Of a DNA stretch of 64,000 nucleotides, positions 1 through 64,000 are shown piece after piece. The notes beneath the pieces are model-generated. The model made no database searches. It saw nothing but the letters and a program-made list of their open reading frames with translations, and was not told the origin of the DNA. The position numbers and the translations under genes are program-made. Position 1 is the first letter of the stretch, and the number at the start of each line of letters is the position of its first letter. The DNA comes from Nitrospirota bacterium (lineage in GTDB: Bacteria; Nitrospirota; UBA9217): NCBI GenBank assembly GCA_963840455.1, contig CAWIYV010000007.1, forward strand, positions 394,456 to 458,455. The letters are read 5' to 3'.

Positions 1-1564
1 CTCGGCTAAGCACAAGGCCTCCGAGGCGGTCTCGCGCCTCCTGGCGCTCCAGCCGCAGGATGCGCGGTTGGTCCAGGGGACCAGCCGCGTTATCGTGCCT
101 GCCGCGGAGGTCAGGAAAGGGGACCTGATCGAGATACTGCCCGGCGAGAAGGTCCCGCTGGACGGCATCGTGCGACAGGGGGCGTCCGAGGCCGATGAAT
201 CGCTCGTCACGGGCGAGTCGGGGCCTGTGGAAAAATCGATCGGCTCCGAAGTGATCGGCGGCTCATTGAACGGATTGGGGCTGCTGGTCATCGAAGTCAC
301 CCGTATCGGTCAGGATACGGTCATCGCCCAGATCGCCCGGCTCGTGGAGCAGGCCCAGGCAGCGACAGCGCCGGTCCAGAGGTTCGCAGATCGAGTATCG
401 GCATATTTCATTCCTTTCGTTCTCGCAGCCTCCGGCCTCACCTTCTGGTATTGGTCCCAACAGGTCTCTGTTGACCAGTCCCTGCTCAATGCCGTATCGG
501 TCCTGGTCATTGCCTGTCCATGCGCCCTTGGACTAGCCACGCCGGTGGCTGTCCTGGCAGGCACGGGTTCCGCTGCCCGGAAGGGCATCCTCATCAAAGG
601 CGGGGACATCCTTGAACGCATGCATAAGGTTGATACGGTCGTCCTGGACAAGACCGGAACGATCACGACAGGGAAAATGAGCGTTGTTGACGTTATTGCC
701 ACTAAATCCGCAATCCGAAATCCGCAATCCGAAATTTTTCAGTGCGCCGCGTCGGCAGAGCAGGGGTCGGAACATCTTATGGGTTCCGCCATAGTACGAC
801 ATGCCCGTGAACAGCATGTTCATCTCTTCCCGTTCGACGCATTCAGGGCGTTTCCCGGACAAGGGGTAGAGGCTTCGGTACGAGGGACACGCGTTCTCGT
901 CGGAAAAAGAGTGTTCCTGGAGGCCAATGGCATCACGATAGGTCCAGCGACCGTGCAGGAGGCGGAACAACTTGAACAGACCGGCAAGACCGTTGTAGGG
1001 GTTGCGCGCGGAGAGGAATTCCTCGGGTTCCTTGCCTTGATGGATGCTCCCAAAGAGGATGCAAAAGAGGCTGTCGGCCTGTTGAAAAGAATGAATATAG
1101 ATGTTACGATGGTCACCGGAGACAATATTGGGACAGCAAAGGCCATTGCAGACCAGACGGGAGTTACCTCGATCATCGCCGGAGTTCTACCCGAAGGGAA
1201 GTCGGAAGAGATCGCCAGACTGCGGGTCCAGGGAAGGGTGATCGCCATGGCAGGTGACGGGATCAATGATGCGCCCGCGCTCGTTGCTGCGGATATCGGT
1301 ATCGCCATGGCATCGGGTTCAGATATCGCCATGGAATCAGCTGACGTGGTGCTTATGCGGTCCGACCTGAAAAGCGTGGTACAGGCCATCGAGCTTTCTC
1401 GAACAACGTTCCGGATCATCAAACAAAACCTGTTCTGGGCGTTCTTTTATAATGGTGCGGCAATACCGATTGCCATGGCGGGAATGTTGAACCCGATCGT
1501 GGCCGCTGCTGCAATGGCAATAAGTTCCGTGACCGTGGTGTTGAATTCGTTAAGAATCAGGTAA
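1..1564 (+). CDS. ccoI: Cu+-translocating P1B-type ATPase, C-terminal ~520 aa (5-prime end lies outside window); CcoI/FixI-like given the following ccoS
   Basis: Reading frame is open from nt 2 (SAKHKASEAVSRLLALQPQDARL...). TM CPC motif (LVIACPCALGLATP), phosphorylation motif DKTGTIT, hinge motif GDGINDAPAL all present. Immediately followed by a FixS/CcoS-like mini-ORF. Confidence 0.85.
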   Translation, partial: SAKHKASEAVSRLLALQPQDARLVQGTSRVIVPAAEVRKGDLIEILPGEKVPLDGIVRQGASEADESLVTGESGPVEKSIGSEVIGGSLNGLGLLVIEVTRIGQDTVIAQIARLVEQAQAATAPVQRFADRVSAYFIPFVLAASGLTFWYWSQQVSVDQSLLNAVSVLVIACPCALGLATPVAVLAGTGSAARKGILIKGGDILERMHKVDTVVLDKTGTITTGKMSVVDVIATKSAIRNPQSEIFQCAASAEQGSEHLMGSAIVRHAREQHVHLFPFDAFRAFPGQGVEASVRGTRVLVGKRVFLEANGITIGPATVQEAEQLEQTGKTVVGVARGEEFLGFLALMDAPKEDAKEAVGLLKRMNIDVTMVTGDNIGTAKAIADQTGVTSIIAGVLPEGKSEEIARLRVQGRVIAMAGDGINDAPALVAADIGIAMASGSDIAMESADVVLMRSDLKSVVQAIELSRTTFRIIKQNLFWAFFYNGAAIPIAMAGMLNPIVAAAAMAISSVTVVLNSLRIR

Positions 1565-1585
1565 TGTAAAGAAACAAGGAGCTCT

Positions 1586-1654
1586 GACAGGATTGACAGG
1601 ATATTAAGAATAACTTTAAATTCATCAATTTATCCGATTTTATCCTGTAGTCCT
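1586..1654. repeat. Imperfect inverted repeat TGACAGGATTGACAGGAT ... ATCCTGTAGTCCTGTCA with a ~35-bp AT-rich spacer, between ccoI and ccoS
   Basis: Read directly from sequence. 17-18 bp arms with a central 2-3 nt mismatch. Confidence 0.6.
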
Positions 1655-1672
1655 GTCAAGAAAGGTTGTCGT

Positions 1673-1816
1673 ATGCTCTGGACGATCGTCGCGCTCATCA
1701 TTCTCATGTTCTTTGTCGGCCTCGCCGGTTGGTTCATCTTCCTCTGGGCGGTCAAGTCCGGCCAGTTCGACGATATAGAACGGCCCAAGCACCGTATGAT
1801 GGATGATGATAGCTAA
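1673..1816 (+). CDS. ccoS: cbb3-type cytochrome oxidase maturation protein CcoS/FixS (47 aa; absent from the ORF track because it is under 60 aa)
   Basis: ATG at 1673, TAA at 1814. Translation MLWTIVALIILMFFVGLAGWFIFLWAVKSGQFDDIERPKHRMMDDDS: single TM helix plus the WAVKSGQFDD...acidic tail signature of the FixS/CcoS family. Position directly after the P1B-ATPase fits the ccoGHIS order. Confidence 0.8.
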   Translation: MLWTIVALIILMFFVGLAGWFIFLWAVKSGQFDDIERPKHRMMDDDS

Positions 1817-1863
1817 ATGCAAATAACTTGGCGTATTCGTCAGTGTTTAGAATCGAATAATCA

Positions 1864-2553
1864 GTGTCTATGTATATCGAAATCTTCCTCATCGGCCTAT
1901 TCGGCAGCATGCACTGCATCGGCATGTGCGGCGGATTTGTTGCGATGTATTCTCTCAAGAGCCCGTCCGCCCGACCGTCATTGCCTTACCATCTTCTGTA
2001 CAATCTTGGAAGGATAACCACCTATTCCATCATCGGCGGAATACTGGGGTACATCGGTTCCTTTGCCGCATACATCGGCAGACACCGGGGTGTTCCCGGT
2101 GCTGTGCTGCTCGTCGCAGGCGTGTTCATGATCTTGATGGGTCTGAACATAGCCGGGATGCTCGGCAAGAGGGAACTTTTCGATGATACCGGGATAACCG
2201 AACGAACATTCTTCCGTGAGGCACTCCATACGATACTTGCCTTGGAATCGGCCTGGGGTACGCTCCTACTCGGACTGTTGCTGGGATTCCTGCCCTGCGG
2301 GCTTCTCTATCCGGTCTTGATGCAAGCGGCGGCAAGCAGCGGTTTCATCAGCGGCATGGTCATCATGCTTGTCTTCGGCGTCGGTACCGTGCCTGCGATG
2401 CTCTCGTTCGGCTTCCTGATATCCAGGATCCAGCCCCATAGGAAACTCTTTCTGTACCGCATCGCTGCCGTCCTTATCATCATCCTCGGCCTGCAATCCC
2501 TGCTGCGCGGTATGGCCTTCAACGGCTGGATAGCCCACGGAAAATACTGGTAA
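1864..2553 (+). CDS. DsbD_2/TauE-SafE-like polytopic membrane protein with an HCxGMCGG motif, of the type commonly found next to ccoS
   Basis: MHCIGMCGGFV motif in TM1, about 6 predicted TM segments, second Cys pair LPCGLLYP. Family assignment from memory of DsbD_2 (PF13386)-type proteins. Confidence 0.5.
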   Translation: MSMYIEIFLIGLFGSMHCIGMCGGFVAMYSLKSPSARPSLPYHLLYNLGRITTYSIIGGILGYIGSFAAYIGRHRGVPGAVLLVAGVFMILMGLNIAGMLGKRELFDDTGITERTFFREALHTILALESAWGTLLLGLLLGFLPCGLLYPVLMQAAASSGFISGMVIMLVFGVGTVPAMLSFGFLISRIQPHRKLFLYRIAAVLIIILGLQSLLRGMAFNGWIAHGKYW

Positions 2554-2648
2554 ACCCTTCCTTTCCGTCCCGGAAAAAGCGCTTGACAATATACGGTCAA
2601 CAAGGTAATGTATGCATTCTAATTAATTAACCGTTCGGTTAAATCAAT

Positions 2649-3344
2649 ATGAACACCATCAAACGAAAATCCTTGAAGACCGCGGTTGGCAGGCGGCCGA
2701 AGCCCACAAACCCCGATCAGGACTCACGTGCCGCCATCTTGAAAGCGGCCCGAACCGTGTTCGCTCGAAGGGGGTTCGAAGGCGCGTCGACCCGTGAAGT
2801 CGCCGATGTCGCGCGCGTGAACAATGCGATGATCTACTATCATTTCAAAGACAAGGTCGAGCTTTACCGGGCGGTCCTGGCCGATTCGTTCACCGCATTC
2901 GACCGCATCTGGGAACATGAGATGTTCAGTTCGCAGGCGACGACACGGGAGAAGATCCAGAAATATATAGAAGAGTTCATACGGTTCCAGCACGGAAATG
3001 AGGAGCTGCGAAGGATCATGTCCATGGAGTTCGCCGGCTGTACGAAGAACACGAAATGGCTTGCTGACAATTATTTCGTCCATAGTTACGAAAAGTTGGT
3101 GACGCTCTTGAAGGAAGGGATGAAACGGGGCGAATTGAAGAAGATCGATCCGGCTATGGCGATACCAAGCCTGGTCGGAATGATCATTCACAGCTTTATC
3201 ATGAGGCCCATCGCCGAACAGGTCATCGGCAAGAAGTTGGACCTGACCGCAGAACGGTTCGGGAAGTTCGTCACCGGCATGTTCTTCGAGGGGCTCTGTT
3301 GCGATGAGGGAACGATACCATTCCGGCAGGGGGCATCTTCATGA
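2649..3344 (+). CDS. TetR/AcrR family transcriptional regulator
   Basis: N-terminal HTH AARTVFARRGFEGASTREVADVARVNNAMIYYHFKDK. 4-bp ATGA overlap with the downstream efflux gene. Confidence 0.85.
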   Translation: MNTIKRKSLKTAVGRRPKPTNPDQDSRAAILKAARTVFARRGFEGASTREVADVARVNNAMIYYHFKDKVELYRAVLADSFTAFDRIWEHEMFSSQATTREKIQKYIEEFIRFQHGNEELRRIMSMEFAGCTKNTKWLADNYFVHSYEKLVTLLKEGMKRGELKKIDPAMAIPSLVGMIIHSFIMRPIAEQVIGKKLDLTAERFGKFVTGMFFEGLCCDEGTIPFRQGASS

Positions 3345-4639
3345 AATTACATGCACTATCCCTGGTCCTGCTGCTTGCGTTGGCCGTTCCACCGGCTGCG
3401 AGAGCTGCTCAGAGCATCACGCTGCAGGATGCCTATGACGCCGCCCTCACGTCTCATGAAACGGTGAAGATCTACCAGGAGAACACGGTCCAGGCGGACA
3501 GCAAGGTCGACCAGGCATGGACCTACATCTACCCCAAGGTGACGGGGCAAGGCTCCTACCTGCGTTATAACGAGACACTTCCCCCGAACGGAGGGGCTCT
3601 CATCTTTCAACCGCTCGGGCAGCTCCAGGCGGCAGTGGTATTGACCCAGCCGTTGTATACCGGCGGCAGGGCGCTGGCTGCCCTCCGGGCCGCCAAGACG
3701 ATGCAGAAATCCAGCAGGGACGATCTTTCGTCGACGAAGCAGAGCCTCCTGCTGAGCGTATCCGAGGCCTATTATGCCGTTCTCCGCTCGCAACGGGTCG
3801 TTGAGGTGAGCAGGGGAGCGCTTGAGCGTATGGAACGCCACAAGAAAGTCACGGAGCGGGAAGCTGCGACGCGACGGACCAAGGCCAATGTTTCGGCGCT
3901 GCTGCGGGCCAATACGCTGGTGGACCAGGCGCGGATCTTCCTCGTAACGGCGGAGAGCAACCTGAAAACGGCCAGGCAGAGGCTCAACCTGCTGACGCAA
4001 CTGCCAGAGGACGCGGCCGTCGCCGATCCCGCTGCCCTGCAGGCTCCTCCGGAACCCGTGCAGAAGCTCCAGGAACAGGCCCTGAAGGACCGGGATGACT
4101 ATGTAAGCTCCCAGCTGGGTCAGAATGTTGCGAAGGAGAATGTCGCCATTACGAGGGGGGCCCATTATCCTCAGATCTATGCAGAAGGCGGGATACGGTA
4201 TATGGACTCGAATCCCGCGACCCTGATGGATGCCACGACCTATTACGGGGGCGTCGTCTTGCAGGTCCCTATCTTCGAAGGCGGGCTGATGAAGGCCGAG
4301 GTCGCTGAGGCGCGTTCCAAGCAGCGCCAGTCCGAGTTGTCCACGGAGCTCCTGAAGCGGACCATTCAGAACGAGGTCGCCGAGGCATATCTCAACTATC
4401 AGACGCTCAGTACCGTGCTCGAAACGACAAAAACCCAGTTCGAATCTGCGCGCAAGAACTTTGATACGGTCGAAAGCCTTTTTTCCGAGGGACTGCTCCC
4501 AAGCCTTTCGGTCATTGACGCGCAGCAGGCGTTGTTCCTCGCCGAACGGGAGCTGGTGGCAGCCTCCATCGAACAGCAGCTGGCGATCCTGAGGCTCCAG
4601 AGGTCCATCGGCGTGCTCGGAAAACAGACGAGATCATAG
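3341..4639 (+). CDS. TolC-like outer membrane efflux protein (OMF)
   Basis: Signal peptide, two OEP repeat halves, conserved LYTGG, coiled-coil-rich. Confidence 0.8.
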   Translation: MKLHALSLVLLLALAVPPAARAAQSITLQDAYDAALTSHETVKIYQENTVQADSKVDQAWTYIYPKVTGQGSYLRYNETLPPNGGALIFQPLGQLQAAVVLTQPLYTGGRALAALRAAKTMQKSSRDDLSSTKQSLLLSVSEAYYAVLRSQRVVEVSRGALERMERHKKVTEREAATRRTKANVSALLRANTLVDQARIFLVTAESNLKTARQRLNLLTQLPEDAAVADPAALQAPPEPVQKLQEQALKDRDDYVSSQLGQNVAKENVAITRGAHYPQIYAEGGIRYMDSNPATLMDATTYYGGVVLQVPIFEGGLMKAEVAEARSKQRQSELSTELLKRTIQNEVAEAYLNYQTLSTVLETTKTQFESARKNFDTVESLFSEGLLPSLSVIDAQQALFLAERELVAASIEQQLAILRLQRSIGVLGKQTRS

Positions 4640-4652
4640 GACAAGGATACCC

Positions 4653-7600
4653 ATGAAACTTCCTGAGATATCGATCAAGCGTCCCGTATTCATGACCATG
4701 GTAGGCCTTGCGCTCATCGTGTTCGGCCTGGTGGCGTTCCCGAAGCTTGCCCTTGATCTCTTTCCGAAGATCGACTTCCCAGTGGTGAACATTACGACGA
4801 AGCTGGTCGGCGCGAGCCCCGAGATCATGGAAGTCGACGTTACGGACATCGTCGAAGAGGCCGTGAACACGATCAACGGCGTCAAGTCCATCACGTCCCG
4901 GAGCATGGAGGAATATTCCATCGTCACCGTGGAGTTCTTCCTCGAGCGCAATCTCGAACAGTCCGCCCAGGATGTGCGGGACAAAGTGGCCGCTGTTCGC
5001 AACCGCCTCCCGAAGGACACGGAGCCGCCGGTGATCGAAAAGATCAGCCCCGAGGACCAGCCCATCGTCTGGATCGCGGTCTGGGGCGACCGGTCCGTCA
5101 AGGACCTGACGCATTATGCCGACAAGGTATTGAAGCGCGACATCGAGAAGATCCCCGGTGTGGGATCGGTTACGATCAGCGGCGGCCGGACCCGTCAGAT
5201 ACGCTTCTGGCTGGACCGGAAAAAGCTGGAGTCTGTGTCGCTCACGGCGGACGATGTGAAACAAGCGCTTGGTCTGGAGCACCGCGAGGTCCCGGGAGGC
5301 CGGATCGAGAACCACCGCATTGAGTACATTGTCAAGACCAAGGGCGAATATGAGACTCCCGCGTCGTTCAACGATATGGTGATCACCTACCGGCACGGCA
5401 GGCTCATCAGGCTTCGGGATATCGGGAGGGCGGAGGACGGACTGGAGGACGAGCGTTCAATCACGCGGTTCAATGGCAAGACGAGCGTCGGCCTTTCGGT
5501 CAAGCGCCAATCAGGCGAGAATACCGTCGCGGTCGCGGAGCGGGTCAAGGCAGCCGTTGCCGCCACCCGTCCGCCGCAGGGCATGAAACTGGACATCACC
5601 TTTGACCAGTCGAAGTTCATCCGCCGTTCCATCGAGGATGTCCAGATATCGCTCTGGCTCGGCGCAGGCCTCGCCGTTCTCATTATCTTCGTCTTTCTCA
5701 GGAGCGTCCGGAGCACGTTGATCAGCGCCGTGGCGCTACCCACGTCGGTGATTGCGACCTTTGCCTTCATCCAGGTCTTCGGATTCACCCTGAACATCAT
5801 GACCATGCTCGGTCTGTCGCTCTCCATCGGCATCCTGATCGACGACTCTATCGTGGTGCTCGAGAACATCTACCGCAGGATGGAGGAAGGGGAGCCGCCG
5901 ATGCAGGCATCGCAGGAAGGAGCCTCAGAGATCGGCCTGGCGGTCATGGCCACTACCCTGTCCATCGTGGCCGTGTTTGTGCCCGTGGCGTTCATGAAGG
6001 GCATTGTGGGCAAGTTCTTTTTCGAGTTCGGCATCACGGTCACGGTTGCGGTCCTGATCTCCCTGTTCGTATCCCTGACGCTCACGCCCATGCTGACCTC
6101 CCGGTTCCTGAGCTACACCAAGAAGCATGGCAAGGTCTATCTGTTCATCGAGAAAGGCTTCGACGCGGTGTTCGGTGTCTATCGCCCGCTTCTTGGATGG
6201 GCGCTCCGGAACCGTTGGAAGGTCATTCTGATGGCGCTGGCCAGCGTTGTCGCAGGCATTGCCCTCTTCATGGTCCTGGGCAAGGAATTCCTGCCGGCCG
6301 AGGACCAGGGACGGTACATGGTAAGGTTGGAGACGCCCATAGACTATTCGCTGTCGCGCGCCGACAGCGCCATGCGGAAGATAGACGAGCAGCTCCGTCT
6401 GCGGCCGGAGGTGCTGAGCACCTTCTATGTCACCGGTTCCGACCTCACTCCCGATATCAACAAGAGCCGGATCTACGTGAACATGAAGGAGCGGAAGGAC
6501 CGGAGCATCATACAGATCGACTCGATGAAGCAGGTACGCGATTCTCTTGCAAGCCTGCCGGACATCAAGCCGTCGGTGGAAATGATCGCCATGGTAGGGG
6601 GCGGCATGCGGTCGGTCCCGATCCAGCTCATGATCCAGGGAAGGGACATCGAGGACCTGAACAAACGGACGCTCGCCATTAGGGACGAGTTCGCGAAACT
6701 GCCCGGCATCGTGGACGTGGACACGTCCATCGAGACCGGCAAGCCCGAGGTGCGGGTCCATATCGATCGCGAGAAAGCGGCGAATTTCGGGGTGAGCGCC
6801 GCGTCCATCGGGAACACGGTCAATACCATGATCGGCGGAGAGATCGTGGGCAAGTATAAGGACGAAAAGGAAGGCGAGCGCTACGACATCGTGGCGCGCC
6901 TGACAGCCCCGGAAAGGGACCAACCCTCTGCCCTGGATATGCTCTGGGTCCGCTCATCAACAGGCGAACTGGTGCGCATGAAGGATGTTACCAGCATCGA
7001 GACCGGAAAGGGCCCCACCATCATCATGCACTATAACCGGCAGCGGGCCGCCACACTGTTCGCGGGAACGGAAAAGACCAAGCCCATGGCCGGGGCCATG
7101 ACCGATCTTGACAAGATCGTCAAGAAGAACATAAGCCCTGATATTTCCACCCGGTACGTTGGCATGGCCGACGCCATGCTGGACGCCTTCAAGAACATCG
7201 CCTTTGCCCTGGTTATCGCGATCATCATGGTCTACATGATCCTGGCGTCCCAGTTCGAGAGCTTCGTGCATCCCTTTACGATCATGTTCTCGCTGCCCGT
7301 GAGCCTCATCGGCGCCATGGGGCTCCTTATGGTCACGGGAGAGCGGATCAGCATATACAGCCTTATCGGCATCATCATGCTCATGGGCCTGGTGACCAAG
7401 AACGCCATTCTTCTGGTCGACTATACCATTACGCTCCGGAGCAGGGGAATGGGGCGGGATGATGCGCTTCTGAAAGCCGGTCCAGTCCGGCTCCGGCCGA
7501 TCATCATGACCACAGCAGCCATGGTATTCGGCATGCTGCCGACAGCCCTCAAGATCGGGGAAGGAGCTGAGTCCCGGGCACCCATGGCCATTGCCGTCAT

Positions 7601-7709
7601 CGGCGGCCTGATAACCTCAACACTGCTCACCTTGGTGGTCGTACCGGTTGTCTACACCCTCATCGATGACCTTGAGAATAAGTTTAGAAAGAAAAGCTTA
7701 ACTAATTGA
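4653..7709 (+). CDS. RND efflux transporter permease (AcrB/CzcA superfamily), 1018 aa
   Basis: Canonical N-terminus [17 protein letters not shown], 12-TM plus two large periplasmic loops, C-terminal conserved block ILLVDYTI. Confidence 0.9.
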
Positions 7710-7795
7710 AAGTATATGATATAATCATGCATTCGACAACCTCCAGTGTTACATGATGATATTGGCTTTTGTTTCTATATGGTGGGTAGATACTA

Positions 7796-8617
7796 ATGTT
7801 AAAACTCGGCCACATAATCTATTCGAACTGCTTCCCCGTCCATGCCGGGATCCTGACCGGGAAGGTCGCCTGCCCTTTTCCGATCGTGGAAGGCATACCG
7901 ACCGAACTGAACCGGGCCCTCGTCGAGGGCAAGATCGATGTTTCGCCATCGTCGTCGATCGAGTACGCCACTTACCCGGGCAAGTACCGCATCCTGTCCG
8001 GCTTGTCGATCACTTCCCGAAACAAGGTCATGAGCATCCTGCTCGAGAGCCGGCTACCCCTGGACGAGTTGAACAATAAGACCGTTGCCCTGACCACGGC
8101 ATCGGCCACCTCGGTCGTCCTGCTCAGGGTGATCCTCGAGCTCTTTACCGGAGTGAACCCCGACTTCATGCTGTACGAGCAGGGAGTAGAGGATCCTTAC
8201 GACCGGGCGGACGCGGTCCTGACCATCGGCGACCTCGCCCTTAAGCGTTCCGTCAGGCCCCGTTTCCCTCATGCCTATGACCTCGGCGAGCTCTGGTACC
8301 AGCAGACCGGTCTGCCCTTCGTGTTCGCGCTGTGGCAGGTGAACTACCGGAAAGCGATCGAGCAGGACCTGGCACGGCTTGCCGATATTCTCACGGAGTC
8401 AAAACAGTACGGTATGTCCAGCCTGCGCGAGCTGGCGAACGGGCACGCTGCGGGCTTCGGGATCTCAGCGGATATGCTTTTTCAGTACTGGAACTGCTTC
8501 AGCTACGACTTCGGTCCCGAAGAGCAGAAGGGGCTCCTGACCTACTACGGGTACGCAGCGGAACTGGGGGCCATCGATGCCGTGCCGGAGCTCCGGATAT
8601 GGAGGAAGGGAGCATGA
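7796..8617 (+). CDS. MqnA/MqnD-family menaquinone (futalosine-pathway) biosynthesis protein, likely chorismate dehydratase
   Basis: GHIxYxNCxP N-terminus and IDVSPSSSIEYA block typical of the VitK2_biosynth family. ~273 aa. Confidence 0.6.
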   Translation: MLKLGHIIYSNCFPVHAGILTGKVACPFPIVEGIPTELNRALVEGKIDVSPSSSIEYATYPGKYRILSGLSITSRNKVMSILLESRLPLDELNNKTVALTTASATSVVLLRVILELFTGVNPDFMLYEQGVEDPYDRADAVLTIGDLALKRSVRPRFPHAYDLGELWYQQTGLPFVFALWQVNYRKAIEQDLARLADILTESKQYGMSSLRELANGHAAGFGISADMLFQYWNCFSYDFGPEEQKGLLTYYGYAAELGAIDAVPELRIWRKGA

Positions 8618-9603
8618 CGGCACCGTTGCGGCAGATGGATCACCACGGCCATGACCACGGGAATGCTCATGAACATGATCATGCCGGGGGCCATGTCGCC
8701 CACGCGGGTGCGGGCGGAAGGAAAGGGCTTCTGATCGCCCTCAGCATCACCCTGTTCATGATGCTCGCCGAGATCGTCGGCGGCATCATGTCCAACAGCC
8801 TTGCGCTCTTGTCCGATGCAGGCCACATGTTCACCGACACCCTGGCGCTCGCCCTGTCGTTCTTCGCCATGAAATTTGCGGACATGCCGGCGACGGAGAA
8901 GAAGACCTATGGCTTCTACCGCCTCGAGATCCTCGCGGCGCTCCTGAACGGCGTGATCCTCGTGCTCATTTCCCTCTACATCATCTACGAGGCATACCAG
9001 CGCATCCTGAACCCGCCTGCCGTGCAGGGGGCGCTGATGCTGATCGTGGCCGTAATCGGCCTGATCGTCAACATCATCGGCGCCCTGTTCCTGGTGAAAC
9101 ACCGTCATTCTACACTCAACATCCGGAGCGCGTTCCTGCACATCATCGGCGACGCGGTATCATCCGTCGGCGTCATCATCGGCGGCGTGGTGATCTATTA
9201 CACCGGCTGGTTCCTCATTGACCCGGTGCTGAGCATCATGATCGCTCTCGGTATCATTGCCGGCTCCTACGGCTTGGTGACAGAATCGGTGAACATCCTG
9301 CTCGAGTCCGCACCGTCCCATATCAACATCGAAGCTGTGGCTGCTGAGATCGCCACGGTGAACGGCGTTCGCGAGGCATACCACGTCCACATTTGGACCA
9401 TAACCTCGGGCGTCTATGCCCTGAGCGCCCACGTCATCATTGATGACATGCCGGTGAGCGGCAGCAGGGAACTGTTGAAGGATATCCAGCACCGTCTCGC
9501 GGAGCGCTTCAAGATCATCCACAGCACCATCCAGTTCGAATGCGAACGGTGCGTCGAGAGCGGGGTCTGTCCGCTCCCTGATGATGTGAAAAACCACCGG
9601 TAA
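8614..9603 (+). CDS. Cation diffusion facilitator (CzcD/ZitB-like) metal efflux protein with a His-rich N-terminus
   Basis: Start ATG overlaps the upstream TGA (ATGA), preceded by GGAGGAAGGG. HHGHDHGNAHEHDHAGGH N-terminal tail, six TM, LSDAGHM and HxxxD motifs. The longer track ORF from 8332 is an in-frame artefact overlapping the upstream gene. Confidence 0.85.
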   Translation: MTAPLRQMDHHGHDHGNAHEHDHAGGHVAHAGAGGRKGLLIALSITLFMMLAEIVGGIMSNSLALLSDAGHMFTDTLALALSFFAMKFADMPATEKKTYGFYRLEILAALLNGVILVLISLYIIYEAYQRILNPPAVQGALMLIVAVIGLIVNIIGALFLVKHRHSTLNIRSAFLHIIGDAVSSVGVIIGGVVIYYTGWFLIDPVLSIMIALGIIAGSYGLVTESVNILLESAPSHINIEAVAAEIATVNGVREAYHVHIWTITSGVYALSAHVIIDDMPVSGSRELLKDIQHRLAERFKIIHSTIQFECERCVESGVCPLPDDVKNHR

Positions 9604-9673
9604 CTCCCCATATTCCTTGACTTAATTATCTGTATTCGCTACACTGTCGGAGCTTTTTCAGCAGTCATATCAT

Positions 9674-10675
9674 ATGAGACAAAATGTTACCGGCACGGTC
9701 CTGGTCACCGGCGGCACCGGCTTCGTGGGGAGCCACCTTGTCGAGCTGCTGATCGCTAGGGGCTATGATGTCGTCTGCCTCGTGAGGGACCTTCAGAGGC
9801 TCCGGTGGCTCCAGGGGCTGAAGGTGCGGTTGGTCAGGGGAGACTGTCAGGATCCGACGTCGCTGACAGCAGCGGTCAAGAATGCCGCGATGGTCTTTCA
9901 CCTGGCCGGTCTCACCAAGGCATTTCGCGCACGCGATTATTACGAGGTGAACCATATCGGCACCCGGAACCTCCTCGAGGCGTGCGCGCGTCACAATCCC
10001 GGGCTCAGGAAGTTCATCCTCGTTTCCAGTCTTGCCGCCGCCGGTCCCGCCGCTGGCGGCAGGCCGATACGGGATACCGACCTTCCGCGGCCGGTATCGG
10101 ATTACGGGAGGAGCAAGCTTCTCGGAGAGGCGGAGACGCTCCGCTTCCGGGAACGGTTCCCCATCGTGACCCTCCGGCCCGCTGCGGTATACGGCCCGCG
10201 CGATACCGATGTGTTCGAGCTGTTCAAGTGGGCATCGAAGGGCCTTATTCTCGACATTCGCGGCGGGGAGCGCTTCCTGAACTGGTGCTATGTAGATGAC
10301 CTGGCCGAAGCCCTGCTCCTTGCAGGCGAGCGCAGGGTTCCGAGCGGCAGCAGGTATTTCATCGCCGAGGACCGGGTGTATTCAACGACGGAATTCCACC
10401 AGGCGCTGCAGCGGACCGGCGGCGTGAACGCGAAGGTCATCAAGGTGCCGGTCTGGATGGGATATGCCATCGGAGCGCTGTCCGAGACGGCCGGCGCCCT
10501 CCGGGGCAAGGCAACGATCATGAGCCGACAGAAGGTCCGGGAGGCGGTCCAGCAATACTGGACCTGCGACCTGGGCAGGACCCGTGACGATCTTGGCTTC
10601 AGCGCAGGTGTTCCGCTGGAGCAGGGGCTCGAACGCACCTGGAAGTGGTATCGGGATAATAATTGGGTCCGTTGA
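9674..10675 (+). CDS. cerR: NAD(P)-dependent epimerase/dehydratase-family SDR; candidate bacterial ceramide reductase CerR (3-ketodihydrosphingosine / oxidised-ceramide reductase)
   Basis: Rossmann GGTGFVGSHLVELL and extended-SDR architecture. Sits immediately 5-prime of spt and bcerS homologues, the published cerR-spt-bcerS synteny. Confidence 0.6.
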   Translation: MRQNVTGTVLVTGGTGFVGSHLVELLIARGYDVVCLVRDLQRLRWLQGLKVRLVRGDCQDPTSLTAAVKNAAMVFHLAGLTKAFRARDYYEVNHIGTRNLLEACARHNPGLRKFILVSSLAAAGPAAGGRPIRDTDLPRPVSDYGRSKLLGEAETLRFRERFPIVTLRPAAVYGPRDTDVFELFKWASKGLILDIRGGERFLNWCYVDDLAEALLLAGERRVPSGSRYFIAEDRVYSTTEFHQALQRTGGVNAKVIKVPVWMGYAIGALSETAGALRGKATIMSRQKVREAVQQYWTCDLGRTRDDLGFSAGVPLEQGLERTWKWYRDNNWVR

Positions 10676-10719
10676 TCAGGTCTGCGAAATTCATTATGGG
10701 ATGAGAGGGAGGCAGTACA

Positions 10720-11901
10720 TTGGATCTTTTTGAAAAGTGCACGAAGTACACCGCGGCAAAAGAGGTGATGGCCGCCGGATTCTATCCATACTTCCGCGTG
10801 GTGGAATCGGAGCAGAACCCCGAGGTGATCGTGGAAGGCCATAAGATGATCATGCTCGGGTCGAACAACTACCTCGGCCTTACGAGCCACCCCAAGGTGA
10901 AGGAAGCGGCCATCGAGGCGGTGAAGAAGTACGGGAGCGGGTGCGCGGGCTCACGCTTCCTGAACGGCACCCTCGATATCCATGTGCAGCTCGAGAAGAA
11001 GTTGGCCAAGTTCTTCCGGAAGGAGAACGCTCTGACCTTCTCCACCGGTTACCAGACGAACCTCGGCATCATCTCGTCCATTGCCGGAAAGGACGACGTG
11101 GTCGTCATCGACAAGCTGGACCACGCCAGCATCATCGACGCCTGCCGGCTGTCCTATGCCGATGTCAAGAAGTTCAAGCATAACGACATGAAGAGCCTCG
11201 AGTTCATCCTCTCGGAGTGCGGGGACCGGGGCAAGCTCGTCGTCATCGACGGCGTGTACAGCATGGAAGGGGACATCGCGCCGCTGCCGGAGATCGTCAA
11301 GGTCTGCAAGAAGTACGGAGCGCGTATCATGGTCGATGACGCCCACGGCGTCGGCGTGCTAGGGAAAACGGGACGCGGCACGGCGGAGCACTTCGGGCTC
11401 GAGAAGGACGTGGACATCATCATGGGCACCTACAGCAAGTCCATGGCCTCCATCGGCGGGTTCGTGGCTGCGAGCGAGGACGTGATCCATTACATCAAAC
11501 ATACCTCACGGCCGCTCATCTTCTCGGCGAGCCCGCCGCCGGCCTCGGTGGCGTCGGTCATCGCCGCCCTCGACGTCATCGACCAGGAGCCGGAGCGCAG
11601 GGAACGACTCTGGCACAATACGAACAAGATGATGAAGGCTTTCAAGAACATGGGGTATGACACCGGGACCTCGGAGACGCCCATCATCCCACTGCTCATG
11701 GGCGAGATGGAGCGGGCGTTCATGATGTGGAAGATCCTGAGCGACGAGGGCGTGTTCGTGAACCCGGTGGCACCTCCGGCAACTCCACCGGGACGCTGCC
11801 TCATCCGCACGAGCTACATGGCGACCCATACCGATGAACAACTCGACCGGGTGCTCGTGATCATGGAGCAGGCAGGGAAAAAACTGGGTGTGATACAATA
11901 A
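10720..11901 (+). CDS. spt: Serine palmitoyltransferase / alpha-oxoamine synthase family PLP enzyme (Spt; BioF/KBL-like)
   Basis: Class-II aminotransferase fold with PLP-lysine region GTYSKSMASIGGF, GSNNYLGL motif, 393 aa. Confidence 0.75.
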   Translation: MDLFEKCTKYTAAKEVMAAGFYPYFRVVESEQNPEVIVEGHKMIMLGSNNYLGLTSHPKVKEAAIEAVKKYGSGCAGSRFLNGTLDIHVQLEKKLAKFFRKENALTFSTGYQTNLGIISSIAGKDDVVVIDKLDHASIIDACRLSYADVKKFKHNDMKSLEFILSECGDRGKLVVIDGVYSMEGDIAPLPEIVKVCKKYGARIMVDDAHGVGVLGKTGRGTAEHFGLEKDVDIIMGTYSKSMASIGGFVAASEDVIHYIKHTSRPLIFSASPPPASVASVIAALDVIDQEPERRERLWHNTNKMMKAFKNMGYDTGTSETPIIPLLMGEMERAFMMWKILSDEGVFVNPVAPPATPPGRCLIRTSYMATHTDEQLDRVLVIMEQAGKKLGVIQ

Positions 11902-12039
11902 CCGGGATCGTGAGCATGAAAAGGCGGAAAAGCGTTTTGAAGGGATACAGGATAGAATTGTGATACTACCCCTCCTGTTGATCCTGATGATCCTGTGAAC
12001 CTTTCAATGGCTCCCTAGTATTCCGACTGCTAAACTACC

Positions 12040-13158
12040 ATGCAGATCGAACTTGTTTCCGATAAAAAGGGCCTCGAACAGTTCATTCGGTTCCCCTGGG
12101 CAGTGTATGAGGGGAACTCGAACTGGGTCCCGCCGCTCATCAGCGAGATGGAGTTCATCCTTGGCGAGAAGAACCCGTTCTTCCATCACGCCGAGGCCGC
12201 CTACTTCCTTGCGAAAGATGGGGAAAACGTCGTTGGCCGCATCGCCGCAATCATCGACCGCAATCACATCAATACGCACAACGAACAGGCGGGATTCTTC
12301 GGGTTCTACGAAGCCCTTCCCGATCCTGCCGTCGCCTGCGGCCTCCTGGACGCGGCAGCTGCATGGCTAAAAGAGCGCGAAATCGAGGTCATGCGCGGGC
12401 CCATAAACCCGTCCACGAACGATGAATGCGGATTCCTGCTCGAAGGGTTCGATTCCCCGCCGATGATCATGATGACCTATACGCCGCGGTACTATCTCGA
12501 CCACATGGAGCGCTGCGGCATGGAAAAGGCCAGGGACCTCTATGCGTATATCTCGATCATCCCGGAGGTCTCGGCCGGCGGCAGGCTCGAACGGCTCTCC
12601 TCCGGGGTGCATGCGCGGGTGCCCGGCCTCACCGTGCGGCCGGCGAACATGAAGCAGTTCCATCGGGAACTGGAATCGGTCAAGGAGATCTACAACTCGG
12701 CATGGAGCCACAACTGGGGGTTCGTCCCCATGACCGAAGAGGAGATCGAGTCCATGGCGAAGCGGCTCAAGCCGCTCATCGTCCCGGAGCTGCTGATCAT
12801 GGTCGAGGTGAACGGCGCCCCCGCAGCGTTCTTCATGGCCCTGCCGGACTACAACCAGGTCCTTCGCCGGGTCAACGGGCGGCTGGGGCCCATGGGCATC
12901 CTGAAGTTCCTGTGGTACTCCCGGAAGATCTCCGACATCCGCGTGCTCACCATGGGGGTGAAAGAGGAATACCGCAAGAAAGGCATCGAGGGCCTGCTGT
13001 ACCTCGAGTCCTTCAAGGCAGCCATGAAGAAAGGCTATGAACGGGCAGAGATGTCCTGGGTGCTGGAGGACAACCTCCTCATGCAGCGCGGCTGCGAGCT
13101 CATGGGCGGGAAACTGTACAAGAAGTACCGCATCTACGAGAAGAAGATCCGAGCATGA
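12040..13158 (+). CDS. bcerS: GNAT-fold N-acyltransferase; candidate bacterial ceramide synthase bCerS
   Basis: 372-aa soluble acyltransferase with no close housekeeping counterpart, immediately after spt. Matches the synteny reported for bacterial ceramide synthesis. Confidence 0.55.
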   Translation: MQIELVSDKKGLEQFIRFPWAVYEGNSNWVPPLISEMEFILGEKNPFFHHAEAAYFLAKDGENVVGRIAAIIDRNHINTHNEQAGFFGFYEALPDPAVACGLLDAAAAWLKEREIEVMRGPINPSTNDECGFLLEGFDSPPMIMMTYTPRYYLDHMERCGMEKARDLYAYISIIPEVSAGGRLERLSSGVHARVPGLTVRPANMKQFHRELESVKEIYNSAWSHNWGFVPMTEEEIESMAKRLKPLIVPELLIMVEVNGAPAAFFMALPDYNQVLRRVNGRLGPMGILKFLWYSRKISDIRVLTMGVKEEYRKKGIEGLLYLESFKAAMKKGYERAEMSWVLEDNLLMQRGCELMGGKLYKKYRIYEKKIRA

Positions 13159-13742
13159 AGCATATCGGACGCAAGCTCTACCACCTCCTCGGCGGGCTCG
13201 CCTTGCTTACGCTCTATTACCTGCTGGGCAGGCGGAACGCGCTGGTCTGCTACGGTCTCCTCTTCCTGGTCGTTCTTGCCGTCGATATCACCCGCCTTCG
13301 CGTGCCCGCGTTCAACCAGTTCATCCAGACGCGGCTTAGCAGCTTCATCCGGAAGAACGAGGCAAACAAAATCACCGGCACGGCGCCCTATGTGCTCGGC
13401 ATCGGGTTGACGCTGTTGTTCTACCGTACCGATATCGCCACGGCTGCCATCTGTTTTCTCGCGTTCGGTGATGTGGCGGCGACGACCGTTGGGGAGCGGT
13501 ATGGACGGACGAAGATCGTAGGTGATAAAAGCCTGGAAGGGACCCTGGCATTTGCGGTCATTGCTGTTGCATCCGGGCTGGCGCTCCCGCTGGTCGGTGT
13601 CCACCTTGCGCCCGGCCTCATCGCGGCAGGATCGTTCGTGGCTGCAGGTGTGGAACTGGTCCCCCTGCGCGTTAACGATAACCTCGTGATCCCCGTGGTA
13701 TCAGGCGGGGCCATGGAACTGATCGCGCGGCTTGGCGGCTGA
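13155..13742 (+). CDS. CTP-transferase-1-family (dolichol/phytol/DAG-kinase-like) integral membrane lipid kinase; candidate sphingolipid head-group enzyme
   Basis: ATGA overlap with bcerS. 5-6 TM. GDVAATTVGERYGRTKI...KSLEGT motif characteristic of CTP-dependent polyprenol/DAG kinases and CdsA relatives. Confidence 0.45.
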   Translation: MKHIGRKLYHLLGGLALLTLYYLLGRRNALVCYGLLFLVVLAVDITRLRVPAFNQFIQTRLSSFIRKNEANKITGTAPYVLGIGLTLLFYRTDIATAAICFLAFGDVAATTVGERYGRTKIVGDKSLEGTLAFAVIAVASGLALPLVGVHLAPGLIAAGSFVAAGVELVPLRVNDNLVIPVVSGGAMELIARLGG

Positions 13743-14606
13743 ACATGAGGACCATGCGTAAAGCGGTGGGGCAAGGTACACGGTGAGCACGGTCAGCGCG
13801 ATGCCTGCCAGGACATCGACGACGTAGTGGTAGCGAAGGTACACGGTGGACAGGATGAGCCCGGTCACCGCCGGCAGGAGCAGTGCGGTCAGGACCCGTT
13901 CCCGGAACTTCCTTGCGTAGTAGAGCGTCATCAGGGCGACGGCGGTATGGCCGCTCGGGAACGCATCGGTCTTGGTGTTCTCGAGGGCGTTCAACGTTTC
14001 CTGGATGGATGTGACAAGCGGTCCGGCAGCCAGGTCCCGCGTCTGCAGATGCGCAAGGGTGAAGCGGGGGCCAACAGCAGGGACCAAAAGGTAGCCGACG
14101 TAGGACAGGTAGAAACAGAGGATAATACCGAAGATCGCTTCGTCGAAGGCGGTCTCGTTCTTTTTCAGGAAGAGCACGGCGCCCAGGACGATGGCCATGG
14201 GATAATAGCTGATGTAGGCGAACTGCAGCACCGTGGTCAGCAGGGGATGGACGAACCGTTCGAGCAGGACCGTGGGGTGATGTCCCCCGAAGAGCCGGAA
14301 GTCGGCCCTGATGAGCAGGTCGTCGAAGGTGCAGGGCCAGACCCAGGGAATGATATCTCCCATGCTGTTGAACAGGACCGGGACGATCAGGACCGGAAGG
14401 AACGAATGGACGGTGCGCGCCCAGGTCGGCGCCTTCGGGAACGAGGCGTACCGGCTGATGAGGACCAGGAAAACGATAAGGGCGGCAAAGCGGGCAACAA
14501 GCCGCCCCGCGTGGGGCAGCCGGGGCGACGCGGCGAGCGTGACCGCGGCCAGGAGCGCGATGAAGGCGATCGAGAGCAGGTCGACAGGCTTGAGGGTCCT
14601 GCGCAT
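13701..14606 (-). CDS. PAP2-superfamily membrane protein with sphingomyelin-synthase/IPC-synthase-like motifs; candidate phosphosphingolipid synthase
   Basis: PSGHTAVAL and RYHYVVDVLAG motifs (SMS D3/D4-like), about 6 TM. Convergent with and overlapping the 3-prime end of the kinase-like gene by 42 bp. The alternative-frame ORF 13672..14646 was rejected. Confidence 0.55.
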   Translation of the reverse strand: MRRTLKPVDLLSIAFIALLAAVTLAASPRLPHAGRLVARFAALIVFLVLISRYASFPKAPTWARTVHSFLPVLIVPVLFNSMGDIIPWVWPCTFDDLLIRADFRLFGGHHPTVLLERFVHPLLTTVLQFAYISYYPMAIVLGAVLFLKKNETAFDEAIFGIILCFYLSYVGYLLVPAVGPRFTLAHLQTRDLAAGPLVTSIQETLNALENTKTDAFPSGHTAVALMTLYYARKFRERVLTALLLPAVTGLILSTVYLRYHYVVDVLAGIALTVLTVYLAPPLYAWSSCSAAKPRDQFHGPA

Positions 14607-14664
14607 GACCTCTTATACAATACCTCCCCGCTAATTGCAAGAGCATCTATGTTATACTCGAACT

Positions 14665-15987
14665 ATGCATAAGAGCGCCCGATCAGCCCTGCTCGTTCTT
14701 GCGGTCCTGCTGCCGTCTATCAGTGCATTTGACGATGGCCATGCAGCGGAAAAGCTCTCCCTGACGCAATGCCTCGAAACGGCGCTCAAGAACCAGCCGG
14801 CGATCAGGGCGGCCCAGGAGAACGTTCGTGCCGGTCAAGGCCGGGAGACCCAGGCGGCATCGCCCTATTTCCCGCAGCTCACGGCAAGTACCGGTTATTC
14901 CGAGAGCCATGCCCCCCTGGGAGGTGCGTTCGGAGACAGTACAACGAAGAGCTATACCACGAGCCTGTCGTTGAGCCAGACGCTCTATGACTTCGGGAAA
15001 ACCGGAAATGCCTATGACGCAGCGAAATTGGGTACGCTGTCGCTGGAGCGGGATGCGGAACGGATCAGCCAGGAGGTCGTGCTGAATGTCAAACAGTCCT
15101 ATTACGCGCTGCTGGCGGCCAAGAAGCTCGTCGAGGTAGCCCAGAAAACGATCGAGCAGACCGAAAGCCATCTGAAACAGGCCGAGGCGTTCTTTCGCGC
15201 GGGATCAAAACCGAGATACGACGTGACGCGGGCCGAGGTGGAAGTGAACAACGCGAATCTCGGCCTGATCAACGCAAAGAACGGTGTGCGCATAAGGACG
15301 ATCGCCCTGAACAACGCCATGGGGATCGATCCGGGGAGGGCCACGGAGATCGTGGAGGAGCTTCCCTCCGTCCCGCTTCTTCCGTCGCTGGACAAGGCGC
15401 AGGCGGACGCCCTTCAGAACCGTCCGGACATGAAACGGATGGAGGCTGACATCGAGGCGGCCCGGGCCCGGCTGACGGCGGAGCGGTCGAACCACCTTCC
15501 GACGCTCTCGGCGAACGCCGCCTACAACTGGGCGAACGGCACTACCGAGATGGGACCGTTCATGGGGACGATGTTCAAGGGAGACGTCCAGAACAGCTGG
15601 AACGCCGGGATCATGCTGACCCTGCCCCTGTTCCAGGGAGGCCTGACGGCGGGCCGGGTCGCCGAGGCGCGGGCGAATCTGCTTGCGCTTGAAGCCCAGC
15701 GGGACGCGATGAAGCAGTCGATCCTCCTGGAGGTGAACCAGGCCTTTGCCGATCTCGAGAGCGCGGCCGCGCGGGTGGAGGTCATGGAGAAGACCCTGCA
15801 AAAAGCGCGGGAAAATCTTGATATCGCCCAGGGCAGATATAAAGCAGGGGTCGGTCCCTATATTGAAGTGACAGACGCCCAGCTTTCCTCGGTCAATTCA
15901 GAAACAGACCATATCAAGGCGCTGTATGATTATCACCTTGCGATCGCGCAGCTCCAGAAAGCAATGGGCATCAAAAGCTATGAATAA
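14665..15987 (+). CDS. TolC-family outer membrane efflux protein
   Basis: Start taken at MHKSARSALLVLAVLLPSISA (signal peptide). Two OEP repeats. Confidence 0.8.
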   Translation: MHKSARSALLVLAVLLPSISAFDDGHAAEKLSLTQCLETALKNQPAIRAAQENVRAGQGRETQAASPYFPQLTASTGYSESHAPLGGAFGDSTTKSYTTSLSLSQTLYDFGKTGNAYDAAKLGTLSLERDAERISQEVVLNVKQSYYALLAAKKLVEVAQKTIEQTESHLKQAEAFFRAGSKPRYDVTRAEVEVNNANLGLINAKNGVRIRTIALNNAMGIDPGRATEIVEELPSVPLLPSLDKAQADALQNRPDMKRMEADIEAARARLTAERSNHLPTLSANAAYNWANGTTEMGPFMGTMFKGDVQNSWNAGIMLTLPLFQGGLTAGRVAEARANLLALEAQRDAMKQSILLEVNQAFADLESAAARVEVMEKTLQKARENLDIAQGRYKAGVGPYIEVTDAQLSSVNSETDHIKALYDYHLAIAQLQKAMGIKSYE

Positions 15988-16033
15988 CACGAGGCCGTAG
16001 AAGGTCGTTGACGGAGAGAGGGGAGGAAAAGCA

Positions 16034-16492
16034 ATGCCGCGAGTAGAATCAGTGTTCAGGGTCAAACTCCCTGTCAGGGCAGTGTGGTCCTTTATGTCGG
16101 ACCGCAACGAAGTGGGCTGTCTGTTCCCGGGATGCAAGGGTGTCAAGATCTTAGATGATCTGGACGCGATATGGAAGGTGCGCGTGACCTTCGGGCCCTT
16201 TGCCCGGCTCGTGGAGCTGAAGACCCACACGACGGCGTTCAAGGAGTTTGAGCAGCTTTCCTGGATCGGCAGCGGCGGAGACATCCACATGTCAGGTGAC
16301 GTCATGCTGAAAAAGGTCTCGGACGACGAGACCGAGGTGGTCTATCATCTGGAAGGGCATGTGACCGGGCCGTTCGCCATGCTGCAGGACATTGTGGTGG
16401 CGGAGAAGCTGCGGGAGGTGAAGAAGAAGTTCATCAAGAACATCAAGGACGAGCTCGAGTGGCAGCTGGATGAGGGCGTGGAAAAGAAATGA
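16034..16492 (+). CDS. SRPBCC (CoxG/polyketide-cyclase-like) small ligand-binding protein
   Basis: 152 aa, VWSFMSD...KFIKN pattern typical of CoxG-like SRPBCC. Confidence 0.5.
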   Translation: MPRVESVFRVKLPVRAVWSFMSDRNEVGCLFPGCKGVKILDDLDAIWKVRVTFGPFARLVELKTHTTAFKEFEQLSWIGSGGDIHMSGDVMLKKVSDDETEVVYHLEGHVTGPFAMLQDIVVAEKLREVKKKFIKNIKDELEWQLDEGVEKK

Positions 16493-17592
16493 CGCTGCTC
16501 AGGAACAAGAAGGTGCTGATGGCTGCCGCGGTGGTGATCGTCATTGTGCTCGCCGTCGTAATGACCGGCAAGAAACCGGTGCCGGTCAAGGTCATTGAGA
16601 TCAAGCGGGGAGAATTGCGCGTCATCGTGAATGCGACGACCACGTCGACGGTAAAGTCGGAATACGAGGTCACGCTTTCCGCGCAGCGCACGGGAAGGGT
16701 CGTCACGCTGCCGGTGCGGGAAGGGGACCGGGTCAAGGCCGGAGACCTGATCGCACGGCTTGATCTGACCGAAGAATCCGTCCAGTCCGAGAGCGTTCTG
16801 GCCCAGAGCAGGGCAACATACGGGGAAACGGAGAAGAACCTCAAGCGCTCGGAAGATCTTTTTGCGAACGGGATGATCGCCCAGCAGGACCTCGACAGCG
16901 CACGCAGAGCGTTCGAGGTGGCACGGTCCCAGTATGAAGCCTCCCGGGACGATGTCAAGGTCAAGAAGGACTATTCCGTCATCAGGACGCCCTATGGCGG
17001 TGTGGTGTCGAAGAAATACACGGAGGTAGGCGAGCTGCTCCTGCCCGGGAAGCAGATCGTGACCGTCGTGGACCCTGACCGTATCTATGTGCTGGCGACC
17101 ATCGATGAGGTGGATGTGGGACGGCTTCGTCTGGGGCAGCCGGTGGCCATCAGCATTGACGCGTTCCCGGGCGAGAAGTTCAACGGCACCATCAGGCGGA
17201 TATCGCCCATCGTAAGCGGCGGAAAGCTGGAGACCCGGACCGCGGACGTGTGGATCTATTTCACGGCGAAGGACGCCAGGATCAAGCCGGGGATGTCCGC
17301 CGACGTCGAGATCCTCATCACGACGCTCACGGGGGTCCTGTCCGCTCCATCACAGGCCATCGTGGAGCGCGACGGCAAGAAGCAGGTCTATGTCGCTGAA
17401 GGAACGAACCTTGCCCCGGGTGCCACTACCCGTGTGCGTCTGCAGCCTGTGGAGATCGGCGAAAGCAACTGGGTGAGTACGGAGATCAGGAACGGCCTGA
17501 AGGCCGGGGAGTTCGTTGTTACCACGCCCGAAGTGGAAGGACTGAAGGATGGCGTCAGAATCGTCGTCGAGAAAGAGAAAAATTCCCGTTAG
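16489..17592 (+). CDS. Efflux periplasmic adaptor (HlyD/MacA-type membrane fusion protein)
   Basis: N-terminal TM anchor, biotinyl-lipoyl-like hairpin, coiled coil, beta-barrel domains. ATGA overlap with the upstream gene. Confidence 0.8.
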   Translation: MTLLRNKKVLMAAAVVIVIVLAVVMTGKKPVPVKVIEIKRGELRVIVNATTTSTVKSEYEVTLSAQRTGRVVTLPVREGDRVKAGDLIARLDLTEESVQSESVLAQSRATYGETEKNLKRSEDLFANGMIAQQDLDSARRAFEVARSQYEASRDDVKVKKDYSVIRTPYGGVVSKKYTEVGELLLPGKQIVTVVDPDRIYVLATIDEVDVGRLRLGQPVAISIDAFPGEKFNGTIRRISPIVSGGKLETRTADVWIYFTAKDARIKPGMSADVEILITTLTGVLSAPSQAIVERDGKKQVYVAEGTNLAPGATTRVRLQPVEIGESNWVSTEIRNGLKAGEFVVTTPEVEGLKDGVRIVVEKEKNSR

Positions 17593-17604
17593 CATACCCC
17601 TGCC

Positions 17605-18278
<674 letters not shown>

Positions 18279-18282
<4 letters not shown>

Positions 18283-19487
18283 ACTTCATCGAGATATTCA
18301 GGGTCGCGCTGGAGGCCATCCTTTCGAACAAGGTGCGGTCCGGCTTAACCATGCTTGGCGTGATCATCGGGGTGCTCGCGGTGATCTTGCTGGTCTCGAT
18401 CGGCGAAGGGGCACAGGTCTACATCACCAAGGAACTCACGGGCATGGGAACGAACCTCCTCATGATCACACCGGGGAAAACGAGCACGAGCGGCGGCTTC
18501 CATCCTCCCTCAGCAGGAACAGTGCGCAAACTGACCTATGATGATTCGCAGGCGCTCAAGCGCCGCGCCTGGCTCCTGAGCGATGCAGTACCGCTTGTGT
18601 TCGGCACCGGACGGATAAAATACCAGAACATGGGCCGCGACACCATGATCATCGGAACAACGCCGGAGTTCCAGAGCATCCGGCACCTCTTCGTCGACAC
18701 CGGCAGCTATGTGACCCAGGGGGATGTGGATTCCAAGGCGAAGATCGTGGTGCTCGGCACGAAGGTGAAGGAGGAGCTGTTCGGCCAGGAGAATGCGCTC
18801 GGCAAGGCCGTGACACTTTCCGACGCCCGCTACCGCGTCGTCGGGGTGATGCAAAAGCGGGGGACGAGCCTTGGCATGGACCTCGATGATATCGTGTTCA
18901 TACCCGTCACGAGCGGACAGGAGCTGTTCGACACCGATGGGCTGTTCGAGATCATCGCCTCGACACCCCGGGCAGAGGACGTGGACCGGGCCATCAGCCA
19001 GATCAAGGAGGTCCTGATTAAACGGCACGCGCACAAGGAGGATTTCACCATCCAGACCCAGGGTGCCATGCTCTCGACCATGAATACCATTTTGAACATC
19101 CTGACCGCGGTGCTCGGGGGCATTGCCGGAATCTCGCTGCTCGTGGGCGGGATCGGGATCATGAACATCATGCTGGTCTCTGTCCGCGAACGCACGCGGG
19201 AGATCGGCATCAGGAAGGCCATCGGTGCCCGGAACAGCGATATCATGGCTCAGTTCATGATCGAGGCGATCACGCTGTCCGGCGTCGGCGGGGTCATTGG
19301 CATCGTGCTCGGTGTGGGCATCGCGCTCCTGATCCCGATGTTCGTCACGGTGCTCCCGACGAGCATATCGCTCTGGTCCATTGTGATGGCCTTCACCTTC
19401 TCCATGGCGGTCGGTGTGTTCTTTGGCGTGTACCCGGCCCGCAAGGCATCGCTTCAGGACCCTATCTCCGCACTACGCTACGAATAG
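18279..19487 (+). CDS. ABC transporter permease, FtsX/MacB-like
   Basis: Start ATG overlaps the upstream TGA. N-terminal TM, large periplasmic domain, three C-terminal TM (FtsX fold). The longer track ORF from 18222 is an artefact. Confidence 0.85.
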
Positions 19488-19561
19488 GTGGAAAATTGTA
19501 CGCATATTTGGTATAGTTACTGGCAAGGAAACGATATAATTCGGACGGCAGGAGGGTATTC

Positions 19562-20068
19562 TTGATGGAAAAGCGAAGTGGCGTCTTTCTGGTGAAAACT
19601 GACTGGTGGTATATCGAACGACTTGTGTGGCTCATTGCCGGGACTGATGTGGTCTTGAGCTCGATCCTGACCGCGGTCCATAGCCCCAACTGGGCGTTCT
19701 CAATCCTCTTCGTCGGTGTCTGCTCCATAACCGTGGCGCTCACCGGTTTCTGCATTGTCGGAAATGCTCTCTACTTCCTCGGCGTGAGGCCGCTGGTGCC
19801 TGACAAAAGGACCTATGACAAGGGAAAATGGAACGGTCTGTATTTTATGGAGAACAATGAGTGGTTCCTGGAGCGGTACATCTACGTGTTCGTCGGCGTG
19901 AACCTGTCCATCAGTTCGATGCTGGCGCGCTTTGTCAGCCCCTATTGGCTCTATTTCACCGGCTTTGTCGGCACCGCCACCATCCTCTTCGCCTTCACCG
20001 GCTTCTGCATCATGGCGAACTTCCTGTACCGCCTGGGTCTCGAGCCCCGGATGTGCCGGAACATCTGA
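19562..20068 (+). CDS. Tandem DUF2892 (YgaP-like) membrane protein
   Basis: Two repeats of the W...GxxxLxxxxTGFCxxxNxLYxLG pattern. Confidence 0.55.
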   Translation: MMEKRSGVFLVKTDWWYIERLVWLIAGTDVVLSSILTAVHSPNWAFSILFVGVCSITVALTGFCIVGNALYFLGVRPLVPDKRTYDKGKWNGLYFMENNEWFLERYIYVFVGVNLSISSMLARFVSPYWLYFTGFVGTATILFAFTGFCIMANFLYRLGLEPRMCRNI

Positions 20069-20154
20069 ATGGTCGTGCAAGACTGTCGGAGGCATAGCAC
20101 CTGCTTTGTCCGGCCATGCGCTCGTTCGATGGGTCAGTAGTCGGATTCCGCTCG

Positions 20155-20613
20155 CTAGAACTTACCCGCGTGCCGCTCGAGCGTCGATCGCGCAATACGA
20201 TAATCATCTCCTTCCTGCGTTCCCTCGATCCTGATCGGGAAACAGCCCCCGATGCCCTTCTCCAGCTTGTACACCGAATAGGTCGTATCACAGGCCCTGC
20301 ATACGACGTAACCATCTTTAGACTCGTATCCAAGCTTCCGGGGATAGCAGGTGAGACAGGCGTCCAGGAAGGAGAGGACCACGTCCTTCATCCGGATCAC
20401 GAAGAAGTTGACATCTTTGCCTTTTGTTCGAAAGGAGTAGAACTGCGGCGTCTCAAGCGGGAGCGATGCCGTATGGATCACGACATTTTCGCCTTCGATC
20501 GGAGGCGCGGCATAGCGCGGCTGGCGGGAACAGGCCGCAAGTGAAGCGAAGGCTCCGACCAGGCACGAGGTCGCCAATAGATATTTGATGAAGGCAAGGC
20601 GAAAATGTCTCAT
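20155..20613 (-). CDS. Cys4 (CxxC-x15-CxxC) zinc-ribbon/rubredoxin-like lipoprotein, DUF2318/FtrD-like
   Basis: Start at MRHFRLAF. Lipobox LAACS. CLTC...CRAC metal-binding knuckles. Confidence 0.45.
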   Translation of the reverse strand: MRHFRLAFIKYLLATSCLVGAFASLAACSRQPRYAAPPIEGENVVIHTASLPLETPQFYSFRTKGKDVNFFVIRMKDVVLSFLDACLTCYPRKLGYESKDGYVVCRACDTTYSVYKLEKGIGGCFPIRIEGTQEGDDYRIARSTLERHAGKF

Positions 20614-20724
20614 TGTGAACTCTTTTCCCAGGCGCACGGCAGGTACGGATACAGGGCCGCGAGGACATCTGCAGCGGCATACCGCCCCGGGCAGATGCAG
20701 AGCATCCGCCCGGGGTTGAACGCC

Positions 20725-21246
20725 TTAATGCTTGTGCTCCATGGACTGCGTTTTTTTCATCTTTCTCTTTTCCCGGATCATCTTTGTGTCCTCATACATG
20801 TCCGTGTAGGCTGACTTGATGACGTCGTCGAACGATGACAACGTGCCGCCGTTCGTTTTGATGAAGGCCTCGGCATCGTCCTTTTTCTCGAACGCCCATT
20901 TTCCACGCTTGGTCATCACGCCGGCCTTTGTGCCGCCGACAACCCAGAAGGCTTTCTCCGCATCGATGAGGGCTTTGGTCCCGAAATCCCCGACCTTGAT
21001 CGCTGTCGGCGTTTTGTCGATGTTCATCGCCAGTTCGACTGCAGCGCAGTGGAGGCTGCAAACGCCCGTTGACGTACCATCGTCATACTCGATCAGCATC
21101 CGGGTAAAATCGAACTTCTGCCGGTCCATGCCGCAGTACTTGCAACTCGGCGACTGCTTGACGTCGTCCTGCGCGACCGCCGTCATCGCCAACATCCCGA
21201 ACACCACTGCCAATGCCAACGCCGCTGCTACGTTCTTCCTGTTCAT
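20725..21246 (-). CDS. NosL-family copper-binding protein (paralog 1)
   Basis: Start at MNRKNVAAAL (signal peptide). CKYCGMD motif and the overall NosL pattern (FD..G...CS..CA). Confidence 0.65.
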   Translation of the reverse strand: MNRKNVAAALALAVVFGMLAMTAVAQDDVKQSPSCKYCGMDRQKFDFTRMLIEYDDGTSTGVCSLHCAAVELAMNIDKTPTAIKVGDFGTKALIDAEKAFWVVGGTKAGVMTKRGKWAFEKKDDAEAFIKTNGGTLSSFDDVIKSAYTDMYEDTKMIREKRKMKKTQSMEHKH

Positions 21247-21331
21247 ATGCCCCTCCTTGAATGAGAAATGGTGCTGCAAGCCGGATCTCCCGTATCAGAG
21301 AAGATTAGTATCCTGATTGATACCTGTCCAA

Positions 21332-21805
21332 CTACCGGACCTCCCGGGCGAGATCCTCCCGCGCCGCTGCAAGCGCCTCGTTCCAGGTGATGATCGCCCC
21401 GTCGTAGCGCTCGATGAACGCCTCTGCCGAGGCCCGGGTCGCAAAAGCCCACTTGGGCCGGTCCGTCATGACACCCCGCTTCGCGCCTCCCATGACCCAT
21501 GCCGCTTTCTCCGCATCGATCAATGTCCGGTCATTACGGTCGGCCGCGAGGATGGCCTTCACCGTCCGTCCCGCATTCGAGTCGAGCTCAACCACAGCGC
21601 AGCGCAGGCTGCAGACGCCGACGGAGATCCCGTCCTCATATTGTACCAGCATTCTGCTGAATCCGTAGGCCTTCCGGTCCATGCCGCAGTGGACGCAGGA
21701 ACGGTATTCCGATATATCATCGCCAGCGGGGACAGCCGCTCCCGCCAAGATGACCAGCAGTGATGCACAAAAGAGGACGACGCAAACTCTCAGGTTCATG
21801 ATCAT
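21332..21805 (-). CDS. NosL-family copper-binding protein (paralog 2)
   Basis: Start at MIMNLRV (signal peptide). CVHCGMD motif. About 45% identical to paralog 1 by eye. Confidence 0.65.
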   Translation of the reverse strand: MIMNLRVCVVLFCASLLVILAGAAVPAGDDISEYRSCVHCGMDRKAYGFSRMLVQYEDGISVGVCSLRCAVVELDSNAGRTVKAILAADRNDRTLIDAEKAAWVMGGAKRGVMTDRPKWAFATRASAEAFIERYDGAIITWNEALAAAREDLAREVR

Positions 21806-21833
21806 GTACTCCTCAAAGGGGCGATGGCTCCGA

Positions 21834-22391
21834 TCACGGCAGACCGGCCAGGACATTATGTAACCGCACCCCGTCCTTATAATCTTCGTTCATGCGAACG
21901 ATTCCCGCACTATCCACGACGACGGTGATCCCCATTGTGCCATGATAGAGGTTCTCGACCGTATCTTGCGTATCCGCAAGAATCGTCAATGCTGTGCCAC
22001 TGAAACCGTAATTGGTCGCAGATTGCTGTACCTGTGTAATCGTGTCGCTAACATAATCCACCGCATAGAACCGCACATTCGGAAATGCGGGTATCTGGAC
22101 ATTCACTATATTGTCCATGTGGTCCCAACATATAGGGCACCACATGGTGAAGTAAAATACCACTCCCTGCAAGCCGGTGGTCGTGAGGACAGAGGAAAGA
22201 GTGACATCATTTCCGAACATATCTGGAATGGTGAAATCCGGAGCTAGTTGGCCGGGTAAGGGTCCAATCGTGCCCGGCGTTACGGGGGGCTGCTTGTCGC
22301 TCCCGGATGGAAAGAGATCGTCCGTAATGCCGCCGCATCCGGCGAGCATGACAAGGATCATGATGAGGATGCTGTTCTTAACGGAACCCAT
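21834..22391 (-). CDS. Thioredoxin-fold (redoxin/TlpA-like) lipoprotein with a CPIC active site
   Basis: Lipobox LAGCGG. WCPICW CxxC motif. Confidence 0.65.
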   Translation of the reverse strand: MGSVKNSILIMILVMLAGCGGITDDLFPSGSDKQPPVTPGTIGPLPGQLAPDFTIPDMFGNDVTLSSVLTTTGLQGVVFYFTMWCPICWDHMDNIVNVQIPAFPNVRFYAVDYVSDTITQVQQSATNYGFSGTALTILADTQDTVENLYHGTMGITVVVDSAGIVRMNEDYKDGVRLHNVLAGLP

Positions 22392-23364
22392 AGCTCACTC
22401 CCAGGGTATAGATATCGGTGGTCGGGAAGTTATCGCCCCAGCCGTCCTGCCGGACCGCGTGGATCCAGGAGACCCTCGTGCTCCAATCATGGTCGGTGCT
22501 TGAATAGGCGAGTGCAGCGCCGATCGACTCCTTCCGAAATCCGCTCGATGGGTCCTTGGCGTCGTTGTAGGTCCCGTCCGCCTCCCGCAGATAGGAAAAG
22601 GACCCCGTGCCTGTCAGTTTGTCCCCGCCGGTGCCGATGTAGTACGTGTAGCCGAGGGAAAGGGATGCGGATGTGCGGTCTCCCAAAGTCTTATGGTAAG
22701 GATCCACATATCTGCCGTATTCACGATTGACCGATCTCTCAATGTACGTTCCATAGCTCAGCGACAGGGATGCGTTCCAGGGATTCACTGTTTTTGCGAC
22801 AACGATATTGCCATCGAGACGGTAGAAGCCTCGTCCGGTAATATCGTAGCTGCTCGTCACATCATCATAGGGGGAAATGCCTGTCGGAACCAGCAAGCCC
22901 ATGCCGATCGTGACCGACGGGATCATATCCTTCATGCTTCGGATCTTCCAGGCAGACTTGTCGTCGACAGCTTCATACCAGACATTTAGCGTCGTGTCGC
23001 CGATCCCATTAGACCGAGAGGTACTTCTTGGATAACCATTGTAATTCCAAACATAGGGAACGGTAATGCTTGTCTGCCAGCGTGAAGCAAGGCGCTGGGC
23101 TAATCCGAGGTTTAGGCGATATTGCCAAAGATGATAATTTGGTTGGCTAAAATATTGTCCCTTGTTATTCCAGAGCCCATTGTATTTTTCCACATCTACG
23201 GACAGATCGATCATGCCCCGATAGTAACTGGGCAGCAGCAAGGCTGTTCCTCCACCTCCGCCGCAACAGGAGCCTGCCCAGGTGGAAAGGGGAGAAAGGA
23301 GCGCGGCCCCCGTGAAGAGGGCCGCGATCAGGATATAAAATGCCCGTGCACTTGGCATCAGCAT
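22378..23364 (-). CDS. Small outer-membrane beta-barrel protein with an N-terminal GSCCGGGGG motif
   Basis: Signal peptide, alternating-hydrophobic amphipathic strands rich in Y/G/W, ends SYGFR. A CC pair follows the signal peptide directly. Confidence 0.5.
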   Translation of the reverse strand: MLMPSARAFYILIAALFTGAALLSPLSTWAGSCCGGGGGTALLLPSYYRGMIDLSVDVEKYNGLWNNKGQYFSQPNYHLWQYRLNLGLAQRLASRWQTSITVPYVWNYNGYPRSTSRSNGIGDTTLNVWYEAVDDKSAWKIRSMKDMIPSVTIGMGLLVPTGISPYDDVTSSYDITGRGFYRLDGNIVVAKTVNPWNASLSLSYGTYIERSVNREYGRYVDPYHKTLGDRTSASLSLGYTYYIGTGGDKLTGTGSFSYLREADGTYNDAKDPSSGFRKESIGAALAYSSTDHDWSTRVSWIHAVRQDGWGDNFPTTDIYTLGVSYGFR

Positions 23365-23366
23365 GC

Positions 23367-24977
23367 CTACTGGGGAGTGACGACGAAGGACGTATATGCG
23401 TTGGCACCGGAGGCTGCTGCGCCATCCGTGGTCTTGTCCTGTCCGTTCACTTGCAACTTGATGTAGATCGTGGCCGTCTGGCCAGATACAAGACCGCCGA
23501 GCCCGTTCAGGGACCAGTGGCCGTTGCCTGCGTCCGTTCCGATGACCGGCGATGTAAATGACGTATCCGTTGCGGCCGATACGGCCATGGACGTCACCGT
23601 TCCCGTCGGACTGCTCAGCACTGAGCCGACCGACGCGGGATTGAAGTTCATCATCATGTTCTCGGCGTGGGAGATCATAAAGTTCAAGGTTTCGCTGGAC
23701 GCATTGACCGACCCGTCCCGGAACAGGATGTATCGTGTATACTGCGTGCCGCTCGGCCCGCTGACGATATCGGCCGGTCCGTATAACCGCTGAACGATCG
23801 TATCGGTGCCCATCGCCATGCCGACAGAGGGATAGAATGTCGCTGATTCGGCTCCCATCCCCATGCCGATCATGACCTTCATTTCCCAGATCCCCATGTT
23901 CAGACCCGAAGCCATAAGATAATAGGCCGTGCAGTCATAGGTGCCGGGAGTGCCGGATTCGGTGGCAGCATCGACCGGTGTGCCGTGGTTCTTCGTGGAC
24001 ATATGCATCATCGGCATGAGCTTGACCGTCAGGCCCGTTGCGGGCAAGCCGTCGCTCCGGTTCGTGATCCTGATCTTGAACATTGTTTTGCCTATCGTGG
24101 GCCCCATCATTCCCAGAGGAACATATTCGACCCGGTAGGTCGGTGTCAGCGAGACCTTTGAAAATGATAGATTGCCGACCTGGTCAACGGTCAGACCGGT
24201 CAAATTGCGGGTGGTGTTCGATAGACAGGTCACCAAAGCACATTCGAATTTATTCATAATATCCTCGGGAACGCTTCCCGTGCCGAGCGATACTGGCATT
24301 GATACGTTCTTGCCATCGAGAATCCCGTCAGCAAGATCCTGAGCAAGTGCTTCAAGCAGGTCGAACTGGTCGATCGGGCTGAGGCCAAGGTCCTTGGTCA
24401 ATTGGCTGAACGCCATGGCCCGAAGGCCCGCGAGGCGCTGCGCCGTGCTGGATGCAGCGGAATAAGGCGCATTGCAGGGCGCGATGGATGCGTCGGGGGC
24501 GAAGCCGAAGGCCGAAGCGAACAGAGCAGATGCATCAGCATTCGTCCTGCCGTGGATGCGCATGAGATCGGCGATGATCGTTGATGAGGGATCGAGGTTC
24601 ACGGAGGCATTTGAACCCATGCTTCCCGCCGACATATATGCCGCGAGGGAACTGGCCGTCGTCGTTGCGCCCGTCGCTTCGTCAACGAACGTTCCGCCGC
24701 TTGAACGGAAGAGAATCGTTCCCGTGAGGAAGCTGGACGGAATGCCAATGCTGTACCTGCCGTCCACGGCCGTGGTGACCGGTCCGGCTATGGTGGTGGT
24801 GCCTGTCGAGTTCAGGACAACAACAGTTGCCCCGGATACCGGGGCCGCGTAGACTGAACCGCTGACAGTCGTGTCTGTTGACGGCGCCGCATTGTTTGAA
24901 GAACCGCCGCACCCCGCAAGCAGGGCCAGAAACGCAGCAAGAACCAAAGCTAATCCTTTGTTCCGTTGTGTCTGCAT
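23367..24977 (-). CDS. Large secreted lipoprotein with clustered Met motifs (MPMMHM, MxGMGMG, VGMAMG); candidate Cu(I)-binding protein
   Basis: Lipobox LAGCGG, Ser/Thr/Gly-rich linker, then a Met-dense C-terminal half. Confidence 0.5.
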   Translation of the reverse strand: MQTQRNKGLALVLAAFLALLAGCGGSSNNAAPSTDTTVSGSVYAAPVSGATVVVLNSTGTTTIAGPVTTAVDGRYSIGIPSSFLTGTILFRSSGGTFVDEATGATTTASSLAAYMSAGSMGSNASVNLDPSSTIIADLMRIHGRTNADASALFASAFGFAPDASIAPCNAPYSAASSTAQRLAGLRAMAFSQLTKDLGLSPIDQFDLLEALAQDLADGILDGKNVSMPVSLGTGSVPEDIMNKFECALVTCLSNTTRNLTGLTVDQVGNLSFSKVSLTPTYRVEYVPLGMMGPTIGKTMFKIRITNRSDGLPATGLTVKLMPMMHMSTKNHGTPVDAATESGTPGTYDCTAYYLMASGLNMGIWEMKVMIGMGMGAESATFYPSVGMAMGTDTIVQRLYGPADIVSGPSGTQYTRYILFRDGSVNASSETLNFMISHAENMMMNFNPASVGSVLSSPTGTVTSMAVSAATDTSFTSPVIGTDAGNGHWSLNGLGGLVSGQTATIYIKLQVNGQDKTTDGAAASGANAYTSFVVTPQ

Positions 24978-25006
24978 GATTGTGACCTCTCCATGTTCAT
25001 GAATAG

Positions 25007-25504
25007 TTATAGTCGCGATAAGAGATCAATGATCTCTTGTTCATAAACCGGTACGAATACCCCGCTGAATCCCTGGTGCACGTATCGGATGATGCTGTCA
25101 CGGCCGATAAGATAGAGCGCCGGCAGACCGGAAAAGCGGTAGGCTTCCGCCGTATCGCCCCGCGTGTCCAGGACCACGGGAAAGCCGACAGGCCGCTTTT
25201 TCAGAAATGCCGCTAACCGTTCGGCGGTAGCGTCAACTGCTATTCCGATGACGATGAATCCCTTATCCCGATATATTCGATAGAGCCGATCCAGCTCGGG
25301 AAACTCCTCTCTACACGAAAGACACCAGGGGGCCCAGAAAGCGAGCAGGATAACGTTTCCGTTCAGACTTTCGAGTGAGACCGAACTTCCGTTCACATCA
25401 GCAAGCTGAAAAGCAGGCGCTCTATCCCCGGCCTGGACCGCGTTCACAGTGGCAGGTGTCAGGACAAGCAAAAGGGCTATGAAGATGTTAATGTTCACGT
25501 TCAC
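25007..25504 (-). CDS. TlpA-like periplasmic thiol:disulfide oxidoreductase
   Basis: Signal peptide. WAPWCLSC CxxC motif in a thioredoxin fold. Confidence 0.75.
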   Translation of the reverse strand: MNVNINIFIALLLVLTPATVNAVQAGDRAPAFQLADVNGSSVSLESLNGNVILLAFWAPWCLSCREEFPELDRLYRIYRDKGFIVIGIAVDATAERLAAFLKKRPVGFPVVLDTRGDTAEAYRFSGLPALYLIGRDSIIRYVHQGFSGVFVPVYEQEIIDLLSRL

Positions 25505-25694
25505 TCTGAAAGAAATGGCTCCGCCTCAGAAATATCTTGAGCAGCAGGGATGATGCCGGATACTTCCGAAGCGGAGCCGGGCGAAAGGGGGAGAAACGCC
25601 CATAGGTGTGAGCCGGCTTGCAGGACGGCGCACAAACGCAACCGGATCGCGGTGCGCATTTCGACACGCTTACGGAAATACTGGAAACGAGGGG

Positions 25695-25982
25695 TTACGA
25701 CCTGGGGGGATGTTCGCTGCTACTGGTGAGGATCAGTTCAGTGAAGACCGGATGGACCGGTTCGGTGAAAGATACGGAAAGGGTGGGAGGTGCAGTGCAG
25801 GGTGCCAGACCGACGCAGGGCATCTCGCCGTTCGAAGAAAGGGCCGGTGCGGCAGAGTGGCAGACGTCGAGAGTGCCCAGGAACGAGCGTCCGTCATTCA
25901 CGGCCATGAACGACAACGATGTCACCGGAGCGAGGACCGTGAACGCGAGGACGATCAGCAGGATGAATGTTACCGACTTCAT
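25695..25982 (-). CDS. Small secreted Cys/His-containing protein (95 aa), hypothetical
   Basis: Strong signal peptide MKSVTFILLIVLAFTVLAPVTSLS. DVCHS...MPCVGLAPC. No clear RBS, so low confidence. Confidence 0.35.
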   Translation of the reverse strand: MKSVTFILLIVLAFTVLAPVTSLSFMAVNDGRSFLGTLDVCHSAAPALSSNGEMPCVGLAPCTAPPTLSVSFTEPVHPVFTELILTSSSEHPPRS

Positions 25983-26362
25983 AGTTGAAGTATAGAAATA
26001 AAATATCGTCCTGTCAACGTAAAGTTTTAATTATTGTTGGTTTGATGTGTGCCATATCGCGTTCATGGTAAGCTCTTTTGCGGGTTTTTATAACTGGAAT
26101 GCCGCAAAATAGTGCACGAAGTTCAGCAGGAGGGTGTGAAACATCTGTCATGTGTATTTGCTCAATAGCCTGACGAGGTTCTATGATTCCGGATCTTGCG
26201 CTTCGACGCTGAGTGCATCCGGGTAGGCAGCAATGTTCGAAGCGAACTTAACGGGGAATCAACACTGGATTTTTGAACGCTAACGGTAATGAGCACGATG
26301 AAACTCACGGTAATTACTGAATTCTTTATTGACACCTCCCGGCAAATACGGTAATTTTAACC

Positions 26363-26941
26363 ATGACGGGCATCATTCTTGCCGGTGGAGAAAGCCGGCG
26401 CATGGGCACGGACAAGGCCCTGCTCGATATCAACGGCAGGCCCATGATCGAACATGTTCTTGCAGTATTTGCAGGTCTGTTCAAGAAGACCATCATTGTC
26501 ACGAACACGCCGGACCGATACCGGATGTACGGCGTCGAGCTGACCAGTGATGTCCTTGACATCCGTGGTCCACTGACCGGCATCTATTCGGGGCTGCTCA
26601 GATCGCATGATGAGTATAATTTCGTCGCAGCCTGCGACATGCCCTTTCTGAACCCCCGGCTCATAGCGTACATGGGAGAGCTGGCTGCGGGACATGATGC
26701 CGTGGTCCCGATGTTCGGCGGCGGTTTTCTCGAGCCGCTCCACGCGATCTACCGCAAGGGTATCTTCCCGGTCATCGAGATGCAGGTCCGGAAGCAGGAC
26801 CGCAGGATCCGGGGTATGTTCGATCATATTCAGGTCAGGTATGTAACAGAAGAAGAGATCGTCCGGTTCGACCCGCTGAAAAAGTCATTCAGGAATTTAA
26901 ATACACCGAAGGAGTACAAGGAGGCAGTATGTTTGGATTAG
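26363..26941 (+). CDS. mobA: Molybdenum cofactor guanylyltransferase MobA
   Basis: [20 protein letters not shown]-terminal nucleotidyl-transferase motif. Confidence 0.85.
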
Positions 26942-27111
26942 GAATGCCGGAGCTGTTGGTCATTCTGGTCATTGTCATTATCATCTTTGGGGCCAGCCGT
27001 CTCCCGCAGCTGGGCGAAGGGCTCGGCAAGGCCATTAAAGGCTTTAAGAAGGGGATCGCGGACAGCAACGAGGCGAACAAGGACTCGTCCAAGCCTGAAA
27101 ATAAGTCATAA
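26929..27111 (+). CDS. tatA: Twin-arginine translocase subunit TatA/E
   Basis: [26 protein letters not shown], amphipathic helix, 60 aa. Confidence 0.85.
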
Positions 27112-27133
27112 CCGGGAACGCGGGGCGTCGGCG

Positions 27134-28888
27134 ATGAAATGGGTACTCGCAGAACATGATGCGGGGGCCGTTTCGCGGCTCTCGGACCAGGCCGGCATCC
27201 ACCCGCTCATCGCACGGCTCATGGTCGCCCGGGGGATCACCGACGCCGCCGCTGCGCTTGTCTTCCTTTCCCGTGACCTTTCCTCGCTCTCCGATCCACG
27301 GGCCCTCCGCGGCATGGACAGGGCCGTCGGCCGCATCCGTCAGGCGATCTCTTCAGGCGAACCCATAACCGTTTACGGTGATTACGATGTTGACGGCGTG
27401 ACCGGCGCCGCGCTGCTTTTCCTCGCGCTGCGGGAGCTGGGCGCCAGGGTCGATAGCTACATTCCGGACAGGATGACCGAAGGGTACGGCCTGAACGCAG
27501 AGGCTCTGGGCCGCATCAAGGCCTCCGGCGCGGCACTTGTCATCACCGTCGATTGCGGTATCAGCGCCGTCAATCAGGCTGCCGCTGCCCGAGCACTGGG
27601 CCTCGACCTCATCATCACCGACCACCATGAATCGGCAGCGGTCCACTGGGAGGGGCCGTCACCTGCCCCGGGTGTTCTGCCGGAGGCGTTTGCGGTCATC
27701 CATCCAGGGCTGGTCCAACCGGGAACTTCCGATGCCGTACGGGATAGCATCGGCGGTCTCACGGGTGTGGGCGTCGCCTTCAAACTGGCACAGGCGCTCG
27801 CGGACCTGCCTGCCGGCGATGAACGCATGATGCAGTATCTCGACCTGGTGACCCTGGGGACCATTGCCGACATCGGCAGGCTCACGGGAGAAAACCGGGT
27901 CCTCGTGGGGCATGGGCTGGATATCCTCTCGTCGGAGCCGCCGCGCCTCCGGCCCGGCATCGCAGCGTTGAAGCAGGTCGCGAACCTGAGCGGCAAGAAG
28001 GTGAGCGTCGGGACCGTGGGCTTCACCCTGGCGCCGAGGATCAACGCCAGCGGAAGGCTCGAGCGCGCCGACACCGCCTTCCGGCTCATGACCACGGGTT
28101 CGCCCGACGAGGCTCTGCACCTGGCGACCATGCTGGACCGGGTCAACCGTGAGCGACAGGCGGTCGAAGAGGCCATCTGGGGGTCGGCCCGCGAGCTCTG
28201 CCTCCAGGCGGACATGGCGAACACCGGCGCCTTCATCCTGTCGTCCGATGAATGGCACCCCGGCGTGATCGGGATCGTGGCGTCGAGGATCGTCGAGGAG
28301 TTCTACCGTCCCACGGCGCTCATCTCGGTTAAGGACGGCGTGGGGAAGGGGTCTGCGCGGAGCATTCCGGGCTTCGACCTGTACCAGGGGCTGTCAGCCT
28401 GCTCTGACCTGCTCCTCGGGTTCGGCGGGCATAAGTACGCCGCCGGCCTTACGGTGGCCGTGGACCAGATCCAGCCCCTCAGGGAGCGGCTGAGCGCGGC
28501 AGTGCTCGAACTGTTCGGCCCCAACGGGTTCGTGAGGACCCTGTCCATCGATTCACCGGTCACTTTTGACGACCTGACTTTCGACCTGCTGCGCGACATC
28601 GAGCGGATGGCGCCCTTCGGCCAGGGCAATCCCGAACCGCGGTTCGGAGCCAAGGGCCTCGAGGTCCTGTCTCTCCGTCCGGTGAAGGACAACAAGCACC
28701 TGAAGCTCCGGCTCCGCCAGCAGAACAACCTGCAGTTCGATGCCATCGCTTTCAACAAGGGTGAGTCGCTCGGAAGCCGGCTCCGGACCGGGACGCAGGT
28801 CGCCGCAGTGTTCACGCCGCGGATCAACACTTGGAACGGTATCACGAACATACAGCTGGAGATCAGGGACATCAAGGTAGAAAAATGA
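27134..28888 (+). CDS. recJ: Single-stranded-DNA-specific exonuclease RecJ
   Basis: DHH motifs (VYGDYDVDG, DHH at ITDHH), DHHA1 domain. Start at MKWVLAEH; the upstream in-frame extension in the track is an artefact. Confidence 0.85.
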   Translation: MKWVLAEHDAGAVSRLSDQAGIHPLIARLMVARGITDAAAALVFLSRDLSSLSDPRALRGMDRAVGRIRQAISSGEPITVYGDYDVDGVTGAALLFLALRELGARVDSYIPDRMTEGYGLNAEALGRIKASGAALVITVDCGISAVNQAAAARALGLDLIITDHHESAAVHWEGPSPAPGVLPEAFAVIHPGLVQPGTSDAVRDSIGGLTGVGVAFKLAQALADLPAGDERMMQYLDLVTLGTIADIGRLTGENRVLVGHGLDILSSEPPRLRPGIAALKQVANLSGKKVSVGTVGFTLAPRINASGRLERADTAFRLMTTGSPDEALHLATMLDRVNRERQAVEEAIWGSARELCLQADMANTGAFILSSDEWHPGVIGIVASRIVEEFYRPTALISVKDGVGKGSARSIPGFDLYQGLSACSDLLLGFGGHKYAAGLTVAVDQIQPLRERLSAAVLELFGPNGFVRTLSIDSPVTFDDLTFDLLRDIERMAPFGQGNPEPRFGAKGLEVLSLRPVKDNKHLKLRLRQQNNLQFDAIAFNKGESLGSRLRTGTQVAAVFTPRINTWNGITNIQLEIRDIKVEK

Positions 28889-29485
28889 ACGTACAGATAA
28901 TTATTATAGGATCTTCTCCCTCTTATGTGGGTAACATTGTCCGCTACCTAATAAGAATCGTGTTTTCTGCATATCCCCTTCGCATCCTGAATGAATTTCC
29001 TGACCCGTCTACGGCCACGTCCGCTCGCCCGCGCAAACTCGGCCTGCGGCCTCAGACATGCGCGTTCGCCCTGCGGGACGCTTCCTTAGGCCAAGACGGG
29101 TGCCCAGAAAATTCATAGGGACGCTCCGGGGACATGCGGGATTTGGGTATAGGCCTGTGCATCTGCCTTTCCAAAAGCTCCTGCATCCCGTGAACAGGTC
29201 CGTGCACAAGCATGCGCAGGCGGTCACGGCAGGTGCCATCACCAAGCCAGGCAGACACGGCTGAGCCCGTTTTGACGGGCGAGGGGAAGTGCTGCTTTAC
29301 CCAATGAATATTGTTATCAGTACCAGTCCTGCATGCCTGCGCGGACCTGTGAACCGGGGTGCAGAAAAAATGGCATCGTGAATTTTATCTTTTTTGACGA
29401 CTGTAAATAGTTGCATGCTGCACAATTGCTTTGGAAATGAGTTTTTTGATATAGTGCATGATCGTTCGTGCTTGCATATAAATCT

Positions 29486-31642
29486 ATGACAAACGTCCGT
29501 CTTGAAGACATCGTCGAACGGCTCCAGAGCAACAATCCGGAGGCCGATGTGGACCTGGTGAGGCGCGCCTACATCTTTTCGGCAAAGGCGCACCAGGGAC
29601 AGATGCGGCTGTCCGGCGAGTCCTACCTCATCCATCCCCTCGACGTGGCCAAGATCCTTTCGGAGCTTCGGATGGACCCGGCTACCGTTGCGGCTGGGAT
29701 CCTTCACGACACCATCGAGGACACCACCTCGACCCTCGAGGAGATCCGCTCGCTCTTCGGCGACGAAGTGGCCAAGCTCGTGGACGGCATGACGAAGCTT
29801 TCGCGCATGGAGCTCCAGAGCCGCGAGGAGCGTGAGGCGCAGAACTTCCGCAAGATGATCGTGGCCATGTCCAACGACATCCGAGTCATCCTGATCAAGC
29901 TTGCCGACCGGCTCCACAACATGCGCACGCTGACATTCCTCCCTCCTGAAAAGCAGAAGCGCACCGCCCAGGAGACCCTGGACATCTACGCGCCCCTCGC
30001 GAACCGACTGGGGATCCAGAAGTTCAAGACCGAGCTCGAGGACCTCTCGTTCCGGTATCTGCACCCCGAGGAGTACCGTGACATCGCGGACAAGGTCGCC
30101 CAGAAGCGCATGGAGCGTCAGGCCTACATCGATGATCTGATCGAGATCGTGAAACGCCAGCTCGCGGAGCACGGCTACAAGGGCGATGTGAAGGGACGGC
30201 CCAAACATTTCTACGGCATCTGGCAGAAGATGCAGAAGCAGGGCATCTCCTTCGACGACGTCTACGACCTCATCGCGGTGAGGATCATCACGGACAGCAA
30301 GGTCAACTGCTACGCCATCCTCGGTCTGATCCACTCCCTCTGGACGCCGGTCCCGGGCCGTTTCAAGGATTTCATCGGCGTTCCGAAGTCGAACTTGTAC
30401 CAGTCGCTCCACACAACGGTCATCGGCCCCAAGGGCGAGCGCGTGGAGTTCCAGATCCGCACCGAGGAAATGCACCGCCTCGCCGAGGAAGGCATCGCCG
30501 CGCACTGGCGGTACAAGGAAAAGTCCGCCATGAGCCAGAGCGAGGAGCAGCAGTTCGCCTGGCTCCGCCAGCTCCTGGAGTGGCAGAGCGACCTGACCGA
30601 CGCCAAAGAGTTCATGGACACGGTCAAGGGAGACCTCTTCCCGGACATGGTCTATATCTTCACCCCCAAGGGCGACGTGCGGGAGCTGCCGCAGGGCTCC
30701 ACGCCGGTGGACTTCGCCTATGCCGTGCACACCGATATAGGCCACCAGTGCGTGGGCGCCAAGATCAACGGGAAGATCGTGCCGCTCAAACACGTGCTCC
30801 GGAACGGCGACCGGATCGAGATCATCACGCAGACCGGCCACACACCGAGCCGCGACTGGCTTAAGTTCGTCAAGACCTCCAAGGCCCGCACAAGGATCAA
30901 GGCGTGGGTCAAGACCGAAGAACGCCGGAGGAGCATCCTGCTCGGCAAGGAACTGCTCGAAAAGGACCTGCGCAAGCACGACCTGAATCCCTCGAAGGTC
31001 TTCAAGTCCGACGACATCCATCGCGTGGCCCACGAGCTGTCCAGCAATACGGTCGAGGACATGCTCGCGGCCATCGGCTACGGCAAGATGTCGGCGCACA
31101 TGGTGGCGAACAAGCTGGCGCCTGACCGGCCCCATGTGGAGCCCCTGCCGAAGAAGCCGCACAAGAAGCCGGCTCAGGAGCGAAAAGGCGCCGGCACCGG
31201 CATGAACATCAGCGGCATGGACAGCATGCTGTTCCATCTTTCCAAGTGCTGCAATCCCGTGCCCGGAGACCGCGTGGTGGGGTTCATCACGCGCGGACGG
31301 GGCATTTCCATTCATACGACGGACTGCCCGAACGTCTCCGACCTCGCGCTCGACCGCGAGCGGGTCGTCGAGGTGTCCTGGGGCGATTTTCAGCCCACGG
31401 CCCACGAGGTAAAGATCTCCGTGAGGACTGCGGACAAACCGGGCCTGCTGGCGAACGTCTCGTCGTCCATCAGCGCGGCTGAAGCGAACATCACCCACGC
31501 CGAGGTCACCACCGACAAGGACAAACAAGCCACCCTCAACTTCACCATCGACATCAAGGACGTGGAGCACCTGAACCGCATCATCAAGTCGATCGAGGGC
31601 GTCGACGGGGTAATGGACGTCCGGCGGGTGAAGGCGGGATGA
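29486..31642 (+). CDS. Bifunctional (p)ppGpp synthetase/hydrolase RelA/SpoT family
   Basis: HD domain HDTIEDT, synthetase domain, TGS and C-terminal ACT. The antisense 821-aa ORF was rejected. Confidence 0.9.
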   Translation: MTNVRLEDIVERLQSNNPEADVDLVRRAYIFSAKAHQGQMRLSGESYLIHPLDVAKILSELRMDPATVAAGILHDTIEDTTSTLEEIRSLFGDEVAKLVDGMTKLSRMELQSREEREAQNFRKMIVAMSNDIRVILIKLADRLHNMRTLTFLPPEKQKRTAQETLDIYAPLANRLGIQKFKTELEDLSFRYLHPEEYRDIADKVAQKRMERQAYIDDLIEIVKRQLAEHGYKGDVKGRPKHFYGIWQKMQKQGISFDDVYDLIAVRIITDSKVNCYAILGLIHSLWTPVPGRFKDFIGVPKSNLYQSLHTTVIGPKGERVEFQIRTEEMHRLAEEGIAAHWRYKEKSAMSQSEEQQFAWLRQLLEWQSDLTDAKEFMDTVKGDLFPDMVYIFTPKGDVRELPQGSTPVDFAYAVHTDIGHQCVGAKINGKIVPLKHVLRNGDRIEIITQTGHTPSRDWLKFVKTSKARTRIKAWVKTEERRRSILLGKELLEKDLRKHDLNPSKVFKSDDIHRVAHELSSNTVEDMLAAIGYGKMSAHMVANKLAPDRPHVEPLPKKPHKKPAQERKGAGTGMNISGMDSMLFHLSKCCNPVPGDRVVGFITRGRGISIHTTDCPNVSDLALDRERVVEVSWGDFQPTAHEVKISVRTADKPGLLANVSSSISAAEANITHAEVTTDKDKQATLNFTIDIKDVEHLNRIIKSIEGVDGVMDVRRVKAG

Positions 31643-31644
31643 GA

Positions 31645-31673
31645 GACAGAAGACAGAAGACAGAAGACAGGAG
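31645..31673. repeat. Tandem 9-bp repeat (AGAAGACAG, about 3 copies) in the relA-ridA intergenic region
   Basis: Read directly. Confidence 0.7.
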
Positions 31674-31705
31674 TCAGAATTCAGGAGACAGGAGAACGGA
31701 AAATT

Positions 31706-32086
31706 GTGAAAAAGATAATTAGAACCACTGACGCGCCGCAGGCCATCGGGCCCTATTCCCAAGCAGTCGAGGCGAATGGGTTCGTATTCGTGTCAGGGCA
31801 GATCCCGCTCGACCCGAAGACCGGCTATCTCGCCCCAGGGGGCATTCGGGAGCAGATGAAGCAGGTGATGGAGAACGGGAAGGCGATCCTCGCGGCCGCG
31901 GGATGCGGCATGGGCCAGGTGGTCAAGACGACGATCTATCTCAGGAACATCGGTGACTTCGCCGCGGTGAACGAGGTCTATGGCAGTTACTTCCCGGCAG
32001 AACCTCCCGCCCGGGCGACTGTCGAGGTCTCGCGGCTTCCCAAGGAATCAGAGGTCGAGATCGACCTCATCGCGGTGAAAGCATGA
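31706..32086 (+). CDS. ridA: RidA/YjgF family reactive-intermediate deaminase
   Basis: GTG start. TDAPQAIGPYSQAV...KTTIYL signature. Confidence 0.85.
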   Translation: MKKIIRTTDAPQAIGPYSQAVEANGFVFVSGQIPLDPKTGYLAPGGIREQMKQVMENGKAILAAAGCGMGQVVKTTIYLRNIGDFAAVNEVYGSYFPAEPPARATVEVSRLPKESEVEIDLIAVKA

Positions 32087-32222
32087 TCTCAGATCTGAAA
32101 TTTGAGATTTGAGATGAAGGGCCTCTAAAGGACAGCGTTATCTAAACTATACTACTCGAACTCCTGACAAGTCGAAGAAGTCGAAGAGAATTTTCAAAGA
32201 AGCCCTGAAACGATCCCGCCGC

Positions 32223-33005
32223 CTATTTCTTCTTGTGTTCATGGCTGTTGATGTGGTCCATGCAGTATCCCAAGCCTCCGCAGTCCGGGCAGTAGCGGAA
32301 ATCCATGTCCGGGTGCGTCACATCGGTCTTCCCGCATGATGCGCACCGGTGGAACGCCTCGCGCGTACCGGTCAACGCCTTTGCCTGCTCCGCCATCCTC
32401 TGCTTTCCCGTCCTCATCTTCCACCAGATGTCCCTGCCGAAGAACAGGAAAAAATTGCCGATCGAGGCAACGATGAGCAGCCGCGTCGACCAATCGCCGG
32501 AAATGAATGAGATCCCGTACCCGACCCAGGCGAGGAGCGCGAGCCATTTGACCTTCACCGGGAGGATGAAGAAAATATAGAATTGGAAATCGGGATAGAG
32601 CGCGGCGAAGGCAAGGAACACGGAACCGCCGATGAAAATATTGTTCGCTGACTGGTAGGGGGTCAGGAACGAGAACGCGACCGTGGCAATGTATCCGGTA
32701 AGCAGGAAAACATTGTACCGAAACGCGCCCCAGTGGCCTTCCAGCGCGCCGCCCATGAGGTAGAACACATAGAGGGCGAAAAAGATGAAGAACAGGCTCG
32801 CGCTCGGCGGAATAAAGGGGAAGGTGAGCAGCCGCCACCACTCTCCCGCGAGCACCCGTGCCGGTATCAGCAGGGCGCGGCCGATATCAAGCTTTCCCGA
32901 ATAGGCGAAGAGATAGAGGAATGCCTGGCCGATAATGATGGCGGTCGTGACATTGGGGACGGCGTAGCGTCCGAACTTCCGTTCGAGCTTATCTAGGAAT
33001 GCCAT
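32223..33005 (-). CDS. Rhomboid-like polytopic membrane protein with a C-terminal CxxC...CxxC zinc ribbon
   Basis: GEWWRLLT motif, GGS in TM4. The catalytic His is not obvious. Confidence 0.5.
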   Translation of the reverse strand: MAFLDKLERKFGRYAVPNVTTAIIIGQAFLYLFAYSGKLDIGRALLIPARVLAGEWWRLLTFPFIPPSASLFFIFFALYVFYLMGGALEGHWGAFRYNVFLLTGYIATVAFSFLTPYQSANNIFIGGSVFLAFAALYPDFQFYIFFILPVKVKWLALLAWVGYGISFISGDWSTRLLIVASIGNFFLFFGRDIWWKMRTGKQRMAEQAKALTGTREAFHRCASCGKTDVTHPDMDFRYCPDCGGLGYCMDHINSHEHKKK

Positions 33006-33082
33006 ACGTGCTCCAATAAAATAGATTTTAACCGCGAAGGCGCCAAGGACGCGAAGGTCGAAGAGATCGCTTCGTGCTTATC

Positions 33083-33409
33083 TTAATGCTTTTCTTCGCG
33101 CTCTTCGCGTCTTTGCGGTAAAGCATCTCCTGGGTTTTTCTTTAAGATGACGATCGTCGCTCCCCAGCCGCCCGCTTCTTCGCCCGCCAGCCGGAATGAT
33201 GCCACCTCGGGCATACGCGAAAGCATCGCATGCACGGTCTCACGCAGCGCACCGATGCCTTTGCCATGGATGATGCGGACTTGGAGGATGCCTTTTTTGC
33301 GGCATTCGGTCAGATAATCAGGCACCAGGTCCTTCACATCTTCAGGCCGGAACGTGTGCAGGTCGAGTGTTCCGTCGACCGGCAGTTCGTGAGGGCTATC
33401 GTGGTCCAT
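33083..33409 (-). CDS. Smr-domain protein (small MutS-related nuclease domain)
   Basis: LDLHG-like TLDLHTF and IIHGKGIG motif. Confidence 0.7.
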   Translation of the reverse strand: MDHDSPHELPVDGTLDLHTFRPEDVKDLVPDYLTECRKKGILQVRIIHGKGIGALRETVHAMLSRMPEVASFRLAGEEAGGWGATIVILKKNPGDALPQRREEREEKH

Positions 33410-33498
33410 GGGAAGCTCTTTTGCTGGCCGATGAAATTTGTTTCATTGCGGCCGCTCGTGGATTCAAGATATTCCCAGTTGACCGGAAGATGCGATCC

Positions 33499-33894
33499 TC
33501 AGCGGGCCCACGCGTCATCGGAGCCCTTTTCCTGCAGGGCCGTGAAGATCATGTCCAGCACTTCCTGCTGTTTCGCCTCGAACTTGTTCAGCACGCCGAG
33601 GCAGCTCCCCATCGGGAACCGCTTGTGCAGATAGTCGGCGTCGCGTCCGGAAAAGATGATGATGCGGTTCCTGGCGATCCCCTTGCTGACAGCATAGGCC
33701 AGGACCTTGGCGCCGTCAAGCCCCGGCATCTCGAGGTCGATGAGCAGCAGGTCGAGGTCCGTGGTGATGGAGGCCAGGCAATGCACCGGATCATCGCAGG
33801 TCAGGACGGTGAGTCCCGGGAACCGGTGGCGGATGTGGTCCCGGACAAGGTCCAGAAAGGAATCTTCGTCGTCGATGATCAGGACCTTTCCCAT
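33499..33894 (-). CDS. CheY-like response-regulator receiver protein
   Basis: LIIDDE, phospho-acceptor Asp in LLIDLEMPGLDG, K at FSGRDADYLHK. Confidence 0.8.
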   Translation of the reverse strand: MGKVLIIDDEDSFLDLVRDHIRHRFPGLTVLTCDDPVHCLASITTDLDLLLIDLEMPGLDGAKVLAYAVSKGIARNRIIIFSGRDADYLHKRFPMGSCLGVLNKFEAKQQEVLDMIFTALQEKGSDDAWAR

Positions 33895-33903
33895 GTACGC
33901 GTC

Positions 33904-34740
33904 TCACCCGTTGAGCGAACGGACGAACTGCTCGGCGGTCCGGCCGTTCCTGCCCCCGGATTCCAATGCCCACTGGATGGCCATTCGGTGCAGTTCACCG
34001 GCGTCCCTGGAGATGCCGTAGTGCCGCGCGTAGAGGTCGACGATCTCCAGATAGGTCCCTTCGGAGATGTGATAGAAGCCGAGGCGGATGCCGAACCGGT
34101 CGGCGAGCGAGACCTTCTCCTCCACCGTGTCGGAAGGCCGGATGTCGTCGCTGTCGTTGTCCGAGAACCGCGTCGGGACCAGGTGCTTCCGGTTCGAGGT
34201 CGCGTAGAACAGCAGGTTGTCCGGCATCTGCTCCAGCCCGCCGTCCATGACGGTCTTCATCTCCTGGTAGTCGGTCTGCTCCTCCTCGAAGGACAGGTCG
34301 TCTATGAAGATGATGAACCGGCGGGAGGAATGGGCGGCAATGAGGTCGTACAGCGCCTGGACCGTCAGGATGTCATGCTTGAGCACCTGCACCATCCGCA
34401 GGCCGGTCCCGGCGAACGCCGTGAGGAGCGACTTCACGAGCGAGGACTTGCCGGTGCCGCGTTCGCCCCAGAGGAGAACATTGTTGGCCCTCGAGCCGGC
34501 GAGGAAACGCCGCGTATTGCCCAGTACCCGGTCCTTCTGGCCATCGATCCCGAGGAGCATTGCAGGGTCCAGCCGGACGGGCCTCTTGACGGGCAGGAGG
34601 CTCCTGCTTTTCCCTTCCCACTGGAACGCCTCATGGCCGGCGATATCTGCTTCAGTGGGCCGATGGACGATATACTCGTCCAGAAGTCGGTCCAATTTGG
34701 AGAAAGCGCTCGTAATGGCGGGATGTTTGTCGAGGTCCAT
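33904..34740 (-). CDS. DUF815 P-loop ATPase
   Basis: Walker A GERGTGKSSL, Walker B IIFIDDL. Confidence 0.65.
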   Translation of the reverse strand: MDLDKHPAITSAFSKLDRLLDEYIVHRPTEADIAGHEAFQWEGKSRSLLPVKRPVRLDPAMLLGIDGQKDRVLGNTRRFLAGSRANNVLLWGERGTGKSSLVKSLLTAFAGTGLRMVQVLKHDILTVQALYDLIAAHSSRRFIIFIDDLSFEEEQTDYQEMKTVMDGGLEQMPDNLLFYATSNRKHLVPTRFSDNDSDDIRPSDTVEEKVSLADRFGIRLGFYHISEGTYLEIVDLYARHYGISRDAGELHRMAIQWALESGGRNGRTAEQFVRSLNG

Positions 34741-34752
34741 GTCAGTTCCCTG

Positions 34753-35418
34753 CTAGGCCAGAGCTTCGCTGTTGATCGTTCTGACCTGTGCTGCAGCGTC
34801 GAACACCGCGACGAGCCGTTCTCCGTTCACCAGCTCTGCGCTGACGGTGTCTCCTGTTTCGGCCGCCGGGATCCCCCGGGCCCGGAAATAGGACAGCAGG
34901 GCGTTCCGGTGGTTGAAATCATAGCGCGATGCCAGATCGGCCAGTTGCCGGACAAGGCCCCGGCGGTCGAACACCAGCTGGTCGTCCAGGGCGATGCCGG
35001 ACAGGAGCAGGAAGAGCGTGCCCCCCTCGTAGGGGTCCCGGTAGAAGCCGCTCGCCCTGCAGATCTCCGAGGCGATCAGCGAGAGCATGGTCCCGTCCGC
35101 CCGGTCGAGGTCAACGGCAGGGAGGGTGAGCTCCTGCACGCCTTCTTTCTCGCCCCAAGCCCTTAATTCACGCGCCGATAGGAGGAGATTGGGCGGGACT
35201 TCCGTCTGTTCCTCGGCCCACGCCCACAGCCAGGTGAGCGAATTTTCCGATTCGGTCCCGAGAACCTGGAACGGGAAGACGAGGCTGTCGCTGAATCGCG
35301 CCGTCCCCGCGTCGAGGTCTAAGTCTAGGATGTGCTCGCCTAGGAAAGAAACAAGGCGCGCCTGCTTTTCCAGTGATACAAGGGCGTATCGTTCAAAATA
35401 TCGTTTCAGGTTGCTCAT
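34753..35418 (-). CDS. Hypothetical protein; first gene downstream of the RR-GGDEF gene in the same operon
   Basis: Start chosen at MSNLKRYF; the track ORF extends to 35538. No recognisable domain. Confidence 0.35.
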   Translation of the reverse strand: MSNLKRYFERYALVSLEKQARLVSFLGEHILDLDLDAGTARFSDSLVFPFQVLGTESENSLTWLWAWAEEQTEVPPNLLLSARELRAWGEKEGVQELTLPAVDLDRADGTMLSLIASEICRASGFYRDPYEGGTLFLLLSGIALDDQLVFDRRGLVRQLADLASRYDFNHRNALLSYFRARGIPAAETGDTVSAELVNGERLVAVFDAAAQVRTINSEALA

Positions 35419-35540
35419 GGTGTTCGACCGCACAGGCAGGACGTACGCGAATGGGACACTATAGCCATATTTCCGGGAATTTGCAAGTTCGGGGGATGAC
35501 TGAGGGCCGGCCACGGGAGTGCCGGGGCCAGGGGACATGA

Positions 35541-36470
35541 TCAGGCGGATTCCGAGCGGTTCCTGCCGTTCTTCTTCGCGCTGTACATGGCTAGGTCGGC
35601 GGCGTGGAGCATCTTGTCCCGACTGTCAATGTCGGGGTCGGGTATGCCGGCGACGCCGATACTGACAGTGATCTTCTTGCCCGGCATGCCGGTAAAGGAG
35701 TGGTTGGCGATCGCCTTCCGCACCCGTTCCGCTGCTCGCAGGCCGTTCTCTCTGGTCGTGTTCGGGCTCAGGATCACGAACTCCTCGCCGCCCCATCGGG
35801 CGGGGGTGTCCACTTCGCGGATGGTTGATTGGATCACCTGGGCAAGCTCCCTGAGCACTATGTCGCCGTCTTGGTGGCCGAGAGTATCGTTGACCGTTTT
35901 GAAGTGGTCGATGTCGATCATGAGCAGGCTCAGGGGAAGCTGGTACCGCGAGGCCCGTTTGAACTCGTTCGAGAAGATGGTCTCGAAGCGCCTCCGGTTG
36001 TACAAGCCGGTCAGCTGGTCCATGATCGCCAGGCTCTCGACGCGGGTGAGCATGTCCTCGAGCTGGCGGTTCTTCTGTTTAAGCTCGTCCTGATTGGTCT
36101 TGGCCCGCAGGCGCACATAGATGCGCGCGTTGAGCTCGGCCTCGTCGAAGGGTTTGGGAAGATAGTCGTCGGCGCCGGCCTCGAGGCCGGAAACCTTGTC
36201 GGACATCTCACCCTTGGCGGTCAACATGATGACGGGGATGTCGCGGGTGGCGTGGTCGAGCTTGAGCCAGCGGCAGACGTCACTGCCGTCGATGTCGGGC
36301 AGGATGCGGTCGAGCAGAATGATGTCGGCGTTGACGGTCTTGGCGGCCTTGAATGCAGACATGCCGTCCTCGACGGTGGAAACGCGGTATCCGTTCCGTT
36401 CCAGGTAGTCCTTGATGATCGAGGCCTGAGCCTTATTGTCCTCGACCAGTAGTATATGCGCTTTTGACAT
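35541..36470 (-). CDS. Response regulator with GGDEF output (diguanylate cyclase, PleD/WspR-like)
   Basis: Receiver ILLVEDN...DIILLD, then GGEEF active site and RxxD I-site-like region. Confidence 0.85.
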   Translation of the reverse strand: MSKAHILLVEDNKAQASIIKDYLERNGYRVSTVEDGMSAFKAAKTVNADIILLDRILPDIDGSDVCRWLKLDHATRDIPVIMLTAKGEMSDKVSGLEAGADDYLPKPFDEAELNARIYVRLRAKTNQDELKQKNRQLEDMLTRVESLAIMDQLTGLYNRRRFETIFSNEFKRASRYQLPLSLLMIDIDHFKTVNDTLGHQDGDIVLRELAQVIQSTIREVDTPARWGGEEFVILSPNTTRENGLRAAERVRKAIANHSFTGMPGKKITVSIGVAGIPDPDIDSRDKMLHAADLAMYSAKKNGRNRSESA

Positions 36471-36814
36471 GCTGCAGCAGTCCCCCCGTTGGCCGATCAC
36501 CTATGCTCACAGCTCGGTCGATGTGTCACGAATTATGTCATATTGAGGAAAAAAAAACAAGATGAATCAGTGAAGGCAAAAAAAACGGTGGACAAAGAAA
36601 TGCCAGTATAAATAGTGTCTTTGTTATCTTTTCTCCGTGAACTCAGGGACCTCTGTGGCAAAGCATTTAATGCTCTCGTGAGCAACTGCAAGTGAAATTT
36701 TCTGTCGTGCCTTTGTCCGGCTTTTCTCGCTCCCTTGCGGTGCAAGGTCTTCAGTCTGCGTGTTGTCAAGATCGTCCGAGACGTCAGATGGCAGGGCTAA
36801 AAGGGGAGGGCACG

Positions 36815-39800
36815 TCAGTTCAGGGATACCGACCCGTCACCCAGGAGGATTTCGATCTCACTGATGAGCTGGTCCGAGGGGGTAACGCGGATATCCCTCC
36901 CCACGGAGATGAGGGAGTCCTTGCGGGAGGGGTTCTGGAGGCGGAGGAAGACGGGGATGTCGCCCTTGTAGCGGAGCAGGATGTCCTTGACCTTCAGGAG
37001 GTCGTCCTGGGTGAGGCCAGTGGCGCTCAGGCGGATGTCCATCCGGGTGGTTCCCCGTTTCTTCACATCGGCGAGGAGATGGAGCCTCGTGGCCTTGATC
37101 TTGTTGCCCTGTTCGCTCTTGTCGAACAGCCCTGCCACGATGAGCGGCGTGTCGGTCAGGAGCATATGGCTTGCCGTCGCGTAGAGGTCGGGAAAGACGA
37201 TGACCTCCACGGTCCCGGTCAGGTCCTCGAGGTTGATGATTGCCATCTTGTCGCCCCGCTTCGTGACCTTCTGTTTCAGGCCCGCGATGATGCCGCAGAT
37301 GGAGATCTCCTTGCCATCGGGGACGCCTTCCAGCGTCTCCGTGGTGTGCGAGGCATAGCGCTTCATGTCCGCCTGGAATGCCGCGAGGGGGTGGCCGGTG
37401 ATGTAGAACCCGACGCTTTCCTTCTCGAATGCCAGGAGCTGGCTCTCCTTCCACTCCGGGACATTCGGCAGGTCCGGGTCCTTCTTCTCGTCCATGGCGT
37501 CAAAGATGCTGGACTGGCCGATGGCCTCCTGCTCCTGGTGACGGGAGGCCTGGTCCATCAGCATGTCGATGGCTTCCATCATCTGGGCCCGCCGCGCGCC
37601 GGTCCCGTCGAAGGCGCCGCACTTGATGAGCGCCTCGATGACGCGGCGGTTCACCCTGCGTTGATCGACCTTCCGGCAGAAATCGGCCAGAGACGTGAAT
37701 GATCCTTTGGCCTCCCGGGCCTCGATCATGGCCTCGATGGCCGAGAGACCGACGTTCTTCACCGCGGCAAGGCCGAACCTGACCGAGCCAATGGTGCTGC
37801 CCGGCTCGACGGTGTCGCGTTCGTGGGCCTCGACGACCGTGAAGTCCCAGCGGCTCTCGTTCACGTCCGGCGGCAGGATGGTGATCCCCATCTGGCGCGC
37901 CTCGTAGATGTACTTCACCACCTTGTCCGTGTCCTGGACCTCGCTCGTGAGCAGAGCGGCCATGTACTCCACGGGGTAGTGGGTCTTGAGGTATGCCGTT
38001 TGGTACGAAATGAGGGCGTAGGCCGCGCTGTGGGACTTGTTGAAGCCGTACTCGGCGAACTTGGCCATGAGGTCGAAGATCGCCTCGGCCTTCTTCGGAT
38101 CGATGCCCTGCTTCTTCGCTCCCTCGATGAACGGCACCTTCTCCTTCTTCATGACCTCCGGGTCCTTCTTGCCCATGGCCCGGCGCAGCAGGTCCGCGCC
38201 GCCGAGGGAATAACCCGCGAGTGTCCTGGCTATCTGCATCACCTGTTCCTGATAGACGATGACGCCATAGGTGTCCTTCAGGATCGGCTCGAGCTGCGGG
38301 AGGTCATAGACGATCCTGGTCGAGCCCTTCTTGCGCTTGATGAAGTCGTCCACCATGCCGCTGTTCAGCGGGCCGGGGCGGTAGAGCGCGAGCAGGGCGA
38401 TGATGTCCTCGAAGCACTGGGGCTTCATCTTGAGGACCAGGTCCCGCATGCCCGACGATTCAAGCTGGAAGATGCCGGCCGTGTCGCCTCGGCCGAGATA
38501 GTCGTAGGTCTTCTGATCGTCGAGGGGCAAGCGGCTGACGGAGAAGGGCTCCTGTCGGGCGAGAGGGGCCTTCTGGCGCCGCAGGTCGATAAGCTCCTCC
38601 GCCTTCCGGATGACCGTGAGATTGCGGAGGCCCAGAAAGTCGAACTTCACGAGGCCGATCTTCTCGACGCCCTTCATGTCGAACTGCGTCATGACCTCGT
38701 CCTTGGCGGTCTTGTAGAGCGGCAGGTATTCGGTGAGCGGCTCCTGGGAGATGACCACGCCGGCAGCATGCTTGGACGCATGGCGCACCTGGCCCTCGAG
38801 GTGCAGGGCGATCTCCATGAGCTCGGCCATGCGTGGGTCCTTTTTCGCGGCCTCCTTCAGCTTCGGCTCCTGTTCCATGGCCTTCTGGAGCGAGATGTTC
38901 AGTACGTTCGGCACCAGTTTGGCGACCCTGTCCACCTCGGCGTAGGGGATGTCGAGCACCCGGCCCACGTCGCGGATCACACCCTTGGCCATCATGGTCC
39001 CGTAGGTGATGATCTGGGTCACATGGTCCGGCCCGTACTTCTCGGTGACGTATTTGATGACCTCGTCGCGCCGGTCCTGACAGAAGTCCACGTCGATGTC
39101 CGGCATGCTGATGCGCTCGGGGTTCAGGAACCGCTCGAACAGGAGGTTGTAGGGGATAGGATCGAGGTCGGTGATCCGGAGGCTGTAGGCGACCAGGCTC
39201 CCGGCGGCGGAGCCGCGGCCCGGGCCGACCGGGATGCCGTGCTCCCGGGCGTAGCGGATGAAGTCCCAGACGATCAGCAGATAGCCGGGGAAGCCCATCC
39301 GTTCGATCATCTGGATCTCGGCCTCGAGCCGCTGTTGGTAGGCCTCGCGGTCGATGCTGCCGGGCCCGCGCACGGCCTCGATCTCGGCAAACCGTTCGTG
39401 GAGGCCCGTGCGGGCAAGCTCAGCCATGTAGGTCTCGCGTGTGTAGCCTTCAGGGACCGGGAAGTTGGGGAGGTGGTACTTGCCCAGCTCCAGGTCGATG
39501 CTGCACCGCTCGGCGATCCGAATGGTGTTCGTGATGGCCTCGGGGACATGGGAGAAGGCCTTCTTCATCTCCTCGGGCGTCTTCATGTAAAAGGTCTCGG
39601 AAGAGAACTTGAGCCGCTTCTCGTCTTTCACCAGCTTGCCCTGGTTGATGCAGAGCAGGGCGTCGTGGGATTTGTGGTCCTCCATATTCAGGTAGTGACA
39701 GTCATTCGTGGCAACGAGGGGCAGGCCGGTCTCCTGGCCCAGGCGGATGAGCTCGCGGTTCACCTGCTCCTGCTCGGGGATGCCGTTGTCCTGGAGCTCG

Positions 39801-40339
39801 AGGTAGAAGTTGTCCTTGCCCAGGATGTCCTGGTACTCAAGGGCCGCCTTCTTCGCGTCGTCGTACCGTCTGGCGTTCAGGAGGCGGGGGACTTCGCCGC
39901 CCAGACAGGCGGACAGGCCGATGAGGCCGTCATGGTGCTTCCGGAGCAGCTCCTTGTCGATGCGCGGCTTGTAGTAGAACCCTTCCAGGTAGGCGGCCGT
40001 GACCAGCTTCACGAGGTTCTTGTAGCCCTTGTTGTTCCGGGCCAGGAGGATGAGGTGGAAGGCGTAGGTGTCCTCGTCCTGCGAGCCAGTGGCAATGGAC
40101 TTCTCGAACCGCGAGCCCGGGGCCACGTAGGTCTCGCAGCCGATGATGGGCTTGATCCCACCCTTGAGCGCCTTCTGGTAGAAGTCGAGGACCGAGAAGA
40201 GGTTGCCGTGGTCCGTGACCGCAACCGCCGGCATCTTAAGCTCAACAGCCTTCTTGATGAGGTTGTCAATGCTGATGGCGCCGTCAAGCAGGCTATATTC
40301 GGTGTGGAGATGAAGGTGGACGAAATCGGCGTGATGCAT
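36815..40339 (-). CDS. dnaE: DNA polymerase III alpha subunit DnaE
   Basis: PHP domain FVHLHLHTEYSLLDG, pol III alpha core and OB fold. ~1175 aa. Confidence 0.9.
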   Translation of the reverse strand: MHHADFVHLHLHTEYSLLDGAISIDNLIKKAVELKMPAVAVTDHGNLFSVLDFYQKALKGGIKPIIGCETYVAPGSRFEKSIATGSQDEDTYAFHLILLARNNKGYKNLVKLVTAAYLEGFYYKPRIDKELLRKHHDGLIGLSACLGGEVPRLLNARRYDDAKKAALEYQDILGKDNFYLELQDNGIPEQEQVNRELIRLGQETGLPLVATNDCHYLNMEDHKSHDALLCINQGKLVKDEKRLKFSSETFYMKTPEEMKKAFSHVPEAITNTIRIAERCSIDLELGKYHLPNFPVPEGYTRETYMAELARTGLHERFAEIEAVRGPGSIDREAYQQRLEAEIQMIERMGFPGYLLIVWDFIRYAREHGIPVGPGRGSAAGSLVAYSLRITDLDPIPYNLLFERFLNPERISMPDIDVDFCQDRRDEVIKYVTEKYGPDHVTQIITYGTMMAKGVIRDVGRVLDIPYAEVDRVAKLVPNVLNISLQKAMEQEPKLKEAAKKDPRMAELMEIALHLEGQVRHASKHAAGVVISQEPLTEYLPLYKTAKDEVMTQFDMKGVEKIGLVKFDFLGLRNLTVIRKAEELIDLRRQKAPLARQEPFSVSRLPLDDQKTYDYLGRGDTAGIFQLESSGMRDLVLKMKPQCFEDIIALLALYRPGPLNSGMVDDFIKRKKGSTRIVYDLPQLEPILKDTYGVIVYQEQVMQIARTLAGYSLGGADLLRRAMGKKDPEVMKKEKVPFIEGAKKQGIDPKKAEAIFDLMAKFAEYGFNKSHSAAYALISYQTAYLKTHYPVEYMAALLTSEVQDTDKVVKYIYEARQMGITILPPDVNESRWDFTVVEAHERDTVEPGSTIGSVRFGLAAVKNVGLSAIEAMIEAREAKGSFTSLADFCRKVDQRRVNRRVIEALIKCGAFDGTGARRAQMMEAIDMLMDQASRHQEQEAIGQSSIFDAMDEKKDPDLPNVPEWKESQLLAFEKESVGFYITGHPLAAFQADMKRYASHTTETLEGVPDGKEISICGIIAGLKQKVTKRGDKMAIINLEDLTGTVEVIVFPDLYATASHMLLTDTPLIVAGLFDKSEQGNKIKATRLHLLADVKKRGTTRMDIRLSATGLTQDDLLKVKDILLRYKGDIPVFLRLQNPSRKDSLISVGRDIRVTPSDQLISEIEILLGDGSVSLN

Positions 40340-40434
40340 AGAGATCCAGATAACAAGATTACCACGGAGGCACGGAGACACAGAGAACTGCAAGGACCGC
40401 GGAATGTCAAGACTCGTGGTTCAAGGATGAGAAT

Positions 40435-40510
40435 TGGAGGCGGCGATCGGATTTGAACCGATGAATGAAGGTTTTGCAGACCTCTGCCTTAGCCACTTGG
40501 CTACGCCGCC
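40435..40510 (-). tRNA. tRNA-Cys (GCA), with encoded CCA
   Basis: Reverse complement GGCGGCGTAGCCAAGTGGCTAAGGCAGAGGTCTGCAAAACCTTCATTCATCGGTTCAAATCCGATCGCCGCCTCCA folds as a cloverleaf: 7-bp acceptor, T-loop TTCAAAT, anticodon loop CT-GCA-AA. Confidence 0.85.
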
Positions 40511-40833
40511 CTGGAAAAGAACGCTGCAAAATCGCGGGGATGCATTTCTCCGCGAACGCTGCACAGGCAATAAAATACGAGAAACGGAGGGGTAAGTCAA
40601 GCGCAAAAAGGAACGGTATGAACACGGCTGATGTGTTTGTGACAGCCGACAGGCGGGTCTTGGATGGTGATCTTCTCTGCAGACAACCCATCGCCTACGG
40701 TATGGGCGGCTAATCTGCCCATTGCAAGAACTACCTATTCCGGCGAAGATTGTGATCGTTTGACGCTGGCGCCTTGCACTCGGGCGGAGCTGACTGCGCT
40801 AGCCGCGGCGTGCGATGTCCGGAGTTCGGTGTC

Positions 40834-41952
40834 CTATACGTCGCCGGGCATGGTCAAGGTGCTGTCGTAGCCGGTGATCCGGTTCTTCCCAGTTGCCTTG
40901 GACCGGTAGAGAGCAAGGTCCGCTTCGCGGATCAGGTCGGGGATGGTCTTCGGGGAGCCCTTCAGCATGGTCGAGACACCGATGCTCACGGTGATGACCT
41001 CAAAGGGGTGCGCGGTCTTGAGGGTGAAGGGATACGTTTCGATCGAGCTCCGCACCCGTTCCGCGACCGCCAGTGCTTCGCCCATGCCGGTCTCGGCCAG
41101 CAGAAGAGAGAATTCCTCCCCGCCGTAACGGAAGCAGACGTCTGTGCTTCCGGTCCTGCATGCCTCGCGAAGAAGGGGACCCAGCTGCGCGAGCACCCGG
41201 CTGCCTTCCAGGTGGCCGTAGCGGTCATTGACCCGCTTGAAGTTGTCGATATCCACCATGATGAAGGACAGGTCCCTGCCGGTGCGCACCTGTCTGCCGA
41301 ATTCCTCTTCAAGCTTCTCCAGCAGCACCCGGTAGTTGAGCAGGCCGGTGAGCTCGTCGGTCCGAGCGATTTCGAGCGTTTTTTTGAAGAGCTCCGCCTT
41401 GTCGATACCGGCGGAGATCGTGTGGGACAGGGTCCGCAGAAGGTCGAAGTCCTCTACGCGGAACGCGGAGGGCTTGCTGCGGCTGAAGCCCATGACCCCT
41501 ACGATGCGGTTATCGTTCTTGAGCGGTATGCCGATATAGCTGCCGTGCTTTTGCGTTTCATCAGGGTGATGCAGAAAGGCCTCATACAGCGCGGCATTGT
41601 CCAGAAAGAGCGGCTCGCCGTTGGCCGCGATCGCACCAGGCGCACCGTTGTCGAAATAGATGGGTTCGGACATCTTTCCCTGCAGCAGGGGGCTTCGCAA
41701 ATAGATCGGCATCAGGCCGGTAAGGTCCTTCTTGACGACATAGACCGAGGCGTCGTCAAAGCTGACCGCCCTGCTGATGGTGGCTATGATCTTCTGGATG
41801 AGTTCCGCAGGTTCCAGTTCCGAAGCGATGATCCTGCCGACCTCGCTGAAGAGGTGGGTTTCGGTCATCTTGTTGTAGAAAAGAGGCTTGTAATCGCGCA
41901 CCGGATGGGTCAAAACGCTCTTTTTCCTTTCGCCGGTCTTCAGTTCCACCAT
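40834..41952 (-). CDS. GAF-GGDEF diguanylate cyclase
   Basis: N-terminal GAF, C-terminal GGEEF with RYGGEEF. Confidence 0.8.
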   Translation of the reverse strand: MVELKTGERKKSVLTHPVRDYKPLFYNKMTETHLFSEVGRIIASELEPAELIQKIIATISRAVSFDDASVYVVKKDLTGLMPIYLRSPLLQGKMSEPIYFDNGAPGAIAANGEPLFLDNAALYEAFLHHPDETQKHGSYIGIPLKNDNRIVGVMGFSRSKPSAFRVEDFDLLRTLSHTISAGIDKAELFKKTLEIARTDELTGLLNYRVLLEKLEEEFGRQVRTGRDLSFIMVDIDNFKRVNDRYGHLEGSRVLAQLGPLLREACRTGSTDVCFRYGGEEFSLLLAETGMGEALAVAERVRSSIETYPFTLKTAHPFEVITVSIGVSTMLKGSPKTIPDLIREADLALYRSKATGKNRITGYDSTLTMPGDV

Positions 41953-42244
41953 GGTCCTGCTCCTTGAGAAAGCTCTTTCACATAATATACCACTAAATTA
42001 TAGTAATAACAAGTTAAATTTGTCATTTCTGCCTGTTTACAGATAGTTGCAATACAGATAAGACAGCAATTGGTTGCAGATTGGATAGGCAGGGTGCAAT
42101 ACGTGACATCATTATTTTATCGCCATGCATCATGATTGCCCTTTATATTTCAAACTGTTATAATAAATTAGTGGACAACAAAGACGTCTATGCGGACATT
42201 TCATGCACACGGTCATCTAAACCACAGCGCCTTATGATACCCCT

Positions 42245-43273
42245 ATGATGCAATCTTTCATGCCAATACACTTCCGTGGCCTCCAGATCGATCCTCCGCT
42301 CATTCTGGCGCCCATGGCTGGCCTTACGCACACAGCACTCCGTCAGGTCATCTCCAGTTTCGGAGGGATCGGCCTGTTATCAACGGAAATGCTCTCGGCA
42401 AAACGGCTGCCCACGGAAAACCCCGCCATCTCGCCGTACCTGATCAGGACCGCCTCGGAAAAGCCGCTTTCCTATCAGCTCCTGACCTCCATGGCAGGCG
42501 AGATCGCTCGTGCCATCGACGTGCTTCATGCCGTGCATGCGGATGCTATTGACCTCAATATGGGCTGCCCTGCCCCTGCCGTTGGAAAGTTCGGCGCCGG
42601 CTTCAGCCTGATGGAGCAACCGGAGAATGTCCGGCTGATCGTGGCAGAGGCGCGGAAGCGGACCTCGCTGCCCCTTACCGCGAAGATCCGGCTCGGCACC
42701 GAGCTCGACGAGCAGAGATTAAGGTCCTTCTGTACCATGCTCGAAGGCGAAGGCATTGACATGCTCTCGGTCCATGCCCGACTTAAACATGAGTCCTTTG
42801 CCAGAAGGCCGCGATGGGAACATATTGCCGGGATCAAAGAGCGGCTCAAGATCCCGGTCATTGCCAACGGCGGGATATTCTCAGTCCAGGATGCAAAAGA
42901 CTGCCTGGCTGTATCGGGCGCAGACGGTCTGATGCTCGGTCGGGGTGCAGTAATACGTCCCTGGCTCTTTGCCGAGATCGCTCGGGAACTGTACGGCAGC
43001 GGCATTGCAGAACCGGCGGTCTCTTTGCCGGCAGTGTTTGGCAGATTTCTCGACCTGCTGAACGGACATTTCCGGCCTGAACGCCGGCTCGGCAGGCTGA
43101 AGCAGTTCACTACATATTTTGCCCGGAACTATGCATTCGGCCATCACCTGGCAACGAAGATCCAGACCAGCAACAGCGTGGAGGAAGCGCGGGAACAGGC
43201 CAACCAGTTCTTCACAAAGGCGCACAATATAACCACCGTGGTCACAGCGTGTACAGAGAAAAGCTTGCTGTAA
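42245..43273 (+). CDS. tRNA-dihydrouridine synthase (Dus family)
   Basis: LAPMAGLT, DLNMGCP catalytic Cys motif, TIM barrel. Confidence 0.85.
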   Translation: MMQSFMPIHFRGLQIDPPLILAPMAGLTHTALRQVISSFGGIGLLSTEMLSAKRLPTENPAISPYLIRTASEKPLSYQLLTSMAGEIARAIDVLHAVHADAIDLNMGCPAPAVGKFGAGFSLMEQPENVRLIVAEARKRTSLPLTAKIRLGTELDEQRLRSFCTMLEGEGIDMLSVHARLKHESFARRPRWEHIAGIKERLKIPVIANGGIFSVQDAKDCLAVSGADGLMLGRGAVIRPWLFAEIARELYGSGIAEPAVSLPAVFGRFLDLLNGHFRPERRLGRLKQFTTYFARNYAFGHHLATKIQTSNSVEEAREQANQFFTKAHNITTVVTACTEKSLL

Positions 43274-43390
43274 TTTCATAACAACAATGTCTTGATCTTT
43301 GTTACCTCGGTGATCTCTGTGTCCTCTGCGGCGATAAGGTCATTGGTGCGAGCGCGTTACCCGCAGCTTGCAGCAGGGAGATCGAATACT

Positions 43391-44419
43391 ATGAAAGCCA
43401 TGGTGCTCGGGAAGATCACGGACCTCGCGAACAACACATCGCCGCTTGAACTGGTCGATCTGCCGATCCCGGTCCCCCGGGACAACGAGGTCCTCGTGAA
43501 GGTCTCGGCCTGCGGCGTCTGCCACACCGAGCTGGACGAGATCGAGGGGAGGACGCCGCCTTCGAAGTTCCCAGTCATCCCTGGTCATCAGGTCGTGGGC
43601 CGTGTCGTGGGCCGCGGCAGCTCGACGGCAAGGTTCAAGGACGACGAGCGGGTAGGGATCGCCTGGATCCATTCCGCCTGCGGGAAATGCGCATTCTGCC
43701 TGACCGGGAGGGAGAACCTCTGCAGCGATTTCAGGGCAACGGGAAGGGATGTGGACGGAGGGTACGCGGAATATACGACGGTCCCGGAAGCGTTTGCTTA
43801 CCGGATCCCCGGGGTGTTCTCCGACGCGGAAGCAGCGCCGCTCTTGTGCGCCGGGGCCATCGGCTTTCGCTCGCTGCGTTTGGCAAACCTGAAGGACGGA
43901 GAAAACATCGGGTTGACCGGCTTCGGAGCCTCGGCCCATCTCGTGCTGAAGATGGTGCGGCACCGGTATCCCGGCTCGAACATCTCCGTCTTCTCCCGCA
44001 CGGCAGGGGAGCGTGCGTTCGCAAAGGAGCTTGGTGCTGTCTGGGCAGGCGATACCGGGGACGATCCGCCGGAAAAACTGCATGCCATCATCGACACGAC
44101 CCCTGCATGGAAGCCTGTTGTTGACGCATTGCGAAATCTTGAAAGGGGCGGGAGGCTGGTCATCAACGCCATTCGCAAGGTGGACACGGACAAAGACGCC
44201 CTGCTCGTGCTCCACTATGCCCGCGATCTCTGGATGGAAAAGGAGATCAAGAGCGTGGCGAACATCACGCGGAGCGACGTGGAGAGCTTTCTGCAGATGG
44301 CGGCGGACATCCCGATCAGGCCCGACGTGCAGGAGTATCCGCTCGCCGATGCCAACGTTGCACTCCTTGAACTGAAGGAGCGAAAGATCCGCGGCGCGAA
44401 GGTGCTTACGATAGGGTGA
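43391..44419 (+). CDS. Zinc-dependent alcohol dehydrogenase family (MDR) oxidoreductase
   Basis: GVCHTE zinc ligand motif, structural Zn Cys cluster CGKCAFC, Rossmann GFGASAH. Confidence 0.8.
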   Translation: MKAMVLGKITDLANNTSPLELVDLPIPVPRDNEVLVKVSACGVCHTELDEIEGRTPPSKFPVIPGHQVVGRVVGRGSSTARFKDDERVGIAWIHSACGKCAFCLTGRENLCSDFRATGRDVDGGYAEYTTVPEAFAYRIPGVFSDAEAAPLLCAGAIGFRSLRLANLKDGENIGLTGFGASAHLVLKMVRHRYPGSNISVFSRTAGERAFAKELGAVWAGDTGDDPPEKLHAIIDTTPAWKPVVDALRNLERGGRLVINAIRKVDTDKDALLVLHYARDLWMEKEIKSVANITRSDVESFLQMAADIPIRPDVQEYPLADANVALLELKERKIRGAKVLTIG

Positions 44420-44622
44420 CGATCGTCGCCCGGGTACACAAGCGGAAGCGCTCCCGGGATACTGCGGGCAACATCGTCAATCCCGCGGGAATTACCCCTT
44501 CCTATTACTCCCTAGAATAACCCGACCCTAATCTACGTATCGTCTTTCCTCCATGGATCGTCTGTTGATCCTGTCAAAGAGTATTTTGTTCATGCATATC
44601 CGGAAGATGATAGTGATGCCTA

Positions 44623-45936
44623 TCACACCTTGATATGCAGCATCGGCAGTCCCAGCCGCTGCCGCTTGTTCTCCCCCTTGAACAGATCAGCCTTCCGCAC
44701 CGGCACATCGCCCCGTTCTCCCTCGTGCTGCGCCTGCAGCTTCGTCGGCAGGCTGGCCCCGTGCTGGACCGCGTGCTTGCCGTACTTCCGGGAGAGCTCG
44801 TCGATGCTCTCGTAGATCTTCGCCATCTTCTCGATCTTCGTTGTGTCCTCGAAGAGCCCGTACTGGACGCCGCTCTCCGCCACCAGGCCGGACAGGACGA
44901 CGCCGGTCTGGCGGTAGGGGGTATGGGCCAAGTACAGGCCACGGAACCCCTCGCGCAGCATTGTGAACAGTTCGGACGGGAATGCCGTGGGGCGGCTCAA
45001 CTTCAGTTCAACGCCGGTGCTCCGGTAGTCCTGCTGCCGGAGGAAGATGATCACCCTTTTGGCAACCAGGTGGTAGCGCCGTGCTTTGATGCAGGCGTTC
45101 TCCAAGTTCTTGGAGAGCTGTGCAAAGACAAAGGTCTCGTCCGTAGAGGGAGGGGTGAAGGTCTTTGCCTTGCTGATGGACTGGTAGGCGCTCTTGGTCT
45201 CCGTCGTGACCGGGTAGACGCTCCTGCCGTTCAGTTCGTGCCAGATCTCCTGGTAGGGTTTGGAAAGGTACCTTGTCACGAACGCCTCGTCCTTCAGTGC
45301 GAACTCCAGGGCGGTCCTGATGCCGTGCTTGCCCAGGTAAGCCGCTGTGTTCGGGCCGATACCCCAGACCTTCTCCACGGGCAGCTTCCCGAGGAAGAGA
45401 TGGATGTCCCTGCCGGGGATCAGCGTGATGCCGTGGGGCTTCTTGTGCTTCGATCCGATCTTTGCCAGGACCTTCGAGAGGCTTACCCCGACGGATACTG
45501 ACAGCCCCAGCTCCTGCTCGATGGCTTCCTGCATCTTCAGTGCAATCGTCCCGTAGGGGCCGTGAAATGTCCTCCTGAGGCCGGTCAGGTCCACGAAGGC
45601 TTCGTCGATGGAGTATTCCTCAACGTCCGGCGAAAAGCGTCTTAATATTTCGAACATGCGCACCGAAAAGAGGCTGTAGGTCTCGTAGTCCGACGGGAGG
45701 ATGACGGCGTCGGGGCAGAGCTTTTTCACGTCCGAGAGGCGCACTCCGCGCTGCACGCCGCGCGCCTTGGCCTCGTAGCTCGCCGCGGCCACGATGCCGC
45801 GCTCCTTGCCGGTGATGACCGGCCTGCCGCGCAGCTCCGGGTGGATGGCCTGCTCGCAGGAGGCGAAGAAGGCGTCGGCGTCCAGGTGGAGGATGGCGCG
45901 GGGCCAGGAGGAGATGATGAGGGGTTGGTTGGACAT
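44623..45936 (-). CDS. Y-family DNA polymerase, UmuC-like (catalytic residues intact)
   Basis: HLDADAFFASCE and SIDEAFVDLTG catalytic motifs. N-terminal block resembles UmuC more than DinB. 437 aa. Confidence 0.75.
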   Translation of the reverse strand: MSNQPLIISSWPRAILHLDADAFFASCEQAIHPELRGRPVITGKERGIVAAASYEAKARGVQRGVRLSDVKKLCPDAVILPSDYETYSLFSVRMFEILRRFSPDVEEYSIDEAFVDLTGLRRTFHGPYGTIALKMQEAIEQELGLSVSVGVSLSKVLAKIGSKHKKPHGITLIPGRDIHLFLGKLPVEKVWGIGPNTAAYLGKHGIRTALEFALKDEAFVTRYLSKPYQEIWHELNGRSVYPVTTETKSAYQSISKAKTFTPPSTDETFVFAQLSKNLENACIKARRYHLVAKRVIIFLRQQDYRSTGVELKLSRPTAFPSELFTMLREGFRGLYLAHTPYRQTGVVLSGLVAESGVQYGLFEDTTKIEKMAKIYESIDELSRKYGKHAVQHGASLPTKLQAQHEGERGDVPVRKADLFKGENKRQRLGLPMLHIKV

Positions 45937-46000
45937 AAGGTAAAACCCGACACGGAGACGGGGGACGCGGATTTACGCGGATCAATACAAGGGACAGGGA

Positions 46001-46051
46001 ACACGCGCCTGACGCGCTGCCTTTGGCGCGTCGCTGTGGACCCGCCTTGTT
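46001..46051. repeat. GC-rich hairpin-containing ~50-bp repeat, copy A (GACGCGC-loop-GCGCGTC ... GCTGTGGACCCGCCTTGTT)
   Basis: Direct repeat of copy B (about 85% identity over the ~30-bp core). Confidence 0.65.
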
Positions 46052-46093
46052 AGAATTCTCATTGGGTTTTATGTAGTCCCAGTGATACAGGAC

Positions 46094-46573
46094 CTACAAC
46101 GGGACAACGCCGCGTGATGTGATATTGTATTTGTGAATTGATTTTATGCTGTGCTTGTTGAGATCGTGATCAACTTGAATTTCTAATGTCGTCCCAGTCC
46201 AACGGCACGAGAGGTAGATCTGGCCTTTATAGTTCAATTCGATTGGAGATAGGAGCTTCTTTTTTGATAGATCAAGGATGTTAACTCTAGATTTGCATCC
46301 ATCATCTGCGCAATAAGGCAGTGCAATCAGATTATGTTCCAGGTTTAGAAGGGGCTGACCCGCGGCATCATTCTTACCCAAAGTGATTAATGTGCTTCCA
46401 ATTTTGATTTGATAGACTGTATCCCGACCTTCATAAACACCCGTCCAGTACATTACGATCTTGTCTCCGCTCGGAAGTACTTCTTGAGTGGTCCATGTTC
46501 GATCAGCGGCATAAGATAATGCCACTACGTTAGCGAATACAAGAACCGTCAGAATAGTTTGTTTAATCATATT
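46094..46573 (-). CDS. Hypothetical secreted protein (AT-rich gene)
   Basis: Start at MNMIKQ, signal peptide. Visibly lower GC than the flanks. Confidence 0.45.
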   Translation of the reverse strand, partial: NMIKQTILTVLVFANVVALSYAADRTWTTQEVLPSGDKIVMYWTGVYEGRDTVYQIKIGSTLITLGKNDAAGQPLLNLEHNLIALPYCADDGCKSRVNILDLSKKKLLSPIELNYKGQIYLSCRWTGTTLEIQVDHDLNKHSIKSIHKYNITSRGVVPL

Positions 46574-46590
46574 CATCCACCTTGGGACTA

Positions 46591-46641
46591 ACACGCCGGT
46601 CACGCGCCGCCCCTTGGCGCGACGCTGTGGACCGGCTTGTT
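46591..46641. repeat. GC-rich ~50-bp repeat, copy B
   Basis: TTGGCGCGACGCTGTGGACCGGCTTGTT core shared with copy A. Confidence 0.65.
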
Positions 46642-46657
46642 GTCGTATTTCTTTCGG

Positions 46658-47086
46658 TTATGGCGTGATAGAGTACTTGCCGTTTACATCAGAGGCGATA
46701 ACACCATCAGGCGAATGAACCCAAAATAGGTTCAGATGTAAATATTTATTTTCCGCATCGATCCAAGCATATCCTAAGTCCCAATGATGCATATTGGTCT
46801 TTATATCTTCAATCGAATAATAATAGCCTTTTTGATTGCGATAAGACCAGTCACGCCCTTTGCCAGATAAGCTGATTTTAAAGTGAAGGGTTTCTTTTGG
46901 GAAGGTACCTTCAGGTGTTATCAATTGCCAATGAAGTTTTTGAGTAGTTACGTTGAGTAGGTATCCGCCATCGGGTTGAGGTGATATGGAATAATCTTTA
47001 TTAATTGTACTTCCTAAGCCGAACACGGAAAGATACACAACGAATAACACGGCAAGGCCAATCAGCAAATGTTTTCGCTTTACCAT
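46658..47086 (-). CDS. Hypothetical secreted/membrane-anchored protein (AT-rich gene)
   Basis: N-terminal TM/signal MVKRKHLLIGLAVLFVVYLSVFGLG. Confidence 0.45.
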   Translation of the reverse strand: MVKRKHLLIGLAVLFVVYLSVFGLGSTINKDYSISPQPDGGYLLNVTTQKLHWQLITPEGTFPKETLHFKISLSGKGRDWSYRNQKGYYYSIEDIKTNMHHWDLGYAWIDAENKYLHLNLFWVHSPDGVIASDVNGKYSITP

Positions 47087-47164
47087 AGCTCTCCTGCAAG
47101 ATTTCGAATGATAAATCCGACGCTAAAGTTTTTTACCAGATAACAAGATGTTATCGGAACGGAA

Positions 47165-47290
47165 ACCGTCATCTACATATATATACAACTATCTATCGGT
47201 ATATGGATCCATCTACCAGTAGATGACGAACTGCCATATACCGGTAGATGGTTTTTCAGTTGTTAATGTCATTCGGAATCATCTACCTGT
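47165..47290. repeat. Iteron-like array: five copies of CATCTAC/GTAGATG in ~120 bp, including a perfect CATCTAC-CA-GTAGATG palindrome (47210..47225)
   Basis: Read directly. Located in an AT-rich intergenic region 5-prime of the minus-strand gene at 47086. Confidence 0.6.
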
Positions 47291-47682
47291 ATATGCTTTT
47301 CCAAAGGTGTACCGCCAATCTTTCCGTATTTCACAAACCATAGTTTCTTCTCCGGGTCCCACCACCCGCCCGCTGCTTTGGCATGCAATCGTGACGGCAT
47401 GTCGAAAGCGTCGATGTGCAGAGGCACAAGCGTGTCGACCGCAAATCGTGGTGGAGGAGGGGTCCAGTCAGTCCTTTCCACGATCAACTCGACAGTCTTC
47501 AACCGCTGCCGCGACTCCTTGTCATACTTGAAACGAACGCAGAGCAGGGCATCGCCGTACTGTTCCACGAGCCTTTTGGTCCCAGGCTGCCCCGGTTTGA
47601 GAATCAATCGCGTTTTCATTGGACGTTTTGAACAATTCCAGCTAAGCGCTCTTTTGATGGTGAGAGGTATACCAGTCGACAA
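47269..47682 (-). CDS. Hypothetical protein with a C-terminal GGWWDPEKKLWFV motif
   Basis: 137 aa, AT-rich. No confident family call. Confidence 0.35.
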   Translation of the reverse strand: MSTGIPLTIKRALSWNCSKRPMKTRLILKPGQPGTKRLVEQYGDALLCVRFKYDKESRQRLKTVELIVERTDWTPPPPRFAVDTLVPLHIDAFDMPSRLHAKAAGGWWDPEKKLWFVKYGKIGGTPLEKHIQVDDSE

Positions 47683-47914
47683 GCTGGCGTATCATTTTTT
47701 GATACGAGGTGTGATGTTTCTTGGCCTCTTTCTTAAAGAACTCCACACTCGACTTTTTCAGGGCGATAGTCACCTTGATATTGTCTTCTTTAAGAACAAG
47801 TTGCTCAGGCGGCGGAAGAAAGTCATCGATCACTTTCAGTTTTCCAATCGGCTCATCCGAATATTTAATTTTGCTCTTCATATATTTTCTTTCCTTTCCT
47901 CCAATATCCCGCAC
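47642..47914 (-). CDS. brnA: BrnA-type antitoxin (CopG/RHH-like)
   Basis: C-terminal KKSSVEFFKKEAKKHHTSYQKMIRQLVDWY matches the BrnA pattern. Overlaps the upstream brnT. Confidence 0.6.
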   Translation of the reverse strand: MRDIGGKERKYMKSKIKYSDEPIGKLKVIDDFLPPPEQLVLKEDNIKVTIALKKSSVEFFKKEAKKHHTSYQKMIRQLVDWYTSHHQKSA

Positions 47915-48167
47915 CGTAAATGCGGATAGTCTCTCCTCGAAAGGTGAACCGTACCGTTATGATGCCTTCGCCGACGCGGCCGATACAATAATATCGATCT
48001 TCTTCCGTGCTATGCTCGATATCCTCAACGATGATGCGATGAGGATCAAGAAAGGCCTGCTGGGCAAGCGAGAGGGGCATCCCATGTTTCTTCTGGTTCT
48101 CTTTGTCTTTTTCCGCATCCCACTCAAAACGGATTTTCTTCACTGGGGCCACCTTACCACAAAGCAT
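47865..48167 (-). CDS. brnT: BrnT-type toxin (DUF497 ribonuclease toxin)
   Basis: FEWDAEKDKENQKKHG...DPHRII...RIYGAGYWRK pattern of the BrnT/DUF497 family. Confidence 0.6.
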   Translation of the reverse strand: MLCGKVAPVKKIRFEWDAEKDKENQKKHGMPLSLAQQAFLDPHRIIVEDIEHSTEEDRYYCIGRVGEGIITVRFTFRGETIRIYGAGYWRKGKKIYEEQN

Positions 48168-48233
48168 TTAATTGGGCAATATAAATATATGGCAAATTAT
48201 ATGGAATTAGGGGCGATACTTTCACATTGACGG

Positions 48234-48827
48234 TCACTTGTATTTTCTCACCACCGCCGTCACGACGCCGGCTACTTTAAGCTCGTTCTTAGGCTTGATG
48301 GGCTGGTACTTGGGATTGGCGGGGACGAGGGTGACGGTGTCGCCGCGCTTGCGGAGATATTTCATGGTCCACTCTCCGTCCACCTGGGCGATGACGATGT
48401 CGCCGCTTTTCGGCGTCTGGCCCTTGTCCACAATGACCATGTCGCCGGGCAGGATGCCCGCGCCGGACATGGAGTCGCCGGATACTTTTAAGAGAAAGGT
48501 GGCCTCGCGGTTCTGGATGAGGAAATCGTCGAGCGAGAGGGTGTCCACCAGCTCTTCCTCGGCAGGAGAGGGGAATCCGGCCTCGACCGTGCCGAGCACC
48601 TTGACGGGCTTTGCGATCGCCAGGGGCAGCAGCCTGCCTTTCTTGTCCCGTTCTATGACTCTGAGCTTCTCAAGCTTGCCGATGAACTTGAAGACCGCGT
48701 TCTTCGACCTGAGGCCGGTCAGATCGCCGATCTCGGAGTAGCTCGGCATCCTGCCGCTGCTTTTGAAGAACTTCCTGATCTCCTGGATGCGGGACTGGAC
48801 GGTCGCGTCTTTTAGTGTTCGTGGCAT
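48234..48827 (-). CDS. lexA: LexA repressor (wHTH plus S24 peptidase)
   Basis: Start at MPRTLKD. Cleavage-site region VEAGFP (Ala-Gly), catalytic GDSM...K. 198 aa. Confidence 0.85.
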   Translation of the reverse strand: MPRTLKDATVQSRIQEIRKFFKSSGRMPSYSEIGDLTGLRSKNAVFKFIGKLEKLRVIERDKKGRLLPLAIAKPVKVLGTVEAGFPSPAEEELVDTLSLDDFLIQNREATFLLKVSGDSMSGAGILPGDMVIVDKGQTPKSGDIVIAQVDGEWTMKYLRKRGDTVTLVPANPKYQPIKPKNELKVAGVVTAVVRKYK

Positions 48828-48866
48828 GGGAATATTATAAGTGAACGAACGTTCACTTGTCAAGGA
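48828..48866 (-). promoter_or_regulatory. lexA promoter: TTGACA-18 bp-TATAAT with the palindrome AAGTGAACG(A/T)ACGTTCACTT (GAAC-N4-GTTC, Cheo-box-like) in the spacer; -10 lies 6 nt from the ATG, so the transcript is leaderless or near-leaderless
   Basis: Minus-strand reading tccTTGACAAGTGAACGTTCGTTCACTTATAATATTCCCATG. Confidence 0.6.
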
Positions 48867-48940
48867 AGGAGTTGCCTGCGGGGACCCAGCGGAAATAACA
48901 AAAAGGGGCCAGTCTCTTCGAATGGCCCCTTAATTCGTTA

Positions 48941-48985
48941 TGGAGCGGGTGGCGGGACTCGAATCCGTGACCTCAACCTTGGCAA
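48941..48985 (-). repeat. 45-nt duplicate of the tRNA-Gly 3-prime end (att-like direct repeat, one mismatch)
   Basis: tggagcgggtggcgggactcgaatccgtgacctcaaccttggcaa matches 50052..50096. Confidence 0.75.
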
Positions 48986-49078
48986 ATCAACAATTTGTAT
49001 ATGTGTTCGGAAAAAAGATATGATGTTGCGGCAGCGGCACTTATTGATAAGCATCCAGAAAAGGCAGAGGTGGTGAAA

Positions 49079-49528
49079 CTATTGTTCGTCGGCAATCCTG
49101 TATTTCTTTTTTAAGACTTGCGTTACGCGTGTTGCGTCGTATATTAAGCCATCGCCTTCCGGTTTTTCTTTGAAACAGAGAATTGTATTCGACGCACTTG
49201 GCATAGAAATATCATATGTTTCACCGCCAGGCGTGGTCGTTATCTGGGACGGCGTAGTATATGCGGAAACTGATGAGTCTTTAACGGATTTAACAATGAC
49301 AAAATATCTGAATCCATTTTGAAGAGTCAATTCCGCTGAGCGGAGGAGAGCAAAATCGGATTCTATTTCATGGCCTGTATAACTATTTCCCCGAAAACTT
49401 ACTTGGAATATATTGTCGCCAAGTTGACTTTCAGAATATCCACCGGTGAAACCTTCCGGTTGATACTTCGTTGCAGCACAGCCCATAAGAAAGATAACCA
49501 ATGCAAAGAGAATGAGGAATATTCGCAT
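49079..49528 (-). CDS. Hypothetical lipoprotein (AT-rich cargo gene)
   Basis: Lipobox LMGCAA. Confidence 0.5.
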   Translation of the reverse strand: MRIFLILFALVIFLMGCAATKYQPEGFTGGYSESQLGDNIFQVSFRGNSYTGHEIESDFALLRSAELTLQNGFRYFVIVKSVKDSSVSAYTTPSQITTTPGGETYDISMPSASNTILCFKEKPEGDGLIYDATRVTQVLKKKYRIADEQ

Positions 49529-49785
49529 AAATTACCCCCCCCTTAATGAAATATTATCATAAAGCATCGCGAAAGGTTTAGATATGTGGAGTACCGACGC
49601 GGCACGGAGAAAGCACGGACAAGACACGGACGCGGGGACTTGGGGATAGGAAATATAAGCCCTTCTACGGGGGCGTTATGAGGTCTTATAGGTCCGGCGT
49701 GTTTTAAGGGCCTGAAATTGCCATTGACCTGTTTAGGAGAAAAGAACCATGAAAAACAAGAAGACACCGGAGACGGTGATAGGGA

Positions 49786-49956
49786 ATGCTGTGAGTCTAT
49801 TGGCTGGTCATGAAGGGCGTCGATCTGGCAACGGTCAAGGAACTCCTGGGTCATGCAGATATCAAGATGACTTTGCGCTACGCATATCTGGCATTGGCGC
49901 ATAAGAAAAAAGCCATCGATATACTTCGGAGGGAAGATCAGGATGGCAGCGGTGAA
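49786..49956 (+). pseudogene. Tyrosine recombinase (phage-integrase family) C-terminal fragment, ~57 codons
   Basis: Translation YWLVMKGVDLATVKELLGHADIKMTLRYAYLALAHKKKAIDIL contains the LGHxxxxxTxxYxH C-terminal box with the catalytic Tyr. An upstream in-frame stop truncates it. Confidence 0.7.
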
Positions 49957-50051
49957 GCAGTCTGAACAGTTGCGAAATGCTGATACTGCACAATTTACAT
50001 CACAGTCCAAAGAAAAAGGGTTATCCGTTACGGATAACCCCTTGATAATAA

Positions 50052-50127
50052 TGGAGCGGGTGGCGGGACTCGAACCCGTGACCTCAACCTTGGCAAGGTC
50101 GCGCTCTACCAACTGAGCTACACCCGC
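50052..50127 (-). tRNA. tRNA-Gly (GCC), with encoded CCA
   Basis: Reverse complement GCGGGTGTAGCTCAGTTGGTAGAGCGCGACCTTGCCAAGGTTGAGGTCACGGGTTCGAGTCCCGCCACCCGCTCCA: 7-bp acceptor, D and T arms, anticodon loop TT-GCC-AA. Confidence 0.85.
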
Positions 50128-50343
50128 GCTCTTTTTGAGCAGGGACAAATATAACAAAACCGGTCTTATCTTGTCAACAGAAAAGTAGTTCCATCGCGAC
50201 ATAACTGACGCAGGCACCGTACTTTTTTCGCCGCAGCCATACCGCGCTGCGGGTTTTGAGGTGTTGACTCTCCCGGTCCAGTGTGGTATTTATACAAGTG
50301 TTCAAACAGCCGTTATTCCGATCCAGGAGGTAGGAAAAGCAGT

Positions 50344-51192
50344 ATGAATACGATAAAAACAGTGGTTCTTTTGACCTTTTTGACGGTGCTGCTCGTGTTC
50401 GTGGGCGGAGCGATCGGCGGCAGGAGCGGCATGATCATCGCCTTCGGCATGGCACTGGTCATGAACTTCGTGTCCTACTGGTTCAGCGACAAGATCGTCC
50501 TGTCCATGTACCACGCCCAGCCGGTCACCGAGGCGCAGGCCCCGGACCTGTATGGTTCTGTGCGCAGGCTCAGCCAGAAGGCTGGCCTGCCCATGCCCAA
50601 GGTCTACATCATCCCGGAGCAGGCGCTCAACGCCTTTGCCACGGGCCGGAACCCGGAGCACGGCGTCGTGGCCGTGACTGAGGGGATCCTGCGGGCGCTG
50701 TCCCGTGAGGAACTGGAGGGTGTGCTCTCCCATGAACTGTCGCACATCAAGCACCGCGACATCCTGACCGGCACCATCGTGGCGACCATCGCCGGCGCGA
50801 TCAGCATGCTGGCACAGATGGCGCAGTGGGCGATGCTCTTCGGCGGCGGCAGGCGGGACGACGACGAGGGCGGCAGCCCGATCGTGGCCCTGGTCATGAT
50901 GATCGTGGCGCCCATCGCGGCCATGCTGGTGCAGATGGCCATCTCGCGCACGCGGGAATACGAGGCCGACAAGGGCGGCGCGCAGATCGCGGGAAATCCC
51001 TACGGTCTCGTGAACGCGCTCCAGAAGCTCGAACAGGCTGCGCAGGTCGTACCGATGCAGGACGCGAAGCCCGCAACGGCGCACATGTTCATCGTGAACC
51101 CGCTGACGGGCGGTGGGCTCATGAAACTGTTCAGCACCCATCCGCCGATCGCGGAGCGGGTGAAGAGGCTGAGAGAGCTGGCCCGGGGATAA
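50344..51192 (+). CDS. htpX: Heat-shock zinc metalloprotease HtpX (M48)
   Basis: [10 protein letters not shown] HExxH motif. Start at [10 protein letters not shown]. Confidence 0.85.
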
Positions 51193-51431
51193 CCATTCTC
51201 TCATGTGATCCAGGTACAGCCCTGCCGGCACGTCGGCAGGGCTTTTCTTTTCCGCTTTCCGGGCGTGTCGCATCGGCGGAGTCCGGCAGTATTGCCTTGA
51301 AAATCCCGCAACCCTGTGATAAGTTGATGATCGATCAGCGGCCATGGAAAATCCAGGAGCGAGCGCAATTCCCGCAGCCTGATGCGGGGTTAGCGAGCGA
51401 TTAGGATGACGAAACTACCGTGAGGATCGAA

Positions 51432-51463
51432 GATTCCCTGCAGCTTGCTGCAGGGAGCTTCAA
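51432..51463. promoter_or_regulatory. Conserved palindromic element, copy 1 (CCCTGCAGC-TTG-CTGCAGGG followed by AGCTTCAA), 5-prime of hsp20
   Basis: About 29/33 identical to copy 2 upstream of lipA. Confidence 0.5.
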
Positions 51464-51487
51464 TTGCCCGTTGAAGGAGGTGTTGAC

Positions 51488-51895
51488 GTGCGGTACCGGT
51501 ATATTTCCTACAAATATTCCCGCAAGGTGAGCCCGGACACGGCGCTCCAGAACATCTGGGAGACCTTCGGCACCTGGGCAATGCCGGTTGCTTCCGGGTG
51601 GCGGCCGCCGACGGACGTCTTCGAGACACCCGACCAGCTTATCGTCCTGATCGAGGTCGCCGGGGTTACCGAGGAGGACATCAGCGTGACCCTGTTTAGT
51701 GATCTCCTGGTGGTGGAGGGGGTCCGCGAACAGCCGCAGTTCTTCAAGGGGGGCATGTCGGCCTGCCACCAGCTGGGGATCAAGTACGGCGATTTCCGCT
51801 CCGAGGTCTACATCCCGGTCAACGTGGACCACGACAACGTGACGGCGGAATACAAGAACGGCCTGCTCAAGATCGTCCTGCGGAAGATCGGATGA
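51488..51895 (+). CDS. Hsp20/alpha-crystallin family small heat-shock protein
   Basis: GTG start 7 nt after GAAGGAGG. Alpha-crystallin domain DVFETPDQLIVLIEVAGV...AEYKNGLLKIVLRK. Confidence 0.75.
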   Translation: MRYRYISYKYSRKVSPDTALQNIWETFGTWAMPVASGWRPPTDVFETPDQLIVLIEVAGVTEEDISVTLFSDLLVVEGVREQPQFFKGGMSACHQLGIKYGDFRSEVYIPVNVDHDNVTAEYKNGLLKIVLRKIG

Positions 51896-51977
51896 TCCGC
51901 ACATGAATATCCGGCAGGGATTCAAAGGACTGTTCCAAAAACGTGCGCAACCCACGCAACCAACGAGGAGCAACGAG

Positions 51978-54359
51978 ATGGAAGACAAACTCGAGGCACA
52001 ACCTGAAAAGATACCGCCGGTGCCCGCGGAGCTGCCGCTCCTTCCGCTGAAGGACACGGTGGTCTATCCGATGACGGTCTACCCGCTCGTGATCGGCAAG
52101 GAAAAGTCCATCAAGCTGATCAACGACATCACGGTGGGGGACAAGATCCTGGCACTCACGGCCCAGAAGAGGACGGACGTGGAGGTTGCAAGTCCCGGCG
52201 ATGTGTACACCGTCGGCACCATGGCGCGCATCCTCCAGATGGTCAAGGCGCCCGACGGCACGCTCCGGGTGCTGGTCCAGGGGATCGAACGCATCGCCAT
52301 CGAGGGGTTCGTCCAGAACGAACCGTTCATCCGGGCGAAAGTGACGGCGAAGCCGGACGCAAGCGAAAAGACGGTCCCCATCGAGGCGCTGATGCGCGGG
52401 CTTGCCGAGCTGTTCCAGAAGATGGTGTCGCTCACGCCGAACATGCCCGAGGAGCTCTCGGCGGCGGCGCTCAACATCGAGGATCCGCGTCAGCTCACCT
52501 ACCTGGTGGCGACGAACATCCGCCTGGAGCTCGGGCAGCGTCAGGAGATCCTGGAGATCGACCCCGTTGCCGAGAAGATGAACCGGCTCATGCTGGTACT
52601 GAACCGGGAGATCGAGGTCTTGGAGCTGGGCAGGAAGATCCAGGGCCAGGCCAAGGACCAGATGCAGAAGGCGGAGCGGGAGTACATCCTGCGGCAGCAG
52701 CTCTCTGCCATCCGCAAGGAGCTAGGCGAGGAGTCGGACGACGGCTCGGAGACAAAGAGCCTGCGCGAGAAGATCGAACAGGCGAAGCTGCCGCCCGAGG
52801 CCGAGAAGGAGGCGAAGCGCGAACTGTCGCGCATGGAGAAGCTGAACCAGACCTCGCCCGAGTATTCCGTGATCCGTACCTATCTCGAGTGGATGACCGG
52901 CCTGCCGTGGAATACGCTCTCGGCGTCTCCCATCGACATTGCGAAGGCGAAGGAGACGCTGGATGCGGACCACTACGGCCTGGAGAAGGTCAAGGATCGC
53001 ATCCTGGAGTACCTGGCTGTGAAGAAGCTGGGCGACGAGCGCGGTGCAGGAGAGGGGACGCGGATGCGCGAGCCTATCCTGTGCTTTGCCGGCCCTCCTG
53101 GCGTGGGCAAGACGTCCCTGGGCCAGTCCATCGCCCGGGCGCTGAATCGGAAGTTCGTCCGGCTGTCGCTCGGCGGACTGCATGATGAAGCAGAGATCCG
53201 CGGACACCGCCGCACCTATATTGGCGCCATGCCCGGACGTATCATCCAGGTCCTGAAACGCGTGGAGACGCGCGACCCGGTCATCATGCTGGATGAGGTG
53301 GACAAGGTGGGCGCTGATTGGCGGGGCGACCCGTCATCAGCGCTGCTGGAGGTGCTGGACCCGGAGCAGAACAAGGACTTCCGGGACAACTACCTCGACG
53401 TTCCCTTCGACCTTTCCAAGGTTATGTTCATAACCACGGCGAACCAGCTCGAGACCATCCCGGCGCCGCTCCTGGACCGCATGGAGGTGCTCCGACTGTC
53501 GGGATACACGGAGCACGAGAAGCTGAACATAGCGAAAAAATACCTGGTCCCTAAGGAGATCACGGCGAATGCCCTGAAGGCCGAAGAGGTCGTCATCGAG
53601 GATGAGACAATCCAGGGCATCATCAAGGACTACACGCGCGAGGCCGGCGTCAGGAACTTGGAGCGCGAGATCGCCAACGTCTGCCGCAAGGTGGCGAAAG
53701 CGGTTGCCGAAGGCAAACCGGCGCCCATCACGGTGACGGCAAAGGACCTCCGCGACTATCTCGGCAGGCCGCGGTTCTTCGCCGAGACCTCGGTCATGAT
53801 CGACCGCCCCGGCGTGGTCACGGGCCTCGCCTGGACGCCCGTAGGCGGCGACATCCTGTTCGTCGAAGCGTCCATGATGCCGGGGAATAAGCAGCTGACC
53901 CTGACAGGACAGCTCGGCGACGTGATGAAGGAGTCCGCGCAGGCTGCGCTGTCCTATGTGCGGGCTCATGCCGAGGAGCTTGGGCTCAAGAAGGACTTCT
54001 TCGAGAAGACCGACATCCACATCCACGTTCCGGCAGGCGCCATCCCAAAGGATGGTCCTTCAGCGGGGGTGACCATGACCACGGCCCTTGTGTCCCTGCT
54101 GACCGGGAGGCGCGTGAAGAGCGATCTTGCTATGACCGGTGAGATCACGCTCCGGGGCAAGGTGATGCCCATCGGCGGTATAAAGGAAAAGGCTCTGGCC
54201 GCGCGGCGTGCAGGGATCAAGACCATCATCCTGCCCGAGCGGAACATGAACGACCTCGAGGACATTCCCGAGGACCTGCGGAGAGAGATGACCTTCGTTC
54301 CCGTCGAACGGATCGACCAGGTGATCGCCGAGGCGCTGATGGAGAAAGAGGCGTCATAA
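51978..54359 (+). CDS. lon: ATP-dependent Lon protease
   Basis: LON N-domain, AAA+ GPPGVGKTS, proteolytic Ser in PKDGPSAG. Confidence 0.9.
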   Translation: MEDKLEAQPEKIPPVPAELPLLPLKDTVVYPMTVYPLVIGKEKSIKLINDITVGDKILALTAQKRTDVEVASPGDVYTVGTMARILQMVKAPDGTLRVLVQGIERIAIEGFVQNEPFIRAKVTAKPDASEKTVPIEALMRGLAELFQKMVSLTPNMPEELSAAALNIEDPRQLTYLVATNIRLELGQRQEILEIDPVAEKMNRLMLVLNREIEVLELGRKIQGQAKDQMQKAEREYILRQQLSAIRKELGEESDDGSETKSLREKIEQAKLPPEAEKEAKRELSRMEKLNQTSPEYSVIRTYLEWMTGLPWNTLSASPIDIAKAKETLDADHYGLEKVKDRILEYLAVKKLGDERGAGEGTRMREPILCFAGPPGVGKTSLGQSIARALNRKFVRLSLGGLHDEAEIRGHRRTYIGAMPGRIIQVLKRVETRDPVIMLDEVDKVGADWRGDPSSALLEVLDPEQNKDFRDNYLDVPFDLSKVMFITTANQLETIPAPLLDRMEVLRLSGYTEHEKLNIAKKYLVPKEITANALKAEEVVIEDETIQGIIKDYTREAGVRNLEREIANVCRKVAKAVAEGKPAPITVTAKDLRDYLGRPRFFAETSVMIDRPGVVTGLAWTPVGGDILFVEASMMPGNKQLTLTGQLGDVMKESAQAALSYVRAHAEELGLKKDFFEKTDIHIHVPAGAIPKDGPSAGVTMTTALVSLLTGRRVKSDLAMTGEITLRGKVMPIGGIKEKALAARRAGIKTIILPERNMNDLEDIPEDLRREMTFVPVERIDQVIAEALMEKEAS

Positions 54360-54607
54360 CATCCGCTCATCGCAGTGGCCGTCACCACGGATCCAGGAAC
54401 GAGCAGACAGATACCTATCAAATCCTTCTCAACAACAGAGGAAAATAATTATTTATCGCGAAGTCGCGAAGAACGCGGGGGAGTAAAGACTCCTTCAAGC
54501 TTACAACAATGATTTAAAAAATTTCTTCACGACCGTTGCGCCCTCGCGGTTCCATGCTTTTGGTTCCGCTTTGTCCGGATGAGGAGATATACTGCCTGAG
54601 AACCCAA

Positions 54608-54638
54608 GATCCCTGCAGCGTGCCGCAGGGACCTTCAA
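54608..54638. promoter_or_regulatory. Conserved palindromic element, copy 2 (CCCTGCAGC-GTG-CCGCAGGG followed by ACCTTCAA), ending 6 nt before the lipA ATG
   Basis: See copy 1. Confidence 0.5.
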
Positions 54639-54643
54639 CGAAC

Positions 54644-55519
54644 ATGCCAGCGCAATCTACATCCAGAAGGCTGCCCGCCTGGTTTAAGGTGCGACTGTCC
54701 ACCAACGAACGGTATTCAGCGGTCCGCAGCCTGGTCCGCGAGCGGGACCTCCGAACGGTCTGCGAGAGCGCAGCGTGCCCGAACCGGAACGAATGCTGGA
54801 ACGCGGGCACCGCGACCTTTCTGATACTCGGCGATGTGTGCACCCGCAGGTGCGGTTTCTGCAACATACCCTCGGGTTGTCCGACCGAACCGGACCGCAG
54901 CGAGCCCGAACGGATTGGCGGCGCTGTGGCCAGCCTCGGCCTGACCTACGCTGTCGTCACTTCGGTGACACGCGATGACCTGCCTGACGGCGGTGCAGGA
55001 CACTTCGCGGAGACCATCCGGGCCATACGACGAACGATGCCGGACTGCAGGACCGAGGTCCTGATACCTGATTTTCAGGGTTCGTCCTCGGCGCTTGACG
55101 TCGTGCTTGATGCCTCGCCCGACATGCTGAACCATAACATCGAGACCGTCCCTTCACTGTATCCCCGCGTGAGGCCGCAGGCAGATTACGGCAGATCGCT
55201 GCGGCTGCTGCGCAGCGCCAAGGACCGGGGCGCTGTAACGAAGTCGGGGATCATGCTTGGGCTGGGGGAGAGAGTGGAGGAAGTGCAATCGGTGCTGCGC
55301 GACCTTCGCGGCGCCGGATGCGAAATCGTGACCATGGGCCAGTATCTGCAGCCATCGCGGGAGCATCTTTCCGTGCAGCGCTATTACCGGCCTGAGGAGT
55401 TCAGATCGCTCCGGCTCGGTGCCCTGGGCCTCGGGTTTCGCGACGTGGTCGCAGGACCGCTCGTCAGGAGCTCCTATCATGCCGGGGCGATTCAAGGAAC
55501 ACCGGCAGGCGGCGTTTAA
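54644..55519 (+). CDS. lipA: Lipoyl synthase LipA (radical SAM)
   Basis: CESAACPNRNECW auxiliary cluster motif and CTRRCGFC radical-SAM CxxxCxxC. Confidence 0.85.
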   Translation: MPAQSTSRRLPAWFKVRLSTNERYSAVRSLVRERDLRTVCESAACPNRNECWNAGTATFLILGDVCTRRCGFCNIPSGCPTEPDRSEPERIGGAVASLGLTYAVVTSVTRDDLPDGGAGHFAETIRAIRRTMPDCRTEVLIPDFQGSSSALDVVLDASPDMLNHNIETVPSLYPRVRPQADYGRSLRLLRSAKDRGAVTKSGIMLGLGERVEEVQSVLRDLRGAGCEIVTMGQYLQPSREHLSVQRYYRPEEFRSLRLGALGLGFRDVVAGPLVRSSYHAGAIQGTPAGGV

Positions 55520-55698
55520 CCTTCACCACGATGAATAGTGGGGGACAAGGTCGACGTGACAGGAGTACCCAAGGAGATGGCCGGGCAAGATCCTGAATAA
55601 GGTCCTTCTCGACAGGACCCGGACTTAATTGGTTTGGCAGTACATCATCCGCAAGATCAAGCACAGGCATATTCTCGGACTCGAAAGGTCGTATTCTC

Positions 55699-56538
55699 AT
55701 GAGAACATCGGTCATTGTGCCGACCTACAACAGGCCGCGGGCGCTCAGACTGAGCCTTCTGAGCCTTGCGCAACAGTCCATACTGCCGTCCGAGGTACTG
55801 ATCGCCGATGACGGTAGCGGCGATGAGACAAAAGCCCTGATCGAGGAACTTCAAGTACAACTTGAATATGCATTCCCCATAAGGCGCGTCTGGCAGGAAG
55901 ACATCGGGTTCCGGAAGCCCAGGATCCTGAATGAAACGGTCCGGCAGGCCACAGGTGATTATCTGATCTTCATTGATGGGGACTGCATGGCGCACAGGGA
56001 TTTCGTGCGGTCCCATGTTGCCATGAGCTCGCCGGACTCCATTTTGAGCGGGAAACGGGTCGATATTGGCAAAAAATTGACCGAACAGTTGCTGGAAAAA
56101 GGTCATCCCATTGTAACGCTCAGGCCCGTCCTGGTGTGGGACGCCGTTGCCGGAGGCGAGGTCAAGTCCCGGAAGGTCGAGGAAGCCATACGCATCGAAA
56201 ACACTCTGATCCGCAAGGCCTTACATCGTGACCGGATAACCGATGACGGGGTTTGGGGATGCAATTTCAGCCTTTATAAAGACCTTTTCTACGCGATCAA
56301 TGGGTGCGATGAGGATTTTCTGGACGGATCCATTGAGGACAATGACCTTGGCATACGGGTCCTGAACCAGGGAAAGCGGGTCAGGTCTGTCAGGAACTAT
56401 GCGGTCATCTTCCACTTATGGCACAAATCGTCATGGAGCTTCGAAAACGATAAGTATCAGCATAACCTTGCCATCCTGAAGCAACGAATAGCGAATAGGG
56501 AACCGAGATGCAGGAATGGGATCAGAAAGATAGTTTAA
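55699..56538 (+). CDS. Family-2 glycosyltransferase
   Basis: SVIVPTYNR...DDGSGDET and DGD motifs. Confidence 0.8.
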   Translation: MRTSVIVPTYNRPRALRLSLLSLAQQSILPSEVLIADDGSGDETKALIEELQVQLEYAFPIRRVWQEDIGFRKPRILNETVRQATGDYLIFIDGDCMAHRDFVRSHVAMSSPDSILSGKRVDIGKKLTEQLLEKGHPIVTLRPVLVWDAVAGGEVKSRKVEEAIRIENTLIRKALHRDRITDDGVWGCNFSLYKDLFYAINGCDEDFLDGSIEDNDLGIRVLNQGKRVRSVRNYAVIFHLWHKSSWSFENDKYQHNLAILKQRIANREPRCRNGIRKIV

Positions 56539-56678
56539 GCAAGGAAAGAGGACAGGAGGCGGATTATTTAGAGGTATTTGCTAAGGCAATAATATAATTT
56601 GACATAATATACATTATCAGACATTTATGCAAAGCTAAATCTTATCTCCAATACAGGCCAACCGTATCGTTCTGTTCC

Positions 56679-57518
56679 CTATAGTTTAATGCTCAACATC
56701 CCAAGGACCTTGCTCGAGTTGTCATACCCCTGATTCGTTCTGTGGATGAACTGGGTGCCGAACGTCAGATTAAAGCGTTCGCTGACCAGGCGCAGTCCAT
56801 AGGTTACTGCGTTGTAATTCCCATCATCAATGTTGACGAGATCCTTCCCTGACCTGCGGTTAAATTCAACGAGCATCTGGAGATTGCGGTACTTGCTGAT
56901 GGGAACCAGGAACCCGGCGTTCAGCAGCGTGTAGCTGTCCCTCAGCGTCTTGTCGGAAACATCCTGGAGTGCCACCTGGCCGTCGGCATACAGTGCGATG
57001 ATATGATCCTCCCAGGCGATCTCGCTTCCCAGGGCAAGACCAGCCCGGCAGCCCCAGTGGTTGACGCTGTTGGTCCCGGCTTCCCGGTCGCCTGTCGGGA
57101 ATATCCCCGTTGCGATCATGGCGAGGCCGGGGCGATAACGGTTTTCCGGCTGGGGAAGCACGTTCCACTTGAACGAAAGCTCCGTGTCGTCCATGCCCCG
57201 GGACTTGATACCAGGATCTTCATTCCGGTAGACATATTGCGTTTTCAGCGCGAGTTCCTTGTTCGAAGCGAGGCCGAGGCTGATGGTCAGCGGATAGGAT
57301 GTCGAAGTATATTTGGGAATAAGGCTGTTCTCCGAGAGCACTGCGGCCCCGATCTCGAATGTGCGCGGTGGAAGGGTGAGTGGCGATGTCGTGATGAGCA
57401 GCCCCGTCAGGCCTGAAATGTTCACCGGGCGGTTGATCAGCTCCAGCTCTTCGGCGCAGAGGCCGGCAGGTGCCAGGAACGTGAAGAAAAGTAGGGTTAT
57501 CGCTACATGTCGCATCAC
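56679..57518 (-). CDS. Outer-membrane beta-barrel protein (hypothetical)
   Basis: Signal peptide. Amphipathic beta-strand periodicity. Confidence 0.45.
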   Translation of the reverse strand: MMRHVAITLLFFTFLAPAGLCAEELELINRPVNISGLTGLLITTSPLTLPPRTFEIGAAVLSENSLIPKYTSTSYPLTISLGLASNKELALKTQYVYRNEDPGIKSRGMDDTELSFKWNVLPQPENRYRPGLAMIATGIFPTGDREAGTNSVNHWGCRAGLALGSEIAWEDHIIALYADGQVALQDVSDKTLRDSYTLLNAGFLVPISKYRNLQMLVEFNRRSGKDLVNIDDGNYNAVTYGLRLVSERFNLTFGTQFIHRTNQGYDNSSKVLGMLSIKL

Positions 57519-57794
57519 GGGATTGCCATTCTGACGTCCTTTGTGGAGATTATGCCGTAAACGGTTCTGGCCGGTTGGAACGGCCTATTTTTTTTATGCG
57601 TCATCGTACCAACAATGCAATGTTAGGTCAAGGGAATAATGCTCCAGGTAGATGATAAGTCGCTAAATTCATTGAAGTTAATGCAAATACCGGCCCTCGT
57701 CTCCCAACAATGAGGTCCTGCTTGACAAGAGACCTTTGCGGGATTATCGTGTCAACCAATAAGCATCATCCTATAGAAAATGGAGGGAAAATAT

Positions 57795-58142
57795 ATGAAG
57801 GTGATATGTGCGGCGATATTGCTCCTGCTTTTCCTGTCCGGCAGTGCGGTCTTCGCCATGCGGCATGAGGCGACGCCGGACAAAGGCAAGGCGCTGTTCA
57901 ATGATCCGAAGCTCGGCACAACAGGGAAAACATGCAACGACTGCCACAAGGACGGAACCGGGCTGGAGCGGTCCGGGGAGAGGCAGGACCTGGAGAAGAT
58001 CGTGAACAAGTGCATCACGGCGTCGCTCAAGGGCAAGGCGCTAAAACCGAAGTCTGTTGAGATGCAGTCGCTGCTGCTCTATCTGAAGGGCCTGGGCGGG
58101 GAGAAAAAACCTGCGGCGAAAAAGGCACCGGTGGGATGTTAG
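57795..58142 (+). CDS. Small monoheme c-type cytochrome
   Basis: Signal peptide MKVICAAILLLLFLSGSAVFA. Single CNDCH heme-binding motif. Confidence 0.65.
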   Translation: MKVICAAILLLLFLSGSAVFAMRHEATPDKGKALFNDPKLGTTGKTCNDCHKDGTGLERSGERQDLEKIVNKCITASLKGKALKPKSVEMQSLLLYLKGLGGEKKPAAKKAPVGC

Positions 58143-58384
58143 AAAAGTAAAGATGTATGATGTATGAAGTAAGTAAGAAGAAAAAAGAGGAAATGGACAG
58201 AAGACAGCAGAAAGATACCTGAAACCCCTTTTCATGATATGCCGCAAAGGGGTCCTTTTTCAGGACCAGTGCCCTGGCACGAACACTGCGGTCCTGCTCT
58301 CCAACTCCTCGTGACGGATCAGAGAGTACAAGGAGCATAGAGCAAAGGGCAAGGAGCAGAGAGCTTAGCTCCATGCACCAGGCA

Positions 58385-59110
58385 CTAGGCGTTCTTCCCT
58401 ATCTTCTGCTTATTCAGATATTCGAGAAAGAACGCAAGGAACAGGGAAACGAACAGGCCGGTGAATCCGGCAAGTACCATGTTCAGGCTGATCTTGGGCC
58501 GGAATTTCTTTTCCGCAGGGATCGCCCGGTCCACGACCTGGATGGTCGTATTGATGGACTTATCCTTCAGGAACTCGGTCAGGGCGAAGACATAGAAATT
58601 GGCCATCTCAGCGGCCAGGACCGGGTCCTTCCATTCTATGGTGATGGTGACCGCTCCATCCTTGCTCTTCTTGAAATTAGCGACATCATCAAGGACCTTT
58701 TTGACCGCGTCCTGCATCAAAGGCGGCTTCTCCGGATCCTTCCATGCGTTCCTGCCTGCGTCCCAATCATCCTCATTGAACCGCTTGAGCAGATCAAACT
58801 TCCGGATCACCTGTTCCGCAATGGTCCGGCTTTTGAGCACGACCATGATCTTGTCCGCAGGCGTCTGGATCCCTGCTACGCCTGTCAATGCTCCGGCCAG
58901 CGGCATGTTCGAAAGTGCCGCGGCGAGCCCTCCTGCGTCAGGCCCTACCGGTATGAGCACAGTCTCGGACCGGAAGTATTTGGGCATCAGGAGGCTGATG
59001 ACCATGGCCAGAAGGACGGCTACTGAACAGATGGATATCACCATCTTCTTCCTGCGACAGAGCACGTTCCAGTAGTCTAAAAGATTGATTTCTTCGCTGT
59101 GATCGACCAT
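58385..59110 (-). CDS. Wzz/GumC-like polysaccharide chain-length determinant (short form)
   Basis: N-terminal EINLLDYWNVLCRRK, two TM flanking a periplasmic domain. Confidence 0.65.
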   Translation of the reverse strand: MVDHSEEINLLDYWNVLCRRKKMVISICSVAVLLAMVISLLMPKYFRSETVLIPVGPDAGGLAAALSNMPLAGALTGVAGIQTPADKIMVVLKSRTIAEQVIRKFDLLKRFNEDDWDAGRNAWKDPEKPPLMQDAVKKVLDDVANFKKSKDGAVTITIEWKDPVLAAEMANFYVFALTEFLKDKSINTTIQVVDRAIPAEKKFRPKISLNMVLAGFTGLFVSLFLAFFLEYLNKQKIGKNA

Positions 59111-59282
59111 AATCTTTTTTCCTCAAGCGCGTCTGCGGTGTCAAAAAGAACATTTCCTATCTCAATGGCCTCTTGCCAAATCGCAAGATCCTGATATCTG
59201 AATTTTGCCATTTTACCCTCAGGCCTCTGTCTTGGCACCTGCCCTCTGCCCTATGCTCCCTGCACTTTGCTTTCTGCTTTAT

Positions 59283-61496
59283 CTAGAAGAGGATCGTGAT
59301 CGTCGCAATGACCACCGCTGTCTTGAACAGAATATCGACGATATCCCTTGTATTGCGCATAGTGGCATAGCGCTCCACCTGCTGGGGCATGAACACGGTG
59401 TCTCCCGGTTCCAGGTTCTTTTTCAAAATATTCCCGACGCCTGGCGACTGGCTGCTGACCGCCATGCCGTTCGCCTGGAGCACGTAGAGCTGGTCCTCAT
59501 TGGCGTAATCGGTCTTGCCACCTGACTGATTGACATAGTCGCTCACGGTCAATCCGGGCAGATAGATATGGGCGCTCGGCGAGTGCACCTCGCCGAGGAC
59601 CATGACCTCCTGCGGCTTCTTGGGGACCAGGATGTCGTCCCCGTCCTGGAGCAGGAGGTCGTTCTTGGTCCCTGCCCAGGAGCTGATGTCTTGGGTGATG
59701 TTGATCGATACGCGGCCTTCGAACTGTTCCTGCAGGGCCTTCATGCTCGCCAGCAGGCTCTGGTTCATGCTGAATTGAGCCTTGGTAAAGGCCGCCTCCT
59801 CGGCGCTGATGGACGTGGCGGCGCCTGTCGCCGCTGACTGCCCGATCTGCTGCTGCATCCGGGTGATGAAGAGCTGGAGGTTCCTGCTCTCGGCGGACTT
59901 CACGTCCCTTCTCTTGAAGTTCGTGCCATAGGGATAGGCCTCGGCGGTGAAACCGCCAATGCGCCGGATGAGATCGCTCAGCCGCTCGCCGGATGTGATC
60001 TCGTACACGCCCGGGCTCAGCACCTCACCGTCGATCCTCACCTTCTCCGACTTGCGGAAGGCGCTGTACACATGTATGTAATCCTGCGGCTGGAGGAGGA
60101 TGTTCTGCGATTGATCCCCTGCATCCAGGGCCTGGAGATTCACCGCCAGGATCTTCCGGTCCTTGAAGTCCTCGGACAACCGCACGATCTCGGCCCGCTT
60201 CAGGTCAGCGGTGGGCCGTAGCCTGCCCAGGGAGATGATATCGCGGACCCGGAGGCCGGGCGTCCACTGGTAGGGGCCGGGTTGGTCCACCTCTCCTGCA
60301 AGGGTCACTGATTCCCATACCTTGTCGTAGATGGGGAAGACCGTGACGGTGTCCATGTTCCTGATCGGCTCGCGCAGCTCCGGCACCTGCTTCATAGCTG
60401 ATATATCGACAGAGGAAAGTTTGATGTCCAGCACGACCTGCTTCGTGTTGTTCGTGAAGCGGTTGAGCTGCACGCGGTTCCCGAAGGCGATGGGCATGAC
60501 GCCGCCTGCCAGCTGGAGGACATCGCCGATCGTTTCGGCGCCCTTCAGCTCGTAGATCGCCGGCCGGTAGACCATGCCCGAGACGCCCGCGATGGGCCCG
60601 ATAAGCGGGACGAACACCGTGTCCTCGCTCTGGAGTCTCACATCCTGGCTCCGGTCCCCTCTCAGCAGGAGATCGTAAAGGTCAATGGTCCTGACGACCT
60701 TGCCCGCGCGCAGCACCTGGACCGCGCGCAGGGTCCCCTTTTTTGTGGGGCCCCCTGCCGCAAAGAGCGCTCCATAGACCATTGTGAGGGAAGACAGGGT
60801 GTAATTGCCCGGGTTCGCCACCTCGCCGACAACATAGACTGAGATGGTCTTGAGATTGCCCATGGCTACGCTCAGGTTGAAGTTGCTGTAGTACTTGGAA
60901 AGATGGCGCTTCAGGGTCTTCTCAAGTTCGCCGAACCTGAGCCCTGCGACAGGGACAACGCCGACCTTCGGAAGCGTGATGTTCCCCTCCCTGGTCACCG
61001 TCAAGGTATAAAGACCTTCCGTGGTGCCCCAGAGCGTCAGCGTGAGCTGATCGCCCGGGCCGATGAGGTAGTCGGGGCCGACCGGCATCGACGCGGTTGG
61101 CACAAAAGAAGCGACGGTCTTGTTGAAAAGGTCATAGCCGAACTGCTGCAGGTCCGAAGGTGTCCGCGTAGGGAAGTGGCCGGACAAGGTCTGCTCGAAG
61201 AGCGAGGGAGCGGCTGCGGGTGCCGCTGCCTGCGTCGATGTGGCCTGTGTGACCAGATCCGGTGATTGAGCCCGGTCCCCCTGCTTCCGTTTGAACTCGA
61301 GGTATATCTTTTTCGCCCCGTCGATGTCTCCCTGCTGCAGTGCGCTGGAGAATTTCTGGGCTGCCTGAGGATCGCTTGACTGCATCTCCTGCACTGCCTT
61401 GTTCGCCATATCGGATCCCGGCATTGTTTGCGCCATGACAGGAGCTGCGGACGCCAGAAGGCACGAGGCGATCAGGAGAGGAAACATTTTTCTCAT
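59283..61496 (-). CDS. Polysaccharide export protein, Wza/OPX family with multiple SLBB domains (737 aa)
   Basis: Signal peptide, PES motif region (PGD.L.I), repeated SLBB-like beta-grasp units. Confidence 0.75.
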   Translation of the reverse strand: MRKMFPLLIASCLLASAAPVMAQTMPGSDMANKAVQEMQSSDPQAAQKFSSALQQGDIDGAKKIYLEFKRKQGDRAQSPDLVTQATSTQAAAPAAAPSLFEQTLSGHFPTRTPSDLQQFGYDLFNKTVASFVPTASMPVGPDYLIGPGDQLTLTLWGTTEGLYTLTVTREGNITLPKVGVVPVAGLRFGELEKTLKRHLSKYYSNFNLSVAMGNLKTISVYVVGEVANPGNYTLSSLTMVYGALFAAGGPTKKGTLRAVQVLRAGKVVRTIDLYDLLLRGDRSQDVRLQSEDTVFVPLIGPIAGVSGMVYRPAIYELKGAETIGDVLQLAGGVMPIAFGNRVQLNRFTNNTKQVVLDIKLSSVDISAMKQVPELREPIRNMDTVTVFPIYDKVWESVTLAGEVDQPGPYQWTPGLRVRDIISLGRLRPTADLKRAEIVRLSEDFKDRKILAVNLQALDAGDQSQNILLQPQDYIHVYSAFRKSEKVRIDGEVLSPGVYEITSGERLSDLIRRIGGFTAEAYPYGTNFKRRDVKSAESRNLQLFITRMQQQIGQSAATGAATSISAEEAAFTKAQFSMNQSLLASMKALQEQFEGRVSINITQDISSWAGTKNDLLLQDGDDILVPKKPQEVMVLGEVHSPSAHIYLPGLTVSDYVNQSGGKTDYANEDQLYVLQANGMAVSSQSPGVGNILKKNLEPGDTVFMPQQVERYATMRNTRDIVDILFKTAVVIATITILF

Positions 61497-61695
61497 ATAG
61501 CGAAGCTCCTCGGTAGGGGCTGAGAGATCAGGGACGGATCGGGAACATGATATGATGGCGAAACGAGAAGCGTGGGAAATATATCAGATTGGGGCGGGAA
61601 AATCAAATTATTTCAGGTTGTTCCGAACCGGATGCCCTCCGGTGATCGGGGCCGAAGCTCCACCGCATTGCTGCGAGGAATGCGCGCTCCAGGAT

Positions 61696-63726
61696 TCACG
61701 GATGAGGCGCCTGCTGCTCCTCGGTCACTCGATTTTCCCGAAAGATCTCATAGATGAGGTTCTTGAACGTGTCCCCGGACCCGTTCGGCCCCCCGTTCTC
61801 GGGCTGGAAATCGGGAACGAGCTTCTTGATCTTTTCCATGATCGCTCCCGAGAATCCCGCGGGGATGGCATGGAGCAGATCTTCGATGTCCTCCAGCGGC
61901 GACTTCCAGTCCTGCTGCTCACTGCCGGCTATCTTGATCTTGTCATGGAGCGTCGCCTTGATCTCCTCGCCGGCCGTCAGGAGCTCTTCATAAAGCTTTT
62001 CGCCGGGCCGGAGACCGGTAAACGTGATCCTGATATCCTTGTCGGGTTCAAGCCCTGAAAGCCTGATCATGTCTCGGGCCAGATCGACGATCCGGACCGG
62101 CTCTCCCATATCGAGGAGAAACATCTCCCCTCCCCTCCCCATAGCGCCCGCCTGCATGATGAGCTGGACAGCCTCGGGGATGGTCATGAAATACCGGTAG
62201 ATGTCCGGGTGCGTCACCGTCACAGGCCCGCCGCGCTCAATCTGGCGCCGGAACAGGGGGATCACGCTGCCCACGCTGTTCAGCACATTGCCGAACCGCA
62301 CCGTCACGAACTTCGTCGTGCTCGTCTGGCCCAGGGACTGGCAGACCATCTCGGCGAGACGCTTGCTCACGCCCATGATGTTCGTGGACCGCACGGCCTT
62401 GTCCGTGGACACCATCACGAACTTCTGCACCCCGTGGACCGCCGAGAGATAGGCCGTGTTCCAGGTGCCGAGAGCGTTGTTCCGCAGTGCCTCCACGGCA
62501 TTCGATTCCATAAGCGGTACGTGCTTGTATGCCGCTGCGTGGAACACCACCTGGGGACGGTACTGCGCCAGGGTCTCTTCCATGCGGGGCTTGTTCAGAA
62601 TATCGCCGATCACGGGTCGCACATCGGCGCCCGGGAACAGTTCCAGCAGGTCCATCTGGATCTGGTAGAGGTTGAACTCGTTCCGCTCGAACAGCACCAG
62701 CCGTTTCGGGCCGTAGCGCAGCACCTGGCGGCAGAGCTCGGAGCCGATCGATCCGCCCGCGCCGGTGATCATTACTGTCTTGCCGAGCAGGTACGCTTCG
62801 ATAGACAAGGTGTCGAGCCTCACGGGTTTGCGCTGCAGCAGGTCCTCGATCCTGAAGTCGCGCAACTCCCGGACAGTCACGCTGCCGTTCAGGATCGAGT
62901 CAATGCTCGGCAGCGTCTTTGCCTTCACGCCTGCACGGGCGCAGGTCATCATAATGCGCCGCTTCGCCGCGCCGTGCGCGTGCGGGACCGCCAGGAAAAC
63001 CATTTCGACCCCCTCGGACATCGCGATCCGGGGGATCTCCCGGGTGTTGCCGAGGACGCGGCAGCCGTGGATGCACAGGTTCCTCTTCTCCCGGTTATCA
63101 TCGACGAATCCCACAGGATGATACGCCAAGCGGTAATTTCCGAGGATCTCCCGCAGGATCATTTCTCCCGCCCTGCCCGCTCCCACGATGAGGACGTTCT
63201 TTGCCTCTTCTGCCCGGCCATTCATGCCGCCTGTCGAGAATCCGGTTCGGTAGAGACGATAGGCAAAACGGCTGCCGCCGATGAGGATGAGCGTAACGAA
63301 CCAGTCAATGATAAAGACAGATCGGGGATAAACGCTTTCCTGGACAAGGTAGAGCAGACTGACATACACGAGCGAACTGAGCGTAACGGCGCGGATGATC
63401 GAGAGTAGATCGCGGGCGCCCACGAACCGCCACATACCCTGGTAGAGGCCGCTGAACGCGAACACCGCGAGCCGAACCAGAATAACGAAAGGTAAAATAA
63501 CCAGAATGTTATAGATATGGGGGTCGATGATCAGTGTTCCGAAGCGGAGCGAGTAGGAAAGGAATATCGAACAGGCGATCAGGACAGCATCGATGAGCAT
63601 TACGATCATCTGTTTCAACCGGTTGTTCATCATGAAGACCATGAGCGGCACTTCCTCTACCAAGGATTGCTTGCGAAGAACGATTTTCCCGGGTTGTTTT
63701 TGAGGGAATAATCGCTGATCAACCAT
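61696..63726 (-). CDS. Membrane-anchored nucleotide-sugar 4,6-dehydratase/epimerase (CapD/PglF/WbpM family)
   Basis: N-terminal TM bundle, two Rossmann motifs (VLIVGAGRAGEM, VMITGAGGSIGSEL), SDR catalytic region. True start may be the internal MVFMMNN. Confidence 0.8.
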   Translation of the reverse strand: MVDQRLFPQKQPGKIVLRKQSLVEEVPLMVFMMNNRLKQMIVMLIDAVLIACSIFLSYSLRFGTLIIDPHIYNILVILPFVILVRLAVFAFSGLYQGMWRFVGARDLLSIIRAVTLSSLVYVSLLYLVQESVYPRSVFIIDWFVTLILIGGSRFAYRLYRTGFSTGGMNGRAEEAKNVLIVGAGRAGEMILREILGNYRLAYHPVGFVDDNREKRNLCIHGCRVLGNTREIPRIAMSEGVEMVFLAVPHAHGAAKRRIMMTCARAGVKAKTLPSIDSILNGSVTVRELRDFRIEDLLQRKPVRLDTLSIEAYLLGKTVMITGAGGSIGSELCRQVLRYGPKRLVLFERNEFNLYQIQMDLLELFPGADVRPVIGDILNKPRMEETLAQYRPQVVFHAAAYKHVPLMESNAVEALRNNALGTWNTAYLSAVHGVQKFVMVSTDKAVRSTNIMGVSKRLAEMVCQSLGQTSTTKFVTVRFGNVLNSVGSVIPLFRRQIERGGPVTVTHPDIYRYFMTIPEAVQLIMQAGAMGRGGEMFLLDMGEPVRIVDLARDMIRLSGLEPDKDIRITFTGLRPGEKLYEELLTAGEEIKATLHDKIKIAGSEQQDWKSPLEDIEDLLHAIPAGFSGAIMEKIKKLVPDFQPENGGPNGSGDTFKNLIYEIFRENRVTEEQQAPHP

Positions 63727-64000
63727 GACTCTAATTTTGTTCTGAGCACGATAATACTTAACTTAATCAGTAAAGTAAAGAATTTATATAGGGTATTTTT
63801 AGGGTATCCCACATTCCCATTCGCCCAACTCCGCATAGTGAAGATATTTGCTTATACACTCACCAAAAAGGAAGGAATGATAGCAACGTATTTTAGTATG
63901 TGATGTAAAGTGGGATCGTATAGAGGATACTCGGGCACTGACCGGATGGTATAGAATCATTCACCATAGACCCGTCATTTCCTTACTGACCTAAGATGTA

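Follow-up and report, generated by a model that had tools for sequence, protein, structure and literature searches.

A probable CALIN-type cassette array with an attI-like anchor between lexA and dinB in a Nitrospirota bacterium

Between lexA and a dinB-type polymerase gene in Nitrospirota DNA of 64 kb (the whole stretch that we analysed, hereafter the window) lies a block of largely AT-rich sequence, the dinB-proximal half of which (47143..46002) is a predicted two-cassette integron array. We consider it probable that the block is a CALIN-type array that has kept a conserved attI-like anchor and sits within the lexA-to-dinB transcription unit. The block is a mosaic made up of a brnT toxin-antitoxin pair, the resident gene ORF116, a platform of ~150 nt and two AT-rich cassettes. 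Its genes are all on the minus strand, in the same orientation as lexA and dinB. The features of the locus are given below.

48834..48863, minus strand: lexA promoter, TTGACA-18-TATAAT, 12/12
48843-48854, minus strand: likely LexA operator, the palindrome GAACGAACGTTC in the lexA promoter spacer
48234..48827, minus strand: lexA, 197 aa, with Peptidase_S24 (Pfam) and a weak LexA DNA-binding domain
48225..48196, minus strand: brnT promoter-like site, from a promoter scan
47865..48167, minus strand: brnT toxin gene, Pfam BrnT_toxin PF04365 at 70.3 bits (cut-off 34.5), PHROG 'ribonuclease toxin'
47642..47881, minus strand: antitoxin gene, 79 aa, RHH/Arc-like, in the BrnA position, with a 17-nt overlap with brnT
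47269..47619, minus strand: ORF116, 116 aa, with an N-terminal beta-rich domain and a DUF5710-like C-terminal motif
47144..47295, minus strand: attI-like platform, five 16-bp palindromes CATMTAC-NN-GTAKATG, then TTTCCGTTCCGATAACATCTTG, ending in CTTG|TT
46592..47143, minus strand: predicted cassette 1, starting with TTATCTGG, followed by an RBS and ORF142 and ending with attC2
47086..46658, minus strand: ORF142, with an N-terminal membrane anchor or signal
46586..46645, minus strand: predicted attC2, CGACAAC-AAGCC-GGTC[C]AC-stem/loop-GTGACC-GGCGT-G|TTAGTC, 74.1 bits with covariance model R1, E 7e-24
46002..46591, minus strand: predicted cassette 2, starting with TTAGTCCC, followed by the RBS AAGGTGGA and ORF160 and ending with attC1
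46576..46094, minus strand: ORF160, with a Sec-type signal peptide ...LSYA|AD
45996..46055, minus strand: predicted attC1, TTCTAAC-...-GGTCCAC-stem-...-G|TTCCCT, 43.5 bits with covariance model R1, E 9e-13
44623..45936, minus strand: dinB-type Y-family DNA polymerase gene, 437 aa, with IMS, IMS_C and IMS_HHH, at the distal end of the unit

A mosaic block in the lexA-dinB interval

GC content falls from ~0.60 in the flanks (lexA 0.59, dinB 0.62) to 0.33-0.47 in the block, a drop that the original prediction had also seen. The cassette bodies have values of 0.39-0.42, the platform 0.38, brnT 0.47 and the antitoxin gene 0.42, and 45990-48230 overall has 0.45. The foreign composition that had been proposed for the block holds for all of it except ORF116, whose GC content of 0.54 is host-like despite its position within the AT-rich block, and the block is therefore not one uniform insertion. 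ORF116 is a resident gene rather than a foreign one. It also lies downstream of lexA in two relatives (L145 and L146), is truncated in a third (L143), and has more than 900 homologues at 70-92% identity and 2378 cluster representatives. The reading frame ends in GGWWDPEKKLWFV and has a sub-threshold match to DUF5710 (22.7 bits, cut-off 26.5). The AF2 model of ORF116 has a pLDDT of 79.7, and we found neither a PDB fold or sequence match nor a detectable DNA-binding fold or family for it.

The neighbouring gene pair had been called a BrnT/BrnA module, of which the toxin stands by its Pfam match. The antitoxin gave weak RHH/Arc-like matches only (DUF6364 at 20.7 bits, sub-threshold, and an Arc-like repressor PHROG), and the BrnA model did not match the 79-aa protein. 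No recognisable attC flanks the pair, which has a promoter-like site of its own, and a separate, non-cassette acquisition is the best explanation for its presence. We asked whether a 12-nt inverted repeat around the block (48233-48244 / 45984-45995) represents terminal repeats or an ancestral hairpin and dropped the idea; it is probably due to chance, since one arm is lexA coding sequence and the repeat is unconserved in relatives.

We compared the lexA-dinB interval across seven relatives (L137, L139, L141, L143, L145, L146 and a JGI contig), in three of which, on truncated or partial contigs, the comparison covered the readable part of the interval only. The LexA protein of the window is 77-88% identical to that of five of them (L137, L141, L143, L145 and L146), and an exact-sequence look-up of the window's DinB gave no record. 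The interval genes were co-oriented but differed in content, and the gene content of the window was not common to the seven relatives. To describe the block as an insertion that splits a tight lexA/umuC pair, as had been done, is misleading, given that each of the relatives examined has other genes between lexA and dinB. The lexA-dinB interval is a hypervariable accessory-gene hot spot within a core operon. In L137 and L141 the interval genes came without a recognisable attC, which argues that the hot spot is not purely integron-driven.

The palindrome GAACGAACGTTC in the lexA promoter likely acts as a LexA operator. It is the only LexA-type operator of the unit, and dinB has no GAAC-N4-GTTC box of its own. 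A promoter scan of the minus strand of the platform spacer found no sigma-70-like promoter. The lexA promoter is the probable source of transcription for the whole lexA-to-dinB unit. With all genes in one orientation and the sole LexA-type operator at the lexA promoter, DNA damage probably induces the cassettes as part of one transcript with lexA and dinB, although brnT has a promoter-like site of its own.

The attC sites, their family and the cassettes

The two GC-rich repeats described in the original prediction are real, and their boxes and covariance-model scores identify them as integron attC sites. The copies at 46000-46051 and 46590-46641 extend to ~60 bp as full sites, lie on one strand (minus) 590 bp apart, and each stands directly 3' of a minus-strand ORF (ORF142 and ORF160). 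This bears out the cassette-like alternation of ORF and repeat that had been suspected, and the two small genes, thought to encode exported proteins, both carry an N-terminal signal or anchor. It had been stated that the repeats lack the R' and R'' boxes of attC sites; the boxes are present when the repeats are read on the minus (coding) strand. On that strand the R'' boxes end in AAC (CGACAAC in attC2, TTCTAAC in attC1), the R' boxes begin with GTT (G|TTAGTC and G|TTCCCT, respectively), and the stretch from R'' to R' contains a GC stem and, with one base bulged out, the L-box pair GGTC[C]AC/GTGACC.

Within the 64-kb window the repeat core pattern has 2 matches against 0.04 expected, and nhmmer found no further copies there. 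Covariance model R1 was built from 10 metagenomic copies, with the window copies left out, and beyond attC1 and attC2 its best match in the window scored 12.3 bits (E 0.19). Over these 64 kb the repeat does not behave as a high-copy REP element, and both of its copies belong to the array. Neither the repeats nor the platform had a match in Rfam, which is without any attC family. Folded as single-stranded DNA, attC2 reached -22.6 kcal/mol (z -4.6) and the family consensus -20.6 kcal/mol (z -4.8), and in both GGTC[C]AC pairs with GTGACC and leaves a bulged C and A. The fold of attC1 was weak (z -1.5). Its 5' arm is intact, and over the 5' half it almost matches the copy in L128/L136; the 3' arm is degenerate, being replaced by a short CAGCGCGT/CAGGCGCGT duplication. 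We regard attC1 as a probably decayed and probably impaired site.

A metagenome scan recovered a tight family of such sites with the consensus AACAAGCCGGTCCACAGCGACGCGCC-loop-GGCGGCGCGTGACCGGCGTGTT, in which AAC and GTT are invariant in 12/12 members. The outer stem shows compensatory changes at three pairs, and 96% of the cells in the stem alignment are paired, compared with 20-48% in slid controls. What would be the 'central spacer' is mostly base-paired, and the predicted bulges (C and A, top strand) are 3 nt apart, a geometry that differs from the textbook T12''/G20'' spacing. Family members form same-strand arrays with a spacing of 0.5-1.7 kb. A scan of genome contigs with a pattern of 15 specified bases returned 120 essentially random matches, among which nhmmer found no family member.

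The family to which the window attCs belong also occurs beside an integron integrase. In contig L129 a family attC at 2231-2293 (73 bits) is followed by other attCs, and the cassette array begins ~150 nt from a divergent gene, both halves of which have the integron integrase TIGR02249 as their best match (128.5 + 214.2 bits). This integrase is 52% identical to the C-terminus of IntI1.

The boundaries of the cassettes follow a common rule: the bases after G|TT complement the R'' box of the same cassette at 31 of 44 positions in 11 cassettes (binomial p 3e-10), with 2/4 for each of the two in the window. For cassette 1 another crossover, AGTT|GTAT at ~47187, fits about equally well. ORF142 has 4 homologues among 5.8 billion proteins, and no attC-like sequence was seen downstream of the homologues on three contigs (L121-L123).

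A platform of palindromes at the cassette junction

Directly upstream of cassette 1 are the five CATCTAC/GTAGATG motifs that had been pointed out as an iteron-like array. The motifs themselves were confirmed: CATCTAC occurs five times within 47170-47286, and the whole window holds 17 matches against 4.7 expected. The full unit CATMTAC-NN-GTAKATG, with up to 2 mismatches, has 7 matches in the window, 5 of them in the platform against 0.33 expected. The comparison with iterons did not hold up. The units are palindromes and not direct repeats, and a rep gene is absent from L127, L145 and L146 as well as from the surroundings in the window; together the units form a conserved palindrome platform that ends at the junction of the first cassette, with the crossover between G 47144 and T 47143. 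The first of the five palindromes falls within the 3' end of ORF116. An AT-rich long hairpin, AACCATCTACC...GATAGATAGTT, is explained by the palindromic units of the platform; it was tried as a third attC and rejected, with an R1 score of 7.8 bits (E 8.6) and no bulges.

The same ~150-nt platform is present in three other contigs (L145, L146 and L127), so that it is known from four independent loci only. In the window, L145 and L146 the palindromes have offsets of 16, 60/61, 85/86 and 105/106; the L127 sequence can be aligned with this platform too. Half-sites vary independently (CATCTAC vs CATATAC), and the loci agree in their spacings of 20-26 and 44 bp. The junction TTCCGT..GATAAYAWCTTG|TT is conserved as well, and sequence diverges past G|TT, where the four loci have four different first cassettes. 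Family attCs follow the platform in L145 (64 bits), L146 (32 and 60 bits) and L127 (81 bits), and each first cassette opens with the complement of the R'' box in its attC, which is the pattern that an attI should give. Three of the four loci (the window, L145 and L146) have ORF116 upstream of the platform, on the same strand; L127 has a glgP-like gene there, likewise on the same strand, and its palindromes occur without ORF116 in an unrelated genomic context.

The platform appears to behave as an attI, and a protein, for which ORF116 is the obvious candidate, may bind its 16-bp palindromes. To our knowledge, canonical attI sites always adjoin intI; this platform resembles no known attI, and no integrase lies beside any of the four copies.

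Origin of the array and its relation to known integrons

A tblastn search with IntI1 and the L129 IntI found no intI in the 64-kb window or at any platform locus. The sole match in the window was a generic tyrosine-recombinase tail of 51 aa (49810-49962) beside tRNA-Gly, part of a decayed, divergent fragment 1-1.7 kb beyond lexA. We rejected this fragment as an intI remnant, since its position between tRNA-Gly and a 45-nt duplicate of the 3' end of that tRNA gene marks it as a tRNA-targeting island integrase; relatives have nothing at this position. With no intI adjacent, the integrase either has been lost or acts in trans, encoded at another place in the genome or on a transient element; we suggest that it acts in trans. 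In the array that we favour, IntI would have inserted the cassettes one after another, recombining the folded bottom-strand attC of a circular cassette with a double-stranded site at its G|TT; that site would be the end of the ~150-nt platform just downstream of resident ORF116. The captured cassettes, which would be promoterless AT-rich ORFs, each with its own RBS and attC, would then be read from the LexA-controlled promoter.

Several other accounts of the block were weighed. Secondary-site integration, intI loss and rearrangement are among the origins given for CALINs (Cury et al. 2016, PMC4889954). Genomic GWT sites, which are loosely defined, also receive cassettes through IntI, and cassettes that land near a resident promoter are expressed (bioRxiv 10.1101/2022.09.11.507474). 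With no intI adjacent, the cassettes might accordingly have landed by chance at a secondary attG-type GTT site through off-target IntI activity, the palindromes being a mere 3' flank or regulatory region of ORF116. We think this unlikely, as the four loci, including L127 with its unrelated context, share the junction to the nucleotide with four different first cassettes, and the first cassettes at all four junctions obey the cassette rule; together these argue for repeated, site-specific use over one random event. Loss or rearrangement of intI would instead make the array the remnant of a once-complete integron and the platform an orphaned attI, and the decayed recombinase fragment beyond lexA could be taken in its favour. 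That fragment, however, is the island integrase absent in relatives, ORF116 or the glgP-like gene is directly upstream at all four platforms, and no intI pseudogene was seen at these loci, which leaves this origin improbable.

Other readings concern the repeated motifs themselves. The 16-bp palindromes could be operators of a dimeric protein (ORF116 or another) that form a Pc-like switch for the downstream genes, independent of recombination. Independently varying half-sites suit protein sites better than hairpins, the spacings are conserved, and ORF116 is the most consistent companion gene; yet the spacer has no sigma-70-like promoter, ORF116 has no detectable DNA-binding fold, and L127 has palindromes without ORF116, so that we consider such a switch possible but doubtful. 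It is compatible with an attI function of the platform and not exclusive of it. GC-rich hairpins after stop codons, short repeated motifs in an AT-rich stretch and an ORF142 homologue beside a Y1 (IS200/RAYT-type) transposase gene in L122 could all be reconciled with REP-like elements or terminators next to the iterons of a defunct integrated replicon. We hold this to be highly improbable: the window holds two copies, with no T-tract and no rep or par gene, the repeat family forms same-strand arrays and occurs beside an integron integrase, the boundaries fit the cassette rule, the motifs are palindromic rather than direct repeats, and the platform is chromosomal in relatives. A stronger form of the CALIN-type array with an attI-like anchor would be an integrase-detached integron platform, with its entry site set by ORF116-bound palindromes and its array wired into the SOS operon, such that LexA cleavage would switch on the error-prone polymerase and the captured genes at once; to this we give a small chance.

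Integron biology assumes a platform of three parts, intI, attI and Pc, and CALINs are common and poorly explained. CALINs are generally described as orphan arrays without a defined entry site, whereas an attI-like anchor appears to be kept here. The attI1 site of class 1 integrons consists of a simple site with DR1/DR2 accessory IntI-binding repeats. The platform is like it in having repeated accessory motifs upstream of a short inverted-repeat 'simple site' (GATAAC-N5-GTTATC) and a G|TT crossover at the right end, and unlike it in sharing no sequence similarity, in having 16-bp palindromes instead of GTTA-type direct repeats, and in having no adjacent intI. In a complete integron intI adjoins attI; the window platform adjoins ORF116 instead. 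Sedentary integrons that are fixed at a single chromosomal locus, such as the ilvD-linked ones of Xanthomonas, keep an intI, in some cases decayed, that adjoins attI and is divergent from the array, in contrast to the co-oriented 116-aa gene found as neighbour here, with no intI remnant. Sedentary chromosomal integrons nevertheless share with this locus a chromosomal position conserved within the lineage, contents that vary among close relatives, and toxin-antitoxin genes nearby (bioRxiv 10.1101/2025.06.18.660453). Like attG/SALIN insertions (bioRxiv 10.1101/2022.09.11.507474), the cassettes are not part of a classical integron, have a resident promoter upstream that could express them, and show a G|TT crossover, but attG sites are loose and scattered, whereas here one exact junction in four loci follows a ~150-nt palindrome array. 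The closest description is that of a CALIN (Cury et al. 2016, PMC4889954), small like the majority of CALINs, with two same-strand attCs 590 bp apart after promoterless ORFs and no intI in reach, from which the locus differs by the conserved platform common to other genomes with different cassettes and by its position in an SOS operon.

The locus is a concrete case of a conserved entry site that several genomes apparently reuse although no integrase gene lies next to it. Were this untrue, it would still be a clean new CALIN example in a little-studied phylum and a hypervariable hot spot in a core operon. In classical integrons the SOS response controls the integrase (PMC3108266). If our reading is true, the SOS response in these Nitrospirota would also govern the expression of captured genes, and there would be a candidate role for the very abundant ORF116 family and its more than 2000 clusters.

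Gene content and GC-rich repeats of the lexA–dinB block

Between lexA and a dinB-type polymerase gene, GC content falls from ~0.6 in the flanks to 0.33–0.47 over a 2.3-kb block in which all genes lie on the minus strand. This drop agrees with the original prediction, as do the positions of the GC-rich repeats and the five CATCTAC motifs, both of which exceed chance.

Features of the lexA–dinB block
48827–48234 (−): lexA, upstream border of the block
48167–47865 (−): brnT (Pfam BrnT_toxin, 70.3 bits)
47881–47642 (−): RHH/Arc-like antitoxin gene, 79 aa, overlapping brnT
47619–47269 (−): ORF116 (DUF5710 match below threshold)
Between ORF116 and ORF142: AT-rich spacer, 182 bp
47086–46658 (−): ORF142, followed by a GC-rich repeat (copy 2)
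46576–46094 (−): ORF160, followed by a second GC-rich repeat (copy 1)
45936–44623 (−): dinB-type Y-family polymerase gene, preceded by a 59-nt leader

The block contains ORF116, whose GC content of 0.54 is host-like, and is thus a mosaic and not the single insertion that had been proposed. The AT-rich block as a whole lies between the arms of a 12-nt inverted repeat (45984–45995 and 48233–48244; AATACAAGGGAC / GTCACTTGTATT, complementary at 11/12 positions). The last lexA codons form one arm of this repeat, and since relatives do not keep the repeat it is probably coincidental.

The GC-rich repeats were thought to lack attC R′ and R″ boxes, yet both boxes are present on the coding strand. Copy 2 reads CGACAAC-AAGCC-GGTCCAC-AGCGTCGCGCC-AAGG-GGCGGCGCGT-GACC-GGCGT-GTTAGTC, with an R″ box ending in AAC, an R′ box beginning with GTT, an L-box pair with a bulged base (GGTC[C]AC/GTGACC) and a GC stem, and its single-stranded DNA fold has an energy of −22.6 kcal/mol (z −4.6). 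Copy 1 shares the 5′ half and is probably decayed, its 3′ arm being degenerate (fold z −1.5). The 64-kb window holds only these two copies. Among the 13 loci retrieved from metagenomes by a box-based pattern, 9 contain members of a single tight family, 11 copies in all (two contigs hold two copies each, and the copies in L128 and L136 are identical). The family consensus is AACAAGCCGGTCCACAGCGACGCGCC-loop-GGCGGCGCGTGACCGGCGTGTT; three outer-stem pairs show compensatory GC/CG swaps, and paired cells make up 96% in the alignment versus 20–48% in slid controls. A covariance model built from ten metagenomic copies only, with the window copies left out, matched the minus strand of the window at 74.1 bits (E 7e-24) and 43.5 bits (E 9e-13), with no other significant match across the 64 kb, and Rfam had no family matching the repeats. 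The GC-rich repeats are very probably integron attC sites.

A palindrome-rich platform downstream of ORF116

The CATCTAC motifs, originally described as an iteron-like array, are halves of 16-bp palindromes (CATMTAC-NN-GTAKATG) within a conserved platform of ~150 nt (47144–47295, minus strand) that runs from ORF116 to the first cassette. The first palindrome encodes the conserved ORF116 C-terminus, ..LEKHIQVD (47269–47295), so part of the conservation of that terminus may reflect constraint on the DNA. In some ORF116 homologues the frame continues through further palindromes (..LYVYTS). Searches found >900 close homologues of ORF116, most of which lie on very short contigs, together with 2378 cluster representatives. 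In the two examined in context (L145 and L146, from related Nitrospirota; DinB relatives of L145 are named Nitrospirota), the ORF116 homologue is found downstream of lexA, and the same platform comes next, with attC-bearing ORFs after it. Palindrome offsets in these two loci and the window are 16, 60/61, 85/86 and 105/106, and the platform ends in TTCCGT..GATAAYAWCTTG|TT. A fourth copy, with a family attC cassette, follows the end of a glgP-like gene (L127, 1–545). No lexA is found there and no ORF116 coding sequence was detected; all that is left of ORF116 is a degenerate trace of its last ~25 nt, so the platform is not confined to the lexA locus. The L146 platform carries an extra ~155 nt, rich in small GC hairpins (~4420–4570), that separates its fourth palindrome from the junction; the window, L145 and L127 lack this insertion, which resembles a miniature inserted element.

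Homology ends at G|TT in 4/4 platform loci, the only four in which the platform was seen, and the bases after the junction (TTATCTGG, TTCTCCCGG, TTATCTTC and TTAATCC) complement the R″ box of the nearest attC downstream. Repeated attI × attC recombination would leave this trace, and from these junctions we consider it rather likely that the platform functions as an attI-like site. Independent variation of the palindrome half-sites is easier to reconcile with protein binding than with hairpin formation. The obvious candidate for the binding protein is ORF116, and neither its AF2 model (pLDDT 79.7) nor its profile gave an informative match.

Relationship to integrons and the search for an integrase

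One contig carrying an attC of the window's family (73 bits) is a textbook integron (L129, PDVH01000052.1). Its array consists of co-oriented small ORFs, each ending in an attC, with the remaining attCs of the same architecture, and it is preceded by a divergent integrase gene with 52% identity to the IntI1 C-terminus. A frameshift splits this gene into two overlapping ORFs (111–1339), both with TIGR02249 'integron integrase' as best match (128.5 and 214.2 bits); either the gene is a pseudogene or the assembly contains an error there. Same-strand attC arrays spaced at 0.5–1.7 kb also occur in L132, L135 and L146. Across 11 cassettes, the bases after G|TT agree with the complement of each cassette's own attC R″ box at 31/44 positions (p 3e-10), the window cassettes scoring 2/4 and 2/4. 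Cassettes that were circular and opened at G|TT leave this signature. Two unrelated contigs, L145 (5745–5765) and L126 (minus strand), have identical sequence after the family attC, G|TTGAAGGTGTAG, which suggests the same next cassette in both arrays. An ORF142 homologue (51% identity), one of only 4 detectable among 5.8 billion proteins, lies directly downstream of a Y1_Tnp transposase gene of IS200/IS605 or RAYT type on an AT-rich contig (L122, 397–1794) that has no attC.

Using IntI1 and the L129 integrase as tblastn queries, we found no integrase in the 64-kb window or any related locus. The sole recombinase trace in the window is a 51-aa C-terminal tyrosine-recombinase tail, which lies between a tRNA gene and a duplicate of its 3′ end and so belongs to a decayed tRNA-targeting island (48942–50127). 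Relatives lack this island and have only ~420 bp between htpX and lexA.

Features of the tRNA-Gly island
50052–50127 (−): tRNA-Gly(GCC), intact
49810–49962 (+): tyrosine-recombinase tail
49528–49079: ORF149, small, lipoprotein-like
48942–48986 (−): 45-nt duplicate of the tRNA-Gly 3′ end

In a complete integron intI adjoins attI, whereas here no intI is adjacent and the element falls outside that class. Insertions of the attG/SALIN kind are scattered, unlike the one precise, conserved junction that is used again here. The element is a CALIN, defined as at least 2 attC sites <4 kb apart on one strand without an integrase (Cury et al., PMC4889954), and it appears to work like an integron array.

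Variability and expression of the lexA–dinB interval

We compared the interval among DinB relatives at 88–93% identity and the ORF116-homologue loci L145 and L146; L139, L145 and L146 cover it only partially.

Content of the lexA–dinB interval in relatives
L137: PDDEXK_3 only
JGI contig: 30 aa, 221 aa, PDDEXK_3
L140/L141: PDDEXK_3, HTH/MqsA, NTP_transf_2 + HEPN, UPF0175 + DUF3368
L143: RHH + PemK, truncated ORF116, higBA-like pair with decayed attC-like site, amino-acid permease
L145 (readable part; contig ends before dinB): PDDEXK_3, ORF115, cassettes
L146 (retrieved part, stops before dinB): PDDEXK_3, TA pair, radical-SAM gene, ORF115, at least 4 cassettes with at least 6 small ORFs
L139 (DinB 93% identical; cut before lexA), upstream of dinB: Cupin_2 ORF, weak attC-like site, 212-aa ORF

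Given these varied contents, the tight lexA/umuC pairing assumed earlier is not the norm in this lineage, and the interval is a hot spot across the lineage. Not all of its variable genes are attC cassettes. In relatives, the arms of a long GC-rich inverted repeat flank the PDDEXK_3 (GxxExxY-type) gene beside lexA, which thus occupies the loop (L137 5484–5965, L141 3814–4315, L145 3427–3917; arms for example CCGCGAAGGCGCGAAGGACGCGAGGAAGG / CCTTTGCGCTCTTCGCGCCTTCGCGG). Arms differ between genomes with complementarity kept, and in L139 (1003–1115) the same inverted repeat occurs 'empty', with no gene in its loop. The structure may represent a separate mobile or processed element bounded by a hairpin. 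In L141 (5560–5900), a ~177-bp segment that begins within the 3′ end of the HEPN gene and takes in the GC hairpin GGACCGGCGCACACCTCGCCGGTCC is tandemly duplicated.

The promoter of lexA matches TTGACA-18-TATAAT perfectly and carries the palindrome GAACGAACGTTC within the spacer, and brnT has its own promoter-like site. No box like GAACGAACGTTC precedes dinB, and no T-tract terminator was found between minus-strand genes from lexA to dinB, the one minus-strand match of the terminator scan being weak and inside brnT. SOS control of dinB would thus have to pass through the array, implying damage-inducible co-transcription of the cassettes. We put this forward tentatively: read-through from the lexA promoter across the cassettes is possible, though somewhat doubtful.
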